This document shows, piece after piece, positions 1 through 64,000 of a stretch of 64,000 nucleotides of DNA. Where the stretch lies: NCBI GenBank assembly GCA_014240285.1, contig JAAZXI010000002.1, positions 3,184 to 67,183 of the forward strand, written 5' to 3'. The notes under the pieces are model-generated. The model saw nothing but the letters and a program-made list of their open reading frames with translations. It had not been told where the DNA came from and did no database searches. Position numbers and translations under genes: made by a program. Source of the DNA: Methanobacteriota archaeon (GTDB lineage: Archaea > Thermoplasmatota > Poseidoniia > Poseidoniales > Thalassarchaeaceae). The first letter of the stretch is position 1; the number at the start of each line of letters is the position of its first letter.

Positions 1-371
1 TCGGTAATCTCAAGTATTGTCTCAGTGACTCTAGGATAGTGATCGGCCCTCAGGACGTTCATCGCGTCCATGACCTCTAGGTACTCGTCGATATTCCTGT
101 TAGCGACCACCGAGTAGTCGACGCCTTCCGAGTCCGAGATGTCTAGGATCTTGTCGTCGATATCGGTGAAGTTCTGAACGTAGTCGACGTCGTACCCACT
201 GGCCTCCAGCCAGCGGTGCACCACATCGAACGCGAGGTAGCAACGAGCATGCCCTAGATGGCTGGGGGAGTACGGCGTGATGCCGCAGACGTACATCCTC
301 ACCTTGCCATCCTCAAGAGTAGACAGCTCACACTTCTCGCGCGAGCGCGTGTCGTAGACTCTGAGTGTCAT
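1..371 (-). CDS. cysS: cysteine--tRNA ligase, N-terminal part (gene runs off the left edge)
   Basis: Absent from the ORF track because no stop lies in the window. Reverse translation from the ATG at 371-369 gives MTLRVYDTRSREKCELSTLEDGKVRMYVCGITPYSPSHLGHARCYLAFDVVHRWLEASGYDVDYVQNFTDIDDKI. This shows the class I HIGH-type motif (SHLGH) and the CysRS N-terminal signature. Confidence 0.85.
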   Translation of the reverse strand, partial: MTLRVYDTRSREKCELSTLEDGKVRMYVCGITPYSPSHLGHARCYLAFDVVHRWLEASGYDVDYVQNFTDIDDKILDISDSEGVDYSVVANRNIDEYLEVMDAMNVLRADHYPRVTETILEIT

Positions 372-400
372 TCTGTCCGGACTGCGCGGCTTATCGGTCA

Positions 401-1090
401 TCAACCCCGCGCCGCTTCCACCAGTGCTGAGTACAGTACGTCATGCCCGGCGCGCTCGGGGTGCCACTGCACGCCGAGGCAGAATCTCAAGTCTTGGCGC
501 TCAACCGCCTCGATTAGTCCGTCATGCTCGGCTATCGCAGTGACTGTCAAATCACCTGCATCGGCGACACCCTGGTGGTGCGTCGAATTGACTGTAATCG
601 AGGTGCCCATAAGACTCTCCAACAAGGACCCTTCTTTCGCTGTGACTCCGTGCTCGGTTTCGACCCCGTCGAACCCTCCGTGGCCCTCGTGGCCAGGGGT
701 CGTGTCTAGGTGTTGGTGCAAACTTCCGCCATGCATCACGCTGAGAATCTGCATGCCCCTGCAAACACCGAAGAAGGGCATGTCTCTGGCCATGGCCTCT
801 CGAATTAGGCTCATCTCAGTGGCATCCTGATCGGGATAGAACTCTACGGTCATCGACTCGGGCTCTTCGCCGTAGTTGTCAGGGCACAGATCTGGGCCAC
901 CTGAGACGACCAAACCGTCGATGCTGTCGAGAATCTTGGTCATGTCACCTGCTGGCGGGATGATGAGCGGCGTGCCTCCGACCCTGTCAATGACTGAGAC
1001 ATATGCCGAGGGAAGGATGGCTGCGTGCCTGTGCCAGTTCCCGTAAACGGTTTCACGCATGAAGCAGGTGATTCCGATTACTGGCCTCAC
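401..1090 (-). CDS. class I glutamine amidotransferase-like hydrolase (gamma-glutamyl-GABA hydrolase / peptidase C26 family)
   Basis: 229 aa. It has the nucleophile elbow FGVCRGMQIL and GVQWHPE, in the layout typical of PuuD-like proteins. It lies 29 nt downstream-adjacent to cysS on the same strand. Confidence 0.8.
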   Translation of the reverse strand: MRPVIGITCFMRETVYGNWHRHAAILPSAYVSVIDRVGGTPLIIPPAGDMTKILDSIDGLVVSGGPDLCPDNYGEEPESMTVEFYPDQDATEMSLIREAMARDMPFFGVCRGMQILSVMHGGSLHQHLDTTPGHEGHGGFDGVETEHGVTAKEGSLLESLMGTSITVNSTHHQGVADAGDLTVTAIAEHDGLIEAVERQDLRFCLGVQWHPERAGHDVLYSALVEAARG

Positions 1091-1492
1091 TCAATCACCG
1101 GTTGCTTCCCTCTGTAGCCTAGCGTGCCTAAATGATTTGACACCGACTATAATGAAGGAAATACCAACCTGAAGAAGTAGGAGATGCGAAATTATAGCCA
1201 GAGTAGACATATCTGAATAACCTGTTACAATCCTTGCTCCACCGATTGTCATGACTAGTGCCAAAGCCATTGAAGCGTGCATGTAATGATGCCTGTTCTT
1301 GGCATTCTTCTCAGACAACATCCCTAGGGTAAGCATTGGAAAACCCATGAATGCTGGGATAAGAGCGGTAATTGACGGAGGGTCTGCACTTTGCATGAAG
1401 TAGGATATTGCCCCCCATGCCGTAAGAATAGCGCCATTTAGTATTGCGATTCTTGGAATAGTCATCCCGAATGCGGTGAATTCGTCGCTCAT
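1091..1492 (-). CDS. hypothetical 4-TM membrane protein
   Basis: 133 aa with four hydrophobic segments. It abuts the neighbouring gene with no gap. GC looks visibly lower than in the flanks. Confidence 0.5.
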   Translation of the reverse strand: MSDEFTAFGMTIPRIAILNGAILTAWGAISYFMQSADPPSITALIPAFMGFPMLTLGMLSEKNAKNRHHYMHASMALALVMTIGGARIVTGYSDMSTLAIISHLLLLQVGISFIIVGVKSFRHARLQREATGD

Positions 1493-1510
1493 GTTATCAC
1501 GTCATTGACC

Positions 1511-3541
1511 TTACTTTTGATGGTCGCTGCTCGCCAGGCTCTTCAGTGGCCTAGAAGCCAGTTCCTGGATTTCCTCATCCCTAGCTACTATCTGCTCCCA
1601 GAGCAACTCGGCCACATCCATCACTTCCATCTCGGCGCCTACGGCATCCAAGCCGTCTTTGACCATGACAGAGCAGAACGGGCAACCCACTGCGACTGTG
1701 TCACAGCCGGTCTCAGCCAACTCTGCGGCTCGAATCACGTTGACTCGCTTGTCGGCATCCTCCTCCATCCACATCTGAGCCCCTCCTGCTCCACAGCAGA
1801 ACGAGTCCTGTCCGTGCCTCTCGGGCTCAACGTCTACGCCGCCAATGACGTCTCTAGGCTCATCGATTACCCCACCTATGCGCCCTAGATAGCAAGGATC
1901 GTGGAAGGTCACACTGCGGTCGTTCTTCTCGACCTGCGGCAGTTTGCCCTCCTCTTGCAGTTTAGCTAGAATTTCCGTGTGGTGGAAAACCTCTAGTTCT
2001 TCGCCACCGTAATCGCCATACTCTTTGCCAAGAGTGTGGAAACAATGAGGGCAAGAGGCTACTATTCTCTTTACTCCTAACTCTTGGAAAGTCATCATGT
2101 TGGTCTCGGCCAGCATCTGGAACAGGTACTCGTTTCCGGCCCTGCGAGCGGGGTCTCCAGAGCATCCTTCCTGCATACCGAGTATGCCGACATCGAGTCC
2201 TGCCTCTTTGAGCAGCGATATCGTCGTACGGGCTACCTTCTGGTTACGCTCGTCGAAGCTCGCAGCGCAGCCTACGAAATAGATGTACTCGGCGGGCTCT
2301 CCGACCTTGACGTCGAGATCGGCTGCCCAGTCGGCGCGCTCATGCGCGCCGAAACCGTAGGGATTTGATGCTGACTCGATATTGCCCATTGCCGTGTTCA
2401 GCTCTTCAGGATACTCCATCGTCTCCATCATCGCGTTTCGACGCAGGTCGGTGAGCTTGGGGACGTGTTCGATGTAGAGAGGGCAGACATCGACACAGGC
2501 GTTGCAGGTAGTGCAGGCCCAGACCGCCTCGTCGGTGATGCGATGCATCATCGTCTCCTCGGGCTGTTCACCCGCCAGCAGCAGCGGAGCGTGCTCGTTG
2601 GCATAGTTGCGAACATCGTGGATGACCTCCATCGGATTGAGTCCCTTGCCCGAGGCGTGTGCGGGACAGACGTCCTGACAGCGAGCGCACGAGGTGCAAG
2701 ACCAGCCGTCAATCAGCTGCCTCCACGTATACTGTGTGTAAGTGCTGACTCCGAAAGAATCGATGTCTAAATCCTCCAACGGCACTGCCTTACCGTAGTC
2801 ATCGACCGCGAGTGGCCGCATCTTTCCCGGTGGATCGACATCATGAAAGAAAACATTTGGCACTGCCATCACCAGATGCATGTGCTTAGAGAGCGGAATC
2901 AGCACGAAGAATACGCAGATAGAAAGCATGTGGATCCAATAAGCGGCTACAACAGTTCCATCGGCAATGCCCATGCCATAGACCCAGTATCCAATTGGCT
3001 CCCAAGTGCTGGACGGGCTGTGAAAGGACTCGACCACGAACGATGTGACCGTGATGGAGAAGATTAGGAATAGGATGATGTTGCCCTCTAACTGAGATTT
3101 GCCCCTCAGCTTCTCAGGGGTGAATACGACTCTGCGAATTAAAGCGGCGACGCATCCAATCAGAGCCATCGTGTATCCCAGTTCGACCATCCCATTCCAA
3201 GGCCCATTTAGCAACCCAGGGAGAACGTGGTCCGAGAACGCGTTCGCGGTAGCGAGATCGAGCATATCGGAAGCCAGCATCAGGAAACCCCAGAACATCA
3301 AGACGTGCATGCTGCCAGCAACGCGGTCCCTCAGGACTCTCTTTTGGCCCAGCCAGCCGATGGTGAACTCACTGATTCTGGTGAACCACGAGTCGAAGCG
3401 GTTGTCTTTCGCCCCTATCATAACCAATCGAGTGGCCTTTTGCACCTGGTAGACGAAAAAGCCGATGGAGAGTCCACCGATTAAGAGCAGTATGTGCCAA
3501 CCATCCAGAGGGCCGTATGACTGTAGGAGAGGATGCTCCAT
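1511..3541 (-). CDS. membrane-bound Fe-S oxidoreductase (HdrD/GlpC/EtfD-like; N-terminal polytopic domain plus 2x[4Fe-4S] plus CCG domains)
   Basis: 676 aa. The N-terminal ~230 aa has 5-6 TM segments. There are two ferredoxin motifs (CTSCARCQDVCP and CTTCNACVDVCP) and C-terminal cysteine-rich CCG-type motifs (FCCGAGG). An AGGAG lies 9 nt upstream of the ATG. Confidence 0.8.
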   Translation of the reverse strand: MEHPLLQSYGPLDGWHILLLIGGLSIGFFVYQVQKATRLVMIGAKDNRFDSWFTRISEFTIGWLGQKRVLRDRVAGSMHVLMFWGFLMLASDMLDLATANAFSDHVLPGLLNGPWNGMVELGYTMALIGCVAALIRRVVFTPEKLRGKSQLEGNIILFLIFSITVTSFVVESFHSPSSTWEPIGYWVYGMGIADGTVVAAYWIHMLSICVFFVLIPLSKHMHLVMAVPNVFFHDVDPPGKMRPLAVDDYGKAVPLEDLDIDSFGVSTYTQYTWRQLIDGWSCTSCARCQDVCPAHASGKGLNPMEVIHDVRNYANEHAPLLLAGEQPEETMMHRITDEAVWACTTCNACVDVCPLYIEHVPKLTDLRRNAMMETMEYPEELNTAMGNIESASNPYGFGAHERADWAADLDVKVGEPAEYIYFVGCAASFDERNQKVARTTISLLKEAGLDVGILGMQEGCSGDPARRAGNEYLFQMLAETNMMTFQELGVKRIVASCPHCFHTLGKEYGDYGGEELEVFHHTEILAKLQEEGKLPQVEKNDRSVTFHDPCYLGRIGGVIDEPRDVIGGVDVEPERHGQDSFCCGAGGAQMWMEEDADKRVNVIRAAELAETGCDTVAVGCPFCSVMVKDGLDAVGAEMEVMDVAELLWEQIVARDEEIQELASRPLKSLASSDHQK

Positions 3542-3552
3542 CTTGATTCTCC

Positions 3553-3571
3553 TGTCAGGCTACGCCTGACA
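3553..3571. promoter_or_regulatory. perfect 8-bp inverted repeat TGTCAGGC-tac-GCCTGACA in a 49-bp divergent intergenic region
   Basis: Read directly from the sequence. It is centred between the start of the Fe-S oxidoreductase (3541, minus strand) and mvk (3591, plus strand). Confidence 0.4.
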
Positions 3572-3590
3572 TATCCCATGGGGTGGCGCT

Positions 3591-4625
3591 ATGTCCTTGA
3601 AACAACCGCCTACCGAGGCCAACACTCATGGCCCAATGACCCAGCCTAGAGCCATGGCGAGGGCGTTCGCACCGGGCAAGTGCATCCTGTTCGGAGAGCA
3701 TGCCGTGGTTTACGGCCACCCTGCTGTGGCAGTTGCCATAGACAGCGGGGTTGAGGTTAGTATTGAGGAGTCAGACAGGTGGACCCTTGAGGGGCTCCCA
3801 TTTGACTCAGCAAGGCATCCTCACATCTCGCACATCCTAGATGAGGTGTTCAGGTACGACGGACCTTCGCTGCGGATGGAGGTTAACAGCGGACTGTTCT
3901 CGTCCGCCGGACTCGGTTCCTCCGCTGCTCTGTCAAATGCAATAGGGGCCGCACTGTACTCACATACAAAGCCAGGCGAGCCTATTGACCCAGTCGAACT
4001 GGCCCGCATGAGTCACTCTGCAGAAGCCCGGGCTCAGCAGGGTCGCGCCAGTCCGACTGACACAGCCACCAGCGCGCTTGGCGGCTGTGTGGTGGTTTCA
4101 GGTCAGCGTGTCGAAGGCACCAGGCACGTCTTCGATGCGACCCTGACCACGCCTGAGGGGGATAGAGAGTGGTCAATCAACGTGGTCGACCTGCCTCCGC
4201 ACATGGAAGAGGCATGGTTAGTGATCGGCTTCACCGGAGAGGCGTCGCCGACTGGCAAGATAGTGGCTGGAGTAGCCCAGCGCCTCAAGGAGGAGCCGAT
4301 GTTGGAGAAAGAGATGGATGCCATCGCGAAGATAACCCACGCCGGGCTCACAGCGTTGTCGGCTGGCAACCTAGAGGCAGTAGGGATGGCAATGGATGCA
4401 TGCCACCAGAAGCTCCGTCTCCTAGGGGTCAGCAGTCCCTCGCTCGAAGCCTTAGTTGAAGCGGCTAGACCGCACGCTCTTGGAGCCAAGCTGACAGGTG
4501 CTGGCGGAGGAGGGTGCATGGTTGCTCTGGCGCGTGAGCCACAAAGGGTCGCAGAGGCCATTGAGGTGGCCGGAGGGAGGCCTTTAATCTCAAGACTCGG
4601 GGCATCTGGCGTCCATTTGCTGTGA
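3591..4625 (+). CDS. mvk: mevalonate kinase (GHMP family)
   Basis: 344 aa. It has PGKCILFGEHAVVYGHPAVAVAI at the N-terminus, the GHMP motif SSAGLGSSAALS, and the C-terminal KLTGAGGGGCMVAL. Confidence 0.9.
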   Translation: MSLKQPPTEANTHGPMTQPRAMARAFAPGKCILFGEHAVVYGHPAVAVAIDSGVEVSIEESDRWTLEGLPFDSARHPHISHILDEVFRYDGPSLRMEVNSGLFSSAGLGSSAALSNAIGAALYSHTKPGEPIDPVELARMSHSAEARAQQGRASPTDTATSALGGCVVVSGQRVEGTRHVFDATLTTPEGDREWSINVVDLPPHMEEAWLVIGFTGEASPTGKIVAGVAQRLKEEPMLEKEMDAIAKITHAGLTALSAGNLEAVGMAMDACHQKLRLLGVSSPSLEALVEAARPHALGAKLTGAGGGGCMVALAREPQRVAEAIEVAGGRPLISRLGASGVHLL

Positions 4626-4669
4626 AAAACGGCCGAAAACGGCTTATTGAATCGGAATTACGTGTTAAT

Positions 4670-4703
4670 TATAAGCAACTATTCTTTATAAGTAGAATAT
4701 AAG
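4670..4703 (+). promoter_or_regulatory. three tandem TATAAG boxes upstream of tbp
   Basis: TATAAG occurs at 4670-4675, 4687-4692 and 4698-4703. The ATG is at 4714. The middle box is about 27 nt from the ATG, which fits a leaderless transcript. Confidence 0.5.
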
Positions 4704-4713
4704 TGCGCGGCCC

Positions 4714-5427
4714 ATGCTTAGTGATGAAGAGCGTCTAACTGTCGTAAACGTGGTAGCCTCCACCAGAGTGGCGGAGGAACTTGACCTACCTGACATAGCC
4801 ATCCAACTGAACTGCGAGTACGAGCCTGAGCAATTCCCTGGCGTCGTCTACAGGGTCGTGGATCCGAAACTCGCTATCCTGATGTTCCGCTCCGGCCGCG
4901 CGGTCTGCACCGGCGGCAAGAACCAGAACAACATCGAGGTCGGCATCGAGAGGATGACGAATGACCTGCGTGCTGCAGGGATAGACACATGGGATCTCAA
5001 GGATGTCGAGATTGAGGTCCAGAACATGGTCGCAACCTACTCTCTATTCTACCCTGAGGACTATGCCGGAATGGCCCGGATGGACGACAACAACACCCGC
5101 GTGATTGACACTTCCGATGGCATCCGTGCGGCCACCGACGAGGAGGTCAAAGAGGAGGATTCACGAATCCGTGGCATCCGTGAAGGTGAGCCACTGGCTG
5201 CGCTGCCGCGCAAACTGAATCTGAACAACCTCACCTTCCACCTGCCGTTCGACAAGGTAGAGTACGAGCCCGAGCAATTCCCAGGACTGATCTACAGACT
5301 TGACTACCCCAAGGTCGTCTGCCTGATATTCGGCAGCGGCAAGATGGTGATTACCGGCGCCCGCGCCAAATCAGAGATTCTCGAGGCGGTCCAGTTCATA
5401 CAGGACGAATTGGCGGATCTGCTGTAG
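4714..5427 (+). CDS. tbp: TATA-box binding protein with an inserted acidic segment in repeat 2
   Basis: 237 aa. There are two TBP repeats, each with EYEPEQFPG(V/L)(V/I)YR, plus (V)NVVAS and VQNMVAT strand-1 motifs. About 55 extra residues lie between VQNMVATYSL and KLNLNNL. Confidence 0.9.
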   Translation: MLSDEERLTVVNVVASTRVAEELDLPDIAIQLNCEYEPEQFPGVVYRVVDPKLAILMFRSGRAVCTGGKNQNNIEVGIERMTNDLRAAGIDTWDLKDVEIEVQNMVATYSLFYPEDYAGMARMDDNNTRVIDTSDGIRAATDEEVKEEDSRIRGIREGEPLAALPRKLNLNNLTFHLPFDKVEYEPEQFPGLIYRLDYPKVVCLIFGSGKMVITGARAKSEILEAVQFIQDELADLL

Positions 5428-5429
5428 AT

Positions 5430-8400
5430 TTGAGTCCTACATGGGTGATATTGATGCGTTCCTCGCCGTCCCGGCGAGGCATGCGCTCATACGCGAGGCT
5501 GTCTGTCGGGCTCGCTCTACTGATGATGATGTCAGCTCAGTCCGGCATTTTCATGGACATGAAAGGCCCTTCTGAGGAGCTTTCGGACTTTCGGATAATG
5601 GAATCTTCTGTGAGAACGTCGAATCTGGTAGACGTTCCGGCATGGAGGGTCAACGACGTTTGGTATTACGACGGATACCTAGACGTCGGCGAGTTCGTGG
5701 CTAGCTCGGGAGTCAGTACGAATGTCCAATATCTCGACGGGACTCTTACCGAGAGGGTCACGGACATCTACACGATGGTGGTCGATGGTGATGCCACCTT
5801 AGTCTACAAAGTAGAATCGGACGGTTACTACGAGGCCAATAACATAAATCTCGACGGAAACAGTGGCGACCTAATAGTCGAGATGGATAATGAAGAAATC
5901 TTTCGTGCTTCCGATCTAGCATCTATTCAATACACTGCTACTTTTGACATCGACTTTGTCGTCCAGATACTGTGGTGGACTCAAACTGTCGATATTGCCG
6001 ACATGGTCGTTGATACCAGTTACTCGCCCCCTCTAGAGGGGTATGACTTCCCAATCAGCGTCGGAGAAGAGTGGGAAACCGACTACACTCAAGTTAACGA
6101 CTTCAGTGGCTCAAGCGACTACGTAACCATCCCCTCGGATAGCACTAGCAGCAACACCACGAGTTGGGAGGTCGTCAGTCAGGGATATCCTGGGATATCC
6201 TACAGCGGTTGCTCGCAGTCATACAATATCACGAATTACGACGACTCCGGAGAAGAGACGGGTTACAAATGGTTCTGCCCCGCCATCCGAGGCGAAATTC
6301 GCTCCTCTACGGCCATCGCGGGAGTTGGGATTTACGCTGACCACGAACTCACATCGTATCAGGCCGCTGGGAGGTCCAAACAGGTCTCAGTAGAGGTAAA
6401 ACACCCACTCAGCCCATTGGACTTTGAGTTGTCGGTATGGGTAAATGTCACCGAAAACTGGGGTCAGCCCGTTCAAAACCAGGCACTAGAGGTGAGATAT
6501 GAGATTCAAGGTGATATCCAGAGCGTGACGACGTCTGCTAATGGCTCTGCATACTTCACGATAGACACGGGGCACTCCGCTGATGATACGCTCGGCGACA
6601 ACGAGTTAGGTAGTCACGGGATCGTCGCTTGGATTCCCAGCCAGAAACTGCTTGGTGCCGCAACAGTGACCATCGACCCCGATGTTCACGAGGTCGACCT
6701 CATCTCACGCTCCGAAGGCGTTACTGTAGAGCGGACCAGAGGCACTAGGACAGTGACACTTGACAACAGTATAGGCTTCAATGCGGTTCCTGGGGATCAG
6801 TTGATTTTCAGTGTGCCTGTCCTCAATAGGGGAATCTCGAACTCCCCTGCTACTACCCTGATGGTTGAGACCCCAGACGGCTCGGCATCATCGACGCCCG
6901 TCCCTAGCCTCTCAAGCCTTGAGGAAATGCGAGTTGATGTCAGTTGGACCGTTCCGGAGAATCATGCATTCGGAGATATCAGCCTGACTTTCACTGCCGA
7001 TCCTGACGAGGAAATTATTGCTGATGGTAATCGCTCCAATAACCAGGGCTCATTCACCCTCTTCATCGGCAGACTGCCAACAGCATACCTGTCAATCGCA
7101 CCTGAGTCTCTAACGCTGACTGAAGTCAGCTTCAACGGATTGTCATCTTATGATCCAGACGGCGGGGCGATGACTTGCGAGTTCGTTGTCGAGAAGTTGA
7201 ATGGCGACAACTGGTCCTCGACCCAAGAAGACTGTGTGCACGAGTACACTTGGGACGATGATGGTACGTTCCTTGTATCCATGACTATCACGGATGACGA
7301 GAATGATAGGGACTACGCCGAGGCGGTCATAACAATCCTGAACAGACCGCCCGAGGTCGAGATCGGTGTAGATCAGGAGTCAGTCCCAGTGCTTTCACCT
7401 GTGACCTTTGATGTTCAGGAAAGCGGGGACCTCGACACACAGAACCCCGACGCGCCTATCGACATACAGTGGCATACTCCCTGCGACCAAGGACAAGTGG
7501 GAGTGCGGTGTACGGTCACCCCTGAGGTCGAAGGTCCGTACACAATAGAAGTCACTGTGATGGACGATGACGGAGCTACCACCGAAGACACGTTAACAAT
7601 CGATGTCACTAACATCGCCCCAACTAATCCGCAGGCCGAAGTGTGGTTCGGACCTAACAGGCTCGTTCCACAGATGCTTGGAGATAACGCTAGGTACACT
7701 GTCAATGAAGGCGATTCTCTGATTATCAAAGGATGGGCTGATGACTCTACGAATGACTTGGGCGGTCTCCAGCACCACTGGTCCCCAGATGCTGAACTGC
7801 AGCCGGAACTAATTATCAGCAGCACCGGATACCAGAGTCAATTCGAACATATCTATGACATCTCTGGACAGCATCTCGCTACTCTGCAGATAGTTGATGA
7901 CGACGGGGCCAGCACCGAAACGCTGATTCTACAGTTCATCGTAAGCAACGTAGCGCCGTCGATCTCTCCGGTGACGCCGCTGCTACCGGTGGCCGAGGAT
8001 GAATTAGTACAACTATCGGTCGAGGTGAGCGATACCTTTGGCGATCTGCCCAACCTAGTAACCTGCTACGATCTCGACCCGTATGCCAACTCCGATTCCG
8101 AGGGCAACTCCAGTGACGACTGTGACGTGGAGTCACTGCATCTCGCTCACGCCTGGTCCGACGCTACCACCGCTCCAGATCACATCATCTTCCATGTCAC
8201 AGACGATGATGGTGAGGGTGCGAGCATCACCATCTCAATAGATGTCAACAATGTCGACCCTGATGCTAGGGCCTCAACCAGCAATTACAACCCCATGGAG
8301 GGTGAAGTCATCGTACTGTCGGCGAATGGCACCACAGATTCGCAGTTCGACATGGAGAACATGGTCTACATCTGGGATTTGGACATTGACAAGGACAGTG

Positions 8401-9023
8401 ACGGCGACGGAGATCCCTCCAACGATGTTGATGAGGAAGGGAGATGGATTGAGGTGGCCTTCTCTAGCGAAGGCACTCGGACCATCCAGATGACAGCCTT
8501 TGACGAGGGCCATGGTTCTTCCATCACACTGGTCATCCAAGTCAAGAAGGAGCCTTTCAGCTTCGGTGTAATAATGGCTGACTATGGCATATACATAGGT
8601 CTGCTCGGACTGATTGTCATTCTAGTCGCGGTGCTGATTCAGAGGATGCGTTCGCCCGAAGTTGTCATCGAGGCCACGGTGACAGAAAACGTCCGTCGAC
8701 GCAGGGGCAGACGAGTCTCAATGGACGATGCCTTCGATGACCCTGACTACGATCCCTTCGATTCCGAAAAGAGGAAGCGGGGGCCTAGGAAGGGCAAAGG
8801 CGAGTCAGCGGTAGAGAAGGCACCCGGGGCACCTAGAGTACCAGAGCCACTGCCACCAGAGGAGCCTGAAATGGTGGATGGTGAACTCACGGATGCATTC
8901 AAGGAACTGGCTGGAGAGTCGTTGGAGAAAGAAGATGTCGAAGAGGCGCCTCCGGAGGCCGTCGCGGCGTCCGTAGATGAGGCTCTGGACAACGAGGACA
9001 TCGAAGCCCTCTTTGATGATTAG
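5430..9023 (+). CDS. large type-I surface protein with PKD-like and CARDB-like repeats, a C-terminal TM and an acidic cytoplasmic tail
   Basis: 1197 aa. The N-terminal signal-like segment is RLSVGLALLMMMSAQSG, so the true start is probably ATG 5454 or 5481 rather than TTG 5430. PKD-like units include FNGLSSYDPDGG...YTWDDDGTF...ITDDEND. A CARDB-like segment reads FSVPVLNRGISNSPATTLMV. The TM is IYIGLLGLIVILVAVLI, followed by a ~125-aa charged tail. Confidence 0.75.
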   Translation: MSPTWVILMRSSPSRRGMRSYARLSVGLALLMMMSAQSGIFMDMKGPSEELSDFRIMESSVRTSNLVDVPAWRVNDVWYYDGYLDVGEFVASSGVSTNVQYLDGTLTERVTDIYTMVVDGDATLVYKVESDGYYEANNINLDGNSGDLIVEMDNEEIFRASDLASIQYTATFDIDFVVQILWWTQTVDIADMVVDTSYSPPLEGYDFPISVGEEWETDYTQVNDFSGSSDYVTIPSDSTSSNTTSWEVVSQGYPGISYSGCSQSYNITNYDDSGEETGYKWFCPAIRGEIRSSTAIAGVGIYADHELTSYQAAGRSKQVSVEVKHPLSPLDFELSVWVNVTENWGQPVQNQALEVRYEIQGDIQSVTTSANGSAYFTIDTGHSADDTLGDNELGSHGIVAWIPSQKLLGAATVTIDPDVHEVDLISRSEGVTVERTRGTRTVTLDNSIGFNAVPGDQLIFSVPVLNRGISNSPATTLMVETPDGSASSTPVPSLSSLEEMRVDVSWTVPENHAFGDISLTFTADPDEEIIADGNRSNNQGSFTLFIGRLPTAYLSIAPESLTLTEVSFNGLSSYDPDGGAMTCEFVVEKLNGDNWSSTQEDCVHEYTWDDDGTFLVSMTITDDENDRDYAEAVITILNRPPEVEIGVDQESVPVLSPVTFDVQESGDLDTQNPDAPIDIQWHTPCDQGQVGVRCTVTPEVEGPYTIEVTVMDDDGATTEDTLTIDVTNIAPTNPQAEVWFGPNRLVPQMLGDNARYTVNEGDSLIIKGWADDSTNDLGGLQHHWSPDAELQPELIISSTGYQSQFEHIYDISGQHLATLQIVDDDGASTETLILQFIVSNVAPSISPVTPLLPVAEDELVQLSVEVSDTFGDLPNLVTCYDLDPYANSDSEGNSSDDCDVESLHLAHAWSDATTAPDHIIFHVTDDDGEGASITISIDVNNVDPDARASTSNYNPMEGEVIVLSANGTTDSQFDMENMVYIWDLDIDKDSDGDGDPSNDVDEEGRWIEVAFSSEGTRTIQMTAFDEGHGSSITLVIQVKKEPFSFGVIMADYGIYIGLLGLIVILVAVLIQRMRSPEVVIEATVTENVRRRRGRRVSMDDAFDDPDYDPFDSEKRKRGPRKGKGESAVEKAPGAPRVPEPLPPEEPEMVDGELTDAFKELAGESLEKEDVEEAPPEAVAASVDEALDNEDIEALFDD

Positions 9024-9037
9024 ACTCGCCCGAGACC

Positions 9038-9514
9038 GTGGTCAACCTGTACAGACTCCTCGGATTGCCCGATCCGTCCAAGGTGCAGCAGCAGCCTGCG
9101 AAGCCCAAGAGGATGTCCGTCGACCCCGGTCCGCAGGCCGATGACCGGTTCCACGACATGGGGGAGGGCGTTTGGTCTGAGAGAACCAGTAGGATCACCC
9201 TTCGGCCCAATCGTAGAGTTGCCTACTTGAGACCGGATGACTTGCATCGACTACCTCTACAAGGTATGGAGCAGGACCTAATGGAGGGCAACATGATGCT
9301 GGTCGATCTCGGATCGCTCACCCACATGCCCAGCCAGCAGGACGTCTGCAAGAGAAGAGTGCAGGAGATGGGCGATAGGATAGGCTACCCGGTATTCTCT
9401 CTGAACGAGTCAGATACCTTACTGATGGTTGCAGGTGCGAGGATGAGGGTGGATACCATCAGACACAAGCTCGGAATGGCAATCTGGAATCAACTACCGG
9501 AGTCCGAGGTCTGA
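9038..9514 (+). CDS. sepF: SepF-like cell-division protein (tentative)
   Basis: 158 aa. The C-terminal ~85 aa (EGNMMLVDLGSL...VQEMGDRIGYPVFSLNESDTLLMVAGARMRVD..RHKLG) matches the pattern I recall for archaeal SepF/DUF552. The N-terminus MVNLYRLLGL resembles the amphipathic membrane-targeting helix. This was not verified by search. Confidence 0.45.
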   Translation: MVNLYRLLGLPDPSKVQQQPAKPKRMSVDPGPQADDRFHDMGEGVWSERTSRITLRPNRRVAYLRPDDLHRLPLQGMEQDLMEGNMMLVDLGSLTHMPSQQDVCKRRVQEMGDRIGYPVFSLNESDTLLMVAGARMRVDTIRHKLGMAIWNQLPESEV

Positions 9515-9717
9515 GACTCGTCCTCAAGCCACGTGTCGAGATCCCCCGAGGCGACCTCTTCGGCCGCGTGCTCGGTGAAATCGCGGTAGGCCTGCCACTG
9601 GGCGAGGGCCTCCTCGTCCCCACCCCGTTGCTTCTTCCGCTCAATCGACGCATCGGCGTAGGTGACGCATCGGCGGAGGAACGCCTCTACCAGCCTACGG
9701 CGCTCGTCGACGTCCAT
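9490..9717 (-). CDS. small acidic hypothetical protein, translationally coupled to bcp
   Basis: 75 aa. Its ATG overlaps the bcp stop codon (TGATG). It has a charged helical-looking composition and no recognisable motif. Confidence 0.35.
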   Translation of the reverse strand: MDVDERRRLVEAFLRRCVTYADASIERKKQRGGDEEALAQWQAYRDFTEHAAEEVASGDLDTWLEDESQTSDSGS

Positions 9718-10199
9718 CAGACAACCTCCAACTCCGATAACAACTCATCGACGTGGCCCTTTGGGCTGACCTTGTAGCGAACCCATCGCAGAGTCCCATT
9801 TGAATCGATGACGAATGTCGAGCGCAGGGTTCCCATGTACGTCTTGCCGTACATGCTCTTCTCCCTCCAAGTGCCATATGCCTCATGCAAAGAGGAGTTC
9901 TCATCGACTACGAGCTCAAACGGCAGGGAGTTCTTGTCAATGAACTTCTGATGGCTCTGGGCGGAATCAGTGGAGACTCCAATGACCCTCCATCCCGAGT
10001 CCATGAACCGTCCGAAGCTGTCGCGGAAGTCGCAGGCCTGTACTGTGCATCCCGAAGTGTTGTCACGCGGGTAAAAGTAGAGTATTACGCCATCACCCAA
10101 GCTCAGCATCTCAGACAATCTGATGCTCGATCCGTCGGTCACAGTCGCTTTGAATTCGGGAGCCGGATCACCCACACTGAGTTCCACTGTATTCCCCAC
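9717..10199 (-). CDS. bcp: thiol peroxidase / peroxiredoxin Bcp
   Basis: 160 aa. It has GDPAPEF and YFYPRDNTSGCTVQACDFRD, the peroxidatic Cys context of the Bcp/PrxQ family. Confidence 0.9.
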   Translation of the reverse strand: MGNTVELSVGDPAPEFKATVTDGSSIRLSEMLSLGDGVILYFYPRDNTSGCTVQACDFRDSFGRFMDSGWRVIGVSTDSAQSHQKFIDKNSLPFELVVDENSSLHEAYGTWREKSMYGKTYMGTLRSTFVIDSNGTLRWVRYKVSPKGHVDELLSELEVV

Positions 10200-10240
10200 G
10201 GTGCTGCGAGTCCATCAACGGCTACAAAACCGACGGTGAA

Positions 10241-10888
10241 TCAGCCCCGCATCTCCTCTCGTATACGCTTCTTGGTCGACGTCCATGAGCAAATGGGGCA
10301 CTGAGTGAGGTCGTGGCGTAGAGCAGGGCAATGCTCCCTTCCAAAGTAGATGATTTGTAGGTGCCTGCGAATCCACGTATCCTCTGGAAAGACCTTCTTG
10401 AGGTCGCGCTCGGTCCTGACAACGTTGCTGCCGTTGGAGAGTCCCCAACGCGCTGCTAACCTGTGGATGTGGGTGTCTACCGGGAATGCGGGCACTCCGA
10501 AAGCCTGCGCCATAACCACACTGGCAGTCTTGTGACCCACTCCTGCGAGGGATTCGAGGAAGTCCCAATCAGGCCTCACCCCTCCTCCGTCCTCTACTAT
10601 CTGCTCTGCCATTCGCTTGAGATTTCGGGACTTGGTTGGAGCAAGTCCAATCTCTCGAATGATAGTGTGAATCTGTTCGACCTCTAGCAAAGCCATGCGC
10701 TCAGGCGAGTTCGCAGACTTGAACAGCGTCGGAGTCACCTCGTTCACCTTCTTGTCCGTGGTCTGTGCCGACAACATGACAGCGACCAGCAAGGTGTATG
10801 GGTCACTGTGAGCGAGAGGGATTGGTTGCTCCGGGTAGATCTCATCCAACATGCGGCCAATCTGACGCGCCTTCTCAGCCCGTCGCAT
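10241..10888 (-). CDS. nth: endonuclease III (HhH-GPD DNA glycosylase)
   Basis: 215 aa. It has SAQTTDKKVN, the HhH motif LAGVGHKTASVV, and PVDTHIHRLAARWGL. The C-terminal Cys cluster is atypical (see findings). Confidence 0.85.
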   Translation of the reverse strand: MRRAEKARQIGRMLDEIYPEQPIPLAHSDPYTLLVAVMLSAQTTDKKVNEVTPTLFKSANSPERMALLEVEQIHTIIREIGLAPTKSRNLKRMAEQIVEDGGGVRPDWDFLESLAGVGHKTASVVMAQAFGVPAFPVDTHIHRLAARWGLSNGSNVVRTERDLKKVFPEDTWIRRHLQIIYFGREHCPALRHDLTQCPICSWTSTKKRIREEMRG

Positions 10889-10889
10889 G

Positions 10890-11093
10890 CTAATCCTCTC
10901 GGTCTTCCCTCAGCCCTAGAATGAAGGCGCCGAGGACGCAGAGTCCGGGAACTCCATAGCAGGGGCCGTACATCCAAGTCTCCCACTCGGTCGACTCGGC
11001 GGGACCACCGAGAAGCAGGTAGGCGAACAGTGCGAGCAGCAGACCTGGGAAGATTGCGATCACAGCGAAGACGATAGCTCGCATCAGTCGCAT
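10890..11093 (-). CDS. small 2-TM membrane protein
   Basis: The track ORF runs to 11159 but overlaps the polX 3' end. The internal start MRLMRAIVFAVIAIFPGLLLALFAYLLL at 11093 gives a 67-aa two-helix protein. Confidence 0.35.
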   Translation of the reverse strand: MRLMRAIVFAVIAIFPGLLLALFAYLLLGGPAESTEWETWMYGPCYGVPGLCVLGAFILGLREDRED

Positions 11094-11127
11094 AGTACGT
11101 CCTCGTGCTCTCGCATGATAAGGTTCG

Positions 11128-13140
11128 TCAAAGGCCGAGCAGGCTCTCCATCTGTGCACCGCTGCGAGTGTTCAAAACGTCCGCGGCGCTGAGCCATCCC
11201 TTACGGGCGACCTGTACGCCGAACCAGAAGTCCCTCAGGCCAGCGGTGTCGTGGGCATCAGGGTTGATGCACACCGGGACACCTTGTTCCTTGGCATACT
11301 TGCATAGTCGCCAGTCGAGATCCAGTCTGTACGGGGACGCATTAATTTCCACCGCCTTCAACTCGCCCTCGGCGTTAATCTCGCCCATTCTTCTTAGAAC
11401 GGCGTGCATGTCGACAGGGAAGCCTTCTCTGCCCTGCAGTATGCGCCCTGTAGGGTGCCCTAGAATGGTGAAAGTCGGGTTCTCGACCGCTCGGATAAGA
11501 GCCTCGGTGTTGGCTATCTCATCGCGACCCCTCCAACTGCCAAGCGCATGCACGCTCCCTACCACGTGAGAGAGTGAGTTACGAACCTCGTCGGGGTAAT
11601 CGAGGCTGCCGTCGACTAGGATGTCGCACTCACTACCGTGCAGCAGACGGAAGTCGGTACCCGAGTCTCGCCACTGCTCGTTCAGTGCTCTAATTGACTC
11701 CGCTTGACCGGGTACATCGGTCGCAGATACACCGATTTGCCTGCCACCGATGTTCAGTACCTCTGAGTGGTCGGCTATTCCTAGATATTCCCAACCCAGA
11801 TTCATCGCCGCTTCTGCCATCTCTTCGAGTGTAGCGGTACCATCTGAGGCTACGGTGTGGTTGTGCAGTGCTCCCTTGATGTCAGAAGGTTCGACTAGCG
11901 TCGGAAGGCCTGCGCCGCCCTCTGCTGCAGCCTCTATCTCGCCCATGTCCTCTCGCATCTCAGGCGGCACCCAAGACATTCCGAGATGCCCGTAGATATC
12001 AGCCTCATCAGCGCATTCGAGGGTGTGCTTGGCGGCCTCCATGCCAATGGCGTCTCCAGCGGCCTCTTCTGGAAACAACCCGAACTCGTTGAGGCGGAGG
12101 TCACGGTCCATGGCAGATTGCCGCATCCTGATGTTGTGCTCCTTGGAACCGGTGAAGTAAGCCAAAGTGAAGGGGAATGTCGCAGGGGCTACTATCCTGA
12201 CCTGAGCGTCGATGGTTGCATCACTGCTGCGCTCCCTAAGCGTCTCGGCCAACTGCACATCGACGCTGCCTCGGTCTCCGGTTCCTCCGAGCATGTCAGC
12301 TTCGAGAATGAGGCTGACCTTCGACTCGCCGTGTCCCTTGACCTCAGCGATCCCAGGGAAGGCGAGTATGGCCTCGATGACCGAGTCGTGATTGCCTGGT
12401 TCCGCCCCGACCACTATGTCGAGGTCACCGATGGTCTCTCTGCGCCTGCGGGCACTTCCGGCGAGCTCGGCTCTGATGACCCCTGGGATGGCGGATACTC
12501 TCTCTTCGAGGGCTTGGCCGTACAACAGCCCTACATCCATCCTACTGCGCCCCTGATAGCGGCGCAGCAACTCGATTCCATCGAGATACTTCTGCTGGCT
12601 CTTATCGCCGAACCCCGACAGTGGTGCGATATGGCCCATCTCGCAAGCTGCCTTCAGAGATTCGACTGAATCCACTCCAATCTCTTCGTACAGAGTGCGC
12701 GCTCGCTTCGGCCCTAACCCGGGAATGCCGACAATCTCCATCAATCCAGGTGGAACTCGTTCGTAGAGTGAGGACAGGCCCCCCCAGGAACCTTCCAATA
12801 CTGCCTCGGTAATCAGTGCACCCAAACCCTTGCCTATTCCCTTCACCTCAGTGATGCGCCCCTCACTTACTACTACCAGTAGGTCTTCCTCGAGTGAGGC
12901 TAGTGCGCGACTCGCGTTCTGGTAGGCGATGACTCGGAATCGATTGGCGCCGTCTAGCTCGAGTAGTACCCCGGCCTGTTCGAGGACCGTAACAATCTGC
13001 GACTTGGTGATGAAGGGTGGGCCCTCGGACCTCGCCTTCGGCAGACTCCATCCAGACGACTTGACCACGCTCCCAACCAGTGGCCATTCGACTTGACTCT
13101 GTCCCTTGACAGTAGGAAGGTCCACCCCCAACATACTCAA
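11128..13140 (-). CDS. polX: family X DNA polymerase with C-terminal PHP domain
   Basis: 670 aa. It has the HhH motif GIGKGLGALI and the PolX palm segment GSARRRRETIGDLDIVV. The PHP motifs are HNHTVASDGTATLEEM and GINPDAHD. Confidence 0.85.
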   Translation of the reverse strand: MSMLGVDLPTVKGQSQVEWPLVGSVVKSSGWSLPKARSEGPPFITKSQIVTVLEQAGVLLELDGANRFRVIAYQNASRALASLEEDLLVVVSEGRITEVKGIGKGLGALITEAVLEGSWGGLSSLYERVPPGLMEIVGIPGLGPKRARTLYEEIGVDSVESLKAACEMGHIAPLSGFGDKSQQKYLDGIELLRRYQGRSRMDVGLLYGQALEERVSAIPGVIRAELAGSARRRRETIGDLDIVVGAEPGNHDSVIEAILAFPGIAEVKGHGESKVSLILEADMLGGTGDRGSVDVQLAETLRERSSDATIDAQVRIVAPATFPFTLAYFTGSKEHNIRMRQSAMDRDLRLNEFGLFPEEAAGDAIGMEAAKHTLECADEADIYGHLGMSWVPPEMREDMGEIEAAAEGGAGLPTLVEPSDIKGALHNHTVASDGTATLEEMAEAAMNLGWEYLGIADHSEVLNIGGRQIGVSATDVPGQAESIRALNEQWRDSGTDFRLLHGSECDILVDGSLDYPDEVRNSLSHVVGSVHALGSWRGRDEIANTEALIRAVENPTFTILGHPTGRILQGREGFPVDMHAVLRRMGEINAEGELKAVEINASPYRLDLDWRLCKYAKEQGVPVCINPDAHDTAGLRDFWFGVQVARKGWLSAADVLNTRSGAQMESLLGL

Positions 13141-13228
13141 GCGGCCCCGCGCACGGCTCGGCGTGGATGCTGTTGCATTGGCTGAGACGGGTTCAGTGGG
13201 CCTGTGCAGTGTCGCTGTTCTTCTCTGG

Positions 13229-13495
13229 ATGTCGATAGGTACCTTCTCTCGGACTGAGGCCGGTGAGATGCTTGCTCAGCGAGTGATAGCCGTGCTGTGC
13301 CTCGTATCTGCTGTTCTGCTGTTCGCTCTTCACTACATGGGAGGGGAACTCTGGGGATCCAGGAACGTTGCGAGACCGATGGCCGTGGTGGCTGTGATAG
13401 TAGCGCTGGCCGGAGTGATGAACATCAAGGGCAAGGACGTCCAAGGTGAGACCAATCCACACAAGATAGCGAAGATGCGCGCTGAGGAAGAGTAG
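13229..13495 (+). CDS. small 2-TM membrane protein (hypothetical)
   Basis: The track ORF is 13106..13495. Its first 40 codons overlap the polX start in antisense, so an internal Met (13229 or 13268) is more likely. Two hydrophobic helices. Confidence 0.3.
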   Translation: MSIGTFSRTEAGEMLAQRVIAVLCLVSAVLLFALHYMGGELWGSRNVARPMAVVAVIVALAGVMNIKGKDVQGETNPHKIAKMRAEEE

Positions 13496-13771
13496 TCACT
13501 CCCCCGAGAGCTTGTCATCGATGAACGCACGCATGTAGGCAGGCAGTTCGCCATTGACGAATACGACGTCCTGCACCTCAGCGAGCTTCATCAGTGAGTA
13601 GTAGATTTGCATCGCCGTCATCGGAGTAGCGCTGCAACCGGTGCATCCGCCCTCCAGAGAGATCATGATTACACCGTCAGTGGTGTCCATCACATTGACC
13701 ACCCCGTCGTGCGCATCGAGCACGGCCTGAACCGGCCCAACAGAGTCGAGAATCATCTGCTTGTCCACCAT
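13496..13771 (-). CDS. NifU-like (Nfu) Fe-S cluster scaffold domain protein
   Basis: It has LEGGCTGCSATPMTAMQ (the CxxC of the NifU C-terminal domain). A GGAGG lies about 10 nt upstream of the ATG at 13771. The ATG at 13780 is also possible. Confidence 0.65.
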   Translation of the reverse strand: MVDKQMILDSVGPVQAVLDAHDGVVNVMDTTDGVIMISLEGGCTGCSATPMTAMQIYYSLMKLAEVQDVVFVNGELPAYMRAFIDDKLSGE

Positions 13772-13838
13772 ATGGGGCATTCCTCCGGCAATGCAGTCAG
13801 GGGGGTGGCCTTTCAACCAATTGCCCCTCGGAGGCGAT

Positions 13839-14738
13839 ATGAGCGCGCACACGAAGGTGATGCTACTCGATCTGCTGGTCGAACGTTCTCAGTTCGGCCA
13901 CGGGGGTAATCAGGAGATGATTAGGCCTCTAGCCGAGGCCGGAAGCGTGGAGGTACTGCTGCTCACCCCTCAGATGCAGTCCCGAGAAATCGGTGACAGA
14001 GCGCAGATAGAGGGCGAGATTGTACTGACAGATGACGACGTACCTCACTGGGACGATGAATACGGATTCTGGCAGGAGCGCGTTGTCGATATCTCCGGTA
14101 ATCCGGTGCGATTCCGCCGGATTGCCATGCCGCTGCACGGCGACGACGATTTGACCTCTGAATGGTTCTCTAACTTTGACGTGGATGCCGTGTACTGCAG
14201 CGGTTCGCGACGCAATGTCTCAATTTGGGAGGACTGGATGGATGGCGGAGCGTCGCTCCTACGGGTCTCGGCAAGGTCGCGAACTCCAACACTCGGCATC
14301 TGCTTCGGGCATCAACTTCTGTGCAAGGCGTTGGGGGCGAAGGTTACCAGGGAAGATGCTCTGTTCAACGGAGTCTCTGATCTCCAACTTACCAACGAGG
14401 GCAGGGGCGACTCACTGTTCAGCTCAAGGAGATCGGGGGCCGGGGACACCCCAGTTGTGCTGTTCACTCACCGGGACCATGTCGTGACAGTTCCTGATTG
14501 CTGTTCTCTGCTCGGCCATACAAATCACAACCTCGTAACCGCGGTTAGGGTCCTCGACGAGGACGGTGAGTGCCTCCCTGCTTGGGGAGTACAGTTCCAC
14601 CCAGAAGCCGCGAAGGCCCGCATCGAACGCGCCTTCGAATGGGGTCACATCAGTCAAGAGGAGTTGGATTCGTTCCAAAGAGAACACGACGGTGCCGGCA
14701 TCCTGAGTTCTTTCGCTTCCACCGTCCTAAATGCCTGA
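13839..14738 (+). CDS. class I glutamine amidotransferase domain protein
   Basis: It has GICFGHQLLCKALG (nucleophile Cys) and VQFHPEA. A GGAGG lies 5 nt upstream of ATG 13839. The track ORF starts earlier, at 13761. Confidence 0.7.
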   Translation: MSAHTKVMLLDLLVERSQFGHGGNQEMIRPLAEAGSVEVLLLTPQMQSREIGDRAQIEGEIVLTDDDVPHWDDEYGFWQERVVDISGNPVRFRRIAMPLHGDDDLTSEWFSNFDVDAVYCSGSRRNVSIWEDWMDGGASLLRVSARSRTPTLGICFGHQLLCKALGAKVTREDALFNGVSDLQLTNEGRGDSLFSSRRSGAGDTPVVLFTHRDHVVTVPDCCSLLGHTNHNLVTAVRVLDEDGECLPAWGVQFHPEAAKARIERAFEWGHISQEELDSFQREHDGAGILSSFASTVLNA

Positions 14739-14743
14739 TTCGT

Positions 14744-14760
14744 CCGCCCCTACGGGGCGG
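14744..14760 (+). terminator. GC-rich hairpin CCGCCCC-tac-GGGGCGG 6 nt after the stop codon
   Basis: A perfect 7-bp stem with a 3-nt loop, read directly from the sequence. The terminator function is inferred. Confidence 0.35.
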
Positions 14761-14776
14761 AGGCGCGGGATTTGAA

Positions 14777-14783
14777 TTATAAG
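14777..14783 (+). promoter_or_regulatory. TATA box TTATAAG of hppA
   Basis: It lies 27 nt upstream of the GTG at 14810. The same AATTATAAGC string is seen upstream of tbp. Confidence 0.45.
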
Positions 14784-14809
14784 CGAGTCTTGGGTCGGCG
14801 GGGCGACAG

Positions 14810-16885
14810 GTGAACAGTATGATTGAGATAGAGAACATCCAAGAAATAGGAGCAGGGACAGCGATAGTAGGGCTACTGATTGCTTTCATGCTGTACAAAA
14901 AAATCAACAAAATGGAGATTAGTAATCCAATTGTCGCAGATATTACTCAGCAGATTCAGAATGGCGCCATGGCCTTCTTGAATGCAGAATACAGGTATCT
15001 CGCCATATTCATCGCAGTGGTTGCTGCGTTGTTGTATGTCTTCCTAGATACCGGATGGGAGACAGCAGTAGCGTTCCTTGCTGGTGCCGCGGCAAGCGTC
15101 GTCGCTGGTTTCAGTGGTATGCGTGCAGCTACCAGCGCCAATGGGCGCACGGCTATGGCCGCAGCTGAGGGTGGACAGTCTGCAGCGCTTGCTGTTTCGT
15201 ACAATGGCGGGGCCGTGATGGGGCTGTCCGTAGGAGGGCTGGGTCTTCTCGGCATCTCAGTAATGGCCATGTGGCTAGGCACCGGTGAGGCCGTACAGAA
15301 CATCGCTGGCTTCGGAATGGGTGCTTCGTCAATAGCGCTCTTCGCGCGCGTGGGTGGTGGAATCTACACCAAGGCCGCCGATGTCGGAGCTGACCTTGTC
15401 GGAAAGGTCGAGGCCGGAATTCCCGAGGACGATCCTCGAAACCCAGGCGTCATCGCTGACAACGTCGGCGATAACGTTGGAGATGTGGCAGGAATGGGAG
15501 CAGATATCTTCGAGTCATTCGTAGGATCAATTATCGCTGCTATGGTCATAGCCCAAGCATCTCCTGATATGGGAGATCACTATGTCATACTCCCTCTCTT
15601 CCTTGCTTTCGTCGGATACGCGGCGAGCATCGTAGGTATATTCAGTATGGAACTGATGAAGGGAGGAGATGCTGCTGCTGCACTGCGAAATACCACTTTC
15701 ATCGGCGCTATCCTATTCTGGATAGGCGGTTGGTTCGGAATCGGCTACCTCGGACTAGATACAGGTACCAACCCGATGATCGCAGTAATCATCGGTAGCA
15801 TAGTTGGAATTGCAATCGGACTCGTCACCGAGTACTACACTGGGATTGAGGATGTCTTCGGAATATCTCCTAAGGCAATTCCTCACATCGGAGAGATGTC
15901 CAAAACCGGCCCTGCTACCAACGCCATCGCTGGTCTCTCAGTCGGGATGCAGTCGACATTCCTGCCCATTATTCTCATCGCAGGCGGCATCTACGGCGCT
16001 AACCACTACATGGGTGGTGGCGATCTAGGCTTGTACGGAATCGCGATGGCCGCCATGGGCATGCTTGCTACCGTCGGCGTCACGATGACCGTCGATGCAT
16101 ACGGCCCGGTGGCAGACAATGCTGGCGGGATTTCAGAGATGAGTAAACTCGGTCCAGATGTTCGTGAAATTACTGATGGGCTCGACAGTATCGGCAACAC
16201 CACTGCTGCTATCGGCAAGGGATTCGCCATTGGCTCAGCGGCTCTGACCGCTCTGGCTCTGTTTGCCGCATTCAAGACCTCCGTCCCTGAAATGGTAGCA
16301 GAGGATCTCAGTCTCACTGAGCCTATGGTCGTCATCGGACTGTTGATTGGTGGTGCGCTACCGTTCGTCATCGCCTCGATGACGATGACCAGTGTCGGCA
16401 AGGCAGCAGGCGATATGGTCACCGAGATTCGTCGCCAGTTCCGCGAGATCGACGGTCTGCTGGAGGGCAGAGAGGGTGTCAAGCCCGACAGTGCTCGATG
16501 CGTCGAGATTTCAACCCAGGCCGCTCTGCGCGAGATGGTGGCTCCGGGACTGACGGCAATCGCAGCTCCTGTGATTGTCGGAACTGTACTTGGCGCGGCT
16601 GCCCTGGGCGGGCTTCTAGCTGGAGCACTTGTGACCGGTGTGCTGATGGCGCTATTCATGGCCAACGCCGGTGGTGCTTGGGACAACGCGAAGAAAGCCA
16701 TTGAGCAAGGCCACATCGAAGGTGCGGTGAAGGGTGATGCCTCCCATGATGCAGCAATCATCGGCGACACCATCGGTGACCCATTCAAGGACACCAGCGG
16801 ACCTTCGCTGAACATCCTCATCAAGCTGATGTCGATTGTGGCAGTCGTTATCGCTCCCGGTCTAACTTTGACTGGAATGCTCTGA
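14810..16885 (+). CDS. hppA: membrane H+(Na+)-translocating pyrophosphatase
   Basis: 691 aa, with about 15 TM segments. Signature segments are [39 protein letters not shown] and [10 protein letters not shown]. The start is GTG 14810 or ATG 14819. Confidence 0.95.
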
Positions 16886-16939
16886 GACGGTGATTCCTGA
16901 CTGCGTCAGTCTCATGACTGACGGCTAGCACGGCCCCTC

Positions 16940-17893
16940 ATGCGCAGAGCGCTGAGCCTAGCCGTCACAACGCTTCTGCTGGCCACTGCTCTATCCGGCT
17001 GCTCGGGAATAAGCAGCATTGTAGGCGGCTCAGAATCAGTCGAAGTACCGACTTGGGAGGTCGGTGATTGGTGGCTCTACACATTCTCCACTCCTGACTA
17101 CACTGATGACACGGCTCGACTGGTAGTCGCATCGGTTAGCGAGGAGGGGGGGACAGCGAATATGCTGGGGATTTCCAGTCTTACTGAGGCACGCAGGCAC
17201 GCGGTGCTCAACCACAACCCGTTCCTCGGACGGATGACACATGAGGATCTAGCAGCATTTGAGAATGGCGTTGCTCAGGCTGTAATGGACTTCCCGCTCG
17301 AAGAGGGCAACACCTGGAGTTTTACACTATTCTCCATAGAATGGAGTGCTGATGTCCGAGGGATATCGGGCAACTATGTCACAATGGGTGCTTCTTCTGC
17401 TGACGGCTCGAAGCTTGATTACGTATACGACACGGATGCCCAGTTCTTCTCCTCATTCATCTGGACCGACGACTCGGATGTCGAACAGATGAGGATGATG
17501 CTGGCCACCAGCGGAGTTGGGCACTCCGGCGATGTTTACTTCGTGCGTGGTGGCGACCTGTATTCCGACATCTGGGAAGACACTGGGCCTGATATCGAAA
17601 TCCGCGACACTTTCTTCGTCAGCGACCACCCTAATGACGGAGAGTGGGACGAGATGATTTACTTCCTCGATGCGAATTGTGGTTCGGGTTCTTCGAGCAT
17701 TACACTAACTCTGAGAGATCACGGTTCCATCTCGGCCCTAGAGAGGGTCTGGGGACCAGGCGCTAGTGAGAGCGGTACCCTAGGTACGATACCTTACCCA
17801 TCAGAAGAGTATACTTTGACAGCAAGTTTCACCGGCGACACTTACCTGCGACTGATTATTGCAGGAGGCATTACCAGCTCTTGGAGCCTTTAG
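16940..17893 (+). CDS. secreted lipoprotein, unknown function
   Basis: 317 aa. Signal peptide plus lipobox MRRALSLAVTTLLLATALSGCSG. It shares the motif VPxWxVxDxWxY with the 1197-aa surface protein. Confidence 0.6.
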   Translation: MRRALSLAVTTLLLATALSGCSGISSIVGGSESVEVPTWEVGDWWLYTFSTPDYTDDTARLVVASVSEEGGTANMLGISSLTEARRHAVLNHNPFLGRMTHEDLAAFENGVAQAVMDFPLEEGNTWSFTLFSIEWSADVRGISGNYVTMGASSADGSKLDYVYDTDAQFFSSFIWTDDSDVEQMRMMLATSGVGHSGDVYFVRGGDLYSDIWEDTGPDIEIRDTFFVSDHPNDGEWDEMIYFLDANCGSGSSSITLTLRDHGSISALERVWGPGASESGTLGTIPYPSEEYTLTASFTGDTYLRLIIAGGITSSWSL

Positions 17894-18174
17894 AGGTACT
17901 CAAGAAGGTGGTCCGAGCCGCCGACGAACACAGGCTCATCACCCCTCAAATCAAAAACGACCGGTACGGTCCTGTGCCTTGTCTCGGCCACAACATCCTC
18001 CCTCAGTCCCTCGTGGTGGTCGAGGTTGACCTCGGTGTAGGTGAATCCGTGCGCATCCAGAGTTCTCTCGGCACGTGTGCAGTAGGGGCAGATGGTCTGA
18101 CTGAACAACAGGAAGTCCGTCTCCGCGGACTCTAGTTGCTCCCTAACTTGTGACAACGGCCTCATCCTCCTCAT
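17890..18174 (-). CDS. glutaredoxin-like protein (CPYC)
   Basis: It has FLLFSQTICPYCTRAERTL...HRTVPVVF...FVGGSDHLLEYL. The track ORF extends to 18261 but overlaps the upstream gene. Likely starts are Met at 18174 or 18165. Confidence 0.75.
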   Translation of the reverse strand: MRRMRPLSQVREQLESAETDFLLFSQTICPYCTRAERTLDAHGFTYTEVNLDHHEGLREDVVAETRHRTVPVVFDLRGDEPVFVGGSDHLLEYL

Positions 18175-21100
18175 ACCACGCCTCTGGCCTCTCTCCGAGA
18201 TCCCCGTCGAACTCATCTTCACCATCACCAAAGCGTCCCTCGAGAGTCCTATCGACCTCATCGGGGTCGATGAACCATAGTAGTACTACAGTGAACAGTG
18301 TTAGCGCGCCCCCGATATAGAGGCAAGTGACGTAGTCGAATCTCTGAGTCATATTGCCTGTGAATAGATACGCCATCACTGCTGAGAGGTTGAACATCGA
18401 CATGTAGGCGGTGAACTGCGAGCCACCTGCCTTACTGAAGGTCAGCCTCATTGCCACGGCGATGACGCAAATCCACGCTACCCCGTTGATTACCGCCCTC
18501 ACGCACAGGTAGCCGACCATCAGATTCGTGTTGGTCCAGTAGTCGCTCATCAGAGCAAGAGATGCGTTTGATAGGGCAAGCAACGAGAAACCAATCATTG
18601 AGACTTCTCTGACTCCGAACCTGTCTCCGAGCATTCCTCCGACGATCTGCCCGAACATCATGAAGGCGATGACGACGCCACCGACGATTGCGTTGTACTT
18701 GGTCTGGGACCAACCTGCCTCGTTGATGAATATGTCAACAACGATTGGGTCTGTGAACAGATACAACTCGGAAAGCAGGCACAGGAATATCAGAATGAAG
18801 GAAGAGCGAGTGGAGAATCCCTTCACAATGTTGTAAGCAGTCTCTGAAGCAAGGGCGGAAGCCGGCATAGGATTCCGAATATCCGGGATGGATGCTCCAA
18901 GCCATCCAGCCAGCATTAGCAAGACTGAGGTCAGCAGACCCCACTTACCAATCGACTTCATCGGTGCGGCGATGTCTCCGAATGTCAACGCCCAATCTCC
19001 AGTATATGTGCTGGTAAGCTGGTGCAGGATGGCGAACAGCCCCCATATCAGAAGTGAGCCAATGCTGAGCCAGAGGATTAGTGCGGCTGGAGACATTCGG
19101 CTCTCGTAGAGATTAGTAGCTACCCAGCGGGCTTGCGTGAACTCCTCCGGGTGATCTGCCTCCCAGGGTAGTGCTTCTTCCGCCTCAATCGCCTCTTCAG
19201 CCTCAGCATACCAGACTTCTTCCTGCTCTTCCTTCTTGCTCCATGGGAACAGGCTGTTACTTGGCCTCTCACGCAAGAAGAGAGGTACCATCATAATCAG
19301 CACCAATAGTGGCAGTTGAACCATGATTGCTGATTTGATTCCGTAGGGAACAACTAGCATTCCAAGGACGGCTCCGCCGAAGATGATTCCACCTCTCTTA
19401 GAGGCGAACATCAGTCCGTTTACAGTGGCGACTTCATCCGGCTCGAGGATATCAACAGCCAGAGCATCGACGCTGACATCTTGCAGAGAGGAGAATAGAT
19501 TGTGGATGAATAGCAGTATAGTCACCAGTTCGATTGAAGCGACAAGGTCTGGGACCATCAGCAAGGTAGCAAGGGAGATAATCATGCCCGTCTCTGCGAA
19601 CAGGACCCAAGGTCGTCTAATTCCGTATTGAGGGAAAGTCACCATGTCGATGACTGGGCCCCAGATGAACTTGAATGTCCAAGGCAGATAGACGGTAGCG
19701 AATAGCAAGGCAATCTGCTCTACTGCGATTCCATTGGTTACCAGGAAAGCGACGAAGGCGACGTTGGCGAAGCCGGAGGGCAGGCCCTGGGCGACATAGA
19801 GGATGCACAGGGAGATGGTTCGAGACGCCTTGTTCTCGGTCAATGCCTCGCCATTTCTGAGGCCTCTGTAGAATTCACGGAATGAGAGAATAAACGCTAG
19901 GATAGCCCTTCTGAATCTTCTTCGTCTCTCTCGTTCTGCGGGGGTGCCGGGATTGTCAAAGTCGGCTATTGACCCAGCGGCATCGACAAAACGTTCAGCA
20001 TCGGACGATATCTTGGGCTTCAGCTTGGGCTTCAGCGCCGACAAGAACTTCCTGTCCCATCGCTCGGTGGTCATGATGAAACCCAGTAGGGCCATCACCA
20101 ATGCGAAGGGGACGAAGAACACGTACGAGCCAATAGAGATCAAGTCCTCTGCCGCTCCTGAGGCCAACTCACCATCAATGAGTATAACTCGGCGGGCATC
20201 GATTGGAGAGATACTGTCTTCGGAAACTTTCAGTCTCGCGTAGATCGTCGAGTTGCCTGATTCAAGGTGGGGGTCGAGTTTGACTCTCCAAGTAGCCCAG
20301 TCACCATTCTTCGACAGATCGGCCGCACCCTTCCACTCTCCGCCACCGACCTTTACTTCGACCAGCCCCAATCCCGGAGCGCCACCTGATGAGGTTCCGG
20401 CGATGTAGCTCTCATTGCCAATTTCCTGCAGGGTCAAGACATCCATTGAGACGTTCAGAGAGCGGTCGATGCTGCCTGCAGCCTCGACAAAGGCAACTGG
20501 GTCTGCCTGCCCATAGCCAAACTCGTTGTCAGGGCGGGTCTCCAGCAGACTACAGTCGTTGAACCCTGGATCATCGAGAATTGCAATTTCCCGCTCTATC
20601 GAGTAGGCCCCTATGATGTCCTTGAACTCGGTAGGGGTGATATCTGGATTGGCTTGTACCATTAACGCGGCTATCCCTGCCATCAGCGGTGTGGCCATGC
20701 TGGTGCCGGACTTGCTGGTGTAACCATCCTTGGTTAGAGCATCTGGTGCCATTATGCTAGATCCAATTGCGGCAACATCGGGCTTGATTCTCAAATCTGA
20801 GGTGTAGCCACGACTACTGTAGATAGCCAGACCCAAGTCCTTGTCGAGGGACGCAACAGTGACGGGGAGTCTCGCATCTCCTGGGCTGTCTATTGTATTA
20901 CAGCCGGCGAATGTAGCGCCGCCGAACTCGTTACCTGCAGATAGAGTGGTGATGATACCGGCCTCTACGACCATGTCCATCTGGCGGCTCCAAGCCGAGT
21001 TGCCATCATTGTCGACGTGAATCTCAAACTGTTGCTCCCCCAACGATGAGGTCACGATATCAATCCCGTGCTTGTCCTTGTTGTCAATCGCCCACTGAGC

Positions 21101-22075
21101 CCCTTGCATTACATCCTCAATGTCGCCGTCGCAGCAGGCTAGGATGGTAACTAGGTAGGCGCCGGGGGCTGCACCGACGTAACGCAGGCCGGTGCTTGGG
21201 TCTGACTGCCCTCCGCCGCTACCAGCTGCGATACCAGCTACGTGACTGCCATGTGTCCCAGAGTCATAGGATTCGGACGGATCATGTTCCTCGTCTGTGA
21301 ACACAGCGTCGAAGAATGCGATTATCTTCGGATCGCAATCGGCGGGAATGGGTTCCGGATTGGGATCGAGTGGATCGGGCGGGTCGTCAATGCAAGTGAA
21401 AGGGTCATCGTCCATGTCGTTGAGGCCCTCGTGGTCCCCCCGAACCCCAGTGTCGAGTATTGCAATAACAGATCCAGTTCCGTCTAGACCGAGGTCGTTC
21501 CAGACATCATCCACGCCCATGTTCGGGACAGCCTCATGCATGTTTGGCTCAGCGAGGCCGAGGTCCTCGACCATGACCACGCCAGGCAGTGAACGTATTC
21601 CCTCTGAATCTAGAATTGCTTCAAACGGAGCGGTGGCAGAGACTGTGTCTAGGTAGGTGAAACGGAAAGTCACCTCAACTCCGAGGCCCTCTAGAGCAGA
21701 AACATCGGCGTCGGTCGGATGATGATTGTAGTCTACGAACACCCTAGCGCTTCCCGGAGGAGCTCTTCTCCACCAGTCCTGCTGTAATTCGGCGGGCTGT
21801 TCGAGCAGCCACTCAAGCCTGTCATCCAGTTCGTTCGCATCCTTGTCGCGACTCCAGTGCAGCCACCAGTAGGGGTGGACATCGTGCTCGACCGAGGCAC
21901 TCCAGTTGCCCTCAGCGTCGAATCCTCCTGCCTCCTGAGTCGCCACGATGGTCGATGAGGCTAGAGGAAGGAGGAAGAGCAGAACTATTGCCGCGGCCAG
22001 CGCTCCAGAGCGTCCTACCATTGGTAGGACGAAAGTGAGGTGGTGTTTGAGACTTAGGTAGTCGGCAGTCGTCAA
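18143..22075 (-). CDS. fusion protein: secreted S8 subtilisin-like protease plus TM linker plus AmpG/PAT-family MFS permease
   Basis: 1310 aa. The signal-like segment is MVGRSGALAAAIVLLFLLPLASS, so the probable true start is 22021. The S8 triad contexts are AILDTGV (D208), GTHGSHVAG (H275) and SGTSMATPLMAG (S458). A TM spans 646-669 and a basic linker follows. The C-terminal ~550 aa is polytopic, with YVAQGLPSGF and FKFIWGPVIDM...GIRRPWVL, which matches the AmpG family signature as I recall it. Confidence 0.8.
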   Translation of the reverse strand: MTTADYLSLKHHLTFVLPMVGRSGALAAAIVLLFLLPLASSTIVATQEAGGFDAEGNWSASVEHDVHPYWWLHWSRDKDANELDDRLEWLLEQPAELQQDWWRRAPPGSARVFVDYNHHPTDADVSALEGLGVEVTFRFTYLDTVSATAPFEAILDSEGIRSLPGVVMVEDLGLAEPNMHEAVPNMGVDDVWNDLGLDGTGSVIAILDTGVRGDHEGLNDMDDDPFTCIDDPPDPLDPNPEPIPADCDPKIIAFFDAVFTDEEHDPSESYDSGTHGSHVAGIAAGSGGGQSDPSTGLRYVGAAPGAYLVTILACCDGDIEDVMQGAQWAIDNKDKHGIDIVTSSLGEQQFEIHVDNDGNSAWSRQMDMVVEAGIITTLSAGNEFGGATFAGCNTIDSPGDARLPVTVASLDKDLGLAIYSSRGYTSDLRIKPDVAAIGSSIMAPDALTKDGYTSKSGTSMATPLMAGIAALMVQANPDITPTEFKDIIGAYSIEREIAILDDPGFNDCSLLETRPDNEFGYGQADPVAFVEAAGSIDRSLNVSMDVLTLQEIGNESYIAGTSSGGAPGLGLVEVKVGGGEWKGAADLSKNGDWATWRVKLDPHLESGNSTIYARLKVSEDSISPIDARRVILIDGELASGAAEDLISIGSYVFFVPFALVMALLGFIMTTERWDRKFLSALKPKLKPKISSDAERFVDAAGSIADFDNPGTPAERERRRRFRRAILAFILSFREFYRGLRNGEALTENKASRTISLCILYVAQGLPSGFANVAFVAFLVTNGIAVEQIALLFATVYLPWTFKFIWGPVIDMVTFPQYGIRRPWVLFAETGMIISLATLLMVPDLVASIELVTILLFIHNLFSSLQDVSVDALAVDILEPDEVATVNGLMFASKRGGIIFGGAVLGMLVVPYGIKSAIMVQLPLLVLIMMVPLFLRERPSNSLFPWSKKEEQEEVWYAEAEEAIEAEEALPWEADHPEEFTQARWVATNLYESRMSPAALILWLSIGSLLIWGLFAILHQLTSTYTGDWALTFGDIAAPMKSIGKWGLLTSVLLMLAGWLGASIPDIRNPMPASALASETAYNIVKGFSTRSSFILIFLCLLSELYLFTDPIVVDIFINEAGWSQTKYNAIVGGVVIAFMMFGQIVGGMLGDRFGVREVSMIGFSLLALSNASLALMSDYWTNTNLMVGYLCVRAVINGVAWICVIAVAMRLTFSKAGGSQFTAYMSMFNLSAVMAYLFTGNMTQRFDYVTCLYIGGALTLFTVVLLWFIDPDEVDRTLEGRFGDGEDEFDGDLGERPEAWYEEDEAVVTS

Positions 22076-22965
22076 TTGACCTGCATACCCTGATTGTCAT
22101 AGTCCCATTCGATGACTTCCCAACCAGCCTGTTCTATTGCAGAAACCGCTGCACTGACGCCCATTGGTGAGCAGAGCACCCCGACTGAACCACCGCCGCC
22201 TGCGCCTAGGGCCTTCCAAGCGACGACTGAACCAGCCTCCTGAAGCGGCGAGATTACGGTCCTGAACGGGTCGTGAATGGCAGGATCGAGCATATCTACG
22301 CCCTCGCAGACGTCCTTCAGGGCCTTCACAACGAGTTCTCGGCGGTCCCTCTGTAGTCCGTCTGCCATCGTCCTCGCGGCTCCTCTGATTAAATGCAGCC
22401 CAGAGAGCACAGACTGGTCGCCCTGATCATAGCGCTCCCAGACTCCTGAATGGATGTCACCGGACTTGTGCTCTATCCCGGTGTAGGCGATAACGAAGTG
22501 CTTGCGCAACCAGTTCCTAGCTGACTTCATCGGCTCGAACGGCATTTCCTCGACCTCGTCGCCGAGGAACAGGAGATGATTGAATCCGCCGCGCGCTGCA
22601 GCCCACTGGTCCTGCCTACCACCTCGATTCTCAAGCAGTGCCTCGAATTGAAAGGCCATCTCCGCTATGTCCTCCGGACTCTTACCCCCTCCTGCTATAG
22701 TGGCAATTAATCCGACATTCATCGCACCGCTGGTGCCGAGACCTGAGCCAGTCGGAATGTCGCTGCTGTACTCAACCCTGATGCGGCCATCGGAGTCCTT
22801 CTCCATCACACTGCGGATGTACTGATTGATGGCGAAATTTACGACCTCGCCGCCGAAATCTCCTGTGTAGGGTTGCACATCGGTCCAGCCCCCTGCGAGG
22901 TCGACTCTTACGGGTACTGACACTTCGATTCGCTCCGCCATGGTCGAGGCAGATATCCGGCCCAT
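22072..22965 (-). CDS. GHMP-family sugar kinase (HddA/fucokinase-like)
   Basis: 297 aa. It has VRVDLAGGWTDVQPY, the GHMP motif PTGSGLGTSGAMNVGLIA, GGRQDQWAAARGGFN, and the C-terminal KALGAGGGGSVGVL. Its stop overlaps the 5' end of the next ORF. Confidence 0.75.
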   Translation of the reverse strand: MGRISASTMAERIEVSVPVRVDLAGGWTDVQPYTGDFGGEVVNFAINQYIRSVMEKDSDGRIRVEYSSDIPTGSGLGTSGAMNVGLIATIAGGGKSPEDIAEMAFQFEALLENRGGRQDQWAAARGGFNHLLFLGDEVEEMPFEPMKSARNWLRKHFVIAYTGIEHKSGDIHSGVWERYDQGDQSVLSGLHLIRGAARTMADGLQRDRRELVVKALKDVCEGVDMLDPAIHDPFRTVISPLQEAGSVVAWKALGAGGGGSVGVLCSPMGVSAAVSAIEQAGWEVIEWDYDNQGMQVN

Positions 22966-23022
22966 GAGAAGGATTCGGTCTGCAACCGAAAATAACGGGT
23001 AGGTGAGGCCCCTCCGCTACTC

Positions 23023-23736
23023 ATGGCATCGGGCGTCGAGCAAGCCATCGCGGCGTTCGCTGCGGGCGACCCTGTGATGGTCTTCGACTCTGCATTTAGG
23101 GAGCGTGAGACTGATCTTCTGTGGCCTGCCGATGCTGCCACACCCGAAGTGATGCGGACACTGCGCAATGACTGCGGTGGGCTGCTCTTCCTCGCCATCG
23201 GCAACGAGGTTGGCGAACTGTTCGGCCTGCCGTGGCTGCAGGACATACACACTAATCCCGCACTAGTTGAGGAGAATCCGGTACTCGGGCTACTCATAAC
23301 CGACGACCTACAGTATGATACTCGCTCAGCATTCACTGTCTCACTAAACCACAGGGACACCTACACGGGAATCACTGACAGGGACCGATCCCTGACTACG
23401 CGGAGATTCGGTGAGTTGGCAGGGGAGTTGCTTGCAAGCGGTGCCGACGGTGAGACCGCGCGCGCCGCCCTCGGTGAGGAGTTTCGCACCCCTGGGCACA
23501 TCCCAGTTTGCAGAGAGTCGCCGCAGGGCCTCAAATCCCGACAGGGGCACACCGAGTTGGCCGTGTCGATAGCCCGGCTCTCTGGGCACTCGCCTTGCAC
23601 CATAGGTGCCGAGATGTTGCAGCCTGACGGTGACGGTGCTCTTTCGGTCGATGACGCGCGCGAATACGCTAGCAAACGTGGAATACCGATGATTACAGGC
23701 GATGATATACTCAAGGCACTGGAGATTGGCGAATGA
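23023..23736 (+). CDS. ribB: 3,4-dihydroxy-2-butanone 4-phosphate synthase (archaeal type)
   Basis: 237 aa. It has VMVFDSAFRERETDLL, TYTGITDRDRS, FRTPGHIPV and RQGHTELAVSIARLSG, and is collinear with the M. jannaschii RibB as I recall it. Confidence 0.85.
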   Translation: MASGVEQAIAAFAAGDPVMVFDSAFRERETDLLWPADAATPEVMRTLRNDCGGLLFLAIGNEVGELFGLPWLQDIHTNPALVEENPVLGLLITDDLQYDTRSAFTVSLNHRDTYTGITDRDRSLTTRRFGELAGELLASGADGETARAALGEEFRTPGHIPVCRESPQGLKSRQGHTELAVSIARLSGHSPCTIGAEMLQPDGDGALSVDDAREYASKRGIPMITGDDILKALEIGE

Positions 23737-23778
23737 GCGAAGCATTGAGGCAGGTCCGCGCGTTGGGGAGTTGAGAGC

Positions 23779-24237
23779 ATGGTTCGGGTGATGGCAGTTG
23801 GAGTGTTCGACCTCCTGCATGCAGGGCATCTGCACTACGTAGAGCAAGCCAAGTCTCTCGGAGATGAACTCGTCGTCGTCGTGGCTCATGATGACACGGT
23901 TCGCAAACAGAAGCATGAGCCAATTACAACGCACGAGTTGCGCAGGCGAATGGTGGCCGGACTGAAGCCGGTCGATGAGGCGATAATTGGCAACCCACCG
24001 TCAGTCCCGATATTCGACATCCTCGATGTCGTGAATCCGGATGTGGTGGCTCTTGGGTACGACCAAAAGCACTCGATCGATGCCATCCGAGCAGGAATGG
24101 AGAGTCAGGGGCACGGGCATATCGAGGTCGTCAGGGTCGAGGGACTTTCCGACGACTTAGATGGAACTAGGAAAATCATCTCTCGCATTCTCAACATATG
24201 GCCTGGTACGCAAGGCGGTCCATACGAGGAGGACTAG
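23779..24237 (+). CDS. ribL: FAD synthetase, archaeal CTP-dependent (cytidylyltransferase fold)
   Basis: 152 aa. It has GVFDLLHAGHLHYVEQAKSLGDELVVVVAHDDTV and LKPVDEAIIG. Confidence 0.85.
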   Translation: MVRVMAVGVFDLLHAGHLHYVEQAKSLGDELVVVVAHDDTVRKQKHEPITTHELRRRMVAGLKPVDEAIIGNPPSVPIFDILDVVNPDVVALGYDQKHSIDAIRAGMESQGHGHIEVVRVEGLSDDLDGTRKIISRILNIWPGTQGGPYEED

Positions 24238-24238
24238 G

Positions 24239-24844
24239 ATGTACACCGGAATCGTCTCCGGGATGTGCCAAGTTCTCGCAATTGAGGGCGGCGAGGAGAT
24301 ACGCAGCTTCGTCATCGAACTCGCTAGGCACGGAGATGACCTAGAGATTGGCGCTAGCGTCGCTCTCGACGGCGTTTGTATGACAGTGGTTGCGATTGAT
24401 GGCTCACAGATTCGCTTCGATGCGATTCCAGAAACTCTCGGGCGCACGACTTTTGGCAGTCTGGAAGAAGGCGATTGGGTAAATGTCGAGCGTTCGCTGA
24501 AAATGGGTGATGAGCTTGGCGGTCACATCCTATCGGGCCACGTGATGATGACCGCGCGGATTCTTGGAAAGACCGAGCGCGGAGAAGGCATTGACTTGAT
24601 TATCGAGAATCCGGAAGAGGCTCGTCCATACATTCTCGAAAAGGGCTTCATCGCCGTCGATGGCATGTCCCTGACCATCGGTGAGGTATCTGACGAGAGT
24701 TTTACCCTCCACATCATCCCCGAAACTCTGAGGATTACAACCATCGGAGATAAGGGAGTAGGGGGCAGCGTGAACATTGAGATTGATTCGCGTACCCAAG
24801 CGGTCGTTGAGACCGTGATGAGGAATCTGGGGGATAACGCGTGA
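24239..24844 (+). CDS. ribE: riboflavin synthase, two-barrel (bacterial/eukaryotic-type alpha chain)
   Basis: Starts MYTGIVSG, one nt after the ribL stop. It has the duplicated barrel motifs GASVALDGVCMTVV and GFIAVDGMSLTIG. The track ORF begins earlier (24161), inside ribL. Confidence 0.85.
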   Translation: MYTGIVSGMCQVLAIEGGEEIRSFVIELARHGDDLEIGASVALDGVCMTVVAIDGSQIRFDAIPETLGRTTFGSLEEGDWVNVERSLKMGDELGGHILSGHVMMTARILGKTERGEGIDLIIENPEEARPYILEKGFIAVDGMSLTIGEVSDESFTLHIIPETLRITTIGDKGVGGSVNIEIDSRTQAVVETVMRNLGDNA

Positions 24845-25236
24845 ACCTCGGGATAGTGTGCGGCGCTTTCCATCGCGAGTACGTCGAAAAGATGCTGGAA
24901 TACGCCCGCGACGAAGCCGCGACGAAGAACTGGGAGGTTGCCGAAGTGGCCTGGGTACCCGGCTCTATGGAAGCGCCATTAGCGCTTGACAGGATGCTTC
25001 AAAATGAGGATGTGCACGGCGCTGTGGTACTCGGCATAATTGAGCGGGGGCAGACTGATCACGGGCTGGTTATGGGGCAATCCGTGACCAAGGCAATCAT
25101 TGAGTTGCAGATATCGCACAACAAGCCGATTGGCCTCGGGATAATCGGCCCGGGGGCTGAACCTGAACACATCGAACCTCGGTTGGAATCGCATGCCCGC
25201 GCCGCTGTCGGAGCAGTCGCAGCGATGGTCGGTTAG
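24841..25236 (+). CDS. ribH: 6,7-dimethyl-8-ribityllumazine synthase (short archaeal form)
   Basis: 131 aa. The GTG start overlaps the ribE stop (GTGA). It has WVPGSMEAPLA and GAVVLGIIERGQTDH, collinear with archaeal RibH. Confidence 0.8.
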   Translation: MNLGIVCGAFHREYVEKMLEYARDEAATKNWEVAEVAWVPGSMEAPLALDRMLQNEDVHGAVVLGIIERGQTDHGLVMGQSVTKAIIELQISHNKPIGLGIIGPGAEPEHIEPRLESHARAAVGAVAAMVG

Positions 25237-26097
25237 TCACAGCCGCGTTGCTTTCAGAGTGAATGACAGAGGGATCGGAACATTGCCTTTCTTGAGTCGC
25301 CAGTAGTTGGGACGGGAAGAATCGAAGAACTCTGGCCACGGGGTAAAGAAGAGTTCATCGCGCTCGTTCAGGAACTCTATCTGGAAACCTCCTTCTATCA
25401 ACGCGTTGATGATGGTGTCGTAGCGGTATTCCCAGCAGTGCGTAACTCCTCTACCTGGCCATTCGGGATCTGCATAACTGCCCTCGCCAATCTCTGATAT
25501 TGGACCTTTGTTGAATAAATCGTATTTCGGAACTAAGCGCGAGCCGTTCGACCCCTCTTCTGGGTCTAGGATGTTTACCATCGGAGTACTCTCTTCAAAA
25601 TACAGAGTACCGCCCTGCTTGAGTAGGGCTGCGCACACCCGTGCCCACTCCTCCAGATCTGGCAACCAGCAGAGTGCGCCCCTTCCGGTGTAGATGATGT
25701 CAAACTTCTCGCCCTCGAGTACCTCGGCAGCTTCGGAGACCCTGCTCACCACGAATCTAGCATTGTCGAATCCGAGGATGTCTGCGAATCGCGCGGCCTC
25801 TGCTATCGCGTTCGGTGAAAAATCGAGACCAGTTACCTGCGCGCCCTCGCGTGCCCACGACAACGTGTCGGTGCCGATGTGGCACTGCATGTGGAGCAAC
25901 GATTTACCTTCGACTGGGCCCATCTCTTCGATTTCCCAAGGAGCCAGTTTCGACTCACCGGCCAGCCACTGCTCGATTCGGTAGAACTCCGCGCCACTCC
26001 CTTGAGCATGCATGTGGGCTATAGCATCCCACGACTCGAGATTGTCACGGATGCCTTCCTCGTCATCCGCAGGGGACGGTGCCGGCCTCCATGCCAT
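25237..26097 (-). CDS. class I SAM-dependent methyltransferase
   Basis: 286 aa. It has the motif I region LLHMQCHIGTDTLSWAREGAQVTGLDFSPNAIAEA and the post-I/II pattern FDIIYTGRGALCW. Confidence 0.7.
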   Translation of the reverse strand: MAWRPAPSPADDEEGIRDNLESWDAIAHMHAQGSGAEFYRIEQWLAGESKLAPWEIEEMGPVEGKSLLHMQCHIGTDTLSWAREGAQVTGLDFSPNAIAEAARFADILGFDNARFVVSRVSEAAEVLEGEKFDIIYTGRGALCWLPDLEEWARVCAALLKQGGTLYFEESTPMVNILDPEEGSNGSRLVPKYDLFNKGPISEIGEGSYADPEWPGRGVTHCWEYRYDTIINALIEGGFQIEFLNERDELFFTPWPEFFDSSRPNYWRLKKGNVPIPLSFTLKATRL

Positions 26098-26144
26098 GTG
26101 CTCTGGTTGGGCGGTTACGGTGAAATCTTATCGGAAGCGGTTCG

Positions 26145-28820
26145 CTATTCCTCGATCTTGATGCCCTGTGCTATCATCATCTCGGACTCTAGGACCGTCT
26201 GGCGAACCGCCATCGCGGTGTCGGGAGTGACAGATATGGAGGTGATACCGCAGTCCACTAGGAACGGCGGGAACTCACTCGGGTGATCACTGGGGGCCTG
26301 GCCACAGATTCCTATCTCGAGGCCCCTCGAGGTGAATGCTTCGATGGCCGTGCGAATCATCGACTTCACTGCAGGAGCGCGGGCATCGACTTGATGTTGG
26401 TAGCCCTCGAGATCGTCCCTAGAAACCGCGTACACCGTCTGTACGAGGTCGTTGGTTCCGATTGAGCCGCCGGAAAGTTCCATCTTGTCGATGAAGGCAT
26501 CTGCATCGATGACGTTTGATGGCAGTTCAACCATTACGAATAGTGGGATTCCATTGCTGGGCCCTATCGCGTGCTCCTCGAGCAGGTCTTTGACCGCCTC
26601 GCCCTCTTCGGGTGAGCGGCAGAACGGGATCATTAGCTGCAGGTTGTTTAGGCCGAAGTCGTGGAACACCGAGGCCATAGCCTCGCACTCCATTTCGAAG
26701 GCGGGCTTGAAAATCGGGTCGAGGTATCGTGAGGCACCTCGCCAAGCGATCATCGGGTTCTCCTCCAGCGGCTCAAAGATGCTGCCGCCGAGCAGGTCTC
26801 GGTACTCGTTGGACTTGAAGTCGGATAGGCGGACAAGAACTGGCCTAGGATAGAATGCTGCACATATCAGCCCGACTCCTTCCCTCAATTTATCGATGAA
26901 CAGTCCCCTTGGATGGTCGTAGTTCCAGCACCTCCTCTCAATTGCATCTATGGTTTCGCGTATGTTCTCTTCAGGCTCCTCGGCGAGGTTTCTCGCAAAC
27001 GGCTCAATCTCAGATGGAACTTCGCCGCTGTCTAGGTACTTCTTGAGAGAGCGGTAGTGGATGAAAGCGAGCGGGTGGATGCCGATTTCGCCAGAGAGCA
27101 CGAACTCGATACGGGCCAACCCGACACCCTCGACAGGTAGTTGTGAGTCGACCAGCGACTTGGTCGGGAAGCCAACGTTGAGCTTGAGTTTGGTCTTCAG
27201 AGGGGTCGAGATGTCGACCTTATGCTCGACTATCTTGAAGGGGTGCTCACCATCGAAGACGTATCCCGTATCGCCCTCAGAGCAGGAGCCAGTGACTATT
27301 CTCTGGTTATCGAGTTTGAGTGCCCCGGCACAACCGACGATGGCGGGAATCCCAAACTCCCTCGCTATGATCGCCGCGTGACTGGTTCGACCTCCTTTGC
27401 GAGTGACGATGAGCGAGGCCTGTTTCATCATCGGCTCCCAGTCAGGAGTGGTCATCTCGGTTACCAGCACGTCCCCATTCTCGAAGACCAGTTCGTCCCA
27501 AGGTATCTCCTCGACCCTCTCTCCGCCGGCCAGCCTCTTCTGTAGGGCGCGTCGTCGCTCGAGCACCTCTTTGTACGAGCCGTAGGTCCTGATTGGCCCC
27601 GAGCCGATTCTCTTGCCGACGGCCTGACCGGTGGCGAGCACGGAGTCCTTCTTGAGTCGATCAACCAGTGCGCGATCCATCTCGTAACGAATCAAGCCAT
27701 GTGAGGTCTTGGCATGCACCGTCTCGGGCCGGGCCTGTACTATGAATAGACGTCCTTCGACGCCATCCTTGGCCCACTCGATGTCCATTGGCATCCCGTA
27801 GTGATGCTCGATTCGGAGAGCCATATTCGCTAGACGCTTGCACTCCTCGGAGCCCAGAGCCCAGTCGCGACGTTCGGAGAATGGAACTTCCTCGACAATA
27901 GTCGCCCGCACTCCGTCGCTCGCGTACACCATTCTCTGGTCCTTGCTACCCAGATGTCTGTGAACGATGGCGAACTTGTCCTTCAGAAGCCCCTCTTTCC
28001 AGACCGTGTAAGTGTCCGGAGAAACCGTTCCTTGGACAATCAATTCGCCGAGTCCGTAGGATGCTGCGATGTGGACGACTCCGTCATGACCTGAGTCGGG
28101 ATCGATGGTGAACATCACCCCTGAGGAAGCCTGATCGGAACGGACCATTTTCATCACGACCACGCACAGGGGACTCGCCAGAGGGTCCATGCCCCTGTCG
28201 AGCTGGTAGCAGATGGCTCTCTCGGTGAACTGGCTGGCGACGCACTTGCGCCAGTGCAGGACCACGCTGTTCTCGCCGTGGATGTTGAGGAATGACTCGT
28301 ACTGACCTGCAAATGAGGCGTCCTCGGAGTCTTCCGTGGTGGCAGATGAGCGCACCGCCACATCTGTTCCCTTGCCGTACTGCTCGCAGAGCTGCCGGTA
28401 TGCAAGGCAAATTGAATTTGATATCACCTCAGGAACCGGAGTCTCAATGACTAGGGAACGAGCCAGTTCGGCCCGTCCATGCATCTCTAGGGAGTCGTTC
28501 TGATCGGCGCCTTCGATACATGCCCGCAGAGCCTCGGATAGAGTCCGCTGAATGATTGCGAGAGCCCGGATGCCCTCTAAGCCGTCGACTTCAGGGACTT
28601 GTTCCCAAGTCCCCGGGGGAACTTCAGTTCCAACGAACTCTCTGTAGCTGTCAGAAGTTGTGCAATATCCATTCGGGATATCTACACCACTGCCTCTGAG
28701 GTTTCGGTACATCTCCCCCAGAGAGGCCCCTTTTCCACCGACTGCAAGTGCATCGTCGCGCCCTACCTCGTCAAACCAGAGAACGTGTGATGCTTGCCCC
28801 ATGAATCCCCAGTTCCCCAT
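26145..28820 (-). CDS. ppsA: phosphoenolpyruvate synthase (pyruvate, water dikinase)
   Basis: 891 aa. It has GGKGASLGEM, the phosphohistidine segment RKGGRTSHAAIIAREFGIPAIVG, and a C-terminal PEP-utilizer TIM barrel (GSIGTNDLVQ). Confidence 0.9.
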   Translation of the reverse strand: MGNWGFMGQASHVLWFDEVGRDDALAVGGKGASLGEMYRNLRGSGVDIPNGYCTTSDSYREFVGTEVPPGTWEQVPEVDGLEGIRALAIIQRTLSEALRACIEGADQNDSLEMHGRAELARSLVIETPVPEVISNSICLAYRQLCEQYGKGTDVAVRSSATTEDSEDASFAGQYESFLNIHGENSVVLHWRKCVASQFTERAICYQLDRGMDPLASPLCVVVMKMVRSDQASSGVMFTIDPDSGHDGVVHIAASYGLGELIVQGTVSPDTYTVWKEGLLKDKFAIVHRHLGSKDQRMVYASDGVRATIVEEVPFSERRDWALGSEECKRLANMALRIEHHYGMPMDIEWAKDGVEGRLFIVQARPETVHAKTSHGLIRYEMDRALVDRLKKDSVLATGQAVGKRIGSGPIRTYGSYKEVLERRRALQKRLAGGERVEEIPWDELVFENGDVLVTEMTTPDWEPMMKQASLIVTRKGGRTSHAAIIAREFGIPAIVGCAGALKLDNQRIVTGSCSEGDTGYVFDGEHPFKIVEHKVDISTPLKTKLKLNVGFPTKSLVDSQLPVEGVGLARIEFVLSGEIGIHPLAFIHYRSLKKYLDSGEVPSEIEPFARNLAEEPEENIRETIDAIERRCWNYDHPRGLFIDKLREGVGLICAAFYPRPVLVRLSDFKSNEYRDLLGGSIFEPLEENPMIAWRGASRYLDPIFKPAFEMECEAMASVFHDFGLNNLQLMIPFCRSPEEGEAVKDLLEEHAIGPSNGIPLFVMVELPSNVIDADAFIDKMELSGGSIGTNDLVQTVYAVSRDDLEGYQHQVDARAPAVKSMIRTAIEAFTSRGLEIGICGQAPSDHPSEFPPFLVDCGITSISVTPDTAMAVRQTVLESEMMIAQGIKIEE

Positions 28821-28945
28821 TGGACCCCTATGCCCAGTCCGCAGTTACACTCGGCGACAAATAATAGTTGAGTTTTCACTGGGGCATGGAAATCTAATGA
28901 AATACCCGGAGCAGGGTTGAAGGAGGTCCCGCCGTTGGCGAACCC

Positions 28946-29875
28946 GTGGGCGACGATGTACACAATGTGATAATCATCGGTTCAGGTCCAGCTGGTTACA
29001 CGGCTGGTCTGTACGCTGCGCGCGCTATGCTGGATCCGCTGATGTTCGCCGGTTATATGTCCGGAGGGCAACTGATGCTGACCTCGGACGTCGAGAACTT
29101 TCCCGGATATCCCTCTGGAATCGGCGGGCCCGATATGATGGTCCACATGCGCGAACAGGCTGAGCGCTTCGGACTCGAGGTACAGGACAAGAACGTCGAG
29201 AAAGTTGACTTTTCAGAGCGACCCTTCGGCGTATGGGTCGAGGGCGAGGAGTATCGTGCCGAGTCCGTAATCATCTGTACCGGCGCAGAGGCCATCTGGC
29301 TCGGTGTAGAGGGAGAGGATGCACAGAAGGGCAGAGGGATATCGACTTGCGCGACTTGTGATGGCGCCTTCTTCCGAGACCAGGAGGTCATTGTAGTGGG
29401 GGGAGGTGACTCCGCGATGGAGGAGGCGACCTTCTTGACCAGATTCGCTAGTAAGGTCACCATAATTCACCGACGCGAAGGATTCAGGGCCTCGAAGGTG
29501 ATGTACGAGCGTGCTGTGAATCATCCAAAGATCGAGATTATGACTCATAGGCAAATCAAGAGGTGGCTCTCCGATGAGAACGGACTCAGCGGGGCGGTCC
29601 TCGAGGACCCTCGGGACGGAGGTGAGGAGGAGATCTCCTGCACCGGAGCGTTCATCGCCATCGGCCACAAACCGATGACCGGATTCCTAGATGGCAAAGT
29701 CGAGATGGATGACTCGGGCTACATCCTTCACTCCGAGCACACGATGACAAGTGTTCCCGGGGTGTTCGCAGCTGGAGATGTGGTGGACAAGCGCTACCGA
29801 CAGGCCATCACCGCCGCAGGCATGGGGTGCCAAGCGGCGATGGATGCCGAGAAGTGGCTGGAAGACCAGCATTGA
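28946..29875 (+). CDS. trxB: thioredoxin-disulfide reductase
   Basis: 309 aa. It has VIIIGSGPAGYTAGLYAARA, the redox centre CATCDGAFF, VVGGGDSAMEEA and FAAGDV. Confidence 0.9.
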   Translation: MGDDVHNVIIIGSGPAGYTAGLYAARAMLDPLMFAGYMSGGQLMLTSDVENFPGYPSGIGGPDMMVHMREQAERFGLEVQDKNVEKVDFSERPFGVWVEGEEYRAESVIICTGAEAIWLGVEGEDAQKGRGISTCATCDGAFFRDQEVIVVGGGDSAMEEATFLTRFASKVTIIHRREGFRASKVMYERAVNHPKIEIMTHRQIKRWLSDENGLSGAVLEDPRDGGEEEISCTGAFIAIGHKPMTGFLDGKVEMDDSGYILHSEHTMTSVPGVFAAGDVVDKRYRQAITAAGMGCQAAMDAEKWLEDQH

Positions 29876-29884
29876 GGTGCTGAC

Positions 29885-30262
29885 TTGGGGCCCACGAACG
29901 AGACGGGTTGGCTGAACAACAGGATTGCTGACTTCTTCTACCTCCTGCATGTCGCTATCACCTTCTTCTGCGCCTTCGCTTGGCTGGGGCCGTATGAGTG
30001 GATGTGGTGGGGCGTGTTCGTCCTGTATGGAGCCACCGAAATCCTCTGGCTGCTGAGGGATGGTTACTGCATTATCACCGACATCGAGAGGTACTTCAGA
30101 GGAGTGCCGCGGCCCGAGTCTCACCTGGATCAGAACTTCATTCGCAGATTGGTACGAACCATCGTGAGACGTGACATTCAACCAGAAAGTGCGCGAAAAC
30201 TGACTCGGATTTGGGGCCGTGTCGGGTGGCTGGTAGCCACAGTCCGCCTGTTCGTGCTCTGA
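29885..30262 (+). CDS. small membrane protein (possibly DUF2784-like)
   Basis: 125 aa with a TTG start and two or three hydrophobic helices followed by GYCIITDIERYFRG. The family assignment is from memory only. Confidence 0.4.
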   Translation: MGPTNETGWLNNRIADFFYLLHVAITFFCAFAWLGPYEWMWWGVFVLYGATEILWLLRDGYCIITDIERYFRGVPRPESHLDQNFIRRLVRTIVRRDIQPESARKLTRIWGRVGWLVATVRLFVL

Positions 30263-30292
30263 TGTCAATGGGAGTCTTGAGCCGAAGAGGCC

Positions 30293-31450
30293 ATGTTGGG
30301 TCGGCCCTCTCGTGGAGCTGTGTCTGGTGAGCAGGGTGAGCGTTACGCGAGGCATCTGACCCTCCCAGAGGTTGGTCCCGTAGGGCAGAGGCTCCTCACT
30401 GATGCCTCGATACTAGTAGTAGGGGCCGGCGGACTAGGCTCACCGGCTCTGCTGTACTTAGCAGCGGCTGGAATAGGCAGGATAGGAATCATCGACGACG
30501 ACTCTGTCAGCCTCTCGAACCTGCAGAGACAGGTTCTGCACGGCACCGCCGCTATCGGCGAGGCGAAGGTGGTTTCTGCCGCTCGGCGACTCGGCGACCT
30601 CAATCCCGAAGTCACAGTCGAAGCACACGAGAAAAGACTCGGGGTTGGTAACGCCCTTGAGTTGATTGGTAGTTATGACCTCGTCATCGACGGCTCTGAC
30701 AACTTCGCAACGAGATATCTCATAGGTGACGCCTGCGAGATACTGGGCAAACCGTGGGTTTTCGGCAGCATACACAGATTCGAGGGGCAGGTCGCCACCT
30801 TCAATCTCGACGGAGGGCCCAACTACCGTGATCTGTTTCCCAAGACGCCCCCAGCAGAGCTGGCACCAAATTGTGCTGAGGCGGGCGTACTAGGAGTCCT
30901 CCCGGGAATTGTCGGATCGATACAGGCCACCGAAGCGATCAAGATTATTCTAGGAGTTGGCGAGCCGCTCAGCGGCAGACTGCTGGTCATAGACACCCTC
31001 GGCATGGGGATGCGTTCGCTCTCATACTCACACGACCCGTCCCGAGCGACGGTGACTGACCTCTCCGATTATGAGATAGAGTGCTCAAACCCAGAAGATG
31101 TCGTCGAAGAACCTCAGCGCGAGATGTTTGAAATCAATCCGGCTGATTATGTCCAGAGGGTTAACCGAGGATGGTCTCCTTTCCTGCTAGATGTCAGGAG
31201 GATGGATGAGGAGAGAATCGTCTCGCTAGAGGGTACTTCGTTGCGCATCCAGCACAACTCAGTACCACAGCAAGTGGACGAGATTCCCTCTGACCGTGAC
31301 GTGGTGATCTACTGTAGAACCGGGGGCAGGTCGGCTGCTGTGGCACGTTTCCTAGTAGCTTCGAGAAGCTCTGAGGGGCGTGTGTACAACTTGGCTGGCG
31401 GGATTCATGAGTGGTCGGACACGGTCGACTCCAGAATACCAAAATACTAA
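30293..31450 (+). CDS. MoeB/ThiF/UbaA-type E1-like adenylyltransferase with C-terminal rhodanese domain
   Basis: 385 aa. It has RYARHLTLPEVG, the nucleotide loop VVGAGGLGSPALLYLAAAGIG, and DxDxVxxSNLQRQVLH. The C-terminal rhodanese active-site loop is IYCRTGGRS. Confidence 0.85.
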   Translation: MLGRPSRGAVSGEQGERYARHLTLPEVGPVGQRLLTDASILVVGAGGLGSPALLYLAAAGIGRIGIIDDDSVSLSNLQRQVLHGTAAIGEAKVVSAARRLGDLNPEVTVEAHEKRLGVGNALELIGSYDLVIDGSDNFATRYLIGDACEILGKPWVFGSIHRFEGQVATFNLDGGPNYRDLFPKTPPAELAPNCAEAGVLGVLPGIVGSIQATEAIKIILGVGEPLSGRLLVIDTLGMGMRSLSYSHDPSRATVTDLSDYEIECSNPEDVVEEPQREMFEINPADYVQRVNRGWSPFLLDVRRMDEERIVSLEGTSLRIQHNSVPQQVDEIPSDRDVVIYCRTGGRSAAVARFLVASRSSEGRVYNLAGGIHEWSDTVDSRIPKY

Positions 31451-31605
31451 TTGTGGTAATAATTATTTGAAACTAACATTTTTTTGTGGTATTTTGTATC
31501 ATTAAACTGTTGATATTTACCGAATTACTCAATTTTTGGGAATTTGTGGTTGCTAACCTTGCAGCACATCGAAGATTTGTTGTATTAGTTCCCTCTCGGC
31601 GCATT
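31451..31605. promoter_or_regulatory. 155-bp AT-rich intergenic spacer with three TTGTGGT direct repeats
   Basis: TTGTGGT occurs at 31451-31457, 31484-31490 and 31544-31550. This is the most AT-rich stretch I saw in the window. A TATA-like TGTATTAG lies about 23 nt upstream of ATG 31606. Confidence 0.5.
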
Positions 31606-34482
31606 ATGGCCATCATTCGCCAGGGGGTCTGGAAATGCCCGTCGTGTGAGCATCACCAGATATGGAGAGTACGGCAAGAGACAGCGCGTCTGGACAGGAG
31701 ATGCCAACACTGTGGGGGCAGAGTCAGGGCCACTCTGAATCGCTCTTCTAGCGGCCAAGGGAGGCGACGCAACGTGCAGATCTGGGAGAGAGAAGCCTCT
31801 CTCGACCCCGAAGAGCTGAGAATCGAAGCTGGACGCAGGAACGATGGGGCCGAGAAGACGGAAAGGGGTCTTGACTCCGTCGTCTCGTCCTCTCCCGGCG
31901 AAGCGTCTCAGAGTGACCTCCCAGTAATCTGGGGGGCGGGATGGGGGCCGGCCCGAGCCATGGAGTTCTCCAAGCCCCTTCGCTCCTCCGCTGCGAGGGC
32001 GGAACTGCTCAGGTTCTTCGCTGAGAGGCACGATGGACATCTGGCCATTGCCGCGGCCTGCTGGGATGGAATAGGCGTCCCGGACTCGTTCGACGGGGAG
32101 TCTTTTCACGAGTTCTCTAAGGAATATGTAGAAGCGTTCGGAGAATCTCTCCGAGACCGTTTGCTCTCCCCTGATCTGAGCTCGGTTCACTCTGTCGAGG
32201 TAATTCCGAGGAGAACCGCAGATACCCATCTGGAACGGCGTACTGCTAGACTGTTGACAGACACAGCACTGTGCCTCAGAAGGATTGCTCACTACTCGTC
32301 CATCACCCTCGAACAGCGCATTGATTGGCAGAGAATGATGACTCGGACGAGGGTCGTTGACGAGCATCTCAAGGACCTGTTCGCAAATGGTATCGAGACT
32401 CCCGATGGAGGAAGTTTTGGAGGCAAGGGCTTCCGCTCGACCTGGCAGGAAGGGATAGTTGCCTGCGCCAGCGCCATGCGCAGGGCCGTCGATTTATCCG
32501 CCGACGAGAGGTACCGTGCTGACATAGTCGCGCCAATGATTCGAGATGTCGGCCTAGCTCTTGCCATGGGGCAGACTGCACTCGAGGTCTTCTCCTCGCA
32601 GATAGGTAAGTCTGGATCTTACATGGACGGCGGACACGAGGGTGCCGGAGGGAGGGATCTCCACATTGGCAACTGGGAGAAAGGGATTCTCCCTCCCACC
32701 GCTCCTCTGCCAATCGCCAGTGCCACTACAACAGGAGTGGCTCTGGCTGCCTCTAGGCTCTCAGTAGATCGTTTTCATCTTGCCCCAGTAGGCGAGGGAT
32801 GCAGTAGCAACGGCGAGTTCTGGGAGGCTATGAACCTCGCTGGAGCTAGAGGTCTGCCGATATCGTTCATGATTCAGAACAATCAGATTGCACTCGACAC
32901 ATTCGTCACCGGCCAATCAGGAGTGGAGACCTTTGGTGACAAGGGCCATGCCATGGGGATTCCGGCATGGACCATTGACGGCTCTGACCCCGGACTGTTC
33001 TACGCATCGACAGCGGTAGCTAGGGAGTTCGCCCTCGACGGCTGTGGCTCCACCCTAATCCACGTCGAGACGATGCGCGGCTGCGGACATGCTCACCACC
33101 ATGATGACCTGTACCTTGGAGCTACCTCGGGCAACCCCCCTGGGTACGTCGACAGGGGGCTGCTGACGTACTGGGCCGAGAAGGACCCTGTGCCGAACCA
33201 TAGGGAGCTGCTGGTCCAATCGGGTTGCGACGAGCAGACACTGGATGCAATGGAGTCTGAGGAGCAGGCCTCGGCGGATGCGGCTCGTGAGGAGATGGAA
33301 GGCATGCCCTGGCCCGAGGGCTACACAGTGACAAAGGGGATCACGGGTCTGCATGACGCCCCCAGCCACACCGAGCAGTATGAGAGATTTGGACGCGAGG
33401 TCGGCCTCACTGAGTGTCCGCTAGAGTCCGGAGAGGAGGCTCTGGAGTTCTCTGACGCGTCCAACGCCCGAACCTACAGCAGAGCCATTCAGGATGCTAT
33501 GGCTTCGATAGCGGACAAACACGGCGATAGGGTCGTCTTCATGGGAGAAGACATGGAGATTGCTGGCGCCTTCGGACTGAATCTACCCCTGAAGGCAAGG
33601 GGTCACTCGGACAAGCTTCTCGATATGCCCCTGTCCGAAGCGGCCATAGTACACTCAGCCACCGGTGCAGCGCTTGGTGGGCTGCGTCCGGTGGCTGAGA
33701 TTCAATTCGGCGGCTTCGCGGCGCTAGCAATGAACGCGCTGGTCAACAACGCAGCTCAGTTGCGTTGGCGGTGGGGCGCTGAAGTCCCTGTCACGGTGCG
33801 CATTCCACTGGGAGGAAAGACCCGCAGTGGGCCGTTCCACGCCAATATAATCGAGTCGTGGTTCATCAACGACCCTGGACTGGTCATCGTATTCCCGAGC
33901 ACACCTCAAGACGCCTATGACCTCCTCATCGAATCGCACGAACTGGATGACCCGGTAATTTTCCTAGAGCACATAGGGCTCTACGGGCTCAGGGGTGGTC
34001 TGACGGGGTGGGGGGAATCAATCAGCCAATTGGTGGACAAGCATGCTGTTTACGAGCGTCTCGCTACAGGCGAGAGCTCGCTTGGGAAGGCGCGCGTGTT
34101 GAGGGGGGGCAGGGACATGACCATCGTGACTTGGGGCGCGATGGTGCACGTTGCCATGAAAGCAGCCTCTGAGGCCTCCAATCGCGGCATTGAGGTTGAG
34201 GTAGTGGATCTGAGAACCATCTCTCCCTTCGATGCTCAGACCTGCGTGGAATCAGTCAGGAGGACTGGGCGATTGCTGGTCCTGCAGGAGGCCCAATGGA
34301 CTGGAGGGTTTGGGAACACAGTCAGCAGCCGAATAATGGAAGAAGCGTTCTGGTGCCTAGAGAGCCCTCCAGTGGTAATCGGAGCGCTCGACACACCGGT
34401 GCCGTTCTCACCGCCTCTGGAAGATCACACGATGCCGACTGCCGAACTTGTCTCTAGGCACATCGATAGGATGTGTTCGTGA
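31606..34482 (+). CDS. fused 2-oxoacid dehydrogenase E1 alpha-beta (TPP-dependent) with a novel Zn-ribbon N-terminal extension
   Basis: The track ORF starts at GTG 31486, inside the AT-rich spacer, so ATG 31606 (MAIIRQGVWKCPSCEHH) is more likely. The Zn ribbon is CPSC-x18-CQHC. The E1alpha TPP motif is GEGCSSNGEFWEAMNLAGARGLPISFMIQNN. The E1beta part has VVFMGEDM...LLDMPLSEAAIVHSATGAALGGLRPVAEIQFGGF. Confidence 0.8.
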   Translation: MAIIRQGVWKCPSCEHHQIWRVRQETARLDRRCQHCGGRVRATLNRSSSGQGRRRNVQIWEREASLDPEELRIEAGRRNDGAEKTERGLDSVVSSSPGEASQSDLPVIWGAGWGPARAMEFSKPLRSSAARAELLRFFAERHDGHLAIAAACWDGIGVPDSFDGESFHEFSKEYVEAFGESLRDRLLSPDLSSVHSVEVIPRRTADTHLERRTARLLTDTALCLRRIAHYSSITLEQRIDWQRMMTRTRVVDEHLKDLFANGIETPDGGSFGGKGFRSTWQEGIVACASAMRRAVDLSADERYRADIVAPMIRDVGLALAMGQTALEVFSSQIGKSGSYMDGGHEGAGGRDLHIGNWEKGILPPTAPLPIASATTTGVALAASRLSVDRFHLAPVGEGCSSNGEFWEAMNLAGARGLPISFMIQNNQIALDTFVTGQSGVETFGDKGHAMGIPAWTIDGSDPGLFYASTAVAREFALDGCGSTLIHVETMRGCGHAHHHDDLYLGATSGNPPGYVDRGLLTYWAEKDPVPNHRELLVQSGCDEQTLDAMESEEQASADAAREEMEGMPWPEGYTVTKGITGLHDAPSHTEQYERFGREVGLTECPLESGEEALEFSDASNARTYSRAIQDAMASIADKHGDRVVFMGEDMEIAGAFGLNLPLKARGHSDKLLDMPLSEAAIVHSATGAALGGLRPVAEIQFGGFAALAMNALVNNAAQLRWRWGAEVPVTVRIPLGGKTRSGPFHANIIESWFINDPGLVIVFPSTPQDAYDLLIESHELDDPVIFLEHIGLYGLRGGLTGWGESISQLVDKHAVYERLATGESSLGKARVLRGGRDMTIVTWGAMVHVAMKAASEASNRGIEVEVVDLRTISPFDAQTCVESVRRTGRLLVLQEAQWTGGFGNTVSSRIMEEAFWCLESPPVVIGALDTPVPFSPPLEDHTMPTAELVSRHIDRMCS

Positions 34483-34538
34483 ATCCTCCTAACTGCCCTA
34501 CCAAACGGTCATGAGCGAAGTAATACCCGGCGTGTCAA

Positions 34539-35486
34539 ATGACTACTCTGGCTATGGCCGATGGTCCCCTAGTATTGCTGGGATTCGTGCTACTGATGCT
34601 TGGAGGGGAGCTTGTCGTCCAAGGAGCCGTCACGATTGCTGGCAGACTGCGGGTGCCGCCTCTCTTGGTCGGATTCACCATCGTCGCCATCGGGACCTCG
34701 TTGCCCGAACTGGCTGTAGTCCTTGAAGCGGTCAACGAGGGAACTCACGAAATCGCCGTTGGGGGAGTGCTGGGCTCAAACGTGGCCAATGTGATGCTGG
34801 TGTTAGGAACAGCGTCCCTGCTCGGAGCCGCGTCGGACCCGGGGCAAGGAATACGCCGTGACGCTACAGCGGTGGCAGTAGCTACGGTAATACTGCTTGC
34901 TGCAGTTCTGATTGGTGAAATCGCATGGCAGTTCGGCGTCCTCATGCTGCTCGGTCTCGCTGCTTACTACTCCTATTCTTACCGCGCCTCCAAGGCAGAA
35001 GGTACCGATATCGAGGACAGTGACACATGGCTCCCCGACTACATCCTGCTCGCCGTTCCAGTGACGGTTTTTGGTGGATATATGATATGGACAGGGGCTG
35101 AGATGCTAGTAGAGGGTGCCACTGGACTAGCAGGTAGTTATGGCATTTCTGAGTCCGTCATCGGGCTATCTGTCGTAGCCCTGGGGACTTCTCTCCCGGA
35201 GCTAGCTGTTACCATTGTCGCTGGCCTCCGTGGTCAGGGTGGTGTCGCTGTGGGCAACGTACTCGGTTCCAACGTCATCAACATCCTAGGCATACTAGGT
35301 GTCGCTGCAACCTACTCTGGCGGCCTCATAATCGCCCCCGAGTTCGCCGCGAGAGACATCTGGGTGGTCGTTCTTACCTCCGGCTTCATCGTGGCCATGC
35401 TGCTCGATGAGCGCCACATAGGAAAGCGCGTCGGAGCCGCGATGGTAGGCGGCTATCTGGCTTACATGGCGATGTTGTACCTGTAG
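34539..35486 (+). CDS. Ca2+/cation antiporter (CaCA / YrbG family)
   Basis: 315 aa with about 10 TM segments. The two alpha-repeat signatures are GTSLPELAVVL and GTSLPELAVTI. Confidence 0.85.
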   Translation: MTTLAMADGPLVLLGFVLLMLGGELVVQGAVTIAGRLRVPPLLVGFTIVAIGTSLPELAVVLEAVNEGTHEIAVGGVLGSNVANVMLVLGTASLLGAASDPGQGIRRDATAVAVATVILLAAVLIGEIAWQFGVLMLLGLAAYYSYSYRASKAEGTDIEDSDTWLPDYILLAVPVTVFGGYMIWTGAEMLVEGATGLAGSYGISESVIGLSVVALGTSLPELAVTIVAGLRGQGGVAVGNVLGSNVINILGILGVAATYSGGLIIAPEFAARDIWVVVLTSGFIVAMLLDERHIGKRVGAAMVGGYLAYMAMLYL

Positions 35487-35522
35487 GCGAACCGCTAAGG
35501 CCGGGACCCCGGTCCTAGGGTC

Positions 35523-36668
35523 GTGGTAGACTTCGGCCTGTCAGAGGAGCAGACTATGCTCCAAGAGATGGCGCATGAATTCGCTGCAGCAGAGGTGCAG
35601 CCGAACGCAGCGAAGTGGGATCGTGACAGCAACTTCCCGCGCGAAGCCATCCGAAAGGCACACGAACTCGGGCTACTCACGGTCAAGATACCCGAGGAGT
35701 ACGGCGGCTACGGGATGGGTTCGTTCGAGGAAGTTCTCATCTGCGAGGAGATTGGCTGGGGTGACCCAGGTTTCGCCACCGCATCGGGCAGCACGATGTT
35801 GGCCTCGTACCCCTTGATTACGGGAGGTACCGAGGACCAAAAGCAGCGCTATCTGTCAAAAGTAGCGGACGGCTGTATCGCATCATATTGCGTCACCGAA
35901 CCAAACGCAGGAAGCGATGTCCAGTCAATCTCCACCCAAGCGGTTCGTGATGGTGATGACTACGTCATCAACGGCAGTAAGATGTGGATTACAGGTGCCG
36001 GGCAAGCTGACTGGTTCTTTGTGCTGGCATATACCGACAAGAAAGCAGGATACAAGGGGATGAGTGGCTTCATCATCGACGCTGACAGCTCTGGAATAGT
36101 ACTTGGAAAGAAGGAGGAGAATATGGGGCAGCGCTGCTCGGACACTAGGTCGGTTGACTTCAACGATGTCCGGGTGCCTGCGGAGAACCTCATCGGAGGG
36201 GAGGAGAACGGAGGATGGATGAATGCAATGAAGGCGTTTGATCTGTCTAGACCTACGATATCCGCGCATGCCGTTGGTAATGCCCGCGGAGCCATGGAGG
36301 AGGCGTTACAGTACGCCAACGAACGGAGCACCTTCGGCAAGCCAATCTACCGTCACCAAGCGATTTCGTTCATGATTGCAGACATGGCTACTAAAGTCGA
36401 GGCTGCGAGGTTACTTACCTGGAGGGCGGCGAAGAAAGCAGACTCAGGAGAGCGTAACACCCTCGAGGCTGCTCACGCCAAGCGCTTCTCTGCCGACATG
36501 GCGATGGAGGTCACCACCGAGGCTGTACAGGTCTTCGGCGGGTACGGTTACTCGGAGGAGTATCCAGTGGCTAGAAGGATGCGCGGAGCGAAGGTAGTCC
36601 AGATCTTCGAGGGTTCCAGTCAGATTCAACGCCTCATCATCAGCCGAGAGATGCTGAGAGATTCTTGA
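35523..36668 (+). CDS. acyl-CoA dehydrogenase
   Basis: 381 aa. It has YCVTEPNAGSD, KMWITGAG, and the C-terminal QIFEGSSQIQRLIISRE. Confidence 0.9.
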   Translation: MVDFGLSEEQTMLQEMAHEFAAAEVQPNAAKWDRDSNFPREAIRKAHELGLLTVKIPEEYGGYGMGSFEEVLICEEIGWGDPGFATASGSTMLASYPLITGGTEDQKQRYLSKVADGCIASYCVTEPNAGSDVQSISTQAVRDGDDYVINGSKMWITGAGQADWFFVLAYTDKKAGYKGMSGFIIDADSSGIVLGKKEENMGQRCSDTRSVDFNDVRVPAENLIGGEENGGWMNAMKAFDLSRPTISAHAVGNARGAMEEALQYANERSTFGKPIYRHQAISFMIADMATKVEAARLLTWRAAKKADSGERNTLEAAHAKRFSADMAMEVTTEAVQVFGGYGYSEEYPVARRMRGAKVVQIFEGSSQIQRLIISREMLRDS

Positions 36669-36678
36669 AGGTGGTCGC

Positions 36679-37245
36679 ATGGCCGGTGACATCGGCTGCG
36701 TAGTCCTAGCAGCCGGATCGAGTGAGCGACTTGGTAGGCCTAAGGCTCTGATTAGAGTCGGAGAGGGGAATCTAATCGGATGGCTGGTAAGCAGATTACA
36801 GGCTAAGGGCCTCGAGCCGCTGGTGGTCACGAACGGAGGCATAATCGAAGAAGTGACGGATTCAGTAGATTGTAGAGTAATCGTCAACCCTGAGCCTGGG
36901 GCGGGCAGGACAGGGACTTTGCAGGTTGGAATCAGTCACTTGGAATCGAACATCAGACAGAGAATCCTGGTCGTGCCCGTAGATCGACCAGGATTCTCAG
37001 ATTCGACCCTAGAATCACTGATTTCCTCTGTGGTCACGAGTTGCCCCGTTGAGGGAGGCAGAGGAGGACATCCCATACTGCTCTCAGTTGAGGATGCTGT
37101 CAGAATCACCGAATCTCCGCCGTCAACACCCCTGAGAGACCTGATAGACCCCAATCGCATTGAGGTTACTGATTCATACCTACACCTGAACGTAGACCGG
37201 CCAGAGAATCTGGGTGCTCTCGCAGATGCTTTCGTAGACCTGTGA
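36679..37245 (+). CDS. MobA/MocA-like molybdenum cofactor nucleotidyltransferase
   Basis: 188 aa. The N-terminal CVVLAAGSSERLGRPKALI is typical of MocA/MobA NTP-transferases. The context with XdhC and an XDH-family enzyme supports the call. Confidence 0.7.
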   Translation: MAGDIGCVVLAAGSSERLGRPKALIRVGEGNLIGWLVSRLQAKGLEPLVVTNGGIIEEVTDSVDCRVIVNPEPGAGRTGTLQVGISHLESNIRQRILVVPVDRPGFSDSTLESLISSVVTSCPVEGGRGGHPILLSVEDAVRITESPPSTPLRDLIDPNRIEVTDSYLHLNVDRPENLGALADAFVDL

Positions 37246-37281
37246 AACAACTTATCAACGCGCCTGATTACGGGCGGTTAG

Positions 37282-38091
37282 ATGGTCAGTTTCGAGTTCC
37301 TCGAGGGCTTCGGTCCGGTGCAACAGGCCCTGTTAGCTGGACTCTTTACCTGGTTCATGACTGCGGCTGGTGCTGGAGTGGTTTTCTTCTTCTCTGAGAT
37401 AAACCGCAAGGTGCTTGATGGGATGCTCGGCTTTGCTGCAGGTGTCATGATTGCGGCCAGTTGCTTCGGACTACTAGGCCCTGCCATAGAACAAACGTCC
37501 GGAGAGGGACTTGAGAAGGTCCTTCCTGCAGCCTTCGGTTTCGTCCTAGGGGGAATCGGGATGCGAGTAATCGATGCTTATCTTCCACACCTCCATCCGG
37601 GGGCCCCTCCCGAGGAGGTAGAGGGGGTCAAGACCACTTGGCACAGAAGCAAGTTACTGATTTCAGCCATCACCCTGCATAACATCCCAGAGGGTTTGGC
37701 AGTAGGAGTTGCATTTGGAGCCGCAGCCTCTGGCGATGGCATAGGGGCTGCAATCGCGCTTACTATTGGGATAGGGATCCAGAACTTCCCTGAGGGTGCC
37801 GCAGTTTCTGTTCCACTCAGGCGCGAAGGATTATCCAGAAAGGAGAGTTTCTGGTGGGGCCAGTTGTCTGCTCTAGTCGAACCTATCTCAGCAGTGATTG
37901 GGGCTGCAGCGATAATCTACATGACGCCAATTCTACCATATGCCCTAGCCTTCGCCGCTGGCGCGATGATTTTCGTAGTTGCTGAAGAGTTGGTCCCTGA
38001 AGCACACAGAGGAAAGAATGGAGACATTGCAACCATGGGACTTATGCTTGGATTTACCATAATGATGGTGCTTGATGTAGCCCTTGGGTGA
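37282..38091 (+). CDS. zupT: ZIP-family divalent metal transporter (ZupT-like)
   Basis: 269 aa with 8 TM segments. It has HNIPEGLAVGVAF and QNFPEGAAVS. Confidence 0.85.
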   Translation: MVSFEFLEGFGPVQQALLAGLFTWFMTAAGAGVVFFFSEINRKVLDGMLGFAAGVMIAASCFGLLGPAIEQTSGEGLEKVLPAAFGFVLGGIGMRVIDAYLPHLHPGAPPEEVEGVKTTWHRSKLLISAITLHNIPEGLAVGVAFGAAASGDGIGAAIALTIGIGIQNFPEGAAVSVPLRREGLSRKESFWWGQLSALVEPISAVIGAAAIIYMTPILPYALAFAAGAMIFVVAEELVPEAHRGKNGDIATMGLMLGFTIMMVLDVALG

Positions 38092-38971
38092 GCGTAACTC
38101 CAAAGGCTCGGTAGCCGCTCCCGGAATCGTGACAAAGGCCGTCCTGACTTGGGTTCTCGAGAGGCTGGAGCGTGGCGAGAGCGTAGCAATGGCATCTGTA
38201 ATCGAAGCCAGCGGCAGCGTACCAGGAAAGCCGGGAGCTAGGCTGGCGCTGACGCCGAGTGGGGCCAGATTCGGCACAATCGGCGGTGCTGGCCTAGAGC
38301 TGAAGGTCGAGAACGCACTGAAGGGGATGCTTAACGGAGGTCGTCAGGAGGTTCGCGAGAGGGGCGGCAAGGTAGAGACATTTGTCCTCTACAAGGATGC
38401 GAAGGGAGAAGAGGCGACGCCGCTTGACAGCCTATGCGGGGGCCGCGTCACAGTCGCGATGGAAGTAATGGATCCAATGCCACACATACTCATCGCAGGC
38501 GGCGGTCACGTGGGTCGCGCGGTTGCCATCGTCTGCGACACCCTAGGTTGGTCACACAGTGTCTTCGATGTGCGCGCCGAGTTTGCTGAAGCGGACCGCT
38601 ACCCATTTGCAAGCGAGTTACACAGCGGTTCGGTGGCTGAGTTCCTCGGGAGCGAGGACTCAGACTCCATGGTCAGATTCTCGGATATCCTCCTACTCGG
38701 GCACGATTGGGCGGTTGACCAAGAGATGCTACTCAGCTTACTGGATAGACTCGAGACCGGCTCGCGACCTAGGATTGGCGCCATAGGATCAACTGTGAAG
38801 TGGAATTCCTTCAGAGATTCTGCCATAGCTGCAGGAGTCCCAAAGGAGTTGGTGGACTCAGTAAGATGTCCGATTGGGCTTGATATCGGAGCCGACTCGC
38901 CTGAGGAAATCGCTGTTGCCGTCTGTGCCGAGATTATGGCCCTCGAGAAGAAATCGGCGTCACTCGACTAA
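38084..38971 (+). CDS. XdhC/CoxI-family molybdoenzyme maturation factor
   Basis: 295 aa. The N-terminal XdhC_CoxI pattern is VAMASVIEASGSVPGKPGARL...GTIGGAGLE. The Rossmann segment is LIAGGGHVGRAVA. The C-terminus has CPIGLDIGADSPEEIAVAVCAEI. Confidence 0.8.
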   Translation: MGERNSKGSVAAPGIVTKAVLTWVLERLERGESVAMASVIEASGSVPGKPGARLALTPSGARFGTIGGAGLELKVENALKGMLNGGRQEVRERGGKVETFVLYKDAKGEEATPLDSLCGGRVTVAMEVMDPMPHILIAGGGHVGRAVAIVCDTLGWSHSVFDVRAEFAEADRYPFASELHSGSVAEFLGSEDSDSMVRFSDILLLGHDWAVDQEMLLSLLDRLETGSRPRIGAIGSTVKWNSFRDSAIAAGVPKELVDSVRCPIGLDIGADSPEEIAVAVCAEIMALEKKSASLD

Positions 38972-39364
38972 TTCTGTCTCGTCGTCATCACTGGCAGAAA
39001 TCCTTGGCTCTATTTCGACAATATTGGAATCGTAACTTTCCGTAACATGTACGACTTCAGGCTGTCTCTCTAGACTTGGGATGAAAGTTGCAATAGAAAT
39101 CCAAATTAATATTATGACCAATACTAAGGTAAATGAGTCCTGCACTGTTTTTGACAATTCCTCATTCTCTAATGTGACTGCAAACCAACTCCATAGAAGT
39201 GCGACTGCGAATGTAATCGCCAGATAAATCGAACCAACTATCGCAAGTCCTACGCGTACAGGCATCTTACGGAAGGCACCGAAAACGAAATTGATAATTT
39301 GAGAAATATTCCTCGTCGCGAACCTGAATATTTTCGAGGCGGTTTTTCTGAGGATGAAACCCAC
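38960..39364 (-). CDS. hypothetical membrane protein (low-GC gene)
   Basis: 134 aa with 2-3 TM segments and an acidic C-terminus. It is visibly AT-richer than its neighbours. Confidence 0.4.
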   Translation of the reverse strand: MGFILRKTASKIFRFATRNISQIINFVFGAFRKMPVRVGLAIVGSIYLAITFAVALLWSWFAVTLENEELSKTVQDSFTLVLVIILIWISIATFIPSLERQPEVVHVTESYDSNIVEIEPRISASDDDETELVE

Positions 39365-39469
39365 TTAGTCACCTTCTAACAATGTCATTGCAAATGCATA
39401 CATGAATGTGCCTGCAATAATGCTGCAAACACGCCGAAGGCTGAAATCTTCCAAGCGTCGCGGTAGGGT

Positions 39470-40690
39470 GTGCACAAACTCGCATTGATGCTCTCACTCC
39501 TTGTTTTGGCCGCCCCATTGAGCGGTTGCCTGTTATGGGGGGATGAAGAAGAACTAGGGGCAATACCCGAGGAAGAGTCGGGTTTCGGAGCCTTCAGTGT
39601 GGTTGCCCCTATTGACACCGGAATCAACGTCTACCACAACCACTTCCTGATGAATGAGTCCTATCCTCAATGGCTACTTGACGGACTCGGCGTGAACAAA
39701 ATCTGCGATGTCACACTCACAGGTACCTGGCAGGAGCGCTATGAGGCTGACAAGGAGGTCTGCTGGGACAACATCACCTCAGAGGACGTGGTCTGGTTCA
39801 GAGGTACTCGGATAATCGGCACGACGCCGGATGACAACACAGACATACCGATTCTAGATGATCCTCAGGACGGTCACGGAACTGCCGTTACCGGAGCTGT
39901 CCTAAACGCCAATCCTGATGCTGTCATATTCTTCGTGGAGGGCTTCAGCGACGCCGCCGTTCTAGCCGCTGCCAACCAGCCACTGGTCGATGTCATCACC
40001 ACCAGTTTCGGGCCCATCCTCTCCGTCCCCGTACCTGGGATAGAAGACGCCACCAAGATCGCAGTGGTCCAGAACAAGAAGCTGCACACCGGTGCAGCGG
40101 ACAACTCTCCCTCGCCCGCGGTACAGGACTCCACCGCTGGCCCTCCCTGGAGCATCGGCATATCGGGATATGCCGAAGAGGGTGACGATCAGAAGGAGAC
40201 GATGAGCGGCTCTTATCCAGATGTGGCAGCTGACTGGACGCAAGTCCTGCCTAACCACGACGATATCGATGGTTATCACGAAACCTCGGGAACCTCATTC
40301 GCCACACCTAGGACTGCCGGATTGCTCTCAAAGATTCTGATGAGCCTACGTTCGGAGTTCGGTGACATGTCATCTGGAGCAGATCCCGACACGCGCGGCG
40401 GACTGATAGTGAATGGCACCAATTTCACTGTCACAAACGATGACCTACGTGACGCGTTGAACCTCTCGGGATGGTATCCTTCGTTCAACACGTGGGACCC
40501 GTTATCGGGCACCACGCCGATATCCCCGATTGCCCCCTGTACCCAAGTCGGATGGGGAGTGGTCAATGAGAGCAACGTCCTGCCAATTATCGAGCATCTG
40601 AATGGAACTTCGACCATGTCGAACCGTCCAAGCGACGTGGTGATGTGCATGGAAGTGAATCAGGAGATTCGCGAGGCCTACTGGAATTAG
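39470..40690 (+). CDS. S8 subtilisin-family serine peptidase, lipoprotein
   Basis: 406 aa. Signal plus lipobox MHKLALMLSLLVLAAPLSGC. The triad contexts are APIDTGI, DGHGTAVTGAV and SGTSFATPRTAG. Confidence 0.75.
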   Translation: MHKLALMLSLLVLAAPLSGCLLWGDEEELGAIPEEESGFGAFSVVAPIDTGINVYHNHFLMNESYPQWLLDGLGVNKICDVTLTGTWQERYEADKEVCWDNITSEDVVWFRGTRIIGTTPDDNTDIPILDDPQDGHGTAVTGAVLNANPDAVIFFVEGFSDAAVLAAANQPLVDVITTSFGPILSVPVPGIEDATKIAVVQNKKLHTGAADNSPSPAVQDSTAGPPWSIGISGYAEEGDDQKETMSGSYPDVAADWTQVLPNHDDIDGYHETSGTSFATPRTAGLLSKILMSLRSEFGDMSSGADPDTRGGLIVNGTNFTVTNDDLRDALNLSGWYPSFNTWDPLSGTTPISPIAPCTQVGWGVVNESNVLPIIEHLNGTSTMSNRPSDVVMCMEVNQEIREAYWN

Positions 40691-40732
40691 GCAATCCGTT
40701 GAATTCAATACACAGCGCGCCTTCGATGCGTT

Positions 40733-41380
40733 GTGAGGAAAGTCATCCTGAGGTGGAAGATTCCCTCACTGAGGGGGGCCAAGGAGCTCTCCAGATTCCT
40801 AGAGGTGGCCGAGAGGGTCGAGGTCCTCGGGCACTTGGCCGTCAGCACCGAGGGAGTCACCCAGTTAGTCGAGATTAAGATGCGAGAGGGGCACTCAGTA
40901 GAAGAGATCTCGGACTTCGACAGTTTTGAGGTCCTTGAGCAGCACGAGGAGGATTCTGACGGGGTCCTCGTCAGCCTATTGTGCACGCATCCTCTGGCGG
41001 TATCCGCAATCGAGATGTCTAACATCCACGTGCAACCTCCCTACGGGATAGATGCCGAACGTGGGATGGAACTCAGGCTATCCGGCCGTTCCAAGTCTAT
41101 TCGCAGGTTCCTAGCTCTTCTGAGGGTGATTCTGCCTCCCGACAAAGTCAGCGTCCAATCCCTGAGGGGAGAGGAGAGGAATGGTTGGTCAAAAACGCTG
41201 ACTAAGAGGCAGCGCGAGGTTCTGTCTCACGCTGTACGAAGAGGTTACTACGGGCAGGATTCAGACGTCACTCTGAGAGAGTTGGCTGATGAATTGGGGA
41301 TGGCCCGGAGCACCCTCGGAGAGCACCTCCAGAGGGCTGAACAAGAAATCATGAGAATGGTCGTAGATGACATGAATTGA
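40733..41380 (+). CDS. HTH_10 (bacterio-opsin-activator-type) transcriptional regulator
   Basis: 215 aa. The C-terminal LTKRQREVLSHAVRRGYYGQDSDVTLRELADELGMARSTLGEHLQRAEQEIM is the archaeal HTH_10 pattern. Confidence 0.7.
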   Translation: MRKVILRWKIPSLRGAKELSRFLEVAERVEVLGHLAVSTEGVTQLVEIKMREGHSVEEISDFDSFEVLEQHEEDSDGVLVSLLCTHPLAVSAIEMSNIHVQPPYGIDAERGMELRLSGRSKSIRRFLALLRVILPPDKVSVQSLRGEERNGWSKTLTKRQREVLSHAVRRGYYGQDSDVTLRELADELGMARSTLGEHLQRAEQEIMRMVVDDMN

Positions 41381-42006
41381 CCCCGCAGGGGTCAAACCGA
41401 ATGCTCAAAGGTCGTAGCGGCTGGTGTGCTCACTGCATGGTTCAGTTCCGACTGCCAATGTTGCCCGCGCCGGACGAGGTGCCTTGGTCTGCGGAGGTTA
41501 ACGGAAATGATGTCTCGGTGCATATCGATAGCAATGCAATTCTGCTCGATGTACTGCGTGACCAAGCGGGTAGTCTCGGGACCAAGCGAGGTTGTGACAT
41601 GGGCACCTGCGGTTGCTGCAGCGTTCTGATTGACGGAGTCCCAAGACTGTCCTGTCTGACTCTGGCCCAGGAGGCATCAGGATGTGGGATTACCACGGTC
41701 GAGGGGTTAGCGGACGGTCACCACCTCCATCCAATCCAAAAGACCTTTACAGAATGCGGAGGGAGCCAGTGTGGCTTCTGTACACCCGGTTTCCTAGTGG
41801 TAATCTCAGCCCTACTGGAAGAGAATCCGTCTCCCAACGATGCTGAAATCAAGCACGCCATCGAGGGCAATCTGTGCAGGTGCACCGGATACCAGCAGAT
41901 CGTTGATTCTGTCCGGGCTGCTTCCGAGATTCTCGTCTCTGGAGAGGGGGTCAAGGATTCCACTGCAGCCAAGAGTGATCCTCATCCCGGCTACGGAGAG
42001 GATTGA
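41377..42006 (+). CDS. [2Fe-2S]-binding small subunit of a xanthine dehydrogenase/CoxS-family molybdoenzyme
   Basis: It has CDMGTCGCCSV, CGFCTPG and CRCTGY. The TTG start overlaps the regulator stop. ATG 41401 is an alternative start. Confidence 0.9.
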   Translation: MTPQGSNRMLKGRSGWCAHCMVQFRLPMLPAPDEVPWSAEVNGNDVSVHIDSNAILLDVLRDQAGSLGTKRGCDMGTCGCCSVLIDGVPRLSCLTLAQEASGCGITTVEGLADGHHLHPIQKTFTECGGSQCGFCTPGFLVVISALLEENPSPNDAEIKHAIEGNLCRCTGYQQIVDSVRAASEILVSGEGVKDSTAAKSDPHPGYGED

Positions 42007-42016
42007 GGGTGATTCA

Positions 42017-44773
42017 ATGAGTGAGGACAAGGGCAGAGTGGAGGGGTACCGCCAGCAGAGCGGCAAGTTGCCTTTCTCCCGCCCGGGTTCTGGCGGCAGC
42101 CGCAGGATTAGTGAGCCGCGCGACGAAGATGCGATATCGAACATCAGAGGAGACGGTGGGCACAAGCACGACGATCTGGTGACCGGTTCAGCTGTCGGCA
42201 AGCCCACTGCACTGGTAGATGGCCGATGGAAGGTAACCGGGCAGGCTCAGTACGGCGACGACGTGCGACTTCCTGGGGAGTTGATTGGCAGGATAGTTCG
42301 TTCAAAGCACCATTATGCGAGGGTGCTGTCTATTGACATCTCGGCGGCTTTGGAGCTGCCCGGGGTGGCCGCAGTGGCCACCGGGCAGGACGCCAGTGGG
42401 AGATTCGGCGTGCTTCCCGTCACCAAGGACGAGCACGCGATGGCTCAAGAGAAAGTGCGGCACGTCGGAGACCCAGTCGCCTGTGTGGCCGCCGTCGATG
42501 AGGCCACGGCTAGAGAAGCGGTTCGCCTCATCGAGGTCGAGTACGAGGAACTCGAGGCAGTTCATGACATGAGGCAGGGACTGGAAGACTCCAGCGAGCC
42601 GATCCATGACCGAGGCAAGTACCACATCGGCTCGTCGAATGTCCAGAAGAGGGTGTTCCAAGAGTTCGGTGACATCGAGGGAATGTCCACCAACGCAGTA
42701 GCCAGCCACAACTCCAACTGGTTGTTCGCTGGTGCCAACCACGGATTCACCGAGCCCCATGCTGTAGTCGCTAATTGGGATCCATCAGGGAGGCTGACCC
42801 TGTACACCCCACAGCAGGTCCCGCACTACGTCCACAGGGCTCTGGCTGATGTCCTTGACATACCGATGCACCAGATTAACGTCCATCGAACCTTTGTCGG
42901 AGGTGGCTTCGGCGGCAAGTCAGACCCATTTCCACACGAGATGTGCGCTGCCATTCTTTCTCGCAAGACAGGAAGGCCGGTCAGGATAAACTTCGACCGT
43001 GAAGAGGTCTTCTGGGTGAATCGCGGGCGCCACCCTTCTCGAATAGAGATGAATCTGCACGCTGACTCCGAGGGCAGGCTTTGCGGCATAGAAACCGACG
43101 CCCTGATCGATGGCGGCGCATTCGCATCCTTCGGACACGTCACCACTTACTACAACGGCGTACTCCATACTGCTCCCTACGAAATCGGTGCCTTCCACTA
43201 CACTGGAGCGCGGGTTTGGACCAACAAGCCGGCTAGCGGCGCGATGCGCGGACACGGTGCAGTCAACTCGCGATGTGCAGTTGAGGTCGGGATGGACGAC
43301 CTCGCTGAGCAGTTGAGTGTCGACCCAATCACCCTTAGGCTGGCCAATCTCCTACCTCCTCACTCCGCGACGATAACCGGGTTCAGGGTCACCAGCATTG
43401 GCATGCGTGAGTGCCTCGAACGCGTCAGGCAGGCTTCGGGCTGGGACGATAAGTTCCGCAAGCTGCCCGACGGCCACGGAATCGGCATCGGTTGCGGATT
43501 CTTCATCTCGGGCAGCGGACTACCGATTCACTGGGAACCAAACAAGTTCCCTCACGCCACTGTCCACCTCAAGGTCGACATGGACGGAGGAGTCACAGTT
43601 CACACCGGAGCTGCCGAGATTGGCCAGGGCTCAGATACCGTAATCGCCCAGTCAGTGGCCGAGGTTCTAGGCCTCCCTCTCGACATGATTAGGATTAGGA
43701 GCAGAGAGACGGACACCTCACCGATTGATCTCGGATCGTACTCTTCACGCGTGACTTTCATGAATGCCAACGCGGCCATCTCCGCGGCTATGGAGATACG
43801 ACAGGAACTGCTGGAAGCAGCAGCAGCGGTGACCGAGGCGCCCATTGAGAGACTGGTAATCGGTGATCGTCGTATCTACAGACGGGACGACCCTGCAGTA
43901 GGAGTGTCCTATCTAGAAGCACTTCACAAGGCGCAGGAAGATAAGGGCGCTCTAGTTTCATCTGGTGCCTATCGGACGCCTCCGATGGGGAGAGTCCACA
44001 AGGGAGCAGGTGCGGGAATCGCCCCGGCCTACTCGTTCTCTGCCTACGTAGCCGAGGTCAAGGTCGACATCGAGACTGGGCAGACCAAGGTGCTCAAGGT
44101 GTGGGCAGCGCACGACTGCGGCAAGGCACTCAATCCACTGTCTGTAAAGGGTCAGATAATCGGTTCCTGCCACATGGGCCTAGGTCAGGTCCTTAGTGAG
44201 GAGATGAAGTACGGCAGGAACGGCCATCTGATCAATCCCGACCTCCTCGATTACAAGATTCCAACCGTCCACGAGATGCCCGAGGTAGTGCCCATCATCG
44301 TCGAGTCGAACGACTCCGAAGGTCCGTTCGGTGCGAAGGAGGCGGGCGAGGGACCCCTTCTGCCTATCTTGCCTGCTGTTTGTAACGCCGTGTACGACGC
44401 GGTCGGTATCCGTACCAGCGAGCTGCCAATAACTCCGGATAGAGTATACAGGATGGTCGAGGCTCGCTGCAAGCAGGAGGGAGTGGATTCGCTTGACCTC
44501 AGTTCACCTGAGTTGATTCACTCGGAACTACAGGAGACTCTTGAGACTCGTGCCTCCGAGCATGCCGCACGCGATGCCGTTCGGGCATCGGACCCCGACC
44601 CTCCTGACTACAACAACGGGGCACTCTTCGGATTCGATCCCGAGATACCAGCTGATGAGCAGGACGAGCGCTGGATCGTTAGCGTCACCCCTGACAGCGA
44701 ATACATAGACAGCCCGCGCCTCGCGGGTAGTGCTTGGAAGCACACTGAGAGGCGACATAGAGGTGGCTCCTGA
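42017..44773 (+). CDS. molybdopterin-binding large subunit, xanthine dehydrogenase/aldehyde oxidase/CoxL family
   Basis: 918 aa from ATG 42017 (MSEDKG). The track ORF starts at 41840, but that part overlaps the small subunit. It has GKPTALVDGRWKVTGQAQYGDD, GGGFGGKSD, GAMRGHGAV and AAEIGQGSDT. It does not show the CODH form-I loop VAYRCSFR. Confidence 0.9.
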   Translation: MSEDKGRVEGYRQQSGKLPFSRPGSGGSRRISEPRDEDAISNIRGDGGHKHDDLVTGSAVGKPTALVDGRWKVTGQAQYGDDVRLPGELIGRIVRSKHHYARVLSIDISAALELPGVAAVATGQDASGRFGVLPVTKDEHAMAQEKVRHVGDPVACVAAVDEATAREAVRLIEVEYEELEAVHDMRQGLEDSSEPIHDRGKYHIGSSNVQKRVFQEFGDIEGMSTNAVASHNSNWLFAGANHGFTEPHAVVANWDPSGRLTLYTPQQVPHYVHRALADVLDIPMHQINVHRTFVGGGFGGKSDPFPHEMCAAILSRKTGRPVRINFDREEVFWVNRGRHPSRIEMNLHADSEGRLCGIETDALIDGGAFASFGHVTTYYNGVLHTAPYEIGAFHYTGARVWTNKPASGAMRGHGAVNSRCAVEVGMDDLAEQLSVDPITLRLANLLPPHSATITGFRVTSIGMRECLERVRQASGWDDKFRKLPDGHGIGIGCGFFISGSGLPIHWEPNKFPHATVHLKVDMDGGVTVHTGAAEIGQGSDTVIAQSVAEVLGLPLDMIRIRSRETDTSPIDLGSYSSRVTFMNANAAISAAMEIRQELLEAAAAVTEAPIERLVIGDRRIYRRDDPAVGVSYLEALHKAQEDKGALVSSGAYRTPPMGRVHKGAGAGIAPAYSFSAYVAEVKVDIETGQTKVLKVWAAHDCGKALNPLSVKGQIIGSCHMGLGQVLSEEMKYGRNGHLINPDLLDYKIPTVHEMPEVVPIIVESNDSEGPFGAKEAGEGPLLPILPAVCNAVYDAVGIRTSELPITPDRVYRMVEARCKQEGVDSLDLSSPELIHSELQETLETRASEHAARDAVRASDPDPPDYNNGALFGFDPEIPADEQDERWIVSVTPDSEYIDSPRLAGSAWKHTERRHRGGS

Positions 44774-45756
44774 TGCGCATGCCGCCATTTACACTCCACA
44801 CGCCCGACTCACTCGATGAGGCACTCTCGCTGGTCGGAGGCCTACAACAGTCAGGACAGGAGTTCGACTGGGTCGCCGGTGGGACAGACCTGCTACCCAA
44901 CTACAAGTGGCACCTCAATGCCAAGCCCCACGTCATCTCCCTTGCCGGTGTCCCAGAGCTCACTGAGCTGTCAGAGACCCATATCGGCGCGATGGTTAGG
45001 CTGCAGGACCTAGCTGATTCGAAAGAGTCGCACCCGCTCATAGCGAAAGTTTCCAGCATGGTCGCCAGTGTGATGATACGTCGTTCGGGTACTGTGGGTG
45101 GGAACATCTGCCTCGACACCCGGTGCTTCTGGTTCAATCAGTCTGAGGAGTGGCGAGAGTCGATTGAGTGGTGCTACAAGTGCGACTGCGGTACCGGTGC
45201 CGACTGTAGGGTAATCCCGAACCAGAACACCCAATGCGTAGCCACCTATCAGGCCGATTTGGCTCCTGTACTAATGTGCCTAGGTGCAACGATTCACCTA
45301 GCCAGTCCCTCGGGAAGCAGGTCAATGCCCCTAACCGAATTCTTCGAGTTGGACGGGATTACTCGCAATGTCCTAGCACCTGGTGAACTGGTGACTCACC
45401 TCACCCTGCCAGAGGACAGTTCGGACTGGATTGGTGACTATCAGAAGCTGCGCCAGAGGGAATCTTGGGACTTCCCCGAGGCAGGGGTTGCTGTGCTCTG
45501 GAAGTCGGAATCGGATGGCTCTCCACGCGACCTCAGGGTCGCAACCACAGGACTGGAGTCCGTCCCAGGCTTCCACTACGCCGAGGCGGCCGCGGCACTA
45601 GCGGGCTGGAACGGAGATTCCAGCGTTGACGAACTGGCTGAGGCGGTCAGGAAGGCGGTCAAACCGGTGTTGAACACGTGGTACCCTCCTTCATACAGGC
45701 GCAAGATGGTCAAGGTCTTAACAAAGCGAGCGAGTAGCGGCCTATTGGAAGTCTAG
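44773..45756 (+). CDS. FAD-binding medium subunit (CoxM/XdhB-like)
   Basis: 327 aa. The ATG overlaps the large-subunit stop (TGATG). It has AGGTDLLPNYK and SGTVGGNIC. Confidence 0.85.
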   Translation: MRMPPFTLHTPDSLDEALSLVGGLQQSGQEFDWVAGGTDLLPNYKWHLNAKPHVISLAGVPELTELSETHIGAMVRLQDLADSKESHPLIAKVSSMVASVMIRRSGTVGGNICLDTRCFWFNQSEEWRESIEWCYKCDCGTGADCRVIPNQNTQCVATYQADLAPVLMCLGATIHLASPSGSRSMPLTEFFELDGITRNVLAPGELVTHLTLPEDSSDWIGDYQKLRQRESWDFPEAGVAVLWKSESDGSPRDLRVATTGLESVPGFHYAEAAAALAGWNGDSSVDELAEAVRKAVKPVLNTWYPPSYRRKMVKVLTKRASSGLLEV

Positions 45757-45757
45757 T

Positions 45758-46687
45758 ATGAAATGGGTTCTGAGCACAGGAGTTGCCCTATTGCTTCTGG
45801 CCTGTACGGCACCGGTTCAGGGGCAACTGGGATCCTGGGAACTAGGGATTAACTACCCACAGGATAACGAAGATGTACCCTTCAGCGTCGGCACAAATGG
45901 CGGAGTTGCGATACAATTCTTCGTCAACAACGAGGAGCTCGTCGACATAGGCGTAGAATTCGACTACGAGATTCCATTCGGTGGCGAAGCGGACGGGCCC
46001 GAGTCAGAGACCATCGGAGCGGGGGACAACAAGTCGTTCACGCTCACGGTCTCGGGCATCGACGTCTGGAGTCACGCTGCTGATTCCAAGGAGGAATTCA
46101 CCATCTCGGCCACGCTGGTTTCAAGAGCCGGGCTCCCAATCTCCCTGCCGGGCGAGGGGCAGGAGGCAGGGGGCGAACTGAAGATACCAACTATCTACTC
46201 GCTCGAGGTTGACATCTCTGATCCAATCGGGCCGATGAATGCCGGCACCGACGTCATTCTAACAGTCACCGTGACCAACAAGGGGAACGTGCAGGACAAG
46301 GCGGGAGAAGTCGAGGTGAGTGACAACTGCCCACTATTGACCACCGACAACGGGCTGGACTCCCTGATGACCAGCAACATCGGCTCTGGGCAGTCAACAG
46401 AGGCAAATCTGATTGCAACGGCATCTGAAAGCCATCCTCGCAGGAACTGCAAGATCGAGGTCTCAGTCTCCTCCAACGGAGCGATGAACTCCGGAGGCTC
46501 CGAGATAGCCGATGACGATACCACAGTAACTGTGGAGCCCCCCCTAGATGAACCCGAGGAGAATAATAATCCCGATGACTCTAGTGACCCGGTAGAAGTT
46601 GTCAGTTCAAGCCTCCCCGCGCCGGGAATCGCAACTCTGATTTGCGCCTTGGCCATCGCAGCTCTAGCATCTCCTAGGCGATACTGA
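45758..46687 (+). CDS. secreted CARDB-like domain protein with a PGF-CTERM-like tail
   Basis: 309 aa. The signal is MKWVLSTGVALLLLACTAPVQG. The CARDB-like segment is GPMNAGTDVILTVTVTNKGNV. The C-terminus is LPAPGIATLICALAIAALASPRRY. It starts 1 nt after the coxM-like stop. Confidence 0.6.
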   Translation: MKWVLSTGVALLLLACTAPVQGQLGSWELGINYPQDNEDVPFSVGTNGGVAIQFFVNNEELVDIGVEFDYEIPFGGEADGPESETIGAGDNKSFTLTVSGIDVWSHAADSKEEFTISATLVSRAGLPISLPGEGQEAGGELKIPTIYSLEVDISDPIGPMNAGTDVILTVTVTNKGNVQDKAGEVEVSDNCPLLTTDNGLDSLMTSNIGSGQSTEANLIATASESHPRRNCKIEVSVSSNGAMNSGGSEIADDDTTVTVEPPLDEPEENNNPDDSSDPVEVVSSSLPAPGIATLICALAIAALASPRRY

Positions 46688-46867
46688 ATATTCCACTCAG
46701 AATACTCGAGAAGGAGTGATTGAGGGGGTGCAATAACAGCACCGGGAGTGTCGGAACTGGCTCAATGGCACGAACTATAATCAGCAACATATAACTGTGA
46801 AATGATGCTCGCGTAAGCACCGTAGGTGCTATCTAGGTATTACAATAGATAAAAAGGAGATTTTTCG

Positions 46868-48454
46868 ATGGCCGTAGGAGAGAAAGAAGAAGTTCAATTC
46901 TCCACCTACGTCATCGGCGCCCTCGCCACCACGGTAGTTTTGCTACTTCTACTTCCTATGCTGTTTGTCATCGGGAAATCCACCGCCTACTCTGCATACG
47001 AGGAGGAGGAACTCTACCAGCTCTCGGATATGCGCAGCAGCCTCGACGACAGTGGTGATGGCTACTTCATCGCCAACACAATGTCAACACCCATGCTTGT
47101 CAATGACTGGAAGGATCCGCACAGGACCATGCTTCTGATTATAGCCCCGGAGAAGCCGATAGACGAGACTGAGGCCGACGCCATCTACGACTTCGTCACC
47201 GAGAAGGGGGGCAAGGTCATCGTGGCAGCCGATGGTACTAACGCAAACAGACTTGCTACCAAGTTCGGAGTGACCTACTTCGGCCACCCACTGAACGACG
47301 AGAATCAGCACTGGCTAGAATACGACTGCGACCCGAGCCCATGCAACCCATCTTGGCAGAACGTGTGGAGTGTCGCAGCCGTACAGGAGGACGTTCACGA
47401 GATGCAGGCCGGGGCTGCGAGCAAGGGCTGCTCAGAGTTCCAGATAGTCAACCAAAACCCAGTCTCCTGTAGGATCCCCATAATGTTCCGCTCGCCCACT
47501 GGAATGAAGTTTGAGCCGTCCCTCAGGGACACCACTCACCCTGAAGAGAGGGAAGTCAAGATTCTTGCTGCAGCATCCTCCTCGGCATTCATTGACCTAA
47601 AGGGAGACGGAGATGCGAGCAACGCTCTGAACCCCGCACCGGGAGACCTCTCACTGATGATCCGCTTCGACTACCCCAATATCACCGCCTATGACCAAAT
47701 TCGCACCGGAAGGGGCGGACTGGTTGGAGGAGACATAGGCGAGTTGAAGGTAACAGGGAGCATAGTCTTCGTATCGGACGAGGAGGCTTTCTCTAACCGA
47801 CTCTGGACCGACGAGGTCGCGGCTGGGACCGGTCTCAGTCAGTCCTGCGAGGGGGTCGTGGGCAGTTGCTGGATGCAAGAGATTCACGACAACAACGAGT
47901 GGCTGGGCAACCAGATCTACTACGAGTTGTTGATACACTCAATGATGGAGCATGACAATCTGGGGCTCTCCGGTGAAATCAGGAACGACGTCACTAATTT
48001 TCAAGTGGTATTCGACGAGAGTCGTCACATCACAGGACTTGTGTCCGCCCCTTTCGTGGAGAGCATGGGGACAGTCGTGTTACTGACTTCGAACAACTTC
48101 CTGAAGTGGTTGGTGGTCCTGAACGTAGGCCTCCTACTATTGGTCGCTATGATGGTGGTGCCGGAGAAGGAGAACTGGCGGCATGTCTTCGATCTGACTA
48201 GATTCAACCAGCGTCCCAGTAAGCTCGACCCCAGCACTTATCGCCTGCGAGTCCAGCAGGCGCTGTTCACAAAGATTAGGGTACATCACGACCTCACAAG
48301 GGATCAGATGGCGTCGAAACCGCCCTCTGATATCCAATCGATGATTGGTGACCCGAGGCTCGTCGAACTGGCATACAGTAAGAGCAAGACCTATTCCCCC
48401 CAAGAACTGCGAAAGCTGATGCAGTCTATCAGACGGTGGGGCAAGAGCAATTGA
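46868..48454 (+). CDS. membrane-anchored DUF4350-like protein
   Basis: 528 aa with N- and C-terminal TM segments. The segment LLIIAPEKPIDETEADAIYDFVTEKGGKVIVAADG resembles DUF4350, which is commonly next to MoxR/DUF58. A GGAG lies 8 nt upstream of the ATG. Confidence 0.5.
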   Translation: MAVGEKEEVQFSTYVIGALATTVVLLLLLPMLFVIGKSTAYSAYEEEELYQLSDMRSSLDDSGDGYFIANTMSTPMLVNDWKDPHRTMLLIIAPEKPIDETEADAIYDFVTEKGGKVIVAADGTNANRLATKFGVTYFGHPLNDENQHWLEYDCDPSPCNPSWQNVWSVAAVQEDVHEMQAGAASKGCSEFQIVNQNPVSCRIPIMFRSPTGMKFEPSLRDTTHPEEREVKILAAASSSAFIDLKGDGDASNALNPAPGDLSLMIRFDYPNITAYDQIRTGRGGLVGGDIGELKVTGSIVFVSDEEAFSNRLWTDEVAAGTGLSQSCEGVVGSCWMQEIHDNNEWLGNQIYYELLIHSMMEHDNLGLSGEIRNDVTNFQVVFDESRHITGLVSAPFVESMGTVVLLTSNNFLKWLVVLNVGLLLLVAMMVVPEKENWRHVFDLTRFNQRPSKLDPSTYRLRVQQALFTKIRVHHDLTRDQMASKPPSDIQSMIGDPRLVELAYSKSKTYSPQELRKLMQSIRRWGKSN

Positions 48455-48474
48455 AAAAAAAGGAGAGATGAAAA

Positions 48475-49533
48475 ATGAATGCAACACCACCAGCTGAGAA
48501 GAAAAAGGAAAAACCCCCTCCAGACAACGTTGAGAAGGGTTACGCAAAGAAGGCCGAGAAGGCACGCGGAAAGAAGAAGATGAGTCAGAAGTTGTCTGCA
48601 GTCGGCGCAATCGCCGGAGCTATCAACACTGAAGTGCAGAAGGTCATCATCGGGAAGTCGCACGTCATCGACAACGTTCTGGTTAACATCCTCTCGAACG
48701 GTAACCTACTGTTCGAGGACTACCCGGGACTTGCCAAGACCCTGATGACGAATACCTTCGCCGACGCCTTGGGATGCGACTTCAAGCGTGTTCAGTTCAC
48801 GCCCGACCTGCTCCCTGCCGATATCACTGGGACTAACATCTACGACGCCAAGAAGGGTGAGTTCACGTTCAAGCCGGGACCAATCTTCTGCAACCTGCTG
48901 CTCTCTGACGAGATAAACAGAGCACCCCCGAAGACCCAAGCGGCCCTTCTGGAAGCGATGCAGGAGCTGCAAGTCACGGTAGGTGTGGTCACTCACAAGC
49001 TACCTGCCCCGTTCTTGACCATGGCGACTCAGAACCCGGTCGAGCAGGAGGGAACCTACCCTCTGCCCGAGGCACAGCTAGACCGTTTCATGATGAAGAT
49101 GAGCGTTGGGTATCCCGACCGCGCTGATGAGGTCGAGATCCTCAACCGACGTATCGCCCGAAAGAAGGACGAAGTGGAAGTCGAAGTTATCACCGACCCA
49201 GCCCGAGTCGTAGCAATGCAGCAGGCTATCGAGGACGTTTACGTCGATCCCGCAGTCAGACTGTACATGGTCGAAATCGTAGCCAGAACCCGCGAGGATC
49301 CACGGGTCCTCGTCGGATCTTCACCGAGAGGTTCTCAGGCACTGCTCAAGACAGGACGATCTGCGGCGGCAATGCGAGGTCGCGACTTCGTCACGCCAGA
49401 TGACGTGAAATCGGTTGCAGAGTTGGCAATCGCTCACAGACTTATTCTAAAGCCGGAGCACCAGATTAAGGGCCTGGAGAGTGGAGAGGTCGTCCAAGAC
49501 ATACTCCGCCAAGTCCAGGTCCCGACTGTCTGA
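48475..49533 (+). CDS. MoxR-family AAA+ ATPase
   Basis: 352 aa. It has LLFEDYPGLAKTLM (Walker A variant of MoxR), RVQFTPDLLPADITG, LLSDEINRAPPKTQAALLEAMQE and ATQNPVEQEGTYPLPEAQLDRF. There is a Lys-rich ~45-aa N-terminal extension. Confidence 0.9.
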   Translation: MNATPPAEKKKEKPPPDNVEKGYAKKAEKARGKKKMSQKLSAVGAIAGAINTEVQKVIIGKSHVIDNVLVNILSNGNLLFEDYPGLAKTLMTNTFADALGCDFKRVQFTPDLLPADITGTNIYDAKKGEFTFKPGPIFCNLLLSDEINRAPPKTQAALLEAMQELQVTVGVVTHKLPAPFLTMATQNPVEQEGTYPLPEAQLDRFMMKMSVGYPDRADEVEILNRRIARKKDEVEVEVITDPARVVAMQQAIEDVYVDPAVRLYMVEIVARTREDPRVLVGSSPRGSQALLKTGRSAAAMRGRDFVTPDDVKSVAELAIAHRLILKPEHQIKGLESGEVVQDILRQVQVPTV

Positions 49534-49568
49534 GGAAAACGCGCAGAGGTATCCTGAGAAGGAGGTGA

Positions 49569-50894
49569 GTGAGGGTGGCATGGAGCAGGAAGTCAGCGAT
49601 GTTCGCAGCGCTGGCCATCGCCCTGTACCTGCTCGGACTAGTCCTGAGAAACTCGCAACTGGTGACAGTGGCTGTGGTGTTGCTCTCCTTCCTGACGTGG
49701 GCGGCGTTCCGTACCTCGCATGCCGATGTGGCTTCATCCGGCAGGCGGGTCGACGACGCCGATTCCGACGAAGGAATCCAGTTGCACGCCGTTTCGGCGC
49801 TTAGACAGATTTCATCTGCTAGGATTTTCGAAGACGGTGAAATCGACGTCACACTGCGAATCCAGAATCGCTCTAATCTCTCCAAGGTTCTGGAGGTCAG
49901 GGACCGAGTGCCGGAGGTAATGCGCATCAAAAAGGGTGCGAACTACGTACTGATGGAACTCGGCCCTCGACGCGAGACCGAGATTTCGTACACAATTGAG
50001 ACCCCACTCAGGGGATTTTACACAATCGGCCCAGTATGCATCCGGGTCCAGGATGCCTTCGGGCTGTTCCACAACGATCGCGAGATTCACCTGTATGACG
50101 ACTTCCTAGTATTCCCCAAGATGGAGGACATCAAGGACGCCATGATCAAGAGCAGGGTGCCAAAAATATTCACTGGTGCTGTGAACATACGAAACCCCGG
50201 CGAGGGTTCCAACTTCTACAACCTGAGGGAGTACGTCCCAGGAGACCCGATGAAGAAGGTCAACTGGAATGCCACCGCTCGGAGCGCCGGCAAGATGATG
50301 GTTAACGAATACGAGCGCGACGCGGTCAGTGACATCATACTGATTGTCGATAGCAGGAGCATTGCCGAAACCGGCCCGGTTAGTCGCAACTCCCTAGTCT
50401 ACAGCACTAGGGCTGCCGCTAGCCTCTCCCAGTACTTCCTAGCTCGACGCGACTCGGTCGGACTGGTGACCTATGGTGATGAAATCGTGTCTGTCGATCG
50501 CGATACAGGTAAGAAGCAACTGTACGTGTTGCTCACCAAACTGGCGGGCGCTATGGCAAAGGGAAACACCCCTCTGAAGGTGGTGACGGATCGAATCATG
50601 CCGCACATCAACCGAGGCAGCCCGGTGATAATCATGAGTCCTCTCGAGGACGATCCGACGGTAGTGAACGCTGTTCGTGACTTGAGGTCACGGAACTTCG
50701 ACGTGACCATCCTCTCTCCGAGTAGTCTCGAGTTCGAATTCGATGCACGCCGTCTTGATCGTACCGGCTACGAGGTTCTCAAAACCGAGCGGGACATCTT
50801 GCTCAGTGAGTTGCGAGGCCTTGGAGCGAATGTGATGGACTGGGAGCCCGACATGCTGCTCAACACCGCTCTGACAGGAGCGAGGGGATTCTAG
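49569..50894 (+). CDS. DUF58 (vWA-like) domain protein
   Basis: 441 aa with two N-terminal TM segments. LREYVPGDPMKKVNWNATARSAGKMMVNEYERD is the DUF58 signature. Confidence 0.85.
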   Translation: MRVAWSRKSAMFAALAIALYLLGLVLRNSQLVTVAVVLLSFLTWAAFRTSHADVASSGRRVDDADSDEGIQLHAVSALRQISSARIFEDGEIDVTLRIQNRSNLSKVLEVRDRVPEVMRIKKGANYVLMELGPRRETEISYTIETPLRGFYTIGPVCIRVQDAFGLFHNDREIHLYDDFLVFPKMEDIKDAMIKSRVPKIFTGAVNIRNPGEGSNFYNLREYVPGDPMKKVNWNATARSAGKMMVNEYERDAVSDIILIVDSRSIAETGPVSRNSLVYSTRAAASLSQYFLARRDSVGLVTYGDEIVSVDRDTGKKQLYVLLTKLAGAMAKGNTPLKVVTDRIMPHINRGSPVIIMSPLEDDPTVVNAVRDLRSRNFDVTILSPSSLEFEFDARRLDRTGYEVLKTERDILLSELRGLGANVMDWEPDMLLNTALTGARGF

Positions 50895-50905
50895 GGGGAC
50901 TATGA

Positions 50906-51841
50906 GTGGCTGATGACAACACTGTGGAAGACGATGTTAGCGACACTGCGCACCTGTATGAGGGTAAGAAAGTCAGTTCCGCCCCTCCAAGCCGCAGGAA
51001 AGCAGCCGGGCGGCTGAAGTCAGCCACTGAGATACCGAGGGATGCGATTCCAGAGGTTCACGTGCCTACTGTCATCGAGTCATTCTTCGGAGGGCCGATT
51101 GTCAACACAACAAAATTCCTGCCCCCAGATAGGATGGTGGCATCTCTACAGATGGGCTCTGCCGGCGTGCTGATGATGCTGAGTCTGCTGACATTCATGG
51201 TCACTCCTGTGAGTGGGACTGCTTGGTTTGCATTAAGCAACATTCTGGGAATGCAGACCCTAGGAGGGGCCCTGCATATGTTGATTATTCTAGGTGGTCT
51301 GATAGGCGGGATGTACGGCATCTTCCAGAGGGATCAGAGGGCTCTATTGGCCTCTTATACACTTCTTATCCTAGTTACCCTGAGGTTCGCAGGAAGCAAG
51401 GTCGACTTCGGTATCAACTTCCTGCCCGAGGGGGAGATCTACCAGAAGATGCTGCTACTGCTCTATGCCGTGTTCCTAGTGATGTACATGGAGTTGACCA
51501 ATGGCATCATCCGGTTCTCCATGTTGGACACCTCAATCCGTACCGGCGAGGTCTACGTCATGCAGGTAACTAAAATCACCTCGCGCTATCACCGGTCCTT
51601 ACTAATCACCCCTATGATAGCCGCCTCGGTTGCCGGGCTGACTCTGCTAATCAACCTCATCATCCCCGCCTTCGTAGGAATATTCGATGATGTCTCGGCT
51701 CTGCGACTGAAAGAGAGCGTCGAGTTGACGAGCGTCTACGGTGTCGCCCTAGGTACCGTCATGGTGTTCACGGTGATTGCTGCTATGTTCGCAGTCAACC
51801 TGCCCTTGCGAATTCAGCAAATACGCGAGAGGAATGCCTGA
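50906..51841 (+). CDS. polytopic membrane protein, unknown function (last gene of the MoxR module)
   Basis: 311 aa with a GTG start and about 6 TM segments after a charged 60-aa N-terminus. Confidence 0.45.
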   Translation: MADDNTVEDDVSDTAHLYEGKKVSSAPPSRRKAAGRLKSATEIPRDAIPEVHVPTVIESFFGGPIVNTTKFLPPDRMVASLQMGSAGVLMMLSLLTFMVTPVSGTAWFALSNILGMQTLGGALHMLIILGGLIGGMYGIFQRDQRALLASYTLLILVTLRFAGSKVDFGINFLPEGEIYQKMLLLLYAVFLVMYMELTNGIIRFSMLDTSIRTGEVYVMQVTKITSRYHRSLLITPMIAASVAGLTLLINLIIPAFVGIFDDVSALRLKESVELTSVYGVALGTVMVFTVIAAMFAVNLPLRIQQIRERNA

Positions 51842-51842
51842 T

Positions 51843-52946
51843 TCAATCGGTTCCGATGTAACCACCTAGCATGCCCAAGTCAGTGACCACCAGCATCGCC
51901 ACGGATTCCACCACAGGTGCCGCTCTCGGTCCGATGACAGGGTCATGCCTGCCGCTCACCTTGAGGGATTGCACCTCGTTACTGGGGAGATGCAGTGTGA
52001 ACTGTTCTTGAGGCAGGCTGCTAGGCGGCTTGAAGTGGACTCTTGCGCATATCGGGGCGCTGGTGGAGCGCCCCCCAAGCGCACCGTCGGCCTGAGCCTC
52101 GTCCGCCCCCTCGGGGATCGGGCCCGAATCACTCGGAAGCCAAGCGTCGTTGTGTTCTGAGCCCCGCATAATCGATGCGCGGACTCCGCTGGAAAACTCG
52201 ACGGCGCGGGCACCAGGAATTGCCATCAGACCTCGTGCCAGTGCCGGTTCAATGCCGTCGAACCACGGCTCTCCGACGCCTATGGGAAGGCCTTCGATTA
52301 GTAGCTCAACTGATGAGCCGATAGTATCACGATTCTTTCGGACTGATTCTATCAGGTTGGACATCTCAATCACACTTTCCGGATCCAGACAATTCAATCG
52401 TCCCATTTCCGAAGATGGGTCAAGAGCACCGTTCCTCTCTAACTCAAAGAGAGGCTTTGCAGTAACTTCTCCGACACTGTGCAAGTGCGCACGGCAGGAC
52501 CATCCTGCTTGGTCAAGAAGTGCCTTTACTTGGCTACCTGAAGCAACCAATCCATAGGTTAGGCGTGCAGACTGCGAGCCCCCTCCACGTGGATCATTTG
52601 ACCCCCCTGAACGAACTGCCTCTACCATGTCAGCATGCCCTGGACGAGGTTGATCGGGTAGGAATGAGTAGTCTGATGGCCTGGCGTCTGAGTTTCTAGT
52701 CAGCATCAGAATCGGCCAGCCAGTGGCTTTTCCTTGGTAAACTCCGGAGAGTATCTCACACTCATCTGCCTCGGACCTTTTCGACATCCCTTTTCTTCCT
52801 GGGCGTCTCCTAATGATGGCCTCGTTGAGCTCGTTCTCATCAATGGGAGTCCCTGCTGGTATACCTTCAACTAGAGCTCCGACGCAAGATCCGTGACTCT
52901 CGCCGAAAAGAGTCACTCGTAGATTTTCTCCCAAGGTCATCCCCAT
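51843..52946 (-). CDS. aroC: chorismate synthase
   Basis: 367 aa. It has LRVTLFGESHGSCVGALVEGIPAG and RPGHAD. Confidence 0.9.
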   Translation of the reverse strand: MGMTLGENLRVTLFGESHGSCVGALVEGIPAGTPIDENELNEAIIRRRPGRKGMSKRSEADECEILSGVYQGKATGWPILMLTRNSDARPSDYSFLPDQPRPGHADMVEAVRSGGSNDPRGGGSQSARLTYGLVASGSQVKALLDQAGWSCRAHLHSVGEVTAKPLFELERNGALDPSSEMGRLNCLDPESVIEMSNLIESVRKNRDTIGSSVELLIEGLPIGVGEPWFDGIEPALARGLMAIPGARAVEFSSGVRASIMRGSEHNDAWLPSDSGPIPEGADEAQADGALGGRSTSAPICARVHFKPPSSLPQEQFTLHLPSNEVQSLKVSGRHDPVIGPRAAPVVESVAMLVVTDLGMLGGYIGTD

Positions 52947-53800
52947 CTGGAAACCTCCTCATCGGCCTGCTCTGGTGGAATGAAGGCGGTACGTATCACT
53001 TCTGCGCAGGACTCCTGTAGAATTTCCAGCACCTCATCTGAGCCCTCGTAGCAAACTACTGCGATAGCGGGACCTGAGCCTGAAATTCCCGCCGAAATTG
53101 CACCTCTGGCTATTGCTGAGTTGCAAATCCTGAGGGCCTCGTCATCCCCAATAGCAGCGGCTACTGCCATCCCATTAGCCGACATAGCTCCGAGCATGGA
53201 TCCACTTGATACAGATGCCAATGCCCTCTCAAACAACTTCCTCTGGTCTTTGAATTCTGACGGCGTGACCTTTGCCTGCCTAGATCCCCTCAGGGCAATT
53301 AGAATCTCTAGCCCCTCCTCCATGTCACCATGTAGTAGGATTGAATCTCTAGCTGGTTGTGTGGGGTCGACCAATTTCCACCCACTGGAGATTGCCGCCC
53401 ATGCATCATCCATACTCCCAGTAATCGTGCACCCTGCTTTTCTCTGGGCCGATACTGCTATTTCCACTATGTCATAATCCGAGAGTGAGGTCCAAGATGC
53501 CTCGTCGAGTGCTCTTATGGCAGCGCAGGCTACTGCTGCGCTAGATTTCAGCCCCTGCCCCACTGGGACTTGACTTTCAACTTTCCAACCGGCATTAGAT
53601 GGGCAAGGTAGACCCGCCTCGTTCCATGATTCAATTACCGCATCAAAAAGACCATTCTGATCATGTGGTATGGAGGCTGCCTCATCTACGAGAGTTACCT
53701 CGCACGGAAGATCAATGCCGACGGAGCATCCTCTGCCCAGGCCGGCGGCGTGAAGAATCGAAATGCCTCCGTTTGATTTTCCTTCGCCTAAGATTTTCAT
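52937..53800 (-). CDS. aroK: shikimate kinase, archaeal GHMP type
   Basis: 287 aa. It has the GHMP motif VPVGQGLKSSAAVACAAIRAL and ISGSGPAIAVV. It overlaps both neighbours (10 nt and 4 nt). Confidence 0.8.
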   Translation of the reverse strand: MKILGEGKSNGGISILHAAGLGRGCSVGIDLPCEVTLVDEAASIPHDQNGLFDAVIESWNEAGLPCPSNAGWKVESQVPVGQGLKSSAAVACAAIRALDEASWTSLSDYDIVEIAVSAQRKAGCTITGSMDDAWAAISSGWKLVDPTQPARDSILLHGDMEEGLEILIALRGSRQAKVTPSEFKDQRKLFERALASVSSGSMLGAMSANGMAVAAAIGDDEALRICNSAIARGAISAGISGSGPAIAVVCYEGSDEVLEILQESCAEVIRTAFIPPEQADEEVSRWG

Positions 53801-54759
53801 CTCTCATTGACCTCCCCGTGAAGAGCTTGTCCTATGTGCCTCATGCTGCTTTCAACCCGGACCAGAATCTGATCTCCAGACTGCAATTCAGTCACCGACA
53901 CCGCTTCACCACTGGGTGAGACAAGGCGCACTGTCTCGGCCTGTTGGGTCATGATTTGGCCTCCCACTGAGTCACATTCGAATTTCACAATTAGGAATGG
54001 GCGACGCTCAATCTTGAGACGGCCAATACTAGCCGAACGCCGGGTACCATCGGTAGTTACCACTGCCACTTTGTCACCTGCATTCAGTTCACTGAGATAC
54101 TTGGTCGAGTTGTCCGCCATTAGGGCGTAAGCGTGCACTGCACCTGCATTAACTCGGAACGGACGCGATGGTACATACTCGGAGGGGAGGGTTTCACCGT
54201 GTACGAGACAGAGCGCTGTAGAGGATGACCCTATCGCCATTCCCTCGCCGAGGGACATTCTCTCAATCAAATCGACACAGATTCTCTCACCTACACCTCC
54301 AGACTCGACTGATGTGATTGTTGCCGAGGATAATTGACTGGATGGTTTTTCGGCATCATCTGAGCCACCCTTGGATGCTAGTTCCCTAGCTGCATTCCAC
54401 AAGTCCTGTGAATCGGACTCGGGGGGGAGCAGGACCGCGTCGACGCCATGCTGCAGAGCAAATGCGGCTCCCGGCAAATCCATTTCTCTAGAAATAACAG
54501 CTGCCACCCGGGTTCCACTTCCAGCCGCAGCCGCGACGATGTTTTCCAGAGGAATCATGGTCCAGTCAGAGCACCTTACTAAAATCCAGTTCACCACTCC
54601 GACGAGCGATCTTGCTTCATCTTGGCCGCGGTAATCGTCCAACGCAACCTCTGCGACATCAGAAGCGCTGCCATCCCATATTCGGCTGGCTCCCTCAGGT
54701 AGAGAGGAAGCGGGTTTAGCAGTAGAATCCAGCCATATCTCCATGAAATCACTCCTCAA
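53797..54759 (-). CDS. aroB': 3-dehydroquinate synthase II (archaeal)
   Basis: 320 aa. It has RPFRVNAGAVHAYALMADNSTKYLSELNAGDKV and GRLKIERRPFLIV, collinear with the MJ1249-type DHQS II as I recall it. Confidence 0.85.
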   Translation of the reverse strand: MRSDFMEIWLDSTAKPASSLPEGASRIWDGSASDVAEVALDDYRGQDEARSLVGVVNWILVRCSDWTMIPLENIVAAAAGSGTRVAAVISREMDLPGAAFALQHGVDAVLLPPESDSQDLWNAARELASKGGSDDAEKPSSQLSSATITSVESGGVGERICVDLIERMSLGEGMAIGSSSTALCLVHGETLPSEYVPSRPFRVNAGAVHAYALMADNSTKYLSELNAGDKVAVVTTDGTRRSASIGRLKIERRPFLIVKFECDSVGGQIMTQQAETVRLVSPSGEAVSVTELQSGDQILVRVESSMRHIGQALHGEVNER

Positions 54760-55546
54760 TTAGTTCTGCTGCTTGAGATGCAGGATGGCCTTCATGGACT
54801 ATCATTCTGAGGGCTTCGACACGTGCAGCTACTTCGTTAGATGAGAAAATCTGCCTCCCCATACAAACTCCTGCACCTCCTGCAGATATGGCATCGTCGA
54901 CGATTTGAAGCAAATCTGTGAATGACCCTCCAGACGGGCCTCCGGCAATCAGAACCGGTATCGGTACTGCCTTTGTGACGGTTCTGAATGATTCGAGAGA
55001 GCCTGTCCAAGGGACCTTTACGGCGTGGCATCCTAGTTCCCATGCCAATCTGGCGGCGTGGGCGACGCCTCCCGTGTTGTCATCTTCTGGGACAATTAGA
55101 TTCGGTCCACGAGGGTAAACCATGCCTAGAACTGGCATCCCTATGGGAAATGCCTGAGACGTCAATCCCCCTAGTGACTTAATCATCTCAGACTCATAGA
55201 TTGAACCAAGATTGACCTGCCCGGATACACCCATCGCCCCTCGCTGCCAGCATTCCTCTGCGGTAGCGACACTCACCTTAGATTGAGAGCGTTCTCCTCC
55301 GTGGATAGTAGATGCGGAAACATGGCATACGAACCCGCCCCAGCCCGTTGCATCTGCATGATGGCTGAGCGCGCCCTTGTGCAGTACAATAGCATCGGCC
55401 CCTCCTGATATGACTGCATCCACTAGAGAATCCATTCTCTCGAGGCCTTTCTCAGGATAACCTGAGATACCGTGGTCTAAGGGCACCCATACTCCCTTTC
55501 CTCCGGGGAGAATCCTAGCGAGCCTGTCCTCGAGAGTATCTGCCAT
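54749..55546 (-). CDS. aroA': 2-amino-3,7-dideoxy-D-threo-hept-6-ulosonate (ADH) synthase, DhnA-type class I aldolase
   Basis: 265 aa with the class I aldolase family layout (VPLDHGIS, AVKVPWTG). Its position immediately upstream of DHQS II supports the call. Confidence 0.8.
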   Translation of the reverse strand: MADTLEDRLARILPGGKGVWVPLDHGISGYPEKGLERMDSLVDAVISGGADAIVLHKGALSHHADATGWGGFVCHVSASTIHGGERSQSKVSVATAEECWQRGAMGVSGQVNLGSIYESEMIKSLGGLTSQAFPIGMPVLGMVYPRGPNLIVPEDDNTGGVAHAARLAWELGCHAVKVPWTGSLESFRTVTKAVPIPVLIAGGPSGGSFTDLLQIVDDAISAGGAGVCMGRQIFSSNEVAARVEALRMIVHEGHPASQAAELIEE

Positions 55547-55606
55547 ACATACTCGCTAGTGCATCATCACTTGAAAGATGGCGTATTCATGCATTTGCCG
55601 GAACAC

Positions 55607-55625
55607 CCGCTCCCATAGGGAGCGG
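55607..55625 (-). terminator. GC-rich hairpin CCGCTCCC-ata-GGGAGCGG immediately after the xth stop
   Basis: A perfect 8-bp stem with a 3-nt loop. It begins 2 nt from the xth stop codon. The function is inferred. Confidence 0.4.
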
Positions 55626-55626
55626 A

Positions 55627-56409
55627 CTACATTTCAAGGTCGATGATTAGTGGCGCGTGATCAGAAATAACCAGACCACCCTCGCGAAGCACCTCGGCGG
55701 ATCTGAAGAGAGATCTGGCAGCCGAGTTGGCGAGCACGTAGTCTATTCTCCATCCACGGTCCAGCTCCCTTGCCCTACCACGGTTCGACCACCATGTGTA
55801 TGGCCCCTTGCCCGAACCGACGTGGATCCTCAACAGGTCGTGCCAACCGTTGTCGAGCAATCGGGTGAACCACTCACGTTCATGGCCGAGGAACCCGGAT
55901 GTCTTCCGGTTGCCCGACGGGTTCCAGATGTCATCCTCTTCATGGGCGATGTTGAGGTCGCCGCAGAGTAGTGCGGGTTCGTCTGAGTCGGTGAAACGCT
56001 TGGACCATACCAGCATGTCCTCAATCCATCTGTCCTTGTACGCCTGACGTTCGAGGCTAGATGAGCCGTTAGGCAAGTACATGTTGACGCAGTGCAAATT
56101 TCCGTGCTTGGTGTGCAATACCCTGCCATCAGGATCGCGAATCTCGTCGAGCTCTGTGTCAATTCCACGTCCGACCTCAGAAAGGCCCACTCGTGAACAA
56201 GTCATCACGCCCGCGTAGCCCTTCTTCTGAGCCGGATGCCAGAGAACCTCGTGATCCTCCGGAGGCGCCCAGTCTGAGGGCATCTGCTCCGGGAGGGCCC
56301 GTGTCTCTTGGAACAGCCAGATGTCTGCGTCGATTCTGTCAACGAAACCTGCTAGGCCCTTGCGATGGGCTGCCCTGATGCCATTGAGGTTCCAAGTGAC
56401 GACTCGCAC
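55627..56409 (-). CDS. xth: exodeoxyribonuclease III (AP endonuclease)
   Basis: 260 aa. It has MRVVTWNLNGIRA, FQETR, GDLNIAH and SDHAPL. Confidence 0.9.
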   Translation of the reverse strand: MRVVTWNLNGIRAAHRKGLAGFVDRIDADIWLFQETRALPEQMPSDWAPPEDHEVLWHPAQKKGYAGVMTCSRVGLSEVGRGIDTELDEIRDPDGRVLHTKHGNLHCVNMYLPNGSSSLERQAYKDRWIEDMLVWSKRFTDSDEPALLCGDLNIAHEEDDIWNPSGNRKTSGFLGHEREWFTRLLDNGWHDLLRIHVGSGKGPYTWWSNRGRARELDRGWRIDYVLANSAARSLFRSAEVLREGGLVISDHAPLIIDLEM

Positions 56410-56418
56410 AGACCACCG

Positions 56419-58854
56419 CTACTGAGAGAGGTCTTTGACCTTCTCGACGAGGTCCATCCTGCTCACGCGCCAAGTTCCGTAGGGAGTGCATATCACTGAA
56501 ATCACAACGACGACCAAAATGAGCTCTAGTGCGGCCATGATGTCAGGCTGCAACGTGAAGAAGAAAGCCCATTGAACGATTGAGGAGATCATGTACTGGG
56601 CCATGACAATCGTGAACACCGCAGCCAGTACTCCTCCAATCACCCCGATTGCTAGGTGCTCACCTAGCATCATCGACCTAATCCTCGAAATAGGTGCGCC
56701 AAGTACTCGGAGAGTGGCCAACTCCGAGTCGCGCTCGGAGAGATTCATCAACAGAGTGTTGAAGAGTACTGCAATGGCTATGATGACTCCCAATCCAAGA
56801 ATAGCGTTGAAGATTCCTTGTTGCTTCTCAAGCAGCGAGTCGAAGGAGTCCAACATATCCTGCTTCTGGGTGATACCGATTGACATCTCGCCTATCTGTT
56901 CGTCCAATTCGACACCTTCTGGCAGACTCAAAAGTACTGTCGTTGCTTCGAGTCCTATGGCATCAGAGAGGTCTGAGCGGTGGAAGTAGACAGTTCGAGA
57001 GAGTTCGCCTCTAGTTACCCCGGCAATCTCGACATCGAGAGAGAACGGCCCGAACATGACGGTCTGAGTCTGACCGACCTCCCACTCGAGGAACATCATG
57101 GTCCCCTCGTCGACCAGCACCTGAGTGATGGTGGCTCCGGCGACAGGAAGTGAGCCCTCCAGAAGATTGAGTGGCAACATAGCATCATCGCCGGTCGAGA
57201 TGACATCAAGTCCGTAGGCTAGGAACTGTCTCGTGTCCCCTTCGGCATTCCCTGGGAAAACCAGCATTGACTCATGGTCCACCCCGTTCTCCTCGGCCCA
57301 TCCAATTACCGCGTCCTCCCCTCCGAACGGCACGTTGACCTGAGCGTCCCAGTTCTGACCATCTACTCCGAAAACCTCGCCCATGGAGTCCATCATCAGG
57401 GACATAGTGCCGAAGATTAGCATAGACAGTCCGACGGCGAAGAAAGTGAATATCAGCCTCATCGGCTTCCTCATGCTCGATCTGATGGTCAGACCAACTG
57501 TGGTCGGCAAACGTGAGGTCAGCCTCTGGATTCCCCGTGAGGAGAGTCTGACTTCGTGCTGGCCCCTTAGTATCTCGAGTGGTTGCATTCTCGAAGCATC
57601 GAGTGCCGGTTTAATCCCGGCGATTATGACTACTCCCATCGCGATTACGAAGTTCTGCATAATGAGGGGGGCGTCAGTGTGGAAACCTATGGCCGGGATG
57701 CCTATGATATCCTCGTATATCGAGATCATCGCGGGTCCTCCAAATGCAGCACCCAAGATTATGCCAATAGAGGAGCCAATCAGCCCTATGGCAATAGGTG
57801 CAAGTATGAATCCCGGCATAATCGCCGACTTCGGTATTCCCAACGTTCGCAAGATGGCAATCTCCCTGGCCTGTGACTGAATCAACCTCTGCAGGCTCAG
57901 GAAGATGGTGATACCAGCAACCATCGCAATCATTCCGGTAACGATTGGGTAGCTTTTACTCGCGCCCTCGGCGTCTGCGCGCAGGAATTCGACAGAATCG
58001 ACTCCTGATCTGTCGTAGGCGATGAAGGAGGTGTCGTCGACGGCCATCATGGTGTCCTTGACTGAGGAGATGATTTCGCTCAAACGCTCGCCCTCGTCCT
58101 CTTCGGTCGACTGCAAGTCATACTCAGGCGAACCTACCACGTCTAAGAGGAGAAGGTTGGCCGAGCCAGCGCTGAGGTTGGCCAGACGCTCAATCCCAGT
58201 ATCGGAGAGATATCCAGTAGCAAAGGTGCCCGGATCGGCAGGGAGAATTGAGCCTGACTGGGAGAAGTAGAGGTGCTGAGAGTGGTACCCAATCCCGACC
58301 ACTGTGAAGTTCATACTGCCATGTCCGGCACCTATCGATACGGTGTCTCCGATGCCAATCTCCATCCCCGAGGCTGCGTGCTCGTCGAGTACTATCTCGT
58401 CATCTGCAGAGGCGAGTCTTCCTGAACAGCAGTCATTCTCTGGCATCCATACTCGATCGACTCGGCCCTCGTCGATGCCGTGCCACACTGCCGGAATCAA
58501 TTTCTCCTCGCCCTCGTCAATATGGAACATCAGCCCATCGACGACCATTCTGGGCTCACAGGCCTCTAGAGGCATTGAGACATCGGGCCATTGCTCAGAG
58601 ATGGTCTGGCATAGCGAGGCGGCGGTAGCTCCGTCCCAAGTCGCTGCTGAGTTCTCGACCCAAATGTCAGGGAGGTTGATTCCGTTCTCATCGTCAGCGT
58701 ATATGTTGTCATATAGGGTCTGAGTAGAATTGGCGTATGTGCCGAAGGAGATTCCCGCGAAGACGCCGACGACAATCATCAGGATGACGGAGTAGAGCCT
58801 GAGCTTGGTTCGCCACAGACTCCTAGCCAACCGCTTCGTCAGGAGTGTTGACAC
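56419..58854 (-). CDS. ABC transporter permease, MacB/FtsX-type (two FtsX domains)
   Basis: 811 aa. There are two 4-TM FtsX-like blocks, each preceded by a large extracytoplasmic domain. Confidence 0.85.
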   Translation of the reverse strand: MSTLLTKRLARSLWRTKLRLYSVILMIVVGVFAGISFGTYANSTQTLYDNIYADDENGINLPDIWVENSAATWDGATAASLCQTISEQWPDVSMPLEACEPRMVVDGLMFHIDEGEEKLIPAVWHGIDEGRVDRVWMPENDCCSGRLASADDEIVLDEHAASGMEIGIGDTVSIGAGHGSMNFTVVGIGYHSQHLYFSQSGSILPADPGTFATGYLSDTGIERLANLSAGSANLLLLDVVGSPEYDLQSTEEDEGERLSEIISSVKDTMMAVDDTSFIAYDRSGVDSVEFLRADAEGASKSYPIVTGMIAMVAGITIFLSLQRLIQSQAREIAILRTLGIPKSAIMPGFILAPIAIGLIGSSIGIILGAAFGGPAMISIYEDIIGIPAIGFHTDAPLIMQNFVIAMGVVIIAGIKPALDASRMQPLEILRGQHEVRLSSRGIQRLTSRLPTTVGLTIRSSMRKPMRLIFTFFAVGLSMLIFGTMSLMMDSMGEVFGVDGQNWDAQVNVPFGGEDAVIGWAEENGVDHESMLVFPGNAEGDTRQFLAYGLDVISTGDDAMLPLNLLEGSLPVAGATITQVLVDEGTMMFLEWEVGQTQTVMFGPFSLDVEIAGVTRGELSRTVYFHRSDLSDAIGLEATTVLLSLPEGVELDEQIGEMSIGITQKQDMLDSFDSLLEKQQGIFNAILGLGVIIAIAVLFNTLLMNLSERDSELATLRVLGAPISRIRSMMLGEHLAIGVIGGVLAAVFTIVMAQYMISSIVQWAFFFTLQPDIMAALELILVVVVISVICTPYGTWRVSRMDLVEKVKDLSQ

Positions 58855-58863
58855 CTGAGCACC

Positions 58864-59655
58864 TCATTCAATCGTGCTGTCGGACGTCACCCTTCCACTG
58901 TCCAACCTGACGGCCCTAGTCGCATAATCGACCAGAGACTCGTCATGAGTCACAAAAACGCAGGTTATTCCCTCGGCCTCACAGGCCTTGATTAGTACCT
59001 CCATCACCATCGACGAGGTCTTGGAGTCGAGGTTTCCGGTCAGTTCGTCACCGAGTAACAGACGAGGCCTCTTTGCGAGGCTCCTCGCGATAGCGACTCT
59101 CTGCTGCTGCCCCCCGCTAATTTCGGCGGGGAATCGGTCAACCTCCCTCTCTAGGCCAACGAGTTCGAGCAGATGGCGGGCTCTAGCCTCGTCAGGGCCG
59201 TCAGAAAGCTCCTGAATCAGCATGATGTTCTCAAGAACTGTCAGGTCCTGTAGAAGATTGAAAAACTGGAAAACGTAACCGATATTTTCTCTCCTGAAAG
59301 AGGTCATCTCCTCGCTTGCTTTGGCGGCTGGCCTTAATCGTGTGAAATAATCGATTGGAAACATCATTAGGGATACGAGTGGACGGATTATGAACCAGGG
59401 TCGTTGGGGTTTTGGGGGTAAATCAAGGCCTTTCGGAACCTCCTTTCCCTGAAAATGGTAGGTGCCACCAGTTGGCGTGTCTAATGCGGAGAGACAGTTC
59501 AGGAGGGTCGTCTTGCCCGATCCAGATGGTCCGAGAAGGATGACCCTCTCGCCTTCGGATATTTCCAAATCGACTCCATCCAGTGCTCTCACCGTTCCAG
59601 AGGCCATATGGTAATGCCTCTCCAAACCCTGCATACTCACCAGTGGCACAGACAT
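58864..59655 (-). CDS. ABC transporter ATP-binding protein (MacB/LolD-like) with an inserted hydrophobic segment
   Basis: 263 aa. It has Walker A GPSGSGKTT, the Q-loop region YVFQFFNLL, the signature ISGGQQQRVAIAR, and Walker B LLLGDE. About 38 extra aa lie between Walker A and the Q-loop. Confidence 0.9.
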   Translation of the reverse strand: MSVPLVSMQGLERHYHMASGTVRALDGVDLEISEGERVILLGPSGSGKTTLLNCLSALDTPTGGTYHFQGKEVPKGLDLPPKPQRPWFIIRPLVSLMMFPIDYFTRLRPAAKASEEMTSFRRENIGYVFQFFNLLQDLTVLENIMLIQELSDGPDEARARHLLELVGLEREVDRFPAEISGGQQQRVAIARSLAKRPRLLLGDELTGNLDSKTSSMVMEVLIKACEAEGITCVFVTHDESLVDYATRAVRLDSGRVTSDSTIE

Positions 59656-59712
59656 CGAACTACTCCGTAGTTCGCTGAGGGGTGCTACTAATCAACTTCT
59701 TGACGAATCAAT

Positions 59713-61809
59713 TCACGCCTCGGACGCGCCAGCGAAGAAGGCCATGGAATCACGGAACAGCTCCTCTCTTCGCCTCATCTTATTATCCCGTATTTTGAGC
59801 CAGGTGAATGCCACTGCCAGAATCAATAACACGGGGACCACTGCCTCAGCATGGTACCTCTCCATGAACTCGATAATGCCCCTGGCTGTGTAAGCCCAGG
59901 TCAGAGATGCCGCGCTCCCACCGATTAGGCAGGCTGCAAACACCCTCTCGAAGGGCATTCTAGCTACCAAACCCAGCATGGCCCCTACCAACACGCCACT
60001 GGCCATGAACGGAATCCATACGAAGACAATTAGTCCCCAATAGCCGTAGCGATCTATCCTGTTCTGATTCTTGTGGGCGACGTACTCAACAGAGGACAGG
60101 ATATCCCCCATGAACGGGTTCTGCAGCAACGCGCCTGCGATTCCTCCTCTCTTTGCGACCATCGCCTCTCCAGAGAACTCCCTGTCGCCCTGCTCTACCC
60201 TGCCAGCGATAGCTCGGTCTGCTAGGGTAGACTTCTCATTGCGCGCGCTTACCATCAGGGCGCGTCCATGTAAGTGGGGATTGAGGTCTGCCGATAGGTG
60301 ACTCTCCAAGTCGTCCTGTAGGTCCTTGTAGGACGGCTTGAACAAGAAATATGCAAAGCGCTGGACTGGGCGGTATATCACACGGACGAAGACTGCTTCC
60401 TCATCGGCCATGATAGCAGTCCCAAAATCTACAAGATTGTGCTTTCGGAACCAGCGTGCTATGCTCTCGTGAGCTGCAGTGTCAAGCCTTCCGAAGGCAC
60501 TGATGTCGGTGAAGAAACTGCTGTAGTCCTCGGCCAGCGGAGCCATTCCAGAATCACTGAAGAAGAACTCTGGGCCCAGTGAGGTCATGTCAGTCGAGGT
60601 CGATGTGTCCATGCACACGGCCTTCATCTGCAGCGGTCGCATCTCGCCAAAGATAGCGAACTCCTCAAGCAGTTCCTTGGTTATCTCTGTGCGAACGTCG
60701 ATAGGGGTCGCGATGGTCTTACCAGTGGTAGTATATTGAAGGTAGACATCTATCGATATCGGTCTGTCCTGCAACTTCATCTCATCGAAGTCGATTTCGA
60801 AGCGTAGGTCTTGCGAAACCCTTTGTATCGTCCTCTCGATTAGCCTCCTCATCTGAGTGGTTGACAGCAAGTCGCCCGTCTCCCTGTGGTACAGTCTGTG
60901 CATCAGGGGGTACTGTACACACAAGAAAAAGATGGACATGCCAAGAGATACCAGAGCGAGCCACCAAGGCGGGACTCCTACGTCACCACCCCACAGCATC
61001 GCAGTCTCTCTACCTCCTGCCCACTCTAATCCCATCAAGACCCAACCCTTCTCACCCATATCTTCGATTGAAAGACAGGCCCTAGGCTCTGAATCAGTGA
61101 CATCTGCCTCCTTGGAATCGACGCGGTTTCCCAATAGCCAATCGAGCAGGTTGCCGGTCTTCACCGTGTGGACCTCTACCGAGATTTGTTTCGTCTTGAG
61201 GACTGTCAGTGTGTCCAAGATAGCCATGAACTCACTCTCGTTGTCGATCTCTGAGAGAGGCTCTTCTGAATCTGATAGATACAGAGTTGATTTGAGGGAG
61301 TACTTTCCATCGGGAATCTCCTCGTCAAGGATTAACTCCGATCTGATATCGCCCCAACCACCTTCGTAGGAGGCTATCAAAGGTACTTCGGTTTCGGTTG
61401 AGGTCAACGCTGCGACCAACATCGTTGAACCATCGGGCGCATTGTTCGACTTGACTACGACTTCATCATGAGAGGCCCAGATGTTGATCCACACCTCGCC
61501 CTGTCGGTCGGTGCACTCGCCACCGGTGTCAAGAGGGGTCTTGGACAAGGCCTGGTCAATGATGATGGAATCCGATGCCAACAAACCCGTGGACATCACC
61601 ATCATGCCACCGAAGAAGACGGCTCCGGCGATGACCCCGAATACCAGGGTCCAGTCATCGAATGTACCACGGAAGAAACCAGTCTGACCGGTGCGGCGCT
61701 GTCGGATTCGGTCAAGCTCCCTGTCTATGGGAGATAGGTCCGAGGAATCCTGTGAGAGTTCTGCCGCTGCCGCTGCCGTCACGGTCACGGCAGGTAAAGA
61801 GGGTCTCAT
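59713..61809 (-). CDS. large membrane protein of unknown function (C-terminal COG2426-like small-exporter-type 4-TM block)
   Basis: 698 aa. TM1 is at ~55-75, followed by a ~200-aa extracytoplasmic segment, TM2 at ~285-305, a ~280-aa soluble domain, and C-terminal helices YWGLIVFVWIPFMASGVLVGAMLGLV. Confidence 0.55.
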   Translation of the reverse strand: MRPSLPAVTVTAAAAAELSQDSSDLSPIDRELDRIRQRRTGQTGFFRGTFDDWTLVFGVIAGAVFFGGMMVMSTGLLASDSIIIDQALSKTPLDTGGECTDRQGEVWINIWASHDEVVVKSNNAPDGSTMLVAALTSTETEVPLIASYEGGWGDIRSELILDEEIPDGKYSLKSTLYLSDSEEPLSEIDNESEFMAILDTLTVLKTKQISVEVHTVKTGNLLDWLLGNRVDSKEADVTDSEPRACLSIEDMGEKGWVLMGLEWAGGRETAMLWGGDVGVPPWWLALVSLGMSIFFLCVQYPLMHRLYHRETGDLLSTTQMRRLIERTIQRVSQDLRFEIDFDEMKLQDRPISIDVYLQYTTTGKTIATPIDVRTEITKELLEEFAIFGEMRPLQMKAVCMDTSTSTDMTSLGPEFFFSDSGMAPLAEDYSSFFTDISAFGRLDTAAHESIARWFRKHNLVDFGTAIMADEEAVFVRVIYRPVQRFAYFLFKPSYKDLQDDLESHLSADLNPHLHGRALMVSARNEKSTLADRAIAGRVEQGDREFSGEAMVAKRGGIAGALLQNPFMGDILSSVEYVAHKNQNRIDRYGYWGLIVFVWIPFMASGVLVGAMLGLVARMPFERVFAACLIGGSAASLTWAYTARGIIEFMERYHAEAVVPVLLILAVAFTWLKIRDNKMRRREELFRDSMAFFAGASEA

Positions 61810-61856
61810 AGCCCTGTCCCCAAGAGGGGACAGGGACTATACAATTCACAGCCCAT

Positions 61857-64000
61857 TCAGTCGCGTCGGGTTGAGATAGCGGCTCCCAGAAGCACGACCA
61901 CTGCCATCAGCGCGCCGAAGCCCGGTAGCACCTCAGCAGTTGCGAACGATTCGGAAGTGTACTGGTCGGCCCAAGTGTCGTACAGCTCAACCTGGACGTC
62001 TGGCATGAGATTGTCAATGACCAAAGTGTCCATGTCTGAAATCAGGCCATCACCGTCGTAGTCTAGATACTCGTAGGTGAATTCGTACTCGGCGAGCGCG
62101 GGATCGACTGTAGCTGAGCCCTCGGTAAGTCCGTTCGAGGCGGCAAGCGTGCAATCCGAGATAGGGGGCTCGTTGCCCTCCTCGTCAGGCTCACCGCAAT
62201 CGACAAGGAACCTGACCTCGAAGTCCGAGATAGGAGCGTTCAGAGTCTGGTCCATGACCCACATGGTGACTTGGAAGGGCTCGTCGTCGCCATCGTCACC
62301 ATCGTCCTCATCGTCCTCATCGGACATGATTTCATCCCACATTTCAGCGAACTCGTAGATGTCGAGGCCGTTGCTGTCATCGTGGTCGTACATGTCCATC
62401 ATGTAAATGAGATTGTTGAAGTCATCTCCTTCGATAATGTCACCAGTAGAGTTGGCAAAGTCGGCCCACTCAGAGGGAGTGATCTGCCCGTCACCGTCAG
62501 TGTTCATCCATTCGAAGACTTCGTCGGCAGACGGATCTTCACCGTCATCGTCTGACCCTGACCACTCATCTCCTCCAGAGGTCCACTCGTAGTCCTCGCT
62601 CTGTCCGAAGTCGTCAGTGCAGTGCCAGCCGTCATCCTCGTGGTCCTCGCAGTAATACCACCAAGTCTCCCAGTCTTCATCATCTTCAGAATACTTGCAA
62701 TACCAAGCGTTCTCTTCTCCATCTGCGTCTCCTTCCCACTCGCAGTGGCCGCCCTCGTAAGATTGCCAGTAGACGTCGTTTCCATCGTCGCCACCATCGT
62801 CATCGCCGGTGGATTCCAACAATTGCGTTAATTCGTCGAGGCTGAGCAGATCGTCCCCATCGGTATCGCCGTAGTTGAACCAGTTAGCCGTTCCCTCCTC
62901 GTCCTCGCTGGACATAGGTTCACCCCCGTCCTGCTCCGCTTCGTTGTTGAGGTAATCGATGAGTTCCTGCAGGCTCAGATAGCCGTCGTCGTCCGTGTCC
63001 ATGGAGTCCATCATCTGCTCTGGATCCTCATCAGAGCCGCCCAACATGGATACGATGCCATCGATGAAGCACTGCATCTCGTCGATGTCGATCAGGTCGT
63101 TGTCGTCATAGTCGCAATCATCGAACAGAGCTGCGACCTCTTCCGAATCGAGTTCGGGGTTTTCTGGATCGGATTCCCAGGCGTCCTGGAACTCTTGGTA
63201 GCCCATGTAGCCGTCACCATCGGTGTCTACGTCCTCCATGGCCTCTTCGGGAGTCGGGGGGCCATCGTCGCCATCATCGCCGCCATCGTCTTGGTAGTAC
63301 CAATGCTCATCAGAGCCGTCTGGGCAGTCGTCTTCCCAGTTATTGACCCATGAGAACGGGATTACAGTCCCATCCATGCATTCGAACTCTGAGGTCTCTT
63401 CTCCTGGCTCATCTGAGCCATCCTCGCAATCCTCCCAGCCGTCATCGTATGCTTCTTCTTCAACAGATTCTCCGTCGTCGCAAATAAATGAGGGTATGGT
63501 TTCGATGAGGATGCCACTTCCGGTAGTAGAGTCGTACTGATAGAACCCAAGGTCATCTTCATCAGACCAAGCTATAGCAACGCCGTCGGCTGCGTCGTAC
63601 TCCCTTCCCATCCAGCAAATGTCTTCATCAGCATCATAGGAGCCACCATACATATCGCAGTACTGCCCAGATTCATCTCCTGAATTCTCTGCCCAATTGT
63701 TCTGGGCGAAGAGAACGTGGGTGTCGTTGATTATGAGATTATTCGTAAACGAACAAACATCGTTATCGGAATCATATGTCCCTCCATCGTCTTCACAGTA
63801 TTCCCCAGACGAGTCACCAGTCTCAATTGACCAGTCCTCCTCAGTGTCCCAAATTGTGAATGTAGAAGGCATTGTGAACGGAGAGTCATCGATTTCGTAG
63901 TTGGTGTAGTACTCATTTGGTTCAGCATCACATATTGGTGCGCCTGTAACCATACTACTCATATTGAGATTGGTTTCATCCCACAATTCAGAAGGATGTT
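61857..64000 (-). CDS. hyperacidic Ca-binding-type surface protein with PGF-CTERM (5' end beyond the window)
   Basis: The frame stays open upstream of the TTG at 63986, and there is no signal peptide, so the gene is N-terminally truncated by the window edge. It has six EF-hand-like loops, two LDLa-like DCxDGSDE modules, and a poly-D/E tract. The C-terminus is LPGFGALMAVVVLLGAAISTRRD. Confidence 0.75.
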   Translation of the reverse strand, partial: HPSELWDETNLNMSSMVTGAPICDAEPNEYYTNYEIDDSPFTMPSTFTIWDTEEDWSIETGDSSGEYCEDDGGTYDSDNDVCSFTNNLIINDTHVLFAQNNWAENSGDESGQYCDMYGGSYDADEDICWMGREYDAADGVAIAWSDEDDLGFYQYDSTTGSGILIETIPSFICDDGESVEEEAYDDGWEDCEDGSDEPGEETSEFECMDGTVIPFSWVNNWEDDCPDGSDEHWYYQDDGGDDGDDGPPTPEEAMEDVDTDGDGYMGYQEFQDAWESDPENPELDSEEVAALFDDCDYDDNDLIDIDEMQCFIDGIVSMLGGSDEDPEQMMDSMDTDDDGYLSLQELIDYLNNEAEQDGGEPMSSEDEEGTANWFNYGDTDGDDLLSLDELTQLLESTGDDDGGDDGNDVYWQSYEGGHCEWEGDADGEENAWYCKYSEDDEDWETWWYYCEDHEDDGWHCTDDFGQSEDYEWTSGGDEWSGSDDDGEDPSADEVFEWMNTDGDGQITPSEWADFANSTGDIIEGDDFNNLIYMMDMYDHDDSNGLDIYEFAEMWDEIMSDEDDEDDGDDGDDEPFQVTMWVMDQTLNAPISDFEVRFLVDCGEPDEEGNEPPISDCTLAASNGLTEGSATVDPALAEYEFTYEYLDYDGDGLISDMDTLVIDNLMPDVQVELYDTWADQYTSESFATAEVLPGFGALMAVVVLLGAAISTRRD

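What the first reader, a model, noticed from the sequence alone, without database searches (positions are those of the whole stretch)
18143..22075. Single ORF fusing a secreted S8 subtilase to an AmpG/PAT-type MFS permease
One uninterrupted 1310-codon frame has these parts:
- a signal-like N-terminus
- a complete S8 catalytic domain (D208 in AILDTGV, H275 in GTHGSHVAG, S458 in SGTSMATP)
- a beta-rich domain
- one TM (residues 646-669)
- a basic cytoplasmic linker
- a ~550-aa polytopic domain with YVAQGLPSGF and FKFIWGPVIDM...GIRRPWVL, which matches the AmpG / acetyl-CoA-transporter (PAT) branch of the MFS as I remember it (E. coli AmpG FKFLWSPLMDRY...GRRRGWLL)

The topology is self-consistent: protease outside, one TM, MFS N-terminus inside. 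I know of no characterised protein that covalently couples an extracellular protease to a secondary transporter. It would physically link substrate cleavage to uptake of the product.
Basis: partly seen in the sequence, partly recalled or inferred. Interest (0 to 1): 0.7.

Follow-up and report, generated by a model that had tools for sequence, protein, structure and literature searches.

The report
Surface protease fused to membrane transporter
An abundant group of ocean archaea makes one protein that joins a cell-surface protein-cutting enzyme to a membrane importer, which may let the cell take up what it cuts before the pieces drift away; nobody has tested this.

Summary

It encodes, in order:
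- a signal peptide
- an I9-like propeptide
- an S8 subtilase with an invariant D/H/N/S set
- a beta domain
- one TM helix
- a variable basic linker
- a 14-TM MFS permease whose nearest solved relative, by sequence and by fold, is AmpG

It is not a frameshift artefact. All 37 complete loci from species-representative genomes carry one uninterrupted ORF (57-91% identity, Thalassarchaeaceae/Marine Group II b). A 46%-identical version occurs in Marine Group III.

New context:
- An unfused S8-TM relative exists.
- At the same chromosomal position, other Poseidoniales lineages carry an M28 peptidase or an unknown ectodomain on the same MFS scaffold.
- More distant homologues, most with no source name, carry glycoside-hydrolase-like or other domains instead.

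Most likely function is tethered proteolysis coupled to proton-driven import of the products. The cargo is unproven. AmpG-type coupling residues are kept, two sugar-binding positions differ, and bacterial relatives sit beside sulfatase genes.

I found no paper describing the fusion. Databases call it hypothetical or "MFS transporter". I rate it a new variant of a known kind, interest about 0.65.

The parts
21953..22021 (-). Signal peptide (residues 1-23, MVGRSGALAAAIVLLFLLPLASS). An alternative TTG start at 22075 overlaps the stop codon of the upstream GHMP-kinase gene.
   Evidence: Hydropathy peak at residues 8-26. A 99%-identical database protein is called at 1292 aa and others at 1307 aa.
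21512..21952 (-). N-terminal pro-region (residues 24-170) containing an I9-like beta-alpha-beta-beta propeptide fold.
   Evidence: AF2 strands and helix at model positions 32-94, blocks of pLDDT about 62-95. Foldseek aligns 444-613 columns to ProN-Tk-SP (3afg) and to unautoprocessed pro-subtilisin E (3whi). No Pfam Inhibitor_I9 hit. Mean identity 0.70 across 38 sequences.
20507..21511 (-). S8 subtilase catalytic domain (residues 171-505). Catalytic residues are D190, H257, N364 (oxyanion) and S441.
   Evidence: PF00082 E 1e-43. Best solved relative is Tk-SP 3afg, E 1.6e-35. D/H/N/S are invariant in all 38 sequences compared, and this is the best conserved region (mean identity 0.85).
20138..20506 (-). 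Beta-rich domain (residues 506-628), placed like the C-terminal beta-jelly-roll of Tk-SP.
   Evidence: AF2 beta strands at model 464-552. The Foldseek alignment to 3afg spans pro-region, catalytic domain and C-terminal domain. Weak CBM_6 hit, E 0.018, below threshold.
20057..20137 (-). Single membrane-anchor helix TM0 (residues about 629-655, hydrophobic core 634-652).
   Evidence: Hydropathy 2.3. AF2 helix at model 574-593. Stand-alone relatives end in just such a C-terminal TM anchor.
19832..20056 (-). Basic, length-variable cytoplasmic linker (residues 656-730) containing an amphipathic helix.
   Evidence: The loop from the anchor to the first MFS helix (residues 653-738) holds 20 K/R in 86 residues. 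Over residues 656-730 the mean identity is only 0.26, with 40% gaps across orthologues. AF2 helices at model 596-664.
19262..19831 (-). MFS N-terminal six-helix bundle (residues 731-920) with an AmpG-type motif A (FKFIWGPVID...GIRRPW) and SLQDVSVDALAVD in TM4.
   Evidence: PF07690 and PF13000. Matches AmpG chains 9j9z, 8zbb, 8zgz and 9c3f at E 5e-11 to 8e-10. K784, W781, P789, D792, R802, R803, W805, D848 and D852 are invariant; D857 is D in 36 of 38 and W787 is W in 37 of 38.
18878..19261 (-). Central loop (residues 921-1048): an acidic stretch followed by an inserted pair of TM helices (about 978-1003 and 1014-1040). This makes the permease 14-TM.
   Evidence: Hydropathy peaks at 981-999 and 1027-1045. 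AF2 helices at model 919-944 and 955-981. The same internal placement is reported for P. aeruginosa and A. baumannii AmpG (PMC11568325). The pair is absent from the L051 and M28 variants.
18260..18877 (-). MFS C-terminal six-helix bundle (residues 1049-1254).
   Evidence: TIGR00901 match runs through residue 1249. AF2 pLDDT is about 84-97 per ten-residue block. Mean identity 0.71.
18143..18259 (-). Acidic cytoplasmic tail (residues 1255-1292) and stop codon (18143-18145).
   Evidence: Translation. The segment after the last hydrophobic peak (residues 1252-1292) holds 17 D/E in 41 residues.
22072..22965 (-). Upstream GHMP-kinase-family gene, on the same strand. It lies 50 nt from the ATG start, or overlaps by 4 nt if the TTG start is used. 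It is context only and is not claimed to be functionally linked.
   Evidence: PF00288 and PF08544. The same neighbour is found in L051 (50% identity).

Best explanation
What it is: a genuine, conserved bifunctional membrane protein of Poseidoniia archaea. The window is a Candidatus Thalassarchaeum-like Marine Group II b genome.

Anatomy (shown):
- A Sec-type signal peptide exports a pro-subtilase that resembles Thermococcus Tk-SP: an I9-like propeptide, an S8 catalytic domain with a complete and invariant D/H/N/S set, and a beta domain.
- One TM helix and a variable basic linker tie this ectodomain to the cytoplasmic N-terminus of a 14-TM MFS permease of the AmpG/acetyl-CoA-transporter (PAT) branch.

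Origin (inferred): a surface subtilase with a C-terminal TM anchor, a kind that still exists unfused, was joined to a downstream permease gene. The old anchor became the connecting helix.

Mechanism (inferred, not shown):
- After the propeptide is removed, the protease stays tethered next to the permease's outward-facing cavity and cuts dissolved or particulate protein.
- The permease keeps the AmpG motif-A latch and the TM2/TM4 Lys/Asp/Asp residues. It would import the peptide or glycopeptide products using the proton gradient.
- This would limit diffusive loss of products in a plankton cell, which (from general knowledge of archaeal envelopes, not tested here) has no outer membrane or periplasm.
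For: Domains and structure:
- AmpG is the nearest solved MFS by sequence and by fold (9j9z, E 4e-13).
- Tk-SP is the nearest protease.
- The AF2 model has mean pLDDT 81 and shows one anchor helix plus 14 MFS helices.
- Charge distribution fits the positive-inside rule.

The fusion is real:
- All 37 complete loci, one per species-representative genome, carry a single ORF at 57-91% identity. One is a 1.6-Mb long-read contig.
- All 120 listed database clusters are full-length or near-full-length fusions.
- A 46%-identical fusion occurs in Marine Group III.

Both halves are under constraint:
- The catalytic tetrad is invariant. Mean identity is 0.85 for S8 and 0.71-0.74 for the MFS bundles, against 0.26 for the linker.
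- The AmpG K62, D70, D125 and D129 equivalents are invariant; the D134 equivalent is D in 36 of 38 (residue roles from PMC11568325).

Support for coupling (Rosetta-stone logic):
- The same MFS scaffold at the same locus (317-aa gene, H+-PPase, GATase block) carries an M28 peptidase in other Poseidoniales. I count about 57 clusters of that family.
- More distant homologues of the MFS carry a glycoside hydrolase, a 3-keto-disaccharide-hydrolase domain or FG-GAP repeats. Their source organisms are not named.

Support for the proposed origin: unfused relatives end in a C-terminal TM anchor. One close relative, P0122, is a complete stand-alone gene.

Precedent: A. baumannii AmpG1 recruits the cleaving enzyme Slt to couple cleavage with import (PMC13507758).
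Against: - No transport or protease assay exists, so the cargo is unknown.
- As far as I know, no characterised member of the AmpG/PAT branch carries plain peptides. AmpG recognises a disaccharide.
- Two of the five AmpG sugar-binding positions differ here (Y152 to K; Y59 to W), and K132 is replaced by A.
- The closest stand-alone bacterial relatives sit next to sulfatase, beta-lactamase-family or FG-GAP genes, not peptidases. That points towards glycan or amino-sugar cargo for the clade.
- Some lineages carry the MFS with a non-protease ectodomain (L051), and the S8 module also exists unfused. The pairing is therefore not obligatory.
- A Thalassarchaeaceae M28 paralogue has a degenerate MFS that has lost the K/D/D residues. 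An MFS can therefore decay into a mere anchor.
- I had no PAE or coordinates, so I could not assess whether the protease docks over the permease mouth.
Confidence: 0.55

Rival explanations
1. Anchor or co-expression only. The two halves work independently. The MFS imports or exports something unrelated to proteolysis, such as amino sugars, sulfated glycan fragments or a cofactor. The fusion merely keeps the protease on the cell surface and sets a 1:1 stoichiometry.
For: - Bacterial relatives of the MFS sit next to sulfatase, beta-lactamase-family and FG-GAP genes.
- The ectodomain is interchangeable. Variants include an unknown beta domain and a plastocyanin-like domain.
- The S8 module works as a stand-alone TM-anchored protein elsewhere.
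- An M28 paralogue carries a degenerate MFS that looks like a pure anchor.
Against: - A single TM already suffices as an anchor, yet the 14-TM permease keeps its motif-A and Lys/Asp/Asp residues invariant across MGIIb and MGIII.
- Two unrelated peptidase clans (S8 and M28) were each joined to this same scaffold at the same locus. That is hard to explain if the partners were functionally unrelated.
Confidence: 0.3
2. Delivery vehicle. The protein is translated as one chain, but the ectodomain is cut from the permease after export, by itself or by another protease, at the short stalk before TM0. The mature products are then a free secreted subtilase and a separate permease.
For: - From general knowledge, subtilases commonly undergo N- and C-terminal autoprocessing.
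- The stalk just before TM0 (residues about 615-625) has low AF2 confidence, so it could be an accessible cleavage site.
Against: - The beta domain and TM0 are conserved as a unit and the stalk is short.
- Related unfused proteins keep a membrane anchor, which suggests surface retention is the selected state.
- I have no direct evidence either way.
Confidence: 0.12
3. Assembly or annotation artefact. A frameshift or chimeric contig merged two adjacent genes.
For: None found. The only weak point is that the source is metagenome-derived.
Against: - All 37 complete loci, from independent assemblies, carry the single ORF. They include a 1.6-Mb long-read contig and range from 57 to 91% identity.
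- All 120 listed database clusters are full-length or near-full-length fusions.
- A divergent fused version occurs in Marine Group III.
- The topology is only consistent if the halves are fused through one TM.
Confidence: 0.01

Closest known systems
AmpG anhydromuropeptide permease (E. coli and others; PDB 9c3f, 8zgz, 9j9z, 8zbb), PAT branch of the MFS
   Same: - It is the nearest solved structure to the C-terminal half, both by sequence (E 5e-11) and by fold (E 4e-13).
- The AmpG family model aligns end to end.
- It shares the AmpG-style motif A (FKF.W.P..D....RR.W).
- It shares K62, D70, D125 and D129 (invariant) and D134 (36 of 38).
- It has 14 TMs. The extra helix pair is inserted between the two bundles, as reported for P. 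aeruginosa and A. baumannii AmpG.
   Different: - It scores 124 bits against the family cut-off of 350.
- Y59 to W, S123 to L, K132 to A and Y152 to K are fixed differences in and around the sugar-binding site.
- From general knowledge, the host is an archaeon with no murein to recycle.
- It carries a 730-residue N-terminal extension that AmpG lacks.
Tk-SP, subtilisin-like serine protease of Thermococcus kodakarensis (PDB 3afg, 9ues)
   Same: - It is the best sequence match (E 1.6e-35) and the best fold match (E 4.8e-19 over 613 columns) to the ectodomain.
- It has the same order of parts: propeptide, S8 domain, C-terminal beta domain.
   Different: - From general knowledge, Tk-SP is a soluble secreted enzyme.
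- The protein here continues into a TM helix and a permease.
- It has acidic insertions with low model confidence (residues about 205-228 and 478-502).
A. baumannii AmpG1 with the soluble lytic transglycosylase Slt (PMC13507758)
   Same: An AmpG-family permease carrying an extracytoplasmic domain, reported to couple cleavage of a polymer outside the membrane to import of the product.
   Different: - The coupling there is non-covalent: a periplasmic domain recruits a separate enzyme.
- The enzyme is a glycan lyase, not a protease.
- The substrate is the cell's own wall in a periplasm, not external food.
Bacteriocin-type ABC exporters with an N-terminal C39 peptidase domain (PCAT1 type); from general knowledge, not tested here
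   Same: A characterised case of a protease covalently fused to a transporter, so that cleavage and transport of one substrate are linked.
   Different: - It is a primary (ATP-driven) exporter.
- The peptidase is cytoplasmic and removes a leader peptide.
- The direction of transport and the logic are the reverse of what is proposed here.
M28-peptidase-MFS fusions of other Poseidoniales (P0128 family; uncharacterised)
   Same: - Same layout: signal peptide, peptidase ectodomain, one TM, linker, same MFS clade (45% identity by phmmer over the matched stretches).
- Same chromosomal neighbourhood.
   Different: - The ectodomain is a metallo-exopeptidase family rather than a serine endopeptidase.
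- The permease has 12 TMs, without the inserted helix pair.

Membership tests
Peptidase S8 (subtilases) | Match to the family profile above the curated threshold | tested here: met
   PF00082 at 150 bits against a 21.8 cut-off, covering model positions 1-288 of 288.
Peptidase S8 (subtilases) | Catalytic Asp-His-Ser in that order, plus the oxyanion-hole Asn | tested here: met
   D190 (AILDTGV), H257 (HGSHVAG), N364 (SAGNE) and S441 (GTSMA) are invariant in all 38 sequences compared.
Peptidase S8 (subtilases) | N-terminal I9-type propeptide (intramolecular chaperone and inhibitor) | tested here: inconclusive
   - AF2 gives a beta-alpha-beta-beta fold at model positions 32-94, blocks of pLDDT about 62-95.
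- Foldseek aligns the model to pro-forms 3afg and 3whi.
- No Pfam Inhibitor_I9 hit at E up to 0.1.
Peptidase S8 (subtilases) | Proteolytic activity | not testable with these tools
   Needs an enzyme assay.
Major facilitator superfamily | Profile match and two six-helix bundles | tested here: met
   - PF07690 at 100.5 bits against a 33.4 cut-off.
- The AF2 model shows 6 + 6 helices plus an inserted pair. Ten-residue blocks have pLDDT about 77-97 in the bundles and about 64-76 in the inserted pair.
AmpG / PAT family (TIGR00901; TCDB 2.A.1.25 from memory) | Score at or above the curated family cut-off | tested here: not met
   - TIGR00901 scores 123.8 bits against a 350 cut-off, although the alignment is end to end.
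- The AmpG equivalog models score far lower: NF008238 at 51 against 756, and NF008867 at 63 against 656.
AmpG / PAT family | AmpG-type motif A and the TM2/TM4 titratable residues (K62, D70, R80, W83, D125, D129, D134) | tested here: met
   K784, D792, R802, W805, D848 and D852 are invariant in 38 sequences and D857 is D in 36. The mapping comes from the HMMER alignment to 9j9z. Residue roles come from PMC11568325.
AmpG / PAT family | Disaccharide-binding set Y59, K62, D125, D129, Y152 | tested here: not met
   Three of five are identical. Y59 to W and Y152 to K are fixed in all 38 sequences, and K132 to A as well. Membership as an AmpG orthologue is therefore not claimed.
AmpG / PAT family | 14 TMs, with an extra helix pair forming a vestibule | tested here: met
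   An extra helix pair at about 978-1003 and 1014-1040 lies between the bundles. That placement is described for P. aeruginosa and A. baumannii AmpG. I could not check whether the pair forms a vestibule, because no coordinates were available.
AmpG / PAT family | Transports GlcNAc-anhydroMurNAc(-peptide) or acetyl-CoA | not testable with these tools
   Needs a transport assay. From general knowledge, the host lacks murein.
POT/PTR proton-dependent oligopeptide transporters (considered as the expected peptide-importing MFS) | Match to the PTR2 profile | tested here: not met
   No PTR2 hit among Pfam families at E up to 0.1.

The most novel reading that the evidence does not exclude
The S8-MFS protein is one face of a wider class that I found described nowhere: ectoenzyme-tethered MFS importers.
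- An AmpG-like permease scaffold would serve as a docking platform for interchangeable surface enzymes.
- In Poseidoniia archaea the partners are an S8 endopeptidase, an M28 exopeptidase and an unknown domain.
- In more distant homologues of unnamed origin they are glycoside-hydrolase-like and other domains.
- The permease would take up each enzyme's product at the point of release.
- This would be the single-membrane counterpart of the "selfish" uptake systems of Bacteroidota. It could explain how these abundant planktonic archaea live on dissolved protein.
Probability: 0.35. Interest if true: 0.8.

Novelty: new variant of a known kind. Interest (0 to 1): 0.65.

Why it matters
Marine Group II archaea are among the most abundant heterotrophs in surface oceans, are still uncultured, and are thought to live on protein and lipid.
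- A basic problem for any free-living cell that digests polymers outside itself is that the products diffuse away.
- A protease welded to an importer is a simple physical answer to that problem. It appears here as a conserved, syntenic gene across Thalassarchaeaceae and in Marine Group III.
- The parallel M28 fusion at the same locus suggests the design was selected repeatedly.

If the coupling is real, three things follow:
- It gives a testable mechanism for archaeal use of dissolved protein.
- It supplies a marker gene for that activity in metagenomes and metatranscriptomes.
- It extends the AmpG/PAT branch of the MFS to a new physiological role.

It is also a natural template for engineered enzyme-transporter fusions.

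Tried and rejected
- Translating the plus strand at the given coordinates gave stop-riddled sequence. The ORF is on the minus strand.
- Frameshift or chimera artefact: rejected.
- AmpG orthology: rejected on the score cut-off and on the binding residues.
- POT/PTR-type peptide transporter: no profile hit.
- Literature: eight full-text searches found no description of the fusion. Three Marine Group II genomics papers were searched for subtilisin, S08, MFS and AmpG (searches failed because a search term was too short). Only Orellana et al. 2019 mentions extracellular S8, and it does not mention a fusion.
- Identifying the unknown ectodomain of the L051/P0125 variant: no Pfam hit. AF2 gave pLDDT below 50 over much of it and at best about 70, so I ran no fold search.
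- Inferring cargo from bacterial gene neighbourhoods gave mixed, mostly glycan-leaning hints and no peptidases. The question is left unresolved.
- Paralogue in the window: none.
- Whether the stand-alone S8 (P0122, GC about 40%) comes from the same lineage as the L051 variant (GC about 37%) could not be settled.
- The NJ tree of MFS cores is crude and has no support values. I used it only as a hint that ectodomain swaps happened more than once.
- Model coordinates and PAE were not available. I could not measure the position of the protease relative to the permease mouth.

Full report

Yes. An uninterrupted ORF fills window 18143..22075, but it is on the minus strand.
- From the first in-frame TTG (22075) it has 1310 codons.
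- The likely start is the ATG at 22021. That gives 1292 aa beginning with a textbook signal peptide. A 99%-identical database protein is called at that length.
- I use 1292-aa numbering below.

- Pfam finds Peptidase_S8 at 181-504 (E 1e-43), MFS_1 at 738-1057 (E 1e-28) and the acetyl-CoA-transporter family PF13000 at 738-861, just above its threshold.
- NCBIfam's AmpG-family model TIGR00901 aligns end to end over residues 733-1249.
- All six quoted motifs are present.

Hydropathy supports the proposed topology.
- There is a signal peptide, then one strong TM at 634-652.
- The next 86 residues hold 20 Lys/Arg, against 5.6% Lys/Arg in the very acidic ectodomain.
- About 14 hydrophobic segments follow.

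**2. Is it one gene?**

Yes.
- All 120 listed relatives are full-length or near-full-length fusions at 75-99% identity, many on contigs longer than 100 kb. JGI labels them "subtilisin family serine protease/MFS family permease".
- A scan of one genome per GTDB species found the gene in about 45 Poseidoniales genomes. These include Candidatus Thalassarchaeum, Thalassarchaeaceae and MGIIb-O1/O3.
- In all 37 loci where the contig covers the whole gene, it is a single stop-free frame at 57-91% identity. One of these is a 1.6-Mb long-read contig.
- At 50% clustering, a further fused family at 46% identity belongs to Marine Group III (UniRef A0A7J4GW02, named "MFS transporter").

**3. Anatomy.**

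AlphaFold2 on residues 60-1254 with a 70-sequence alignment gave mean pLDDT 81 and pTM 0.60. In order, it shows:
- a beta-alpha-beta-beta propeptide-like unit
- the subtilase fold
- a beta domain
- a membrane helix (633-652)
- short helices and a long amphipathic helix in the linker
- six MFS helices
- an acidic loop
- an inserted pair of long helices (about 978-1003 and 1014-1040)
- six more MFS helices

Foldseek against the PDB ranks pro-Tk-SP of Thermococcus kodakarensis first (3afg, E 4.8e-19, 613 aligned columns covering the pro-region, catalytic domain and beta domain). AmpG is the best membrane match (9j9z, E 4e-13; 8zbb). Sequence searches of the PDB agree.

The 14-TM count with the extra pair placed between the two bundles matches what the E. 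coli AmpG cryo-EM paper reports for P. aeruginosa and A. baumannii AmpG (PMC11568325).

**4. Are both halves functional?**

I aligned 38 full-length sequences: the window protein, 34 orthologues from loci and three database proteins, two of them Marine Group III.
- D190, H257, N364 and S441 are invariant.
- The S8 domain is the best conserved region (mean identity 0.85).
- The two MFS bundles follow at 0.74 and 0.71.
- The linker is poorly conserved (0.26) and full of indels, as expected for a tether.

I mapped the residues the AmpG structure paper singles out through the HMMER alignment.
- Invariant here: K62, P67, D70, R80, R81, W83, D125 and D129. Nearly invariant: W65 (37 of 38) and D134 (36 of 38).
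- Fixed differences: Y59 to W, S123 to L, K132 to A and Y152 to K.
- The transport machinery therefore looks intact, but the substrate pocket is not AmpG's.
- TIGR00901 scores 124 bits against a cut-off of 350, and the AmpG equivalog models score far lower.
- I therefore file the domain as AmpG/PAT-like, not as an AmpG.

**5. Where did the fusion come from?**

- Stand-alone relatives of the protease half (31-72% identity) typically end in a single C-terminal TM helix with a short basic tail. Several carry PGF-CTERM-like motifs.
- One relative, P0122 (672 aa), is 64-70% identical to every MGIIb fused ectodomain.
- P0122 is a complete gene on at least nine contigs, with no permease gene next to it.
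- The simplest history is that such an anchored surface subtilase was joined to a downstream permease gene. Its anchor helix became the connector.
- That history automatically gives the correct topology: protease outside, MFS N-terminus inside.

**6.

Among the homologues of the MFS half ranked highest in the exhaustive search, several carry other extracytoplasmic domains:
- Peptidase_M28 + TM + MFS (P0128)
- an unidentified Cys-containing beta domain + TM + MFS (P0124, P0125, P0132, L051, L052)
- a plastocyanin-like domain + MFS (P0131)
- MFS followed by a 3-keto-disaccharide-hydrolase domain (P0147)
- MFS followed by FG-GAP repeats (P0229)
- MFS followed by an MGH1-like glycoside hydrolase with a discoidin domain (P0252)

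Further points on these variants:
- The source organisms of P0131, P0147, P0229 and P0252 are not named.
- By my count the M28 fusion is itself a family of about 57 clusters at 55-100% identity.
- The M28 fusion, the unknown-domain variant and the S8 fusion all sit beside the same block of homologous genes: a 317-320-aa protein, an H+-pyrophosphatase and a glutamine amidotransferase.
- Different Poseidoniales lineages therefore carry different ectodomains on one permease scaffold at one locus.
- A crude NJ tree of the MFS cores places the unknown-domain variants inside the MGIIb S8 clade. The M28 forms fall in a second clade (no support values).
- Thalassarchaeaceae also have an M28 protein fused to a degenerate 12-TM domain. 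It keeps the RRR-W motif but has lost the Lys/Asp/Asp residues.

**7. What does it do?**

Shown:
- a conserved, apparently active surface subtilase
- a covalent link, through one TM helix, to a conserved AmpG-like permease that appears competent for transport

Inferred:
- The protease cuts external protein, and the permease imports the products using the proton gradient.

The best arguments for coupling:
- Two unrelated peptidase families were independently attached to the same scaffold.
- Hydrolase-like domains occur on more distant homologues.
- A. baumannii AmpG1 uses a periplasmic domain to recruit the lytic transglycosylase Slt and couple cleavage to import (PMC13507758).

The main arguments against:
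- No characterised PAT-branch transporter that I know of carries plain peptides.
- The closest stand-alone bacterial relatives lie next to sulfatase (Verrucomicrobiales), beta-lactamase-family (Planctomycetia) or FG-GAP genes.
- The ectodomain can be a non-protease.

I put tethered cleavage with uptake at 0.55, independent functions with the MFS as anchor at 0.30, and post-translational shedding at 0.12. An artefact is about 0.01.

One speculative observation:
- Both S8 (endopeptidase) fusions have the inserted helix pair. In AmpG that pair forms a vestibule for bulky substrates.
- The M28 (exopeptidase) fusion has 12 TMs.
- P0124 breaks the pattern: it has an unknown ectodomain with 14 TMs.

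**8. Novelty.**

- The proteins are in public databases as "hypothetical protein", "MFS transporter", "Peptidase S8/S53 domain-containing protein" or the JGI double label.
- Searches of open-access full text found no description of the fusion.
- Marine Group II genomics papers mention extracellular S8 peptidases but not a permease fusion.
- Each part belongs to a known family, and the idea of enzyme-transporter coupling has precedents.
- The covalent ecto-protease-MFS architecture, its conservation in a globally abundant archaeal class, and the swap series at one locus appear undescribed.
- I rate it a new variant of a known kind, with interest 0.65.

Noticed in passing
L080 6001-8610 (also L081-L083); proteins P0128, P0355-P0410: Other Poseidoniales carry a Peptidase_M28 + one TM + 12-TM MFS fusion. 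I count about 57 clusters of it at 55-100% identity. It sits beside the same block of genes (317-aa protein, H+-PPase, GATase) as the S8 fusion in the window.
   Followed up: partly
L051 7308-9662 and L052 6466-8880; proteins P0124, P0125, P0132: Syntenic orthologues of the gene carry a roughly 220-300-aa Cys-containing, beta-rich ectodomain instead of S8. It has no Pfam match. AF2 could not model it (pLDDT below 50 over much of it, at best about 70).
   Followed up: partly
P0419, P0413, P0417 (859-908 aa; P0419 is named as Candidatus Thalassarchaeaceae): An M28 peptidase is fused to a degenerate 12-TM MFS-like domain. The domain keeps the GRRRSW motif but has lost the conserved Lys/Asp/Asp residues. 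It may be a permease that has decayed into a membrane anchor.
   Followed up: partly
L084-L087; protein P0122 (672 aa): A stand-alone S8 + beta domain + C-terminal TM protein is 64-70% identical to all fused MGIIb ectodomains. It lies in an unrelated neighbourhood with no permease gene. It is either a fission product or the unfused ancestral form.
   Followed up: partly
L054 9356-10810, L059 7338-8792 (L058 has an ORF of the same size): In marine Verrucomicrobiales, the closest stand-alone relative of the MFS domain (about 43% identity) is followed directly by a sulfatase gene with an SGSH_C domain. That hints at sulfated amino-sugar cargo for that branch.
   Followed up: partly
Proteins P0131, P0147, P0229, P0252: The same MFS clade is fused to a plastocyanin-like copper domain, a 3-keto-disaccharide-hydrolase domain, FG-GAP repeats, or an MGH1-like glycoside hydrolase with a discoidin domain. 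The three C-terminal fusions (P0147, P0229, P0252) have one extra hydrophobic segment after the permease, which would place their added domain outside the cell. The source organisms are not named.
   Followed up: partly
L014 (NZWI01000049.1): A contig deposited as a Candidatus Neomarinimicrobiota bacterium MAG carries the archaeal S8-MFS gene at 84% identity. This is most likely binning contamination.
   Followed up: no
window 61857-63986 (-): A 709-aa ORF has several EF-hand calcium-binding motifs and an LDL-receptor class A domain. That is an unusual combination for an archaeon.
   Followed up: no
window 5430-9023 (+): A 1197-aa ORF has PKD and CARDB domains and a weak macroglobulin MG4 match. 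It is probably a large surface protein.
   Followed up: no
window 22072-22075: The stop codon of the upstream GHMP-kinase gene overlaps the first in-frame TTG of the fusion ORF by 4 nt. The ATG at 22021 gives the better signal peptide, so the true start, and any translational coupling, remain unresolved.
   Followed up: no

Follow-up and report, generated by a model that had tools for sequence, protein, structure and literature searches.

The window, the whole 64,000-nucleotide stretch analysed here, comes from a Marine Group II archaeon of the family Thalassarchaeaceae. Marine Group II archaea are uncultured and count among the most abundant archaea of the plankton; functional knowledge of them is derived from sequence only. 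The predicted product of a forward-strand gene in the window is an orphan ThDP enzyme, the second E1 of the genome, with E1alpha and E1beta in a single chain. Translated from the ATG at 31606, from which residues are numbered, this fused enzyme is 958 aa in length. Features of the gene and its upstream spacer are listed in Table 1.

Table 1. Features of the orphan E1 locus, in window coordinates
Feature	Position	Strand	Basis
AT-rich 155-bp spacer between MoeB-like gene and E1 gene	31451..31605	+	three direct TTGTGGT boxes at 31451, 31484 and 31544
Proximal CGAAGATTTGTTGTATTA, BRE/TATA-like	31570..31587	+	ends 18 nt before ATG 31606; conserved in 12 genomes
E1 open reading frame	31486 (GTG)/31606 (ATG)..34482	+	open reading frame
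C4 zinc ribbon, residues 1–45 (C11, C14, C33, C36)	31606..31740	+	AF2 model, conservation, homology to element proteins
Arg/Gly loop R46-S47-x-S/T-G50-x-G52-R53-x-R and strand I-W60-E61-R62, residues 46–66	31741..31803	+	invariant columns
Long helix, residues 67–93 (E74 and R78 invariant, N79 conserved)	31804..31884	+	helix 68–93 in both models
Variable, acidic, disordered linker, residues ~94–100	31885..31905	+	alignment variation in length and sequence; pLDDT <50 at residues 84–97
Order-wide helical N-domain, residues ~101–244	31906..32337	+	orthologue starts, distribution, predicted structure
E1alpha (ThDP-binding) part, residues 245–573	32338..33324	+	Pfam E1_dh 108 bits; BLASTP to canonical E1alpha
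E1beta part (Transket_pyr, Transketolase_C), residues 618–958 and stop	33457..34482	+	Pfam 78 and 126 bits

The E1 core was identified by Pfam matches to E1_dh, Transket_pyr and Transketolase_C (108.2, 78.2 and 125.9 bits against cut-offs of 22, 27 and 25.9). E1_dh aligns to residues 304–566, from profile position 45, and BLASTP against the canonical E1alpha of the same genome aligns residues 245–540. Together, these place about 240 residues before recognisable E1 homology. The segment WQRMMTRTRVVDEHL, where the initial annotation had set the start of that homology, occupies residues 241–255, near codon 281 when counted from the GTG. The catalytic motifs are intact. Searching for G-(D/E)-G-x(24-27)-N-N and the ThDP-activating glutamate of the beta subunit located the ThDP/Mg2+ motif at G396-E397-G398, 26 residues, N425-N426, with E678 in the PLSE of the beta part, invariant in 114 sequences. 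Glu for Asp in this motif is presumably acceptable, as in human BCKDH E1alpha. Motif residues of the E1alpha active-site loop, G494-H495-A-H-H-H-D500, are also invariant. The E1beta part matches PDB E1beta chains at 1.7e-58, with a Foldseek TMt of 0.84–0.87 to 1UM9_B and 1W85_B. The E1alpha part is divergent, its best PDB sequence E-value being 4.7e-22 over residues 360–556. Scores lie under the NCBIfam equivalog cut-offs (NF008854, 197.7 vs 454 bits; TIGR03181, 119.6 vs 411; TIGR03182, 86.1 vs 394) and under that of the PDH E1 beta subfamily (NF006667, 199.3 vs 321), and the substrate class is thus not assignable. Several genera have an acyl-CoA dehydrogenase gene downstream, near or adjoining the E1 gene, which suggests an acyl-CoA as the E1 product.

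No E2 or E3 gene adjoins the orphan E1 gene. A canonical E1alpha-E1beta-E2-E3 operon is present on another contig (C10) of the same genome, which leaves the suggested role of the extension as a substitute for a missing E2 partner without a basis. In all, the genome encodes one E2 (PF00198) and two E1s.

The N-terminal extension is a real part of the E1 protein, fused to it in frame, and its substitution pattern indicates translation and purifying selection. Values of dN/dS against a congener are 0.07 for the ribbon, 0.26 for residues 46–95, 0.15 for residues 100–235 and 0.05 for the core. An in-frame C4 ribbon is found in 111 of the 121 homologues listed (66–90% identical, about 951–960 aa); the 10 ribbon-less ones are shorter gene calls. 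No stop codon separates ribbon and E1 in the 111 ribbon-bearing homologues or in 13 genomes. Protein conservation starts at the Met of ATG 31606, and in-frame codons upstream of it are unconserved and 6–43 codons long among relatives. Some automatic gene calls begin at V57 or later (862–933-aa products), as they would if translation started internally and the upstream part were a 5′ leader. That reading is already close to refuted. Selection on residues 1–95 (dN/dS 0.07–0.26) and an open frame in every relative argue against it, as does a promoter-like conserved element 20 nt before the ATG. An internal start also lacks a conserved Met: at M119 (MEFSKPL), which the initial annotation had named as a candidate, the consensus residue is L, and no Met occurs around residue 100.

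Within the extension, a C4 zinc ribbon, a basic linker and a helical region without known family are all present as first described. CPSC (residues 11–14) and CQHC (residues 33–36) are separated by 18 residues, the Arg/Ser-rich linker SSSGQGRRRN spans residues 47–56, and LRFFAERHDGHLAIAAACWDG of the helical region lies at residues 134–154. The extension is, however, not one 235-aa unit. It consists of two modules of different age, a ribbon confined to five genera and an order-wide helical domain. Searches of the N-terminal 235–275 aa and pieces of it against Pfam, NCBIfam and PHROGs returned only sub-threshold Zn-ribbon noise, and a PDB sequence search gave no match at E≤10. Foldseek gave no PDB match to the N-terminal model at E≤1e-3, and canonical E1alpha N-termini were unmatched too. 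No description of the extension was found among the papers searched.

The AF2 model of the ribbon has four strands (residues 5–10, 17–22, 28–32 and 39–43; pLDDT 77–85). CxxC knuckles are predicted at the hairpin tips, with C11/C14 between the first two strands and C33/C36 between the last two, giving the two knuckles on beta-hairpins of a C4 zinc ribbon. The four cysteines are at least 90% conserved, and R46, S47, G50, R53, W60, E61, R62, E74 and R78 are invariant. The Arg/Gly loop has a pLDDT <50. Residues 1–80 have a pI of 10.9 and a net charge of +7, compared with 4.9 and −40 for the E1 core, and 13 positions are at least 80% K/R. Curated Pfam Zn-ribbon families scored below cut-off (Zn_ribbon_InsA 13.6 bits, cut-off 26.1; IS1595 12.9; TFIIB 10), and an NCBIfam "putative Zn-ribbon RNA-binding protein" matched weakly (E 0.12). 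The module is predicted to bind Zn2+ and may bind DNA.

The helical domain contains an LPxIWGxGWxP motif, FAERHDGH and an Arg-rich helix (residues 205–232), with W113, F121, F137, E140, R141 and G144 invariant. Its pLDDT is mostly 88–96 and falls to 73–78 at residues 181–210. Ribbon-less orthologues begin precisely at this domain, with MSQxxLPxIxGxxWxP. All 64 sampled Poseidoniales genomes encode it, and outside this order no sampled genome of the phylum does. Pfam gave no match, nor did Foldseek against PDB at E≤1e-3. A faint PSBD-like look of residues 125–145 was dropped, there being no Pfam E3_binding match. Conservation is the sole functional clue. Most likely the domain serves its own enzyme, as an adaptor or in regulation, and docking to the shared E2 of the canonical operon is possible. 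Since the orphan E1 of every sampled Poseidoniales genome carries a domain without relatives, a form of E1 regulation or partner choice not previously recognised is probable.

The ribbon was detected in 14/301 genomes sampled from the phylum, all Thalassarchaeaceae (genera g1, g4, g5, g6 and g8) and always inside an open frame of about 956–1001 aa. Thirteen of the 14 ribbon-bearing E1 cores form one clade (support 90/99). No ribbon loss or truncation was seen among 13 genomes of the clade. Thalassarchaeaceae probably acquired the module in one event within a sub-clade, but the long branch of G063 (g5) in the E1 core tree keeps this from being proven. Orthologues keep the extension as a fusion, and no separate upstream ribbon gene was found. 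The idea of a separate ribbon gene ahead of E1 in ribbon-less genomes was discarded, as the model finds none and the upstream gene there encodes a membrane protein. Ribbon-bearing genomes have the 155-bp AT-rich spacer at the position of that gene.

Across 12 ribbon-bearing genomes from 4 genera, the TGGT cores of the three boxes in the spacer are invariant and lie at conserved positions. The cluster of three W-TGTGGT-W boxes is the only one in the genome, and TTGTGGT boxes are absent upstream of ribbon-less orthologues. By these alignments, ribbon and box array co-occur. TTGTGGT was rejected as a genome-wide promoter motif (126 occurrences found vs 138 expected). The proximal element reads CGAw..TTGTTGTAyTA across 12 genomes, with T.GT.GTA..A invariant and CGA nearly so, and TTGTTGTAYTA occurs once in the genome. 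Because it ends so close to the ATG, the E1 mRNA is probably leaderless or near-leaderless. Rfam gave only a chance-level match in the spacer (E 0.33).

Relatives of the ribbon were sought with phmmer among 1.84 billion cluster representatives. Beyond fragments of its own family, only small standalone proteins of 100–176 aa matched (E 1e-8 to 8e-4). These align over the ribbon, the RGR loop, the strand and the E...RN helix at significant E-values, the E...RN motif being common to the standalone proteins and the E1 ribbon module. Longest contigs of the 17 standalone clusters are 712 to 4,950 nt, ten of them 4.6–4.95 kb. In six element contigs the terminal repeats are as long as the assembler's k (30, 55 or 141), and some recur as rotated copies in other samples, which identifies circles of 4.59–4.77 kb. 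BLAST connected four of five elements compared through ribbon-gene homologues, and the fifth, L042, encodes ribbon protein P0191. In tblastn searches of the genome with element proteins, only the orphan-E1 N-terminus was matched (7e-11 to 1.7e-8). These alignments make the ribbon module a homologue of a core gene of circular mobile elements of about 4.6–4.8 kb, and transfer appears to have run from element to E1.

The first 85 residues of the standalone relatives have a pI of 11–11.8. RGRP is present in 13/26 of them and RGKP in others. Two viral proteins in BFVD match the structural model (A0A345N471, E 5.6e-4; A0A345N4I4, E 5e-3; both probability 1.00). No family was found for the standalone proteins in Pfam or PHROGs, no match in a phage collection by tblastn, and no confirmed match among IMG/VR viral contigs. 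A scan of GTDB species genomes found no standalone ribbon gene, its sole match being another E1 fusion. Pfam and PHROGs searches with every ORF of element L037 yielded no usable match, and no E1 or E2 is encoded in the 4.7-kb elements. In three elements the ribbon operon is preceded by two direct GTGG(T/G)G boxes at a distance of 36 nt from each other. The proximal one lies about 40 nt ahead of the first ATG in L037 and L042. The L042 box TAATTGTGGGGATAATT is identical to window box 1 TAATTGTGGTAATAATT at 15/17 positions, a match noticed post hoc. An element-box weight matrix ranks window box 1 66th of 2.66 million genome positions and boxes 2 and 3 about 11,000 and 33,000. As the matrix supports one of three host boxes, homology of host and element boxes is not treated as established.

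The element relatives and the promoter-region boxes point to a putative role in nucleic-acid binding or regulation rather than E2 tethering. In our preferred reading, taken tentatively as plausible but short of probable, a DNA-binding module was captured and renders the E1 enzyme self-regulating. A Thalassarchaeaceae sub-clade would have gained the ribbon module together with the 155-bp spacer and its three boxes, displacing the membrane-protein gene. Ribbon and degenerate AT-hook-like loop would form a DNA-binding handle tethering dimeric E1 to the box array ahead of its own promoter, and E1 would control its own gene as a trigger enzyme, in analogy to PutA. Recognition of the boxes by the ribbon, and autoregulation, are conceivable on this evidence. 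Counting against DNA binding, the fused version reads GQGRRR and lacks the Pro of RGRP, and zinc ribbons are also known in protein-protein and RNA contacts. The boxes could also be binding sites of a different factor, relics of a terminator or promoter from captured DNA, or plain promoter elements. It is rather doubtful that a streamlined Marine Group II clade captured both the operator-binding ribbon protein and the promoter/operator DNA of a small circular virus or plasmid and welded that protein to a catabolic ThDP enzyme.

Other roles for the ribbon were weighed against the same evidence. It may be a protein-protein tether or assembly handle, with the helical domain as adaptor and no nucleic-acid role, by which E1 would dock to the C10 E2/E3 core or another partner, or form higher-order oligomers. 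One E2 for two E1s makes sharing plausible, the downstream acyl-CoA dehydrogenase gene in several genera suggests an acyl-CoA product, E1s with N-terminal partner-binding or fused domains are known (E. coli-type E1p, OdhA/KGD), and zinc ribbons frequently mediate protein contacts. We consider this unlikely. Most Poseidoniales keep the same E1 and genome type without a ribbon, so the ribbon is not needed for E2 docking; its relatives reside in 4.7-kb elements without E1 or E2; and the extreme basicity, the RGRP of relatives and the co-acquired box array are left unexplained. Those boxes and the AT-hook-like RGRP also have no place in an RNA-binding role, in which the ribbon would bind its own leaderless mRNA, rRNA or other RNA for translational control or enzyme localisation. 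A basic ribbon with an Arg/Gly loop does resemble small ribosomal zinc-ribbon proteins. Top PDB folds, all non-significant, are ribosomal chains of about 60–80 aa (6skf_Ax, Thermococcus kodakarensis 70S ribosome; 7zhg_W, Pyrococcus abyssi 30S subunit; C. elegans 80S), and the NCBIfam match named above is to an RNA-binding protein. Every such match is far below significance, and RNA binding appears improbable.

The ribbon could also be a tolerated accident, an element fragment read through and kept for its promoter, with an inert peptide. New upstream DNA did come with the module, replacing the membrane-protein gene; the spacer looks promoter-like, and the variable linker hints at loose attachment. 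An inert peptide is very improbable, given a ribbon dN/dS as low as that of the catalytic core, which marks strong purifying selection, and Cys, Arg, Gly and Trp residues that are invariant across genera about 50% different in this segment. The absence of ribbon loss or truncation in the clade argues likewise. If the ribbon were inert or purely structural, the locus would be a lineage-specific domain fusion of modest interest. As it stands, a mobile-element core gene appears to have been taken over by a central-metabolism enzyme, an exaptation. Were the joint capture of operator-binding protein and operator DNA true, archaea would have their first PutA-style trigger enzyme, and ribbon homology would give the first host link, to Poseidoniales, for undescribed circular elements of about 4.7 kb with genes matching nothing known.

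Among known systems, alpha2beta2 E1 enzymes (Geobacillus stearothermophilus PDH E1, 1W85; Thermus thermophilus branched-chain E1, 1UM9; Thermoplasma-type) have the same domains as the orphan E1 and are alike in the G-E-G...N-N motif, His-rich loop and PLSE glutamate. The orphan E1 differs in joining alpha and beta in one chain, in having its gene apart from the E2/E3 operon, in a divergent alpha part and in some 240 additional N-terminal residues without counterpart. E. coli-type E1p has an N-terminal E2-binding segment, and actinobacterial OdhA/KGD have an E2-like acyltransferase domain before E1o. OdhA and KGD were among the fold matches of the E1 (8P5V, 2YID). All share a functional module N-terminal to the ThDP core, but their modules have no sequence or fold similarity to the helical domain or ribbon, and they are homodimeric or hexameric single-chain E1o/E1p types rather than an alpha-beta fusion.

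The AT-hook has a core R-G-R-P and binds the minor groove of AT-rich DNA; to our knowledge, AT-hooks are normally not joined to zinc ribbons. Standalone relatives have PGxRGRP(R) directly after the ribbon, with an AT-hook-like core, and the host locus has an AT-rich spacer ahead of the E1 gene. The window protein reads S-G-Q-G-R-R-R-N, in a fused family of (S/T)G(K/Q/R)GRxR without Pro, and is not an AT-hook by its core; no AT-hook profile match was obtained. Trigger enzymes include PutA, BirA and NadR, PutA having an N-terminal ribbon-helix-helix (RHH) DNA-binding domain on proline dehydrogenase (PMC8249747); the precedent is also addressed in PMC3602430. Like PutA-type enzymes, the orphan E1 is a large catabolic enzyme with a small, basic domain at its N-terminus, and candidate operator repeats lie ahead of its own gene. 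Unlike trigger enzymes with RHH or wHTH domains, it has a predicted C4 zinc ribbon, an archaeal host and a module of apparent mobile-element origin. Archaeal/eukaryotic ribosomal eS27-like and MCM N-terminal ribbons were the top Foldseek PDB matches, at a non-significant E of 1–5. They resemble the modelled E1 ribbon in having two beta-hairpins with CxxC knuckles, and have no sequence relationship to it; the Arg/Gly loop-strand-helix continuation is specific to the E1-ribbon family.

The open frame at 31486..34482 (+) encodes a 958-aa protein (P0001) from the ATG at 31606. Because Pfam E1_dh, Transket_pyr and Transketolase_C domains occur in one protein, P0001 is a fused E1alpha-E1beta, and known E1beta chains superpose on its E1 core with TMt of 0.84–0.87. 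Its BLASTP match to the canonical E1alpha encoded elsewhere in this genome begins at residue 245, and residues 1–244 have no match in curated families. The enzyme kind is well known, but the architecture of P0001 is new: an unmatched helical domain and a zinc ribbon of probable mobile-element origin precede the E1 core. The extension was not found described in the literature searched.

Table. Features of P0001 (residue numbers) and circular elements carrying related ribbon genes
Feature	Position	Source
E1_dh	304–566, from profile position 45	Pfam
Transket_pyr	623–793	Pfam
Transketolase_C	827–947	Pfam
Four ribbon strands	5–10, 17–22, 28–32, 39–43	AF2
Disordered loop	46–55	AF2
Strand	58–62	AF2
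Helix, then disordered linker	68–93	AF2
Helical domain	127–261	AF2, pLDDT mostly 88–96
Elements	L037/L038, L042/L043, L044, L045–L047, L048/L049	Metagenome contigs

The extension is real and translated. The ribbon reported in the initial annotation is present as CPSC (residues 11–14), 18 residues and CQHC (residues 33–36), followed by the SSSGQGRRRN linker (residues 47–56), LRFFAERHDGHL... (from residue 134) and WQRMMTRTRVVDEHL (residues 241–255). A protein homologue search returned hundreds of homologues of ~951–960 aa with 66–90% identity and 100% coverage, from sources including Candidatus Poseidoniales, Thalassarchaeaceae and Thermoplasmatota, which identifies the organism as belonging to Marine Group II. 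The initial annotation had considered that relatives might have a stop between ribbon and E1, or that translation might start at an internal Met. The ribbon is in frame in 111 of the 121 homologues listed, where CxxC-x(15-25)-CxxC falls among the first 120 residues, and the other 10 are shorter gene calls. The proposed internal start, M119, is Leu in the consensus, and the in-frame stretch before the Met (6–43 codons) is unconserved. Both scenarios are therefore rejected. The four ribbon Cys are at least 90% conserved. Invariant positions are R46, S47, G50, R53, W60, E61, R62, E74 and R78 in the ribbon module; and W113, F121, F137, E140, R141, G144, E198, P201, R203, R211, R212, R215, D219, C223, R225 and R226 in the helical part. 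Residues ~80–100 are variable. Codon comparison with a congener gave dN/dS of 0.07 (residues 1–45), 0.26 (46–95), 0.15 (100–235) and 0.05 (core). A CGAw...TTGTTGTAyTA element ~20 nt before the ATG is conserved in 12 genomes, and we infer that it is a BRE/TATA-like promoter from which the mRNA starts leaderless. Four database proteins (P0146, P0149, P0153 and P0155) begin with the ribbon or a transporter end and then diverge; they have the look of chimeras or frameshifts in metagenome gene calls and not of alternative architectures.

The initial annotation treated the extension as one unit of about 235 aa. It is fused to E1 as described, but it comprises two modules that differ in age and distribution. 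Both were searched for in 301 genomes sampled across the phylum. The ribbon-module profile matched 14 genomes, all in one family (genera g1, g4, g5, g6 and g8 of the Thalassarchaeaceae) and always within a 956–1001-aa open frame. The helical part (residues 99–240) matched in 64/64 Poseidoniales genomes of both families and had no match in class-level sisters or other genomes sampled from the phylum. Open frames in ribbon-less genera are 865–914 aa and start with MSQ(G/D)(D/E)LPxIxGxxWxP, which corresponds to residue ~101 of P0001. The ribbon profile found no separate ribbon gene in the ribbon-less genomes of this sample.

Ribbon-less loci encode a MoeB-like protein, a membrane protein and E1 in that order, and in two of them E1 is followed immediately by an acyl-CoA dehydrogenase gene. 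Ribbon-bearing loci have TrxR (or a small 125-aa ORF), MoeB, an AT-rich spacer and ribbon::E1, followed in the window by CaCA and acyl-CoA dehydrogenase genes. Synteny of the two forms thus places the ribbon and spacer where the membrane-protein gene stood. The E1 tree groups 13 of the 14 ribbon-bearing sequences in a single clade (support 90/99); the remaining one, from g5, has a long branch. A single gain of the ribbon is likely, short of proof because the tree did not settle the position of the g5 sequence. Ribbon-bearing genera have genomes of 1.3–1.6 Mb, and ribbon-less Thalassarchaeaceae and Poseidoniaceae have genomes of 1.6–2.2 Mb; the fusion accompanies genome streamlining.

Relatives of the ribbon were found on small metagenomic elements. 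Phmmer with residues 1–240 against 1.84 billion cluster representatives gave 98 matches, mostly fragments of this E1-extension family. About a dozen are complete proteins of 100–176 aa that align over the ribbon, RGR loop, strand and E...RN helix. Profile search identified 17 standalone clusters, none with a Pfam domain. Their longest contigs are 712–4,950 nt, and ten are 4.6–4.95 kb. Six contigs from different assemblers end in direct repeats whose length is the assembler's k (30, 55 or 141), and rotated copies of some of them turn up in other samples. Because of these k-length repeats and the rotated copies in independent samples, we conclude that the contigs are circular elements of 4.59–4.77 kb. 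They are apparently an undescribed family.

Five elements share a ~230-aa protein and a ~125–142-aa protein with an Arg-rich N-terminus. All five carry the ribbon gene; BLAST links four, and the fifth, L042, encodes ribbon protein P0191. Some elements encode Dam or C5 methylases. Other element genes have no Pfam or PHROG match, and no recognizable Rep or capsid was found in the circular elements. The ribbon gene, matching the E1 N-terminus, is the sole element gene with a counterpart in this archaeal genome. Searches of the phage collection, IMG/VR and the GTDB species genomes gave no standalone ribbon copies; the sole GTDB match is another E1 fusion. Transfer from element to host is the parsimonious direction suggested by these sequences, because the ribbon is shared by the diverse elements compared, whereas its cellular copies are all fusions within a single sub-clade. 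At L039:1070-1180 and L044:~1660-1797 in the circular elements, small ORFs that lack annotation carry CxxC...CxxC motifs (e.g. MKCPTCGERMRRM...WWCPC). They are located between the GTGG boxes and the ribbon gene and may encode a second mini zinc-finger protein.

AF2 models of the full-length protein (pLDDT 72.5) and of residues 1–262 alone (pLDDT 80.8) agree in the structural elements listed in the Table. Foldseek found no PDB match for the N-terminal model at E<=1e-3; small ribosomal and MCM zinc ribbons are the best, though non-significant, fold matches. Two viral proteins in BFVD, of 134 and 124 aa, match with probability 1.00 (A0A345N471, E 5.6e-4; A0A345N4I4, E 5e-3). Residues 1–80 have a pI of 10.9 and net charge of +7, compared with 4.9 and -40 for the core, and 13 positions are at least 80% K/R. 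Standalone relatives have a pI of 11–11.8 over the first 85 residues, and most have acidic tails. RGRP, the AT-hook core, occurs in 13/26 standalone relatives; the fused form keeps G-x-G-R-x-R without the Pro.

The 155-bp spacer before the E1 gene (31451–31605) contains three direct TTGTGGT boxes spaced 33 and 60 nt apart. Box cores are invariant and their positions fixed across four genera, as is the position of the proximal TTGTTGTA. The genome has no other such box cluster, and TTGTGGT is not enriched genome-wide. The array is absent from ribbon-less loci and was seen only with the ribbon. In three elements the ribbon operon is preceded by a direct pair of GTGG(T/G)G boxes at a distance of 36 nt. 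One element box is identical to window box 1 at 15/17 positions, and box 1 ranks 66th of 2.66 million genome positions by an element-derived weight matrix, by which boxes 2 and 3 rank poorly. Homology of the element and window boxes is suggestive only.

The mechanism with most support, tentatively favored here, is capture of the ribbon module as a DNA-binding unit. By holding dimeric E1 at the promoter boxes of its own gene, the module would turn it into a trigger enzyme of the PutA, BirA and NadR kind (PMC8249747). A protein tether to a shared E2/E3 or another partner is a less probable role. The related proposal in the initial annotation, that the extension substitutes for a missing E2 partner, was not borne out, since another contig of the assembly (C10:16385-22340, minus strand) carries a canonical E1alpha-E1beta-E2-E3 operon, followed by a 224-aa ORF. 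Its E2 has a lipoyl domain, PSBD and catalytic domain and is the sole E2 in the assembly; P0001 is a second E1 of the genome.

RNA binding by the ribbon module is unlikely. That the module is a relic, tolerated and retained on account of its promoter, is more doubtful still, and the dN/dS of 0.07 speaks against it. It is highly improbable that the extension is an untranslated leader. Our guess for the helical domain is an adaptor or regulatory role specific to this enzyme. Six invariant Arg lie between residues 203 and 226 in its Arg-rich helix, which would, speculatively, fit an acidic binding partner, for example a lipoyl domain.

The orphan E1 is probably active, as judged from its intact and invariant catalytic motifs. 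The invariant active-site loop (33070–33110, residues ~489–503) reads R-G-C-G-H-A-H-H-H-D-D, unlike the usual E1alpha Y-R-x-G-H-S-x-S-D-D, and the ThDP motif has Glu (GEG) instead of Asp. In ribbon-less Thalassarchaeaceae genera (loci L033 and L036), the acyl-CoA dehydrogenase gene lies directly 3′ of the orphan E1. This neighbor is a hint that the E1 acts in branched-chain or acyl-CoA catabolism. In the window (34539–36668), the two are separated by an inserted gene for a Ca2+/cation antiporter.
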